From contig NC_090355.1 of NCBI RefSeq assembly GCF_035084215.1, positions 27,094,001 to 27,158,000 on the forward strand: a stretch of DNA of 64,000 bases, given 5' to 3'. The notes under the pieces were generated by a model. That model did no database searches, was not told the origin of the DNA, and saw only the letters and a list, made by a program, of their open reading frames with translations. Origin of the DNA: Heptranchias perlo. Lineage: Eukaryota. Of the stretch, positions 1-64,000 are shown piece by piece (position 1 is the first letter of the stretch; each line of letters starts with the position of its first letter). Both the position numbers and the translations under genes were made by a program.

Positions 1-1600
1 TTCCTAGATTCTGGTCTAACAAAATTCAGCAGTTTTTCTTTCAACCAGCAACTTGCTACAGCAGGCATGGGAGCTAGCAGTTGAAGATCAATACAAAAGC
101 AGCTTTTGGTAATTCATTCTATTTATTCCAGAGTTGGGAACAAATTGAGTGTTAGTCCTGTTAAATCAAACTGCATAGCTAGTATTCTTGCACTCTGAGA
201 TGATATCTAATGCCATTAGGCTTACTCAAAACCAGGTACAGGTGTATTGTGAGGGAGGAAAGTTAGAAGCCGAGCATACCCCACCTACAAATTTCTTTCA
301 GTGCAGTTTAACAAGTGACGCACATGTACAGATGTGGCAGGGGAGTTTTTTGATTATATCTCGAGAAATATGGGGAACCTAGACACCCAACCAAACATTC
401 GAAAGCAATTTGATGCAGATTGTGCAGCGGTACCTCAACATACTTCGCTGTGAAATGCTGTGGCAGATGTTTGGGCCCATAGTTTCTCCCAATATCTACC
501 TAGTCTGAGCCAAAGATAAACACTTTTCCACGGGGAAGGAGAAAAAATAGAATTGAGAATCGCCTTTGGCTGTATCTCATGCCAGTGGCAGCCTATATAG
601 AAGTATTGGTAAAAGGCCTGGGGTGGAGTGGGAGTCTTAAGTACAAAGTAACCCAGAGGAAAAGGACCTGCAATTTTTTTAAATTGCTGCTGGAGAGTTC
701 TGGCTTCAATCTATCCCATAAACAAGCTGGTTAGATTGTAAAGAAATGGAGCTAATGAAAAATAAATTCCAGTTATTACTTATTATGAAAGAACGTGGCA
801 GCCATATGTTAAGCCTGACAAAGCCAAAATTACTACACCTCAAGGGAAAGACTGTCATAATTAAAAGCCCCATTAACCCTGTCCGTATAGTGGAAGGCTT
901 GTTGTCTGAGCAAAGCTGCTTCATACCCTTCATCTCATGTTGGCAGTAACAAAATTGCAGCAGCAAAGACCATGAATAATGACTTGGCGGCAATCAAAAG
1001 CTGTCATCATTGCCAAGTAATTAAGCATAGATTGAGCTATCAGCCAGTGTTGGAATGATCGGGTGAGTGGTGTGTTTTTAGATTGCTTGGTGTGGGGGGA
1101 CGGCAGCTATTATTTTTAATTCCTGGGAGGGCACATGACTGACTTGTAGTGTAAGGCTGGGGACTTCTCAATTTAAAATTGGGTATAATACAACAACAAT
1201 AACTTGCATTTTATAGCACTCCTTGCTTAACAAAAACTTCTGAGCACTTAGCAAGGAGAAGTTGTATAGCAGGATGCTTTATATCTGGGACTTTCTGGGT
1301 ATAATAGCAACTTATAAACTAGGGAAGTACAGGACAGGAAAAGGCTATGCAGTCCATCCAGCTGGTCCCAAAAGCTAATGCCTCTCAATTAGCCACTCCC
1401 TCAAATATCTGTCCAGTTGTCCCGTAAATTTTTACACGCTACTTGCCTCCACTGCAACCTTGGACAGTCTATTGTACACGTTCACCATCCGCTTGTAAAG
1501 TAGTTAAATCTAAACTGTCTGTGCAGTATCCCTCTTTTAACTTGAAGCCCGTGATGACTGGTTCTAGAGTTTATGGCAATGTTGAACATATTATTTAAAA

Positions 1601-2690
1601 TGAAAGAAAAACATTCATTTAAATAGCACCATTTACAACCTGAGGATGTCCCAAAGCGCTTTACAGCCGATGAAGTCCTTTCTTTTTTGAAGTGTAGTCA
1701 CTGTTATAATGTAGGAAATGCAACAGCCAATTTGAGCACAGCAAGGTCCCACAAACAGCAATGTAATAATGAACAGATAACCTGTTTTAGTGATGTTAGT
1801 TGAGGGATAAATATTGGCCAGGACACCGGGGAAGAACTCCCCTGCCTTTCTTCGAATAGTGCCACGGGATCTAATTGGATTTAATTGAGGTGTATAAAAT
1901 TATGAGGGCCCAAGATAGAGTGGATAGGAAGGACCTATTTCCCTTAGCGGGGTCAGTGACCAGACAGCATAGATTTAAAGTAATTGGTAGAAGGATAGAC
2001 GGGAGCTGAGGAGAATTTTTTTTTACCCAGAGGGTGGTAGGGGTCTGGAACTCACTGCCTGAAAGGGTGGTAAAGGCAGGAACCCTCAACTCATTTAAAA
2101 AGTACTTGGATGTGCACTTGAAGTGCTGTAACCTACAGGGCTACGGACCAAGTGTTGGAAAGTGGGATTAAGCTGGATAGCTCTTTTTTGGCTGGCACGA
2201 ACATGATGGGCTGAATGGCCTCCTTCTATGCCGTAACTTTCTATGACTCTATTAAATTGTTTTTTTACGTAGAGAGTTGTTATGATCGGGAATGCACTAC
2301 CTGAAAGGGTGGTGGAAGCAGATTCAATAGTAAATTTGAAAAGGGAATTGGATAAATACTTGAGGGGATAAAAATTACAAGGCTATAGGGAAAGAGCAGG
2401 GGAATGAGACTAATTGGAAAGCTCTTTCAAAGAGCCGGCACAGGCACGATGGGCCGAATGGCCTCCTCCTTTGCTGTACCTACTATGATCTTTTATGTCC
2501 AACTGAGAGGGCAAGCGGAGCCACCGTTTAACATCTCATCCGAATGACGGCACCTCCAACAGTGCAACATTCTCTTAGTACTGCACTGGAGTGTCAGCCT
2601 GGATTATGTGCTCAAGTCTCTGGATTGGGACTTGAACCCACTACCTTCTGACTCAGAGGCAAGTGTGTTACCAACTGAATCACAGCTGAC
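1601..2690 (-). mobile_element. Deu-domain tRNA-derived SINE (SacSINE1/AmnSINE-like), split by a CR1 insertion
   Basis: 3' part at 1601-1872 (cccaaagcgctttaca...gcaaggtcccacaaacagc) and 5' part at 2487-2690 (tactgcactggagtgtcagcct...cttgaaccc B-box). GATCT occurs at both junctions. Confidence 0.85.
1873..2486 (+). mobile_element. Two tandem CR1 LINE 3' fragments nested in the SINE
   Basis: ORF2 C-terminal motifs (LIEVYKIMRG, FTQRVV...WNSLP) followed by 3'UTRs ending in gggctgaatggcctcct and ctatgactctat-type tails. Confidence 0.85.
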
Positions 2691-4064
2691 GGTGTTTAAT
2701 TACCCAAGAAAGTCCTGGCATCTATTATTTATTCCCTCTGGCCAGACATATGAGGATCTTAACCATACCACCTTGTCTCTCAATTTTGCTACCCTAACCA
2801 GCATTGACAAAATAAGTATTTGTAGTTCTTTGCACTACTTGAATGCAGTTTCAATTTTAGTGGACTTTAAGTGCTACTTTGTAAAATCAGGATAAGGTGC
2901 TGCAATTAAGATCATGTTACAAAAACTTGTAGACTGTTGCTGCATTAATTTCAGTAAAGATAAAAGATATAATCAAATGTTAAAGAAAAACATGGAACTA
3001 GATCACCTCGTTGAATTTTGCTTTCATGGGTACCTGTTCTGTGTTACTGGAGTTTTGCAGGCTACAATACAACATACAAATTTTAAAAATAATTTTTTTA
3101 AAAACTAAAGCATCATTAAGAAAGCAGACATCTAATAGGAATCCATTTAGGAAAGAAGCCTTTCATATGTATGTGTATCTTTTGGAGTCTAAATATATGA
3201 AGTTAATTATTTCAAATAATCTGTTCAACTATGAAAATAATTGCCTGTCTCTGCTGATTTTCCATTCCCCATTTTTCTCTTTACTCAGACTTGAAAGGAC
3301 TCCCTTGTACAATACCCTGTCCATCTGTGTTTGCCAGTAATTGAGACGGATCGGCATCTGTTATTGTCTCAACTACTGGATGAAGTGTGAGGTTACAATA
3401 GTCACAAAAATTAACTAGGTGTTAAATTTAAGGATGTTTGCATATTAAGAAGGCAATGGGTATTTTGTTTTTAAACAGTACATGAAAATGCATTGGTTGC
3501 AATGCTGTGGGTGGAGTTCAAAAAAAAAAGTTTCTCCATTCACTTTGTGTCACTGCATCACTCTTGCAATTGGACTTAACAACTCCAAGCCAGTTTGCCT
3601 GGTATAATTAGCAACCACCGTTTGAACAAAAATATTTGAAACAAATCTACAGAAGTACAGTGATAAAGGATATAGAGGCATGGAGAAGGTGCAAAAAAGA
3701 TTTACAAGGATGATACCAGAACTGAGAGGTTATACCTGTCAGGAAAGATTGATCAGGCTGGGGCTCTTTTCTCTAGAAGAGAAGGCTGAGGGGTCACCTT
3801 TTAAAGGTCTTTAAGATTATCAAAGGATTTGATAGGGTCGATGTAGAGAAGTTTCCACTTGTGGGGGAGATCAAATTTAGGGGCCATTAATATAAAATAG
3901 TCATTAATAAATACAATGAGGAATTCAGGAGAAACGTCTTTACCCAAAGAGTGGTTAGAATGTTGAACATGGAGTAGTTGAGGCGAATAGCATAGATGCA
4001 ATTAAGGGGAAGCTAGATAAACACATGCAGGAGAAAGGAATCAAAGGATATACTGATAGGTTTA

Positions 4065-4270
4065 GATGTGGAGATGCCGGTGATGGACTGGGGTGGACAA
4101 ATGTAAGGAATCTCACAACACCAGGTTATAGTCCAACAGTTTTATTTGAAAATCACAAGCTTTCGGAGGCTTTCTCCTTCGTCACCTGACGAAGGAGAAA
4201 GCCTCCGAAAGCTTGTGATTTTCAAATAAAACTGTTGGACTATAACCTGGTGTTGTAAGATTCCTTACAT
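4065..4270. mobile_element. Penelope-like element (PLE) terminal-repeat palindrome, copy 1
   Basis: 84-nt inverted arms at 4101-4184 and 4187-4270 (1 mismatch) plus an unpaired ~36-nt tail at 4065-4100. Flanked by a 13-bp near-TSD, ataggtttagatg (4056-4068) / atagggttagatg (4269-4281). Confidence 0.85.
4182..4218 (+). ncRNA. Minimal type I hammerhead ribozyme motif (PLE type)
   Basis: tcac-CTGACGA-a-GGAG(aaagc)CTCC-GAAA-gc-TT-gtga: helix I tcac/gtga, helix II GGAG/CTCC, and a palindromic AGCT helix III typical of dimeric minimal hammerheads. Confidence 0.7.
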
Positions 4271-4660
4271 AGGGTTAGATGAAGAGGGATGGGAGGAGGC
4301 TTGTGTGAAGCATAAACCAGTTGGACCGAATGGCCTGTTCCTGCGTCGTTCTATGTAAAAGCGTTCATTGTAATGCTCTGTAAATTTTCAATTTTAAAGA
4401 GGAAGCTGGTGTTGAAACCCGCTGTTTTGCGCATTCTCAGACGAGCACCCCTTAATGCTGCAGTGTGACATTCACAGCATCAACTACCCTTGTGACCTCT
4501 CAGCTGGGAGCTGATTGCAAATTCTGAGCACTTTTTTTTGTTGTGGATTGAGTTTTTTTTTGTTATGGATTTGCCCCTGCTGGGTACTGGGTAAATTCTC
4601 CAAACTCGCATTTTGTAGGACCCTTGCATCCTGCAGAGAGAAATTGGATTAGAATCCAAT

Positions 4661-5271
4661 GGGGGAAATTTTAACCCCCAAGAATGGGTGGGTTGGGGGC
4701 GGGTGGGAAGTTAAAATAATAGAATTTTGCAGCATGACTGCAATCGAGCTCCAACGTGCTCACTTCTGGGTTTAACAGAGGTGCGTTTGGCTGCATGCGA
4801 GTAACCTACTCGCCAGAGGCGGGTCGATAATTAGTGCAGGCGAGTACTCAATTTTAAATTGAATTTAATAGGCATTAGAATTAACGCCACCAGTACGGAT
4901 TTCCCAGGGCACCGGAAATTTGGCAGGTTAAAGGAGACAAGAAGGGCCGGATCCATGAGATAAAAGCCTTTATTGCACTGCTTACGGGCCTGGAGGAGCA
5001 GGAGTGTTTCCCCGTGGCTCACCAAGCTTATCTTTTAAACACCCCGCGATCGGCCGACCCCCCCCCATCCAGACCCTGAAGACCCTTACAGATAACCAGA
5101 CTGTCAATCTGTCGGGCGCGAAACCCGTTGAAAAAATGTTAAGGATGTTCTACCGTCAAAATCGTCACGATGTGTGGAAACCCTTACTTACAGGTTTCCA
5201 GTCCGAAAATTCCGCCCTCCCCTTCCCCCCCCACCAACTCTCTTCCTGGCTCCGAGTTAATATCCAGCCCC
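4661..5271. mobile_element. Non-autonomous DNA transposon (MITE-like) with imperfect GGG-starting TIRs
   Basis: Left end gggggaaattttaac, right end gttaatatccagcccc; G-rich and C-rich subterminal tracts; GC/CpG-rich relative to flanks. Shares ggagcaggagtg core with 23795-24345. Confidence 0.55.
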
Positions 5272-5500
5272 AGGTGTCAGAGCTGAAATGACAGTGTGCT
5301 AATTCAGGGAGTCAGCAGTCCTCTGTTTTCTAGTGTATGAACTATTCAGGGTTCACACAAAAGTGTGCAACATTCCCGTGTTTGTATTGAAGGAATAATC
5401 ATTGAATAATAAGCTCCTTGAAAAAATTGGTTTAGTTTGTAAAATGAGATTTTAGTGGAATATAATATTTTATTTCTAGGCGTTTTTTCCAGTTTACCCT

Positions 5501-5910
5501 TTTCTCTTTCCTCCCCTCTTGAAAGTGCTGACTCATGTCCAAATGTGCCAGTTCCCTGAGCAGGCAGCCCCCCACCTCCTCCCCCAACTCATTCAAGTGG
5601 CCACTCTTCATATGTGAGCCTTGAAAGTAAGTGCTGAAAGTCTATTTGACCATGGGGACATGACAGAAAGCCAATTGTGCCTAGAATCCACACAGGCACT
5701 TTCCAGTAGGGACTACTAGATAGCAATCAGGAGCAAAATCCTTCATGATTTGTTTGTTTTTCCCACCCCCACCTCCAGCCCAGGAATAGCGAGATCAATT
5801 GTAATTCCCACATCACTGCCCTGATTGATACCATCTTACAGAGCCAGTGATTGAACCTGGAACCTTCCTGTTCTGTATGACTTTGTACCACACCATGCAC
5901 TGAGCTGTTA
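5501..5910 (-). mobile_element. Unclassified tRNA-headed SINE (family X)
   Basis: Shared motifs caagtggcca.tcttca..tgtgagcc, cactttccag.aggg, gattgaacctgg; many copies in the window. Confidence 0.7.
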
Positions 5911-6591
5911 GGATCCTTATTTCTGTTTATGTCTAATGATTCCCAGCATCTGTTTTTCAAAACCAACCTGGAGTTTGACAAGAGTCAGTTACTAAGTATG
6001 ATGAAAATCCGGTCACTGTTACTACTTCTTACTTTACCTTGGTGTCTTACCAGGTGAACATCTGATGGTTCCCAACACGCTCTTTTTAAAAAGGAGCCCT
6101 GTCTCTAATGAAGTTCGACATCGATTTTTGAGGTGTCAATCCAGTGTTCACTGATGGATAGCTCCCTCTGCTTCTTGTGCTGTAAGGTGATTGATTTCAA
6201 AGCTTTTAATCTTTTTGACTTTCATTTTCCCGTGTTGAAATCTTCCATCATTGCTCAAAGGGTTAATACAGCTCTAAATTATATCTGTTTGCATGTTCTG
6301 CCATGAGAAGCCTTTAAAGATTTTTTTTTGGTAAGGCTGACAATCACTCGCTTATAAGACATTCAATTATCTACATTACTGCCTGAAACTTAGTGCTAAT
6401 TTAAAAACAAAATTCTAATAGTCACATCGCAGGCATTGAGCCTTCCAACAATTTTAAATCAAATGATGGGAACTGAGAACTGCACAGGCCCACAATTTTT
6501 ATTCATTTCAGGAGTGCTCATTAAAATCAAATACTGCAAAACTTCCCAATAAAATTCTGTTTTAGTTTTGAAGTTACAACATTATAAATGA

Positions 6592-6742
6592 TCCTGCTGG
6601 CTGTAAAGGTCCTTTGTGACACTAGCTTGGGCAGTCTTAACCCAGTTCCTACTTGGCACGAGTCCACAGCACAAAACTGCGTAATTAGCAACTAATTGGC
6701 ACTAAATCGGCAGCCTCACCCAGGGATGCTGGTTTGAGGCGT
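6592..6742 (+). mobile_element. LF-SINE-like SINE core fragment
   Basis: ggctgtaaaggtcctttgtga...ccagttcctacttggcacgagtccacagcacaaaac...ctaattggcac resembles the LF-SINE core as I recall it. Confidence 0.55.
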
Positions 6743-7569
6743 GAAAGTATCATACTGGTAGAGTAGATGCCATGATAAGATTCAGGATTACAGTAAATTG
6801 TTCAACAAGAGCATCTTCATCTAACCTATGCAGTATCCTGACGTCGACATGCTTAATGCTGGGTGCAACACTTGCGGGGTGGGGGGGGGGGGGGGACAAA
6901 ATATTCCACTACCTAGTACCAATGTCCTTCAAAAAAAATTCCCACCTCCCCCAGCCCCTATCTGGGTGGAAAACTGCATCCAGCTATCCATCATAAGAGA
7001 AGCTTCAATCAAGAATGAATTTGGGCTCAGTATAGATTTCATAGTTCAGTGGAATATATGCAATATCTGTAATTCTAATGGAAGCAAATTCCTGGCAATG
7101 TGCAGATGTCTTCAAGTTATTTCTGATTAGCTTTCTTATCTAGTCATTATTGGCACAGCCAATAATGTTTGATACATCTGGTTATGTGAAATTTTCTTTT
7201 TGTCTAACCTGATAGATTGCATAGAATAGGATTGCACTGTATATGTTCACTTCAATTAATATTGGATTGTACATACAATAGCGAGCTTGGAATTCTTCCA
7301 CAGTTACAGATTTGTAACCTTTCAGTCAGTCACATGATCAGGAAATTGCACTTAGCTACATCGCAAGATTACAGCAATAGGACAACAACTTCAAGCAAGT
7401 GATTTTTTAAAAAGTTTTTTTTAATCCTCTGTTGAAGGTCACTGCACTCTGGGGCCTCTCCTAAGTAGCCATTCTTCATTGATAAGTTTACACGGGTGAA
7501 TGTTGCTTGACAAATTCAACTGTGATAGGGCATCAGTACCAAGAATTGATTCTGCACTTACACATCCAA

Positions 7570-9460
7570 CATATAGACAGAGCTAAGCGACTCCACAACC
7601 AACGGATCAGATCAAAGCTCTGCAGTCCTGCCACATCCAGTCGTGAATGGTGGTGGACAATTAAACAACTAACGGGAGGAGGAGGCTCTGCAAACATCCC
7701 CATTCTCAATGATGGCGGAGTCCAGCACGTGAGTGCAAAAGACAAGGCTGAAGCGTTTGCAACCATCTTCAGCCAGAAGTGCCGAGTGGATAATCCATCT
7801 CAGCATCCTCCCGATATCCCCACCATCACGGAAGCCAGTCTTCGGCCAATTCGATTCACTCCACGTGATATCAAGAAACGGCTGAGTGCACTGGATACAG
7901 CAAAGGCTATGGGCCCCGACAACATCCCAGCTGTCGTGCTGAAGACTTGTGCTCCAGAACTAGCTGCGCCTCTAGCCAAGCTGTTCCAGTACAGCTACAA
8001 CACTGGCATCCACCCGACAATGTGGAAAATTGCCCAGGTATGTCCTGTCCACAAAAAGCAGGACAAATCCAATCCGGCCAATTACCGCCCCATCAGTCTA
8101 CTCTCAATCATCAGCAAAGTGATGGAAGGTGTCGTCGACAGTGCTATCAAGCGGCACTTACTCACCAATAACCTGCTCACCGATGCTCAGTTTGGGTTCC
8201 GCCAGGACCACTCGGCTCCAGACCTCATTACAGCCTTGGTCCAAACATGGACAAAAGAGCTGAATTCCAGAGGTGAGGTGAGAGTGACTGCCCTTGACAT
8301 CAAGGCAGCATTTGACCGAGTGTGGCACCAAGGAGACCTCGTAAAATTGAAGTCAATGGGAATCAGGGGGAAAACTCTCCAGTGGCTGGAGTCATACCTA
8401 GCACAAAGGAAGATGGTAGTGGTTGTTGGAGGCCAAGCATCTCAGCCCCAGGGCATTGCTGCAGGAGTTCCTCAGGGCAGTGTCCTAGGCCCAACCATCT
8501 TCAGCTGCTTCATCAATGACCTTCCCTCCATCATAAGGTCAGAAATGGGGATGTTCGCTGATGACTGCACAGTGTTCAGTTCCATTCGCAACCCCTCAGA
8601 TAATGAAGCAGTCCGAGCCCGCATGCAGCAAGACCTGGACAACATCCAGGCTTGGGCTCATAAGTGGCAAGTAACATTCGCGCCAGATAAGTGCCAGGCA
8701 ATGACCATCTCCAACAAGAGAGAGTCTAACCACCTCCCCTTGACATTCAACGGCATTACCATCGCCGAATCCCCCACCATCAACATCCTGGGGGTCACCA
8801 TTGACCAGAAACTTAAGTGGACTAGCCATATAAATACTGTGGCTACGAGAGCAGGTCAGAGGCTGGGTATTCTGCGGCGAGTGACTCACCTCCTGACTCC
8901 CCAAAGCCTTTCCACCATCTACAAGGCACAAGTCAGGAGTGTGATGGAATACTCTCCACTTGCCTGGATGAGTGCAGCTCCAACAACACTCAAGAAGCTC
9001 GACACCATCCAAGATAAAGCAGCTCGCTTGATTGGCACCCCATCCACCACCCTAAACATTCACTCCCTTCACCACCGGCGCACTGTGGCTGCAGTGTGCA
9101 CCATCCACAGGATGCACTGCAGCAACTCGCCAAGGCTTCTTCGACAGCACCTCCCAAACCCGCGACCTCTACCACCTAGAAGGACAAGGGCAGCAGGCGC
9201 ATGGGAACAACACCACCTGCACGTTCCCCTCCAAGTCACACACCATCCCGACTTGGAAATATATCGCCGTTCCTTCATTGTCGCTGGGTCAAAATCCTGG
9301 AACTCCCTTCCTAACAGCACTGTGGGCGAACCGTCACCACACGGACTGCAGCGGTTCAAGAAGGCTGCTCACCACCACCTTCTCGAGGGCAATTAGGGAT
9401 GGGCAATAAATGCCAGCCTTGCCAGCGACGCCCACATCCCGTGAACGAATAAAAAAAATT
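7570..9460 (+). mobile_element. 5'-truncated CR1/L2-group LINE with uninterrupted ORF2 RT and C-terminus (ORF 7507-9396)
   Basis: GPDNIP, NYRPISLLS, QFGFR, LDIKAAFD, GVPQGSVLGP, FADD and WNSLP motifs in one frame; 3'UTR stem-loop and A-tail. Inserted in a family X SINE (7430-7560 / 9468-9525). Confidence 0.93.
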
Positions 9461-9830
9461 TAAAAAATTCCAGCAGGAGTCACTGGATAGTGATCACGAA
9501 GTGATATCTTGGCTGATTTTTTTTTGTTGCAATTTTTCATTTTCTGCATTGTTAAATCATTTTTCTCCAAGTTCTTAATTTCACTTTTGCTTTTAATTCA
9601 GAAGATCGTTCCTGTTAGTCCCAATGAAATGTAGAAAGAAAGTTTCTATACTTGGCACTGACAATGCAGCAGAGTAAATTAACTTAGTACTTGCACAAAT
9701 ATTGCTGGAGAAGAAGGTTTTTTTTACTTCAAACAACCATCAGTACCAGATACCTAAACCAACAGGCAGGAAAACTGGTTTAATATGCTAAATTGAAGTT
9801 GTTTTCCCCAAAAATTAAACAATTTGCCAG

Positions 9831-12800
9831 TCATAGAATCATACAATGGTTACAGCATGGAAGGAGGCCATTTGGCCCATTGAGTCCACGCCGGCTCTCT
9901 GCAAGAGCAATCCAGCTAGTCCCACTCCCCCGCCTTATTCCTGTAGCCCTGCAATTTTTTTCCCTTCAAGTACTTATCCAATTCCCTTTTGAAAGTCACG
10001 ATTGAATCTGCCTCCACCACTCCCTCGGGCAGTGCATTCCAGATCCTAACCACTCGCTGTGTAAAAATATTTTTCCTCATGTCACCTTTGGTTCTTTTGC
10101 TAATCACCTTAAATCTATGTCCTCTGGTTCTTGACCCTTCCGCCATTAGAATCATAGAAGTTTACAACATGGAAACAGGCCCTTCGGCCCAACATGTCCA
10201 TGTCGCCCAGTTTATACCACTAAGCTAGTCCCAATTGCCTGCACTTGGCCCATATCCCTCTATACCCATCTCACCCATGTAACTGTCCAAATGCTTTTTA
10301 AAAGACAAAATTGTACCCGCCTCTACTACTGCCTCTGGCAGCTCGTTCCAGACACTCACCACCCTTTGAGTGAAAAAATTGCCCCTCTGGACCCTTTTGT
10401 ATCTCTCCCCTCTCACCTTAAATCTATGTCCCCTCGTTATAGACTCCCCTACCTTTGGGAAAAGATTTTGACTATCTACCTTATCTATGCCCCTCATTAT
10501 TTTATAGACTTCTATAAGATCACCCCTTAACCTCCTACTCTCCAGGGAAAAAAGTCTCAGTCTATCCAACCTCTCCCTATAAGTCAAACCATCAAGTCCC
10601 GGTAGCATCCTAGTAAATCTTTTCTGCACTCTTTCTAGTTTAATAATATCCTTTCTATAATAGGGTGACCAGAACTGTACACAGTATTCCAAGTGTGGCC
10701 TTACTAATGTCTTGTACAACTTCAACAAGACATCCCAACTCCTGTATTCAATGTTCTGACCAATGAAACCAAGCATGCTGAAAGCCTTCTTCACCACCCT
10801 ATCCACCTGTGACTCCACTTTCAAGGAGCTATGAACCTGTACTCCTGGATATCTTTGTTCTATAACTCTCCCCAACGCCCTACCATTAACGGAGTAGGTC
10901 CTGGCCCGATTCGATCTACCAAAATGCATCACCTCACATTTATCTAAATTAAACTCCATCTGCCATTCATCGGCCCACTGGCCCAATTTATCAAGATCCC
11001 GTTGCAATCCTGGATAACCTTCTTCACTGTCCACAATGCCACCAATCTTGGTGTCATCTGCAAACTTACTAACCATGCCTCCTAAATTCTCATCCAAATC
11101 ATTAATATAAATAACAAATAACAGCGGACCCAGCACCGATCCCTGAGGCACACTGCTGGTCACAGGCCTCCAGTTTGAAAAACAACCCTCTACAACCACC
11201 CTCTGTCTTCTGTCGTCAATCCAATTTTGTATCCAATTGGCTACCTCAACTTGGATCCCGTGAGATTTAACCTTATGTAACAACCTACCATGCGGTACCT
11301 TGTCAAAGGCTTTGCTAAAGTCCATGTAGACCACGTCTACTGCACAGCCCTCATCTATCTTCTTGGTTACCCCTTCAAAAAACTCAATCAAATTTGTGAG
11401 ACATGATTTTCGTCTCACAAAACCATGCTGACTGTTCCTAATCATTCTACTCTGTCTAGACCCTTCATTATTTTGAATACCTCTATCAAATCTCCTCTCA
11501 AACTTCTCCGCTTTAAGAACAACCCCAGCTTCTCCAGTCTATCCACATAACTAAAGTCCCTCATCCCTGGAATCATTCTAGTAAATCTCTTCTGCACCCT
11601 CTCTAAGACCTACACATCATTCCTATAGTGTGGTGCCCAGAACTGGACACAATACTCCAGTTGTGGCTGAACCAGTGTTTTATGAAGGTTCATCATAAGC
11701 TCCTTGCTTTTATACTCTGCCTCTATTTATAAAGCCCAGGATCCTGTGCTTTCTTAACCGCTTTCTCAACTTGCCCTGCAACCTTCAACGATTTGTGCAC
11801 ATATACCCCCAGATCTCTCTGTTCCTGCACCCCTTTAGTTCATATTGCCTCTCCTCGTTCCTACCAAAATGTATCACTTCACACTTTTCTGTATTAAATT
11901 TCATCTGCCACGTGTCTGCCCATTCCACCAGCCTGTCTATCCTCCTCACTGTTCACTACCCTTCCATGTTTTGTCTTCTGCATATTTTGAAATTGTGTCC
12001 TGTACACCCAAATCCAAGTCATTAATATATATCAAGAAAAGCAATGGTCCCAGTACCGACCCCTGGAGAACACCACTATACACCTCCCTCCTGTCCAAAA
12101 AACAACCGTTCACCACCACTCTGTTTCCTGTTACTTAGCCTATTTCATATCCATGCTGCCACTGCCCTTTTTTATTCCATGGGCTTCAACTTTGATGATA
12201 AGCCTATAATGCAGCACTTTATCAAACGCCTTTTGGAAGTCCATATAGACCATCAACCGCTTTACCCTCATCAACCCTCCCTGTTACCTCATCAAAAAAC
12301 TCAATCAAGTTAGTTAAACACGAATTGCCTTTAACAAATCCGTGCTGGCTTTCCTTAATTAATCCACACTCATCCAAGTCACTGTTAATTTTGACCCAGA
12401 TTATCGTTTCTAAAAGTTTCCCCACTACCGAAGTTAAACTGACTGGCCTATAGTTGCTGGGTTTATCCTTGCACCCTTTTTTGAACGAGGGTGTAATATT
12501 TGCAATTCTCCAATCCTCTGGCACCACCCCCATATCTAAGGATGATTGGAATATTATGGCCAGTACCTCTACAATTTCCACCCTTATTTCTCTCAGCAAC
12601 CTAGGATGTATCCCATCTGGACCGGGTGACTTATCTACTTTAAGTACAGCTAGCCTTTCAAGTACCTCTTCTTTCTCAATTTTTAGCCCATCCAGTATCT
12701 CAACTACCTCTTCATTTACTGTGACTTTGGCAGCATCTTCTTCCTCGGTAAAGACAGATGCAAAGTATTCAATTAGTACCTCAGCCATGCCCTCTACCTC

Positions 12801-15180
12801 CAGGCGTAGATCTTTTTAGTCCCTAATCAGTCCCACCCTCCTCTTACTATCCATTTATAGTTTACATGCCTATAGAAGACTTTTGGATTCCCTTTTATGT
12901 TGGCTGCCAGTCTATTCTCATACTCTCTTTGCCCCTCATTTCCTTTTTCAATGCCCCTCTGTACGTTCTATATTCAGCCTGGTTCTCACTTGTATTATCA
13001 ACCTGACGTCTGTCATATGCCCCTTTTTTCTGCTTCATCTTACTCTCTATCTCTTTTGTCATCCAGGGAGCACTGGCTTTAGTTGCCCTACCTTTCTGCC
13101 TCGTGGGAATGTATCTAGATGTACCCAAACTATCTGCTCTTTAAAGGCCTTCCAATGTTCGATTACAGATTAGCCTGCCAATTTTTGATTCCAATTTACC
13201 TGGGCCAGATCCGTTCTCATCCCACTAAAATTGGCCCTCCTCCAATTGAGTATTTTTACTTTAGAGTGGACCTTGTCCTTTTCCATAGCTAATCTAAACC
13301 TTATGATACTATGATCGCTGTTCCCTAAATGTTCCCCACTGACACTTGCTCCACTTAACCCACTTCATTCCCCAAAACTAGATCCAGCAATGCCTCCTTC
13401 ATTGGGCTAGAAACATACTATCCCAGTCTATATTAGGATAGTTGAAGTCCCCCATTATCACTACTCTATAGTTCTTGCACCTCTGTAATTTCCCTGCAAA
13501 TGTGCTCCTCTATATACTTCCCACTAGTTGGTGGCCTATAGAATACACCCAGTAGTGTAATGGCACCTCTATTGTTTCTTAACTCTAACCAAATAGATTC
13601 TGTCCTTGACCCCTCCAGGACATCCTCTCACTCCAGCACTGCAATATTCTCCTTAATCAATACTGCCATCCTCCCTCCTTTCTTTCCTACCTTCCCTATC
13701 TTTCTTGAACATCTCGTATCCAGGAATATTTATGACCCAATCCTGCCCTTTTTTGAGCCAGGTCTCCATTATTGCCATATCATCACATTCCCATGTGGCT
13801 AATTGCATTTGCAGCTCACCAGCCTTGTTTACTAAGTTTCGTGCGTTTACACACATGCACTGTAAACCCATCTTAGACCTTCTTGTATTCTCTCTTAATC
13901 TGATCCAACCTAATACCGTACCATTTCTTACTCTAGTGCTATCTGTCTCTCCCAATCCTTTGTGCACCTTGTTTCTCCTTTTCAATACAACATCCTGGTG
14001 CCCATCCCCCTGCCAGATTAGTTTAAACCCTCCCCCACAGCGCTACTGAACCTCCCTGCAAGACCATTGGTCCCAGCTCTGTTGAGGTTCAACCCATCCA
14101 GACTGTACAGGTCCCACTTACCCCAGAACTGGTCCCAATGCCCCAGGAATCTAAAGCCCTCCCTCCTGCACCAACTCTCCAGCTACGCATTCATCTACTC
14201 TATCCTATTTCTACACTCACTAGCATGTGGCATCGGGAGTAATCTGGAGATTACTATCTTTTGAGGTCCTGCTTATTAATCACTTTTCTAACTCCCTAAA
14301 ATCTTCTTGCAGGACCTCATCCCTCTTTCTATGTCATTGGTACCGATATGGACCACGACCTCTGGCTGTTCTCTCTCCCCCTCCAGAATGTTCTGCAGCC
14401 GCTCAGTGACATCCTAGACAGGGAGGAAACATACCATCCTGGACTCACGTCTGTGGCTGCAGAAACGCCTGTCTGTTCCCCTAACTATTGAATCCCCTAT
14501 CACTATTGCTCTCCTGACCTTTCTCCTCCCTGCCCCCCCACCCCCTCCCCATACTGCTGAGCCACCCATGGTGTTCTGGCTGCACTCCACAGAGGAACCC
14601 TCTCTCTCACCAGCATTCAGAACTGAATTCCGGTTAGATGGTGAGATGCACTCAGGAGACTCCTGCACTACCTGCCTGGTCCTCCTTGTCTGCCTGGCGG
14701 TCACCCAGCCCCCACTCTGCCTGCACTCTCTTAGGCTGCGGAGTGACCACCTCCTGAAACGTGCTATCCACGAAACTCTCAGCCTCGCGGATAAACTGAA
14801 GTGAAGCCAGCTGCTGCTCAGGCTCCGAAATCCGGAGCTCAGGCTCCTCCAGCTGGCGACACTTCCTGCACATGTGGTTGTCCAGGACACAGGAGGCATC
14901 CTGGAGTTCCCACATGGCACAGGCCGTGCATTCGATGGCTCTGAGCTGCTCTTCCATGCCTCTGTTTATTAGATTACTAACTAAACTTAACAGAAATAAA
15001 CTAAAGATTTAAAAGAAAACACTCACCAATCAACCACTCACCAATCGGCTCCATCCCTTGTGCTGATGTCACTTTAGATTTTTCTCCTCGCTCCCTGGGC
15101 CTTGCTTTTTACCTGCTCCGATGCTCCGCCCCCAGTCCCTCCCAGGTCCGCGCTCGGTCTGTACTCTGGGCTCCCAAGTA
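9831..15180 (-). mobile_element. Near full-length degenerate CR1 LINE (5'UTR, ORF1, ORF2 endonuclease and RT, 3'UTR)
   Basis: ORF1 zinc finger CTACAMWE..HMCRKC and esterase IVIGDSIVRG (14414-14957); endonuclease NARNL..ETWL (13653-13985); RT GPDGIHP/NYRPVSLTS (12222-12788); catagaat tail at 9831. Multiple frameshifts. Confidence 0.92.
10147..11447 (-). mobile_element. Young 5'-truncated CR1 nested in the older CR1 (open RT ORF 10225-11445)
   Basis: 406-aa ORF with QHGF, DFSKAFD, PQGSVLGP, FADD and WNELP; near-identical 3' end at 35276-35570. Confidence 0.92.
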
Positions 15181-15804
15181 ATTTATCTAGCAAATTGAAG
15201 AACACCTTGCACCAATTGTGTTAGAAAGTCCTTTGGTCCCTGTTTTTCTGAGAAGAGGGAGAAAAAAAGAGATGAACAGGGGTGCAGGAAAAGAGTCCCC
15301 ACAGCACTTTGTAACCAAAAGCCTATCAGGCTTTTAAACAGATCTGTGAAAGCTTTAGACTGACTCCAAGTCAGAAATGCTGGAGGATACTTAGCAGCTA
15401 TCTTGTTTAAATTGAGCAAAACAACCCATTGATATGGGGTAGCAGAGTGTTCATTAATTATGCATTGTTGAGACCAAGGGCACTTTCAGGTCGAACAAGA
15501 CAGGCAAGGAGACCGATAGGAGGGGGCAAATGGGGATGGCAACAGAGCAGGAGGGAAGGAGTAAGGGGAGGGAGATATGAGAGGGAGGAAGAGACGGGGA
15601 GTGAAGGAGAAAGGGAAAGAGGAGCATGGGAGAAAAGGTACAGACAACGGGATGAAATTGTGATCAGCAGGGAGGGGGCGGAGGGTAGGGGTGGGGGGGG
15701 GCAGGTTTCTTCTAGGCCTGGTTTTCTATTCTTTAAGTTTTCCTGCTTTTAGTGCCCCTTTGCCTATGTATTCTTTGTGAAGACAAGTTATATATGTTAA
15801 GGTA

Positions 15805-16480
15805 TGGTGTATGATAGTGTAATGGTTATGTTACTGGATGAGTAATCCAGCAGCCTGAATTTATATTCCAGTGAATGGGAATTCAAATCCCACCATGGTA
15901 GTTTGAGAATTTGAATTCAGTTTAATTTTTTTTTAAATCTAGAAATAAAAAGCTAGCATCAGTAAAAATGACCATGAAGCCATCGGATTGTCGTAAAAAC
16001 CAAACTGGTTCACTAATCTCTTTTATAAGAAAGAAAGAACTTGCATTTATATAGTAACCTCAGGACATCCCAAAGCACTGTACAGACAAAGAAGTACTTT
16101 TGAAGTGAGTCACTGTTATAATGTAGGAAATGCGGCAGCCAATTTGCACACAAGGTCCCACAAACAGCAATGTGATAATGGCCCGATAATGTTTGTGATG
16201 TTGGTTGAAGGATAAATATTGACCAGGACGTTGGGAGAACTCCCCTGCTCGTCTTCAAAAAGCATCTTGGGATCTTTGTGTCCATCTGAGAGGGCGAACG
16301 GGGCCTCAGTGTTTTGTCCTCAGAAAGACGGTACCTCCGACCGTGCAGCACTCTTTCAGTATTGCACTGAGTGCGTTGGCCTAGAATTTGTGCGAGGGAA
16401 CCTGCCGTCCTTACCATGTCCGGCTGATATGTGACACCAGTTCTACACCAACATGATTGATTCTTAACTACCCTCTGAAG
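15805..16480 (+). mobile_element. tRNA-derived SINE (third family), split by a Deu-SINE
   Basis: Head gtgtaatggttatgttactgga...ttcaaatcccaccatgg; body ggttcactaat..|..ctgccgtccttacc...tcttaactaccctctgaa. A head fragment also lies on the - strand at ~17482-17550. Confidence 0.65.
16028..16394 (-). mobile_element. Deu-domain SINE
   Basis: aagaaagaacttgcatttatatag tail and body colinear with 1601-2690. Confidence 0.85.
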
Positions 16481-17124
16481 TTTCTGTGGAAAATGGTCAA
16501 AAAATCCTGAAATATGACATTTATTGAATTGACTGGTGCAGAAATCTTCAATGCTATATCTCTGTTTCCTATAGACAGGTCTTCAAATCAGTGGGAGCAA
16601 TAAGACTACTTTTCAGTAACGTGCTCTTATTCTAGAGCCTGGAGCTTCAAGTCCCAGGCAGGGATGCAGCAAGGTTTTTTTTTCATTAGTAATGGTAGTG
16701 TTTGCCAGGTTTGAAGCTCATCACCCAACCTATTAAATACTGTGGTGCTGTAGACACTGTGTTTTTAGCCAAATGAAAATTATCATTGGCATGAGTAGCC
16801 TGGCAAGTGGCCAGGGTGCTCTCTGCTGATGCTGCATAGATGCTCGATTCTGCCGGTGTTCTGCACTGAGTTTTGTCAGTTTTTTATGGCCCTCACAATA
16901 GGAATGCTCTCAGCATCAGAAAGAGGAAGGTGAGTGATGTGACATTACTATTTTGTTGGGCTACTAAAACGTCTTGTTTAGCTGATTCCTGAAAAGTAAT
17001 TGGCTGCTCTCCTGAAGAGGTCTGCGGCATGGGCACAGTTATGATTCGTGGAGATGAAGGGGCAGATAGTAATCGAGAATACTGGGTAGTAAACTTAAAA
17101 AAAATCCTTGCCAATTGTCTCCCT

Positions 17125-17470
17125 TTCCCTCCTTGTTGGGGTACAGTTCCAGAGCACCAGATGCCCTCTGTTACCTTGCGCAAGTGACCATTATAAATGT
17201 GTGAACAGGCAATTTGACTGTGGTGATATCATAACTGAGCCTGATCCTGTCCTCAGCCCAGCTAAATAAACATAGATTTAGGGGTGGAATCCTGGACAAT
17301 TTTTCACTCCCTATCCCAGGGATCCTGAAGCCAATTGTACCACTCTTATACCCTTTTTTGGCTAAAATCAGCTTGACTTTGCACAGACCAGGGCATGAGC
17401 CTGGGCCTTACTTGTTTGGCTGGCTCAGATAGTCACTGGATAAACTCGCTGAACCATTAGAGCAGCCAGC
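17125..17470 (-). mobile_element. Family X SINE
   Basis: caagtgacca..., gatcctgtcctca, gccaattgta, gcacagaccaggg motifs. Confidence 0.65.
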
Positions 17471-17559
17471 AAATGGTAAATTTACCATGGTGGGATTTGA
17501 ACTCGTGTTTTGTGGATTATTAATCCAGTATCACAACAACTACACTACCATACCTGTGC

Positions 17560-17790
17560 AATAGAATGTGGAATTTGCTACCACATGGAGTGATTGAGGT
17601 GAATAGCATGGATGCATTCAAGGGGAAGCTAGATAAATACGAGGGAAAAAGGAATAGAAGGATATGTTGATAGTTAGATGAAGTAAGGTGGGAGGAGGTT
17701 CATGTGAGGCATAAACACCGGCATAGATCTGTTGGGCTGAATGGCCTGTTTGTGCTGTAAAATCCTGTAAAATGTAATGTAATTCTATGT
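17560..17790 (+). mobile_element. CR1 3' end fragment
   Basis: agaatgtggaatttgctaccac...gggctgaatggcctgtt and tail. Confidence 0.8.
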
Positions 17791-18239
17791 AAGATGTGGT
17801 CATATGGCAGGGTTTGTGACTAATAGCACTTGTATATTATAAAAGCACACCTAGGAGAAGAGCATTCAAATGAAGTCCTACTGAATCCATGCACCGTGAT
17901 CTCCTGTTCGGTTTTCCTCCTGCTGCTGTTCCAAATCAAGCCCAAAGACACTCAAATTCCAGTATTAAATGGGACAGAGTCAGCCTCTACATTTTTAACT
18001 GTAAAAAGAGACTCAATAACAGCTTGTGAGACCCTTGAAAAAGAGTGAGATGCAGCAGCTCAAATGGGGGAAAAAGAAGGAGCTGCAGTAGGTCAAAGGG
18101 GAGGGAAGAGAACAATTGGCGTTGCCGTGTCAGTGAGATATAGACATGGTTCTTATGAGAAACTCTCAATATTATAAACCGGTGAAAAAACAATGGTAGA
18201 TGACCAGCATACTGTTCATTTCCTCTCCTTCCACTTTAT

Positions 18240-18612
18240 TTCCCTTTTCTTCCCCATCTTTTCTGAAATTGCTTATTCTGCTGGGGCACAGTTCCATGGT
18301 CACCGGCATCCCTCCAGTACCTCGCCCAAGTGGCCGTTCTTCAAGTGTGAGCCCAGGCAATGAGTGTCGGTGGTCTGTTTGACCATGAAGAACATCACAG
18401 CAAAGTCCAATCATGTGATGACATGCACTTTCTAGCAGGTGGGACTCAATAGCGAGCAGGAGCGCTGATCAATTTTTCTTCTCTTCTCTCTATCCCAGTG
18501 AACTGAGGCCAATTGTAGCCCCATAACTGTTGGCCAAGTTGAGATCAATTAATTCAGCACAGACTGACCATCAAATCTGGGACCTTCTGGTCTGCATGGC
18601 GTTCCGTGAGCT
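18240..18612 (-). mobile_element. Family X SINE
   Basis: ccctccagtacctcgcccaagtggccgttcttcaagtgtgagcc...gcacagactga motifs. Confidence 0.7.
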
Positions 18613-18650
18613 GACAAGTATGCTGTGAAAGGCATTAATGCACAAAGATT

Positions 18651-20350
18651 ATAAGAACATAAGAAATAAGAGCAGGAGTAGGCCATACGGCCCTTCGAGC
18701 CAGCTTCGCTATTCAATAAGATCATGGCTGATCTTCTACCTCAACTCCACTTTTCCACCCTATCCCCATATCTCTTGATCCCTGTAGTGTCCAAATCTCC
18801 ACCGATCTCAGTCTTGAATGTACTCAGCGACTGAGCATCCACAGCCCTCTGGAGTAGAGAATTCCAAAGATTCATAACCCTTTGAGTGAAGACATTTTTC
18901 CTCATCTCGGTCCTAAATTGTCATCCCTTTATCGTAAAACTATGACCTCTAGCTCTAGACACTTCAGCCAGGGGAAACAGCCTCTCAGCATCCACCCTTT
19001 TTTTGTATTCGTTCATGGGATGTGGGGGTCGCTGGAATCACAGAAAGTTAACTTGCAGGTGCAGCAAGCAATTAGGAAGGCAAATGGTATGTTCGCCTTT
19101 ATTGCAAGGGAGTTGGAGTATAAGAGTAAGGAGGTTTTTCTGCAATTATATAGGGTTCTGGTGTACAGTTTTGGTCTCCTTACCTAAGGAAGGAGACCTT
19201 ACCTTGAGAAGGTGGCGGTGAGCCGCCGCCGCCTTGAACCGCTGCAGTCCGTGTGGTGAAGGCTCTCCCACAGTGCTGTTAGGTAGGGAGTTCCAAGATT
19301 TTGACCCAGCGATGATGAAGGAACGGTGATATATTTCCAAGTCAGGATGGTGTGTGACTTGGAGGGGAAAGTGCAGGTGGTGGTGTTCCCATGTGCCTGC
19401 TGCCCTTGTCCTTCTAGGTGATAGAGGTCGCGGTTTTGGGAGGTGCTGTCGAAGAAGCCTTGGTGAGTTGCTGCAGTGCATCCTGTGGATGGTGCACACT
19501 GCAGCCACAGTGCGCCGGTAATGAATGGAGTGAACTTACTCCTTACTCTTATACTCCAACTCCCTTGCAATAAAGGTGAACATACCACTTGCCTTCCTAA
19601 TTGCATGCTGCACTTGCATGTTAACTTTCTGTGATTCCCAGCAATTACTAGTCGCTCACATTTTTAAAAATATTCTGCTTTTCTATTCTTCCTACCAAAG
19701 TGGATAATTTCACATTTCCCCACATTATACTCCATCTGCTACCTTCTTGCCCGCTCACTTAACCTGTCTATATCCCTCTGCAACCTCTTTGCATCCTCTT
19801 CACAGCTTACTTTCCCACCTAGCTTTTGTATCGCCAGCAAACCTGGATACATTACACTTGGTCCTCTCATCCAAGTCATTGGTATAGATTGTAAACAGCT
19901 GAAGCCCAAACACTGATCCTTGCAGCACCCTACTAGTTAAATCTGCCAACCCGAAAATGACCCATTTATTCCTACTCTCTGTTTTCTGTCCGTTAACCAA
20001 TCCTCAATCCACGCTAATATATTACCCCAATCCCAAGAGCCCTAATCTGGTGTAGCAACCTCTTGTGTGGCACCTTATCGAATGACTTTTGAAAATTCTA
20101 TTTATCTCAGCCTTTATCTCATTTCGAATAGACAGATTTCTGGACTCTAGGGGAATAAGTGATATGGGGTCGGGCAAGAAAGTGGAGTTGAGGTCAAAGA
20201 TCAGCCATGATCGGATTGAACGCCGGATCAGGCTGGAGGGGCCATGTGGCCTACCACTGCTCCTATTTTTTATGTTCTTATCCGAATATACTACATCCAC
20301 TGGTTCCCCTTTATCTATCCTGCCCGTTACACCTTCAAAAAACTCTAATA
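18651..20350 (-). mobile_element. Rearranged CR1 with a nested LINE fragment (18997-19533, family of 7570-9460), an inverted CR1 segment (19034-19194) and a nested + strand CR1 3' end (~20093-20280)
   Basis: ataagaacataag tail at 18651; RT fragments (ORF 19800-20000); ORF 19146-19508 matches the C-terminus of ORF 7507-9396. Confidence 0.85.
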
Positions 20351-21949
20351 GGGCCTGATGACAGCCACAGGGCTGCGGAGAGTCAGTTCAATAGCTTAGA
20401 CCAGTACCGTGCTTACCGGTATCCAAGTTAAAAGAGCAACAGTATAAAAGCAGCTTAGAGCTTCCATGTGCAGGAAAGCCCAGGAAGATTTGACTGCTGA
20501 CATTCCACAGCTTCATTTCTCGTCATTGAAAGGATCACAACAAAGCAGCCGTTGCCCCAAGTAATTATCATGCACAAATGTTTTAATGCATAGTATGGCA
20601 AATATGAACCATCCTCTGGAGCCAAGCTGTAAATCAGTTAAAAGAATGGAACATTTGAATTTCTGCGGCATTGATGAACAGAAGGGACTCTGTCAGTTTA
20701 AATTACTAATGCTCTAATGAGCTACGTGGCTTCTGTTTTTTTATGAAATAATTAGATATTGATTTTAATCATTTTGTTTGTCAGAGTGAATTGAAGTGTT
20801 ACTTCACCAAATTGAAAATTAACAATAATGACTGGCATTAGTGAAGCAGCTTTCCAGATCCTTAGCACCTGTAAATAAGGAGCTGAATCGACCCCTCCCT
20901 CCTCTATGGTAAATGTAATTTCACAATTATCTTAAAAATGCAGTCTCCTGCGACTAAAATTGTAATAAATATCCAGTTGAGTGGCACTCAACACCACGAG
21001 TTAATCTTTTGTTGAGATTAACATCAAAATTCAGCTTCATATCAGTCATACGGCAGACCTAATTACACTACAGCACGATTTACAATGCCATTCAAAACGT
21101 TCTATTTTATCAAAACACTACTTTCTATGTCTATGTTGCACACCAACTTTTATTTTCACCCGATAAACCGAAATGGATTTTGCCTGCAAACATTTGTAAC
21201 CTGATGGGATTTGATCTTTTTGGACTTGAACTTACCAACTGCTTCAAATCTGCTTATCATTCTACACCGAAAGCAAAGGATTCCGAGAAAATCTATAAGT
21301 GGAATAGCTTTAGTATAGAAATGCACCTTTATGGATTTATAGCTTTCTCTGGTTGTTTTTGTGTGTTGTATTTAAGTAATGTTACATAACTGTATTACTG
21401 TTGGTTTTCTTGCATCCTGAGCAGCCTGGTAGTTATTGACAGCCCCTATGAAAGGACAGCGCATTCCATAGAGCTGCTGTAGTACTCACTGCAAAGTTAC
21501 TGACTTCATTCAAAGTGATTTATTTTTAACTTTAGGTAAGTGAATTGCTGGATGGAGCTCTGTATGACTATTATCCTAAAGTATTTCTTAAAAAGACACA
21601 GTATTGTGTTTTATAAAATATTTATATCATAAAAAATGATTCTAAAAGTGCATCTATATATAGCTCCTAGTAATAACCACAGTTTTCACACTTTTACTTT
21701 GTGGAGAGACTGGGAGTATGGACACCTCAGCTGTTGGTCTGATGCTCACAGCCCCCCCTGCTGCTCACACTTAAATAACTTGCCTATTGACTGGTTTCTA
21801 AAGCTGCAATGTTGGGCACTCCTTCAGAAATTACTCATTAAAAATTTCATTTACCATGTTCTGCAAATTAAAAATCACTAAATTGTAAGAATGTATTTGA
21901 AGACTATAATAGGACTGACCAAAAGCAAGCTTGAAAATATAATTTCAGC

Positions 21950-22315
21950 CTGTGGGTTAGTCATTTGAGCCACAACAAACCAGGAAAGCCCCAAGTTCAA
22001 TCCCCAATCTGTGCTGAGGTACCTAATCTCAGCCAGAAGAGTGACAGAGCCTTAATGTCTCTGGGTTAGAGAGGAGAAAAGAGTTCCAGCACCTGATTGC
22101 CATCCAGTGACCACTCCTGGAAATAGCCGTGTGTGAACGTTGGATGAAGGCGGGATTGGGCTCAATTGTTATACCCCTCGTGCTTGAATAGCCAGCCAGG
22201 ACTCGCCATCAAAACTCTCTCAGGACCATACGGCCACTTAATAGAGTTACTGGAGGACAGCCATGCCCATAGAAGCATATCCCGGCATGGTATCAATGCT
22301 TTGGGAGGGGAACAA
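21950..22315 (+). mobile_element. Family X SINE
   Basis: ccaggaaagccccaagttcaatcccc.atctgtgctgag (B-box), atccagtgaccactcctggaaa, ggccactt motifs. Confidence 0.7.
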
Positions 22316-22599
22316 ACTAACAAGATTAAAAACTTCAACAGTCAAAACTTGATGTGAGTTTTGAATAAAGGTGGCATGCAGGAGGATGGATTAATGTGGA
22401 TGTTCACCCTGGGACTGCGTCACTCCAATCCTCCTACCACCATGGGTAGGTCTCACTTCCTTGCAACTGATATGTTTCGTAGCTCTTTAGCTTTGCAACA
22501 GTTAGACAGTGAGGTTTGATTCTCTGGTTATTGCATTCACAGAAATTTTTGCCTGATTTGCTGCCCTTTAGTATATTTTTGTCTTGTTTGCTGCCAGCT

Positions 22600-23128
22600 T
22601 GCCTCCGCTAGTAGCACCTTTACTTCTAAGTTAGTCATTATAGATTCAAGCCCCACCCCAGCATTTGAGCCCATAGAAAGAATACATTTGCATTTATATA
22701 ATTTAATTCATATTTGCATATAATCTAGGCTGACTTCAGTGTAATACTGGAGTGCTGCACTGTTGGAGGTACGATTAAGGAAACATAGAAATTTATTGCA
22801 CAGAAAGAGACCATCCAGTATTGCATCTGTGCCGGATCTTTACTAGAGCAGTCTAAAACCTGTCATTAAACTGAGGCTCTGTACCCCTGTTAAAGATCCC
22901 ATTGCTCTATTCAAAAATCAGGGAGTCCTCCCAAGGTCTGAGCAACATTCTTCTCTCAACCAAAAATAGAGTCATCCCTCACTGTTTGTGGGATTCTGCT
23001 GTGTGAAAAATGATTGATGCATTTGCCTACGTAACAACAGACCGCACTTCAAAAAGGTAAATTTATTGTGTGTGAAGCACTATAGGACATTTTGAGAGAC
23101 GTGATGCACTTAAATGCAAATTCTTTCT
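22600..23128 (+). mobile_element. Degenerate Deu-domain SINE
   Basis: gtgctgcactgttggaggt, taaagatccca, ctgtttgtgggattctgctgtg, taaatgcaaattctttc tail. Confidence 0.75.
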
Positions 23129-23794
23129 GGTGTTCACGCTACTGCACTGCCTTTTCTTTCTACTCTTTAGATGCAGTGATGGACTTAATGGCCTCCTATT
23201 TTAAATCCTCTTAATTAACAGGGGCACGGCAGAGCTGAGAACTGTCTCAGAGACTTTATGTAACTTGCACAAGTAAAACACATTGTCCTGTAAATATTTT
23301 TGCAGAAACACTTTAGGCTACTGGAGGTGTTGAGAAGTGGCAAAGACTACTGTTTAGTGGGAGGTGTTCTGACGTACATGACTGATGTGTACGATGTAAC
23401 GTGTTAATTTTGTATAGAAAGGTGCTACATTTTGTTACTTTACTCAAATTTGCTGATTAGCCTAGAGTATGCGTAGATACTGTTCCACCAGTCTGGTGAA
23501 AAGAGTTTAGTGCAAGACAAGTGAATTCAGTAGAATATAAGTGAGGAATAAAAAATCCACAAAGATAAAATTGGGTTCTCAATACTGTCATATATAATTT
23601 TTGAACTAATGCCCAGTTTATGCTTTTTATATAAAATTACCACCAGCACACTTTAAACCAAAAGATTACATTTTGAAAATCTTTTGGGGGCATAGATTTG
23701 TCTTGCATTTCTGTTTTTGTTAAAGACACTATATAAATGTGGGTTATTTCCACATCTTGGAAATATAATACTTTTTTTTGAAAACTGCATTCTG

Positions 23795-24345
23795 CAATCA
23801 GCCCCATTTCAAGCAACCTTATTTCGGGTTCAATCCTTGTGCTATTTCTAGAACTGCAAAAGATCAGCAACAGTTGATTTTAAACTTGGGGCATAAAATG
23901 GGCACACGTATACCAATTTCTGGACATAAGGCCCTGCGCCAGATCTGTGCCAGCGGCATGGTTGTCACCATATTGGTCCTTGCTGCTTTTAGGCGGCAAG
24001 GGACCGCTGGAGGCCACTGAAGAAATGGTAGGGAAAGTAGTTTTTTTTTATTATTTCCCCTCCTGTGGGGCAGGAAGGAGCAGGAGTGCCCCTCGGCACC
24101 CCTGCATCTTCCTCCACCCCCCCAGAACTTACCTGAGAGCTGTTATCCGCAAGGCAGCAAGCACAAATTCCATCTCCAACGTCGTGCAAGCTGTATCTGG
24201 AGGCATGACAGGTGCCTGCAGCTCGCCTCTACGGTGGTATTAAAGTGAGGCCAAGGCCCAATTTTGAGTGAGCCTCTGGCTTCTGGTGCATGCTTGCAGC
24301 ATGTTGCCTATTTTGGGCTTGAAAATGGGCCGAAACCAATTTCTA
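23795..24345. mobile_element. MITE-like DNA element related to 4661-5271
   Basis: Subterminal inverted motif cagccccatttcaagc / gcttgaaaatgggccg; shared ggagcaggagtg core; GC-rich. Confidence 0.45.
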
Positions 24346-24539
24346 TCTGGGTCACTGTCTGGGATTACCTGATCTCAGTGGTGAAAAAACCCACTGTTTA
24401 CACGGATTGGGCTTGTAATTCCTGATTTATGCTTTCATTTAAAATAGAGTAGATTTTTTAAAAAGTCAGAACAGCTATTAATAAGCTATTGTGCATGGTT
24501 CATTAGTATTTGTTTGAATGTCTTGCTTTTGTGTTGTTT

Positions 24540-24970
24540 CCCCATCTCTCCTGAGTAAGCTATCTCTTGCAGCCCACGGGTACCTTGTACAAGTGGCTAT
24601 TCTTAACGTGAACATAGTGGTTGTCAGGCTATTTGTCCGTGGTGTCGGGAGGACGGGAGAAGAGATTTCATGACTGTGCCAGATCTTCTCCTCAGCCAGC
24701 ATCCGCACTTTAGTCATCAGATAGAGATCAGGGAAGGAATCTAGATAGATTTCCCCACTCTCCTTCCAACTCCCCAAGCCAGGGATTCTTAGGCCATTGT
24801 AAAGGAAAGGAGAAAACTTGCACTTGTATAGTGCCTTTCGTGACCTCAGGAGATCCCGAAGTGCTTTACACAGCCAATTTTTGAAGTGTAGTCACTGTTG
24901 TAATGTAGCACATCTACTGCAACCCTAGCACAGACCAGGAATCAAAAATGGAACCAATATGGCTCTTGTA
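24540..24970 (-). mobile_element. Family X SINE with a nested Deu-SINE 3' fragment (~24801-24910)
   Basis: caagtggctattctt..., then aaaacttgcacttgtatagtgcc, then gcacagaccaggaatc. Confidence 0.6.
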
Positions 24971-25344
24971 CTCCAGCAAAAGAATGCTACAGAGACAGAG
25001 TTATACCAGCATCAATAGCACACATGAAACCACTCCATAATCGTTAAAGAACAGTTTTACTTTTGCTGGGGTGTATAGGTAAGAAGTGCCTCCAATAGCA
25101 TGAAAATCTCTCAATCTGTGAAGGGGGAGAGAGGTCCTGTAATGGGATCATGGGAACGGCTTGGACAGACAATTATAACAAACACCAAGCAGTAATGTGA
25201 GTTTACACAAATAACAAATTCGGAGAAATAACTAATGAAGATTTAAAGAAATGAAAGATAAATCAATAAAATATGAGCAAGACATTCAAACAAATATTAA
25301 TGAACTGTTCTGACTCTTTTTAAAAATCTACTCAATTTAAAAGG

Positions 25345-25640
25345 AAAGAAGTGGGTGCAGAAGAGATTCACAGAGATAAGACTATGAACTTAGTTTTGAG
25401 CAGAAACTGGACTCTTCATTACTGCATAGAAGGTTAAGATGAGAGCTGATAAAGATGTTCAAAATTATGTGGAGTTTTGATAAGATAAATGGGGAAGTGG
25501 GTAAACATTGAATAAGAAAGAAATTAAAAAGATGTGAGGAAAAAGCAGAGAATTGGGACAGAATGGATAGCTTTTTCAGAGCCAGCATAGGTGCGATAGC
25601 CCAAATGTTCTTCTGTGCTGTAAAATTCTATGATTCTACT
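25345..25640 (+). mobile_element. Degenerate CR1 3' fragment
   Basis: gtgcagaagagattcac...tgtgctgtaaaattctatgattcta tail. Confidence 0.7.
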
Positions 25641-26682
25641 GTAATTATAACATGAACTTTGATAATACAAGCAAACAATTGGAAATTTACTTACAGGAGT
25701 ATAGTTGAGTATGTTGCTTGAGTGTGTCCATATGACTGACTACTGGCAAATTACTATCCAAGACTTTATAAAACCTATGGGACAGAGGAACAGAGAGTTG
25801 CTTAGAATCTTCAAGTTGAATTACCATCAGTTTCATATGGTAATCATTCCTGTGTGTGTTGGTGTGTATTTTTAGGAACCTTGCTTCTTTGGGAACTAGT
25901 GCAGCATCAAATGATCTACAGTAGCCAAACTGGCAAAACATTGAATAATAGATGTTACCTAATTCATGCAGATCTACAAAATTACATATGTCACTAGCCT
26001 ATTGCTTCCCAAAAAAATGTGTAACTATGCGATTATGACTGTCAGTGTCTTTGAAATTTGCTGTTACTTATTAATTTTAAACAATTCTGTTCATGGAACT
26101 CCATTGTTGTCAGTCATTGTCTTTGGTTTTTGACTGTAGGATGGGGTTAATTTATGTTATTTTCTTCAAATCTTTCTGTCTGAATCTCCATTGCCATGCA
26201 CCACCTTTGGCCAAGCATACTCTTGACCTGCTTCCAGGCATCATCCAATGCTCCCTTCTTGTGCAGAAGCACCTGGCCTCACCAGCACCTCCCAAGGTGG
26301 CACAGCTCACATCAGGAACTCAGCATGTGCCAAATCACAGTTGCAATCTGCCTGTTGCATAGTATCCTTGAAACTGCCACCTGCTGTTCCCCTGAAGTAC
26401 TCCAATCACTTACACAAGTAAATTATTTAATCATGCAGTGTCAGGTTCTTTAATCGGCTTATCGCGTCAATATATTTTGTGAAATATCCCATTTTACCCA
26501 GCTGCACTAGCATGCTGAGCTGTTACTAGTGCCAGTATTTTTGCTGTGAAACCTCAGACTTGTATTGACTGGGGAGGGGAAAAACACTGCAGCATTATCG
26601 GATGGTAATAAGACGTTTGCTCAGCCGGTGGAGTGGAAACTGAGTTTAACTGAGGGACTTGATCCTCCTTTCTGGTTCACTG

Positions 26683-26748
26683 ATATATCTATATCTATCT
26701 CTCTCATCTATCTCTCTCTCTATCTCTATCTCTCTCTCTATCTCTCTC
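26683..26748. repeat. (TATC/TC)n mixed microsatellite
   Basis: Directly visible. Confidence 0.9.
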
Positions 26749-27069
26749 ATTTGTTTTCTTGAAGTTAACAAAATTAAAATCAAAGTATTTAAACAATATG
26801 GGTGCAAACTTGCAGAGAATTTTATTAGATTTATTTTCAAAATGAAAGGCAATTATCATTAAATTGAAGCACTCTGTCGATGTGCCACCTAAATATTGGA
26901 TCAAAGCACTTTTCAATGGAAAAACCCAAATGTGAACCCTAAGATGCTTTCATTACCTGTTGAAAGATGCCCACAAACTGGACCTTTACAGCATTTAATG
27001 AAGGAAGTAGTTGAAATGTGATGCACAAGAAAGTGTTCACACATGTAAATTGTGAATTAAAACTGTCAT

Positions 27070-27445
27070 AGTTCCCTTCAGTGGTCCAGCAAATTTATCC
27101 AATGAGTAGCTGAACTAGTCAGACTAGGAAAGTTCCAGATTCGTTATGATGTGCTATTAGCCGATCTCAGCTTAAACAATGCTAGGGGCAATAGAATTGA
27201 CCTCAGCACTCCTACATTAGGTAGGGGAAAATCAGATAGGGCTCCCACTTCTCATCTTTACCTGGGTTCTTGCTGGGAATGTACATATGTGGACATCTGG
27301 TGAAGACTAGATCTGTCTCAACTGTGGGGAAATAGCTTGTCAACAGTTGCTGTGAAGACTCATACATGAATCATGGCTTTTGAAGACAACCAGCATCTAT
27401 GGAACTGTAACCCAGCAAGGAATCAATGCCTTTGGGAAGGGGATG
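27070..27445 (+). mobile_element. Family X SINE
   Basis: ctaggaaagttccagattcg...gatctcagc...gaagactcatacatgaa...ggaactgtaacccagcaagga. Confidence 0.65.
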
Positions 27446-27718
27446 GTGCAAATTATCAAGGTAAAATGGAGTCCATTTGAAATCCACCACTTGTACCATT
27501 CACCAGTTAAAGCGCTGTCATTCAGCAGAATAGTGCCCAGTGATGGTGTTGAATCTTCAGTGAAGCCTGCGATCTCCTTTCTAAAAGCTTGTCTTAGATG
27601 CTTTTAAATTGTGCTTGATGGGTTTGGTTGTGGAAAGAGATACAGCTATTTAATTACTCTTTATTGAAGTATTAATTAATGAAAGTGAAGATTCCTTTCA
27701 AATTAATTTTAAAATCAA

Positions 27719-29135
27719 CGTGTTGCTCAAGAAAGGAGGAAGAGAGAAAACAGGGAACTACAGGCCAGTTAGCCTGACATCAGTCGTCGGGAAAATGCTG
27801 GACTCCATTATTAAGGAAGTGGTAACAGGGCACTTAGAAAATCATAATATGATTAGGCAGTCAACATGGTTTTACGAAAGGGAAATAGTGTTTGACAAAT
27901 TTATTTAGATTGTTTTGAGGATGTAACTAGCAGGGTAGATAAAGGGGAACCAGTGGATGTCGTATATTTGGATTTTCAAAAGGCATTCGATAAGGTGCCA
28001 CACAAAAGGTTGCTACAAAAGATAAGGGCTCATGGGGTTGGAGGTAACATATTAGCATGGATAGAGGATTGGTTACAGACAGAAAACAGAGAGTAGGGAT
28101 AAACGGGTCATTTTCAGGCTAGCAGGCTGTGACTAGTGGGGTGCCGCAAGGATCGATGCTTGGGCCTCAGCTATTTACAATCTATAGTAATGATTTAGAT
28201 GAAGGGACCGAGTGTAATGTATCCAAGTTTGCTGACGATACAAAGTTAGGTGGGAAACTAAGCTGTGAGGAGGACAGAGTCTGCAAAGTGATATAGACAG
28301 GTTAAGTGAGTGGCAAGAAGGTAGCAGATGGAGTATAATGTGGGGAAATATGAGGTTATTTACTTTGGTAGGAAGAATAGACAAACAGAATATTTTTTAA
28401 ATGGTGAGAAACTATTAAATATTGGTGTTCAGAGAGACTTGGGTGTCCTCGTACAAGAAACACAAAAAGTTAGCATTCAGGTACAGCAAGCAATTGGGAA
28501 AGCAAATAGAATGTTGGCCTTTATTGCAAGGGGGTTGGAGCCCAAAAGTAAGGAAGTCTTACTACAATTGTACAGGGCTTTGGTGAGACCTCACCTGGAG
28601 TACTGTGTACAGTTTTGGTCTCCTTATCTAAAGAAGGATTTACTTGCCTTAGAGGTGGTGCAACGAAGGTTCACTGGATTAATTCCTGGGATGAGGGGGT
28701 TGCCCTATGAGGCGAGGTTGAGTAGAATGTGCGTATACTCTCGAGTTTAGAAGAATGAAAGGTAATCTAATTGAAATATATAAGATTGAGGGGGCTTGAC
28801 AGGGTAGATGCTGAGAAGTTGTTTCCCATGGCTGTTGTGTCTAGAACTAGAGGGCATAGCTGCAGGATAAGGAGTCGGCCACTTAAGACTGAGATGAGGA
28901 GGAATTTCTTCACTCAGGGTTGTGAATCTTTGGAATTCTTTACCCCAGAGGGCTGTGGATGCTGAGTCATTGAATATATTCAAGGCTGAGATAGACAGAT
29001 TTCTGGACTCTAGGAGAATCAAGGGATATGGGGATCGGGCAGGAAAGTGGAGTTGAGGTCGAAGATCAGACATGATCTGATTGAATGGCGGAGCAGGCTC
29101 GAGGGGCCATGTTCTGCTCCTATTTCTTATGTTCT
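27719..29135 (+). mobile_element. CR1 LINE 3' 1.4 kb, degenerate
   Basis: KKGGREKTGNYRPVSLTS, RPHLEYCVQFWSP; 3' tail tatttcttatgttct. Confidence 0.92.
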
Positions 29136-30075
29136 CTCAATGTATCAAAACAATTGACTTCAGAAGCTGCAAAGGCTGAAAATCTGAAATATTGGATGTA
29201 TATACTTTGCCTATCAGCATCTGAGAAGACAGGTTAGTATTTTGGGTAGAGACCAGTTCTGATAACCTTTTGGTCAGTGATCCTTTAACATCTTTTTTCT
29301 CTTCAGATAACAGACTTGCTGCCAACAGAATTTATGCATTTACTATAATTGTTCAACCTATTAAAGTGTCGAAAGATTATATATCCATCAACATGCTTTT
29401 ATTGTATTGATCTGATCATATATAACCCCCTCAATCCAAGAGATGTCTGCTTCACCTAATATTGAATGAAAGCTGTTTGATTCAGAGATGTTCAGATACC
29501 TTGAATTATCAGGACTCTAATGGTATATAGGAAAGCAGCTGCTATATTGGCCTTTTAAGTCTGATTCTGAGAGCCCAGTGTTTATGCTGTTAAATCTGGT
29601 TTCTGTCAATCAGCAGCAGCCTTGTAGGCCCCAAGTAGCAAGTCAAGGGAAACGGCGTGATAATGTCAGCTGAGGTTGCGCACTGGCTAAGAAATGATAA
29701 AATATTTTGTAATTTTCCACATATCTTCCTGGTATGCAAGTTTCTCGTTATTAAGAGATTGGCAGGCAGCAACTATAGAAATAGATCTGCTGTCTGAACA
29801 AGATTTTTTTTAAACTAGTTTATACACTGTGCATGCCATGCATAAAGCAGATCAATTGTCCTCCTTTTTCTTGCCAGTGCCAAGGTTAGTTAATTGTTTA
29901 GTCAAGTGGCTCAATTTAACAACTAACTATAGGTTACTGTAACTGAAGTTAATTCACACACACACCATTTATGCTATTCTAATTGGTTTTATTATTTTTT
30001 AATTGGAATTTTTTTTTCTATTGGAGCTTTCTACAACTGTACTCGTAAATGGAATGAAACATATTGGGGAAGACA

Positions 30076-30623
30076 TAAGAACATAAGAAATAGGAGCAGG
30101 AGTAGGCCATACGGCCCCTTGAGCCTGCTCCGTCATTCAATATGATTATGGCTGATCTTCGACCTCAACTCCACTTTCCCGCCTGATCCCCCATATCCCT
30201 TGATTCCCTTAGAGTCCAAAAATCTATCGATCTCAGCCTTGAATATACTCAACGACTGAGCATCCACAGTCCTCTGGGGTAGAGAATTACAAAGATTCAC
30301 AACCCTCTGAAGACGTTCCTCCTCATCTCAGTCCTAAATGGCCGACTCCTTATCCTAAAACTATGCCCCCTAGTTCTAGACTCTCCAGTCAGGGGAAATA
30401 GCCTCTCAGCATCTATTCTAGCCCTCTCAGAATCTTTTACATTTCAATGAGATCACCTCTCATTCTTCTAAACTCCAGAGTATAGGCCCATTCTACTCAA
30501 TCTCTCCTCATAGGACAGCCCTCTCATTCCAGAAATTAATCTAATGAACCTTTATTGCACCGTCTCTAAGGCAAGTATATCTTTCCTTAGGTAAGGAGAC
30601 CAAAACTGTACACAGTACTCCAG
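30076..30623 (-). mobile_element. CR1 LINE 3' fragment
   Basis: cataagaacataagaaataggagcagg tail; same subfamily as 27719-29135, opposite orientation. Confidence 0.9.
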
Positions 30624-30624
30624 G

Positions 30625-30860
30625 ACCCCATTTGATAGCTCAGTGGGTAACTGCATCTGGTAGGTATAGTAATGAGCAATAAGGACCAGAAAAATTATAT
30701 GAACAGAGGTGGGAGATATTACAACTAGCCTTAACGTCTCCGGGCTTGGGAAGAAAACAGTCCTCCAGGGTTCTTACACCTAACTGCTATCCAATCATGC
30801 TTACCGTAAAGTGCATGTTGGGTGAAGACAGGATCGAGCTTGGCTGTAATGCACTACCCC
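30625..30860 (+). mobile_element. Family X SINE 5' part
   Basis: tagctcagtggg A-box; gtgaagacaggatcgagcttggctgtaatgc. Confidence 0.55.
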
Positions 30861-31299
30861 AGAAGTGTCCAAACCTATCCTTGAAACCCAGTTAATAATC
30901 CTGTATGTTTATATTTATTTTCTGGCTTATCCTATTTGAATTTCAAGGGCCATGAAGTTAGCAAATGTCCATTCTTGGCACTTTTGCTAAATCAGAACAC
31001 TAAAGACGTGTTCATATTTCATCATGGAACTCGGGAGGGAATCACTTCTGAATTTGGAAGCCCCATTCATACAGATGCCTCCAAAACTGATGATGTGGAG
31101 ATTCCTTTGGTGATATTGTGGCATCATAAGTTTTTTTTTTACTTATAAAATTTGTTTAAACTTCATCCCTAGGAGGGACAACTGAAAAAATTTTGGCCCC
31201 TTAGACTGTTGGCTGCAGTTTGGGTCCTAAAGGCAAAGTTTGTGATCTGCATCCAGATCTGAAACCACCAGTGCTGGGGTTAGATAGTTGGTTCTGCAG

Positions 31300-32195
31300 A
31301 TCCATTTAATCTGCCGCTGATGTAGCAAATTGTGACGAAGACTATGAAAGACTGCAGGAGAACGCAAGTAGACTAGCAGGGTGAGCAGAGAAGAGATAGA
31401 TTCAGTTCAGTGTCGAGAAATGTAAAATAAAACATAATAGAATTAAGAATTGTGGAAGGAAGTACTTCCTGAATTGATAAGAATTAATTGGAGTACGGAA
31501 GTAGAAGAACCTTGGTATATAGATATACAAGTCATTCAAAATGGTAGCACAAGTGGATAAGGCCATAAAGAAAACAAATTGAGTCCTTAGTTTTGCATCT
31601 AGAAGCATAAGTTACAAAACCCAGGAGGTAATGTTGAACTTGAACAAGACCTTAGTTAGACTGCATTTGGAATATTGTGCACCCACAGTTTTGTGCACCC
31701 CTTTATGCAAAGGATATAAAAGCAATGGAAACGTGCACCATAGACTCACTACGCTGTCATTAAGGACATGGGGGTTATAGTACAGAGAAATACATGAAAA
31801 GTTAGGGCATTATCCCATTGGAACTGAGAAGGTTGACTGATACCTGATAGAGGCCTTCAAGATTACAAAGGATGTGATAGGTTGTTTCCACTCGTCTGAG
31901 ACAGTAATGAGGGGGGCACAAATTTGCAATAATCACAAAAAGTGGAAGTTAGGCAAAGATTATTTGCACGCAATGTTTACAATGTGGATTTCTCTGCCAT
32001 CAACCATTATTAAAGCAGAGTCTGAATACTTTTAAAAGGAAATTAGATAATTGCTTCAAAAAGCAGAATGTTAAAGCATATGGGGAGTTAGCAATTGGGT
32101 GGGATTTGGGTAGGTGGAGAAAAACACTGGCACAAACCTGATGGGTTGAATGGCCGGTTTCTATGCTCCTGTATAACATTCCATGATTCTATGAC
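31300..32195 (+). mobile_element. Old degenerate CR1 3' fragment
   Basis: KTLVRLHLEYC remnant; gatgggttgaatggcc and catgattctatga tail. Confidence 0.75.
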
Positions 32196-32499
32196 TCCAA
32201 GCCAAGAATTCTAAATAACAAACTATCATCAGAGCAACTCACAGGCTGTATCTTGCCTGCAAATCCCTGATTTAATAGTCAGATCACTGCAATATTTCAC
32301 TGGAAACAGCAGCATATTTTTGAAGTGTGAAATGTGGAAGTGCCCTGTGTGACTTAAGATCAGGTTTCTGGCTAGATGATTAAATGGCCTTGTTCCAGAG
32401 ATTTATAAAGTGGGCATTTTTTTTTGCACCAGCTTTTTGCTACCTTCTCTTATAAAGGCCACCATTCTGGCTGGGTTACTATTCCACTGCTGTCGGGGA

Positions 32500-32760
32500 C
32501 CCTTCACTACCTCATCCATTTTTTGTTTGCGAGCATTGACAATGAATATCGACAGGCCAGTCAACACAGCTGGCATCACGGCCAAGCCCAATCCTGTCCT
32601 CGCCTAGCGCCCACATACGCACACTTTCCAGCAGGAATCACTGGATAGCAATCGGGAATGCTGGCTGACTTTTTTTTCAGCCCCCAATAGGAATTTTAGT
32701 ACCCTACCACCAGCCCGGTTGTAGTCAACTAACTTAACACAGACTGGAAATCAAACTTGA
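32500..32760 (-). mobile_element. Family X SINE
   Basis: gcccaatcctgtcctcgcc, cacactttccagcaggaatcactggatagc. Confidence 0.7.
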
Positions 32761-34035
32761 CAAATTAGACATTTTAATCTGGAGCTTGTACAACTACTGT
32801 TCCAGCCTGCCATTTATTGGCAAACTGGTGATGCATTAATCACAATTCTGTGCTCTAATTATAGATTTACAGATGAATGATCAATCAGGCCTGTTGAGGG
32901 CCAGGCCTCTCCTGCACTAATGACACTGTGTGGCTGACCTCTTAGTAACAATTGGATATCTGTGTTTCTTTTCAAGGCAGGACTCTGCTGTTCCTTGATT
33001 TCGGATGTTCCTCAATGCATGTTGACCATATTTTTGCCCTTGCTTTGCTCACTTTGCAGGATACAAAGACCACTCAATAGACACCTGGGTCTCGCACAGT
33101 ATAAAAAGTAACTTCAAGGTCCTGGTGCTGTGGAAACTGCATTACACGGTGAATTCCACTGCATCCAAAACAACAGAAAAAAAACCTGTGCATGTGGAAT
33201 CATAAACCTGCGCAGTTTTAAAATCATGATTCATTACTTACTTTCTAGCTGCTGTACCTTCACCAGAGGCTGGGGAAAGAACAGTATGTATGGTAGGCAA
33301 ACATGGCAGTCTTCGTAGGCAATGTTTATAGTTCCATCAGGATTGGTGATGCTTCCGTCGATTACCATGGAACGCACCACCTCATTTACTGTTGGTGACA
33401 GCATGATAAAGTAAATGCACTATAAGCAAAGACTAATAATACAGTGCAGTGAGTCAAGATAGCCCAGACATTTCATGGATTAACACTGGAAGAAAATCCC
33501 TTGTGAAGCCTGGAGCAACTGGAATTCTTTTTTAAAAGTTTCAATGGTATCTAAAGAAATACAATTCACATTTTATTTTTAGTCTATGCTTTACAGTGTA
33601 AAGTCACCAGGTAGCAACATTCCTCATTTATGCTGAAAATATTTTCTTTTGTTTTGATTATTGTACATAGACCTGCTCTAACAGGCAGTCTGGAGAGTAA
33701 TTGAAAGCAGCCTGCTTTCATAATCAGGGAAGCAGTGCTTTGCCATGTCTCTGAGGATTTATATCCCATTTTACCTCACCTGTACTTGGATTCACATTTT
33801 GATAGAGGTTTTGCAAAAGTAAAGGAACAGTCATTTAAACAGACAACAGGGATTTGGCTCAGAAATTGCAGCGAGGCTGGTCAGATGTTGCAAATCTTCA
33901 TTTTATGCCATGTATCCATACACAAGTGCAATCCCCAAGAACTTCAATAGATGCCCAGGGTACCAGGCCTGCAACCTTATAGATTGAGGCCAAGTTTATA
34001 ATAGACATTGATAAAAATGCACTGCTCACATTAAG

Positions 34036-34195
34036 AGACTGAATGGTGTAGTGGCACTGAAGACTTTCCTTTCAACTCGGGGACCTGGAGTTGAGTCACA
34101 CCCTAACCAGATGAAAGTCTCCTCTTGTCAAGGGTGTTAATTAAATTAGTTCAGCCTTAGTCCAGTTCCCAATGGATGCTAGTCCGCAACAAAAA
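34036..34195 (+). mobile_element. LF-SINE-like SINE fragment
   Basis: gagactgaatggtgtagt...cctttcaactc...aagtctcctct...agtccagttccca; colinear with 58989-59205. Confidence 0.5.
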
Positions 34196-34259
34196 AGACT
34201 TCAGAAAATTCAGGGCATATAGTACTATTGTGTTCACTCGGAGACAAAAACAGAAAATC

Positions 34260-34530
34260 CTGAGCTGCACCCCTCCAAGACCAATGTATCTTTCCTGAGG
34301 TGCAGTGCCCAAATTGAATGCAGTACTCCAGGTGGGATCTGACCAAGGCTCTGTTCAACTGAAGCATCACTTCCGCACTTTTGTATTCCAATCCTCTTGA
34401 GATAAAGGCCAACAATTCATTAGTCTTTTTTTGATTACTTTTTGTACTTGTGCAGTAGCTTTTAGTGATCTGTGTACATGGACACCTAAACCCTTTGTTC
34501 CTTCACAGCTCCTAGTCTATCCCCATTAAG
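34260..34530 (-). mobile_element. CR1 RT fragment
   Basis: ORF 34179-34415 MLAFISRGLEYKS..RALVRSHLEYC. Confidence 0.8.
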
Positions 34531-34597
34531 ACTGCAAAATAATTTGGAGAAAGATAAGATACTGTCCCTAAAGCTTGCGTTGATCTTGATTGGAATG

Positions 34598-34918
34598 GTG
34601 CTCCAGCCCGACAACCCTCCGAAAATTCTGTGTTCCTCTAACTCTGGCTTCGTTGTGCAACCACCACTTCCTTCACCCTACCATTGGTGGCCTTGCCTTC
34701 AGCTATCTAGGTCCTAAGCTGTGGAATTTCTTCCCTAAACCCCTCCACCTCCTTCAAGACGCTGCTTAAAACCTACCTCTTTGACCAAGCGTTTGGTCAC
34801 CTGTCCTAATGTCTCCTCCTTTTGCTTGGTGTCAATTTTGGCCTGATTACGGTCCTGTGAAGTGCCTTGGTACATTTGACTACGTTAAAGGCACTATATA
34901 AATGCAAGTTGCTGTTGA
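34598..34918 (+). mobile_element. L2 LINE 3' end
   Basis: GGLAFSYLGPKLWN remnant, cttaaaacctacctctttgaccaagc, ttaaaggcactatataaatgcaagttgctgttg tail; second copy on - strand at 61770-61925. Confidence 0.8.
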
Positions 34919-34942
34919 CGACCAACCAAAGTTGGAAGAATA

Positions 34943-35127
34943 GTATGAATAGGAGGAGAAGTTAAAGTGATACATCACAAGGAGCTCAGGGTCACATTTA
35001 CAGACAGAATGAAGGTTTTTAGCAAAGGAGTCACCTAATCTGTATTTGGTCATCTCAATGTGGAGGAGATCACACCATGAGCAACTAATACAGTAACTTC
35101 ATTAAAGGAAGTGCACATAAATTACTG
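34943..35127 (-). mobile_element. Penelope-like element GIY-YIG endonuclease remnant
   Basis: Minus-strand translation, allowing one frameshift, reads FMCTSFN..YCISCSWCDLLHIEMTKYRLGDSFAKNLHSVCKCDPELLVMYHFN, matching the PLE motif FTCTS.N.VYCI.C..C..LYIGETK..L..RF.EH....HFN. Confidence 0.75.
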
Positions 35128-35275
35128 TGATGAGAGACCATATGGTAGAGGAATTATTTGATGTAGTAGGGTTGGAGTGTTCGGCAGATTTCTGTATTTT
35201 GTATTATACAGTTTTGAAATATCTAGCATTAAAATGGAATCTGTCTTCCTTGCCAAATTTCTGGCCAGTTTATTT

Positions 35276-35570
35276 AGAATCATAGAATCATAGAAGTTTA
35301 CAACATGGAAACAGGCCCTTCGGCCCAACATGTCCATGTCGCCCAGTTTATACCACTAAGCTAGTCCCAGTTGCCTGCACTTGGCCCATATCCCTCTATA
35401 CCCATCTTACCCATGTAACTGTCCAAATGCTTTTTAAAAGATAAAATTGTACCCGCCTCTACTACTGCCTCTGGCAGCTCGTTCCAGACACTCACCACCC
35501 TTTGAGTGAAAAAATTGCCCCTCTGGACCCTTTTGTATCTCTCCCCTCTCACCTTAAATCTATGCCCCCT
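35276..35570 (-). mobile_element. Young CR1 3' fragment
   Basis: Nearly identical to 10147-10435. Confidence 0.92.
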
Positions 35571-35747
35571 ATATCTATAAATCAGTCAGGGTACAGAGGC
35601 TTTGACTTAGGTTCTAATAATGTACTTGGTCATGGATTTCATAGGTGAAACAGAAAACACCTGCTTGACAATCATTCACCACAATAGTCTGTTCCATTGT
35701 GTCCTTGATCTTGGTTGATTAGCAGCTCTGACCATGGCTTTTGGTTT

Positions 35748-35759
35748 TATATATATATA

Positions 35760-35802
<43 letters not shown>
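35748..35802. repeat. (TA)n(GT)n microsatellite
   Basis: Directly visible. Confidence 0.95.
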
Positions 35803-35808
<6 letters not shown>

Positions 35809-37029
35809 AAATATGATTTATCTCAATATCTTTGGTTCTACCGAGAGATCTGGACTCATACAATTTCTTATCATGAGAGACTATGAAAGACTATTTTATT
35901 GAAGAACACTTGCTTATCAAACTGTGCAATAAATATGTTCTAACCCTTTGTGGATTGATTCTACCTCTATTGTATTTTTATTATTTTTTGTCTTACTTTT
36001 TATGTGCATATTTGTAAATAAATCTAAATATTAATTTTAGCCTATTGGTGTAATGGTCTAGCAGAAGTCAGGAGAATATGGTAGACGATCCATAATGGAA
36101 TCCATAAGTCTTAATGGAATTATTTTCCATTCCCCAGGCCCAACATGATTAATCATTTTGATAAACACAAAGAAAAAAAATTCCAATATCATGTGCAGGA
36201 CTTGTGATATGTTCCAATTAATTCTGTTTCACGTAGTCACTGTTTGAGAATCGCAGCTCACTGATCCTTAACCTCATCTATTGGTCTCAAATAACTGTAG
36301 CTGTTTAATTGCTACTGAGTTTCCTACGGTACTGAGCTAAGCCTTCAGTTCTTGGTACCTCTGTGAGAAGACTAGCCTCTTTCCCATGATGGAGGATTTC
36401 GCCTCCTTGCCAATAATTTTTTTTAAGAGCTCCTCTTTTACCCCATTGAGATCTTAAATAATCTATGATTTATGTATTAGGCTCACATTTTAGTCAACAG
36501 AGCAACATTCTTGCACATAAATGGAAAAAATACAAACCTAGATTTTCTAAATATAAAACAAATATGTTGTAACTTTGTCATCCTCTTCCCCTATCTGCTC
36601 CCCCAATCATAAGAATCCCTGTTACCCTTTAGAGTTTTTATGTTAAATATAAGTGAGCTCACACTGTGTACGACATGGAATATGCCTTTACTAGTCAAAT
36701 GTGGCGAGCCCAGGGGTCAAACAAAGAACTCTCATCACTGTACTCTGGTTTACTGGATATATCTCATGATACCATGGGATCGCCTCAACTTCAAAAAGGC
36801 AGAAGAATGAGCACCAACACAGTGTCTATAAACTGCTAGACTCATTGTTTGAACATTAAACAGTTAAACAAACAGTATAGCAGACTATAATGTCTATTCT
36901 TTGCAGCTTGAGAAAGCAACTAGTAGCACCTAACATTTGAAGTGACTGTCAGACTCAGTACAAAGATGTTAAAATATATATTAGAAATGCGACTGAAATT
37001 TCCTATGTGTCACACTCTCCGTGCCCTGT

Positions 37030-37445
37030 AAAAAAAAAAAATTGCATCTATATTAAGCCTCATCACATCTCTTAAAGCACCTCACTTACGATGTATTACT
37101 TCGAAGTGTGGTTACTGTTATGTAGGCAAACAGTGTTTTGCACACAACTTCCATCAGCAGCACAAGATGAATGACTAATTAGCTTTTTTTGGTATTTGTT
37201 TGAGGAAGGAATGTTTGCCAGGACAGCAGAGCCCCCTGCTCCCCTTCAAATAGTACCATGGAATCTTAAACATCCACTTACCATCAGAATAGGCAGCTGG
37301 TTCAAGATTTGACCCAAAAAAATGACACTTTCAGCAATGCCAGAGTATCTGCCAAGATTATGAGCTGAAACTCATGTTATAAAGCTCAAGCCCGTAAGCT
37401 TCTGATCCAGAGACTAAATTGCAATGAACTGAGCCAAGGTGACAC
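37030..37445 (-). mobile_element. Degenerate Deu-domain SINE
   Basis: ttgcatctatatt, cgaagtgtggttactgtt, cccctgctccccttcaaatagtaccatggga, ttctgatccagag..aactgagcca. Confidence 0.7.
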
Positions 37446-38139
37446 ATACCCTTCAGTGACTGGAAAGACTGACTAGAGGCCTGTGCCCTTTGCCATTTTA
37501 TACTCGGCTGCTTGACAACTCCCCACAACAGCCAAACGAAGATCTCTCACTGTGTTGAGAGTTGCATACCATTTCTGACTTTTTAAACCACCAAGCGCAG
37601 CTTGTTACAACTCCACTGTGCCACCTTTCTCAAATCTTTTTAAGCTCATCTCTACCAATTCATTAAAAATGCACTCATTCTTGAAGAGCTGAGAGGTTTG
37701 ACTAATTGCATAACTCTGAAATGGATACAAAAATAGTGTATTGCTCCTCGCGAAGTGCAATGCTAAAGCTCTCTTTCGCATTCCAAATTGGCGCATTCAG
37801 CTTTTTTCAAGTCTGCTCTTTTTCTCCCACACAGCTTTTGGAAGGAAGCTGTTTTGTTTACAAAGGTTGCTCCATCTCTGAGCATCCATTGATTGATTCA
37901 GCAGATAACTTCCGCAGCACGCGCAGTGCAAGAGTTGAAGCAGGACAGCCATCTATTTTGATCCTTCATTTTAAAAGTTATTTCTCATTCTCTCAGTTCC
38001 AACAGCAGGGCTGTCAACTCTCACTCATTTGGAGTGGGTTACACTCATTTTGGAATAAAAATATAATGGACTTTGATGTATCGCTTCTGAAAAATACAAG
38101 CAAGACAAATTGGAATCTTTTCTTAATGGTGAGAGACTA

Positions 38140-38500
38140 GGAGCTGTGGAGTAGCAAAGGGATTTGGGTGTTCATTTGCACGATTACTTTTTGTACCTTT
38201 ATTTCAAGGGGGTTGGAAAACAAAAGTGAGGAAGTGATGTTTCATTTGTACAGAGCCTTGGTAAGACTCCATCCAGAGTACTGCGTTCAGTTTTTGGCAC
38301 CAAATCTCAGGAAGGATGTATTGGCCCCGGAGGCAGTGCAGCTCAGATTCACTAGAATGATACCGGAGTTTAAAGGGTTAAATTATGAGGCCAGGTTGCA
38401 TAAATTTTCCTTGAGTTTAGACAGTTGAGGGGTGATCTAATCGAGGTGTTTAAAATGACAGAAGGATTCAATAGGGTAAATATAGAGAAACTATTTCCAG
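38140..38500 (+). mobile_element. CR1 RT C-terminal fragment
   Basis: ORF 38168-38428 FISRGLENKSEE..LYRALVRLHPEYC. Confidence 0.8.
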
Positions 38501-63039: not shown

Positions 63040-63400
63040 GCAACACTTTGGTACCTTGTGTGTGAGGCTAAGCAGTGAGTGTTGGCCGTCTATTGGATGA
63101 TAGCACAGAGCTGCTGTTTTTGGCCTTAGCACCATAGAGGTTTACAACGTGGAAGGAGGTGATTCGACCTAACTCTGCCGGTTCTTTGACAGAGCAATCT
63201 AAAGCTAATCCCACTGCCCCACTCTTCCCCAATCACATCATGGCAGTTCACAGCAGATGTCCACACATGCATACTTCCAGGAGGGTCATTATATTAGTGA
63301 CCAAGAGCAGGTCACTAATGGCGGCTGAGACCAGTGAAGTCCCCCCCACTGCCTGCCCAACTGAGATCAGCTCATTGCATGGTGCACCTACTCACAACTG
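63040..63400 (-). mobile_element. Family X SINE with a short CR1 3'UTR insert (~63133-63230)
   Basis: gtgtgaggctaagcagtgagtgttggc...catacttccaggagggtca...ctgagatcagct. Confidence 0.55.
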
Positions 63401-63908
63401 AGCAATCAGGGAAGCTAGAATAATACTGTTTACAAGATTGAAGAAAAATAGAACGGATGAGATTGAGATAACAAAGTTTTATGTTTTATAAACTATTAAA
63501 ATAACCTGAGTGAAAAGCAAATATTGGAAAAGCTGATATTGTGATTTGTTTTGGGTTTTGTTTGTAAGAATGATTTGTTCATCTTTATGAAGGTAGTAAG
63601 TTTTTGTTTAAAAAGGAATTTTGCCAATGTATGTATTCCCAATAAAAATGAATGAAGAAATCAGAAATCCAATGGCAAGGTAAAAATGAAGTTATTTTTC
63701 CAAGAAATCCAACTGTTAAAGGGCTAAAACTGTTTTGCATTTTGATTGGTCAACTGATACCTGTGAAAAGTTCTCTGTTTGAAATCTTGTGCAGTGCACA
63801 CACTTCATGTATGTGTTTTATGGCCTCATCTTTGAAACTGCTGGCAATTGTGGGTGGTCTCTTAGTAGCATGTACTCTATCTCTCGTTGCTGTTTTTTTC
63901 TCACTCAG

Positions 63909-63986
63909 GTGACAGATCATGCCACTACAGCATTGCTGCACTACCAGCTGCCTCAGATGCCAGATGTGGTTGTCAGGTCTTTCATG
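63909..63986 (+). CDS. MED27: MED27 internal coding exon (78 nt, phase 0-0; equivalent of human exon 7)
   Basis: Acceptor tttttttctcactcag| and donor |gtgagt. Translates VTDHATTALLHYQLPQMPDVVVRSFM, the MED27 C-terminal segment. Confidence 0.96.
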
Positions 63987-64000
63987 GTGAGTGTGCAATT

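Follow-up and report, generated by a model that had tools for sequence, protein, structure and literature searches.

The insertion at positions 4065–4270 of the DNA analysed here, a 64,000-nucleotide stretch of Heptranchias perlo (contig NC_090355.1, 27,094,001–27,158,000; the window in what follows), is probably the truncated remnant of a Penelope-like retrotransposon (PLE), a palindrome likely built at insertion, in which, according to prediction, the fold hides a hammerhead ribozyme motif that is likely idle. Its layout, a textbook inverted pLTR plus tail, is already known, and the locus is real but mostly ordinary: it is one among very many young Penelope stumps and shows no sign of host function. 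The notable detail is an apex common to two copies in the window, yet combined with a private loop-II variant that is mirrored in the two arms of each copy. This bears on how PLEs form inverted-pLTR-plus-tail insertions, and on what a hammerhead does when cleavage is unneeded.

Architecture of the Insertion and Its Target Site

The element proper of the first copy (copy 1) measures 206 bp, its ends having been fixed by comparing both copies. As the sequence-only reading had proposed, its body is a 170-nt palindrome (4101–4270) of two 84-nt arms, 4101–4184 and 4187–4270, which are separated by a CC loop (4185–4186) and carry one mismatch (C4114/A4257). The right arm is a direct, 5′-truncated pLTR fragment on the + strand without tail, and the left arm is an inverted, 5′-truncated pLTR fragment on the - strand, where the core has G at position 3. 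The one-sided tail, anticipated at about 36 nt and found at exactly that length, occupies 4065–4100 (- strand) on the left side only; it extends the sense strand of the pLTR past the end of the arm, is identical in copy 2 and is associated with two end classes in the family. At the apex, the micro-palindrome TCA-CC-TGA (4182–4189) comprises the 5′ strand of helix I and the start of the catalytic core, and is the likely join site. A small stem-loop of 6 bp at the end of the right arm (4254–4269, +), visible in the sequence and in the fold of the sense 3′ end, would adjoin the putative proximal start of reverse transcription. The palindrome folds as RNA at -157 kcal/mol (z -21.8), which was equalled by 0 of 200 shuffles, and the insertion contains no open reading frame. 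An AATAAA hexamer (4225–4230, +) lies inside the duplex, 3′ of the hammerhead; it and its counterpart in copy 2 read in the MED27 sense direction as a cryptic poly(A) signal, which would be buried too.

The target repeats at 4056–4068 and 4269–4281 (both +) agree at 12 of 13 bases; the left repeat overlaps the element start by its last 4 nt and the right repeat overlaps the element end by its first 2 nt. Because the repeats overlap both ends of the element, the length of the duplication is 7–13 bp, and the 13-bp target-site duplication (TSD) that had been claimed is thus present, but at 12/13 instead of 13/13 matches and with a true length within that range. Of 3000 random draws of flanks, 2 gave a match of at least 12 bases with at most one mismatch. 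The insertion of copy 1 split the 3′ end of an older LINE (3774–4345, +, approximate boundaries; repeat family D17), which we take to be CR1-like. A paralogous LINE 3′ end at 17583–17716 has both flanks joined, with a single copy of the target site, and represents the empty site. Elsewhere in the window, a 636-codon open frame (7486–9393, +) with an RVT_1 match (E 1.9e-39) is a fairly intact LINE ORF2 fragment.

Copy 2 (40914–41145, +) comprises an element at 40929–41134 with the same apex and a hammerhead at 41046–41082, and is 95% identical to copy 1 over 208 nt. It is flanked by a perfect 12-bp TSD (40914–40925/41134–41145) and has an extra CAT at 40926–40928; TSDs are therefore variable, at 7–13 bp (12/13) in copy 1 and 12 bp (12/12) in copy 2. 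Sensitive BLAST of the 64-kb window revealed no third copy. Between these two full copies, the only ones compared, apex, arm length and tail side are identical, and in loop II each copy has its own 3-nt variant, present in both of its arms. The arm mismatches of copy 2 (41037, 41045 and 41048) are all in the left arm and at most 12 nt from the apex, the other 72 nt having none, and one of the three restores the N7 variant of two metagenomic relatives (L001 and L002, described below); a second template, error-prone joining or mutation at the hairpin tip may account for them. Over both copies, the four arm mismatches (two T>C, one A>G and one CpG G>A) are uninformative on an ADAR footprint in the genomic copies.

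The Hammerhead Motif and Its Predicted Burial

A minimal type I hammerhead occupies 4182–4218 on the + strand, which is the MED27 sense strand. Its core CUGACGA (4186–4192) is followed by an extra A4193; helix I is UCAC/GUGA (4182–4185/4215–4218), and helix II consists of 4 bp (4194–4197/4203–4206) closed by G10.1-C11.1. GAA (4207–4209), the palindromic AGCU (4210–4213) and U17 (4214) complete the motif. The claim of a complete minimal hammerhead at the apex was thus borne out by a helix-constrained descriptor, with the addition of A4193, which the claim had not mentioned: the descriptor matches the window exactly twice, at 4186 and at 41050 on the + strand, whereas 200 shuffles yielded 0.01 matches on average. 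The - strand core reads G at position 3, and the full motif exists on the + strand only. The core CUGANGA/GAAA/UH, the extra nucleotide after A9, the G10.1-C11.1 pair and the palindromic 15.1–16.1 are all present, and copy 1 shows every hallmark listed for minimal PLE hammerheads in PMC4209133 that is visible in a single sequence. Motif anatomy also supports a predicted cut after U4214, as had been suggested, and the cleavage triplet CUU conforms to the NUH rule, in which U17 is allowed. U17 makes for a slower hammerhead substrate.

Hammerhead covariance models, the check recommended in the sequence-only reading, did not recover the motif: the Rfam models gave no match at E≤1 in the window, nor at E≤10 in the apex region and in L001 and L002. 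The sole Rfam match, to MIR7696 (53.9 vs a gathering score of 83), was rejected as a generic long-hairpin match. Across the four available sequences (copies 1 and 2, L001 and L002), 32 of 32 helix cells are paired, with no two-sided change and one one-sided change, in helix I; none of the four helix II pairs varies, and variation is confined to loop II, N7 and N17. Fish and amphibian genomes contain thousands of single, dispersed minimal hammerheads, and minimal PLE motifs are described as showing no activity in monomeric form and little as dimers (PMC4209133). In the Anolis PLE known as PAc (PMC11167929), a C3G change abolishes the motif; the motif depended on the PLE's own protein, and insertion in vitro did not need the motif.

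Sequestration of the ribozyme by the duplex in the sense transcript, which had been proposed, was reproduced as a fold prediction. With the left arm of copy 1 present, the G10.1-C11.1 pair is predicted to form with a probability of at most 1e-14 at all five transcript lengths, from completion of helix II onwards; with the left arm removed, it is predicted at 0.01 for copy 1 and 0.31 for copy 2. A designed dimer is predicted to be nested and fully paired, but for copy 1 its energy exceeds that of the best cofold by 4.3 kcal/mol. Dimerisation of copy 1 with copy 2, which is 36.9 kb away, was rejected as unlikely, both motifs being predicted to be buried. The term self-silenced ribozyme overstates design. 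Any head-to-head join of pLTRs buries the motif automatically, and selection is not needed. Burial of the ribozyme, as predicted by the fold models, is likely a by-product, and the hammerhead likely does nothing at this locus.

Probable Relationship to Penelope-Like Elements

A pattern scan of metagenomes recovered two loci, L001 and L002, both with the hammerhead motif (79% over 43 nt), the native UCAC strand of helix I and an AATAAA downstream of the motif; similar scans of viral contigs and genome contigs gave no match. In both loci (2/2), PLE-type coding fragments are no more than about 0.8 kb away from the motif. The reverse transcriptase (RT) fragment of L001 is 49% identical to an RT-EN protein (P0003), for which no useful PDB match was obtained. 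In the L002 open reading frame, a two-cysteine GIY-YIG core (CCHH motif) and an upstream CX2-5CxxC finger were read by eye; such a finger combined with a GIY-YIG core marks the endonucleases of Neptune- and Nematis-type PLEs, as described in PMC8557442. Pfam assigned no family to this frame itself, and a relative of it (P0002) matched GIY-YIG at E 0.0086, which does not reach the curated cutoff. Both longer relatives of the frame are proteins with an RT. The two marine-metagenome loci (L001 1–1050 and L002 1–1470) are near-identical assemblies of rearranged PLE pieces, with an inverted segment before the hammerhead end, after which L001 has the RT fragment and L002 the Neptune-type GIY-YIG fragment.

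In the window, tblastn with proteins P0001–P0003 detected no PLE open reading frame. Because no parent element from the host was found, the link to PLEs runs through distant relatives. Judged from sequence, a Penelope-like origin of copy 1 is nonetheless likely, and the earlier proposal of such an origin is supported by the inverted-pLTR-plus-tail layout and by the position of the motif beside RT and GIY-YIG fragments in L001 and L002.

The Element Family in Sequencing Runs

One arm plus tail served as the reference for a comparison of 4 of 22 sequencing runs (X1, X5, X21 and X22), among which X21 gave 8 reads and X22 none, too few to weigh. In the DNA run X1, from which the window may originate, 12,610 contigs match this reference, although summed contig depth is not equivalent to copy number. 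The family is abundant in the host, and copy 1 is a young member of it. Among the loose ends listed for X1, the element gives way to long unrelated flanks at 4065 in 149 contigs and at 4099/4100 in 67 + 53 contigs, which gives two end classes about 35 nt apart. By analogy with PAc, these two end classes are the presumed signature of two RT start sites. Ahead of 4065, GTCAT closes the consensus of the loose ends, whose overall agreement is about 0.4; together with the extra CAT of copy 2, this consensus indicates that the tail likely abuts a sense-strand ATG.

Also among the loose ends listed, 95 X1 contigs extend past 4184 with the consensus GGTGAG.. This represents native upstream sequence; therefore TCACC is native, and the apex is a 3-bp TCA/TGA overlap. 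The join-site sequence TCA-CC-TGA is likewise native in L001 and L002 as well as in the X1 loose ends. Junctions vary within the family, since alternative joins and partial tandems were observed in X1 and X5: the loose ends listed include opposite-strand junctions at 4151/4184 in one X1 contig and at 4106/4179 in one X5 contig, and partial tandems leading from 4134 or 4168 back to 4065. The bin of the CC apex (4185–4189) has a summed depth of 25,162 in X1, about 2% of the adjacent bin, a rough figure subject to edge effects. Logan contigs rarely span the palindrome, and the apex spectrum is thus poorly sampled.

Run X5 is guessed to be RNA. In this run, 4115 A>G reaches 3.7% vs 0.5% in X1, whereas 4110 A>G and 4140 T>C are lower than in X1, and no edit cluster at ≥3% was found in X5. 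Depth differs as well: the ratio of the tail (4065–4099) to the arm (4110–4169) is about 4x in X5, guessed to be RNA, and about 0.7x in X1, and the CC-apex bin stands at 0.14% of its neighbour in X5 and 1.9% in X1. In addition, 4101 A>T amounts to 38% in X5 vs 8% in X1. Loss of duplex RNA from libraries or a different mix of subfamilies could underlie the depth contrast.

Probable Assembly of the Palindrome and Alternative Explanations

The sequence-only reading had also described a TSD-flanked palindromic Penelope mini-element of about 205 bp. Its size (206 bp) stands and a Penelope-like origin is supported; the data lean towards construction of the palindrome at insertion rather than movement of the whole unit. 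Following the account of Anolis Poseidon in PMC11167929, the GIY-YIG/RT protein of a PLE would nick both target strands, and cDNA would be primed from two internal starts on uncleaved pLTR RNA, the distal start giving the tail-bearing end and the proximal start the tail-less end. Synthesis of the cDNA may stop near the hammerhead, and the products may join through the 3-bp TCA/TGA micro-palindrome of helix I and core, either by snap-back or by annealing of two cDNAs; subsequent repair would leave the target duplication. With about 29 nt separating the apex from the predicted cut downstream of it, the template would have been uncleaved at that site, as in PAc (PMC11167929). The apex is upstream of the cut site, and the idea that ribozyme cleavage created it was therefore rejected.

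The mirrored loop-II variants rule against a single palindromic master, and the simplest account is that one source supplied both arms of each palindrome as it inserted; the mirrored loop II could also stem from two subfamily masters or from later homogenisation of the arms. An identical apex, tail side and arm length would be predicted equally by a family that moves as a unit, which counts against construction at insertion. Such a non-autonomous palindromic family, transcribed and retrotransposed whole by a PLE protein, is in our judgement unlikely. Its template would be the - strand transcript, whose 3′ end holds the sense arm and tail; with G as the third core position and full pairing, this transcript could not cut itself. 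This proposal agrees with the identical apex, arm length and tail of two independent insertions, with the incomplete core of the - strand (C3G kills the PAc motif; PMC11167929), with the existence of non-autonomous PLE derivatives (PMC8557442; bioRxiv 10.64898/2026.07.22.740005) and with the appreciable depth of the CC apex in X1. However, it sits poorly with loop-II variants that are mirrored within each copy, and the RT would have to displace an 84-bp duplex. Moreover, the end without a tail falls where the second end class does (4099/4100, 120 contigs among the loose ends listed), which fits an RT start and not the 5′ end of a transcript; the CC bin has, by the rough measure given above, a small fraction of the depth of its neighbour, and other junctions occur.

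A regulatory duplex kept by the host in the MED27 pre-mRNA, acting as a switchable ribozyme or through Dicer- or ADAR-dependent control, appears very improbable. Both copies do retain an intact sense-strand motif, a near-perfect duplex is predicted, lizard Penelope repeats and frog palindromic Harbinger repeats are heavily edited (PMC5625713), and 4115 A>G is raised in X5. Nevertheless, that run is only guessed to be RNA, 4110 and 4140 are lower there than in X1 and a ≥3% edit cluster was not detected in it; copy 1 is a young insertion from a very abundant family inside an older LINE remnant; the same orientation in 2/2 copies is at chance level; helix II forms in about 1% of predicted folds of copy 1 even without the left arm; and minimal motifs show little activity (PMC4209133). 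It is scarcely credible that the insertion is a foldback element or MITE of a DNA transposon with an incidental hammerhead match. It would share with these a short, AT-rich, palindromic sequence, a high copy number and a flanking duplication, but with a tail on one side only its termini are not inverted repeats, the duplications of the two copies are unlike in length and sequence, the family contains partial head-to-tail tandems, and the hammerhead is far above chance and tied to RT and GIY-YIG fragments elsewhere.

A bolder proposal, which we regard as rather doubtful, is that the micro-palindrome of hammerhead helix I and core is a hard-wired join site of PLEs, which either joins cDNAs at every insertion or founded palindromic families that move whole. 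If joining occurs at every insertion, the ribozyme fold would have a role besides cleavage; if the site founded families, palindromic non-autonomous families would move on the strand with the disabled core. In either case, the second half of PLE integration would be recorded in thousands of self-buried ribozyme hairpins in introns, which would also feed dsRNA pathways.

Comparison with Known Systems

PLE insertions with an inverted pLTR and a one-sided tail of 30–40 nt are described in PMC8557442 and PMC3846280, and both copies, each with an inverted arm, a direct arm and a 36-nt tail, fit this layout, as had been claimed. Insertions of EN+ PLEs resemble copy 1 in the head-to-head, inverted, 5′-truncated copy, the tail of 30–40 nt at one end and the variable TSD (PMC3846280 and PMC8557442), and resemble this family in junction palindromes or overlaps and in partial tandems; in rotifers the reported TSD is 8–10 bp. 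Palindromes at inverted junctions have been read as self-priming (PMC3846280). The present copies differ in that they have no open reading frame, that the 84-nt arms are nearly symmetric and that the junction lies inside the hammerhead in both copies, whereas the accessible parts of these two papers describe no apex fixed at a ribozyme. In the literature searched, mostly non-subscription papers screened by listing and start of abstract, no report was found of palindromic shark PLE stumps whose apex is fixed in the hammerhead.

The motif of copy 1 shares its hallmarks with the minimal PLE hammerheads of PMC4209133; in that study, helix II has 6–8 bp in schistosome and fly examples in contrast to 4 bp here, and the motif of copy 1 is embedded in its own antisense copy. 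N17 is U here and A in L001 and L002. Similarly, the Poseidon element PAc of Anolis carolinensis has two internal RT starts, one on either side of the tail, about 0.1 kb beyond the hammerhead; targets are AT-rich and uncleaved RNA is the substrate of insertion, but its open reading frame starts in helix II, whereas the candidate ATG here follows the tail (PMC11167929 for PAc). In addition, relatives of the copy 1 family (L002) carry the extra Zn-finger of Neptune/Nematis, not of Poseidon. Non-LTR retrozymes likewise derive from PLEs, are short and non-coding, contain a type I hammerhead and have been reported in a cartilaginous fish (PMC7229834; bioRxiv 10.64898/2026.07.22.740005). Retrozymes, in these same sources, are head-to-tail tandem repeats with a working motif per unit, whereas the locus here is a head-to-head pair with one complete motif. 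Assignment to the non-LTR retrozymes was rejected, given no tandem array at the locus and one complete motif per insertion.

The MED27 Context

Exons of MED27 at 59826–59867 and 63909–63986 (both +) match PDB MED27 chains, and the segment at 42484–42591 (+) is presumably a further MED27 exon, judging from short sequence motifs. Copy 1 is upstream of these three exons and likely in an intron. Because short motifs of earlier exons gave no convincing match in the window, we infer that both copies likely lie within one long MED27 intron. In the MED27 pre-mRNA, the left arm would be transcribed first and is predicted to capture the emerging motif in an 84-bp duplex, a plausible ADAR substrate as a by-product. 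Editing of this duplex is plausible by analogy with the heavily edited repeats of lizard and frog (PMC5625713), and such elements would provide ADAR with many perfect duplexes in introns.

Other inverted repeats were observed in the window. Inverted LINE 3′ ends at 55056–55504 and 59977–60425 (449 nt, 96% complementary) bracket the 42-nt MED27 exon at 59826–59867 and could favour exon skipping or circular RNA. Short-range, MITE-like inverted repeats lie in 53652–54039 and 58431–58816, with 71-nt arms 246 nt apart (96%) and with 44- and 36-nt arms that are about 250–300 nt from each other and precede a MED27 exon by about 1 kb.
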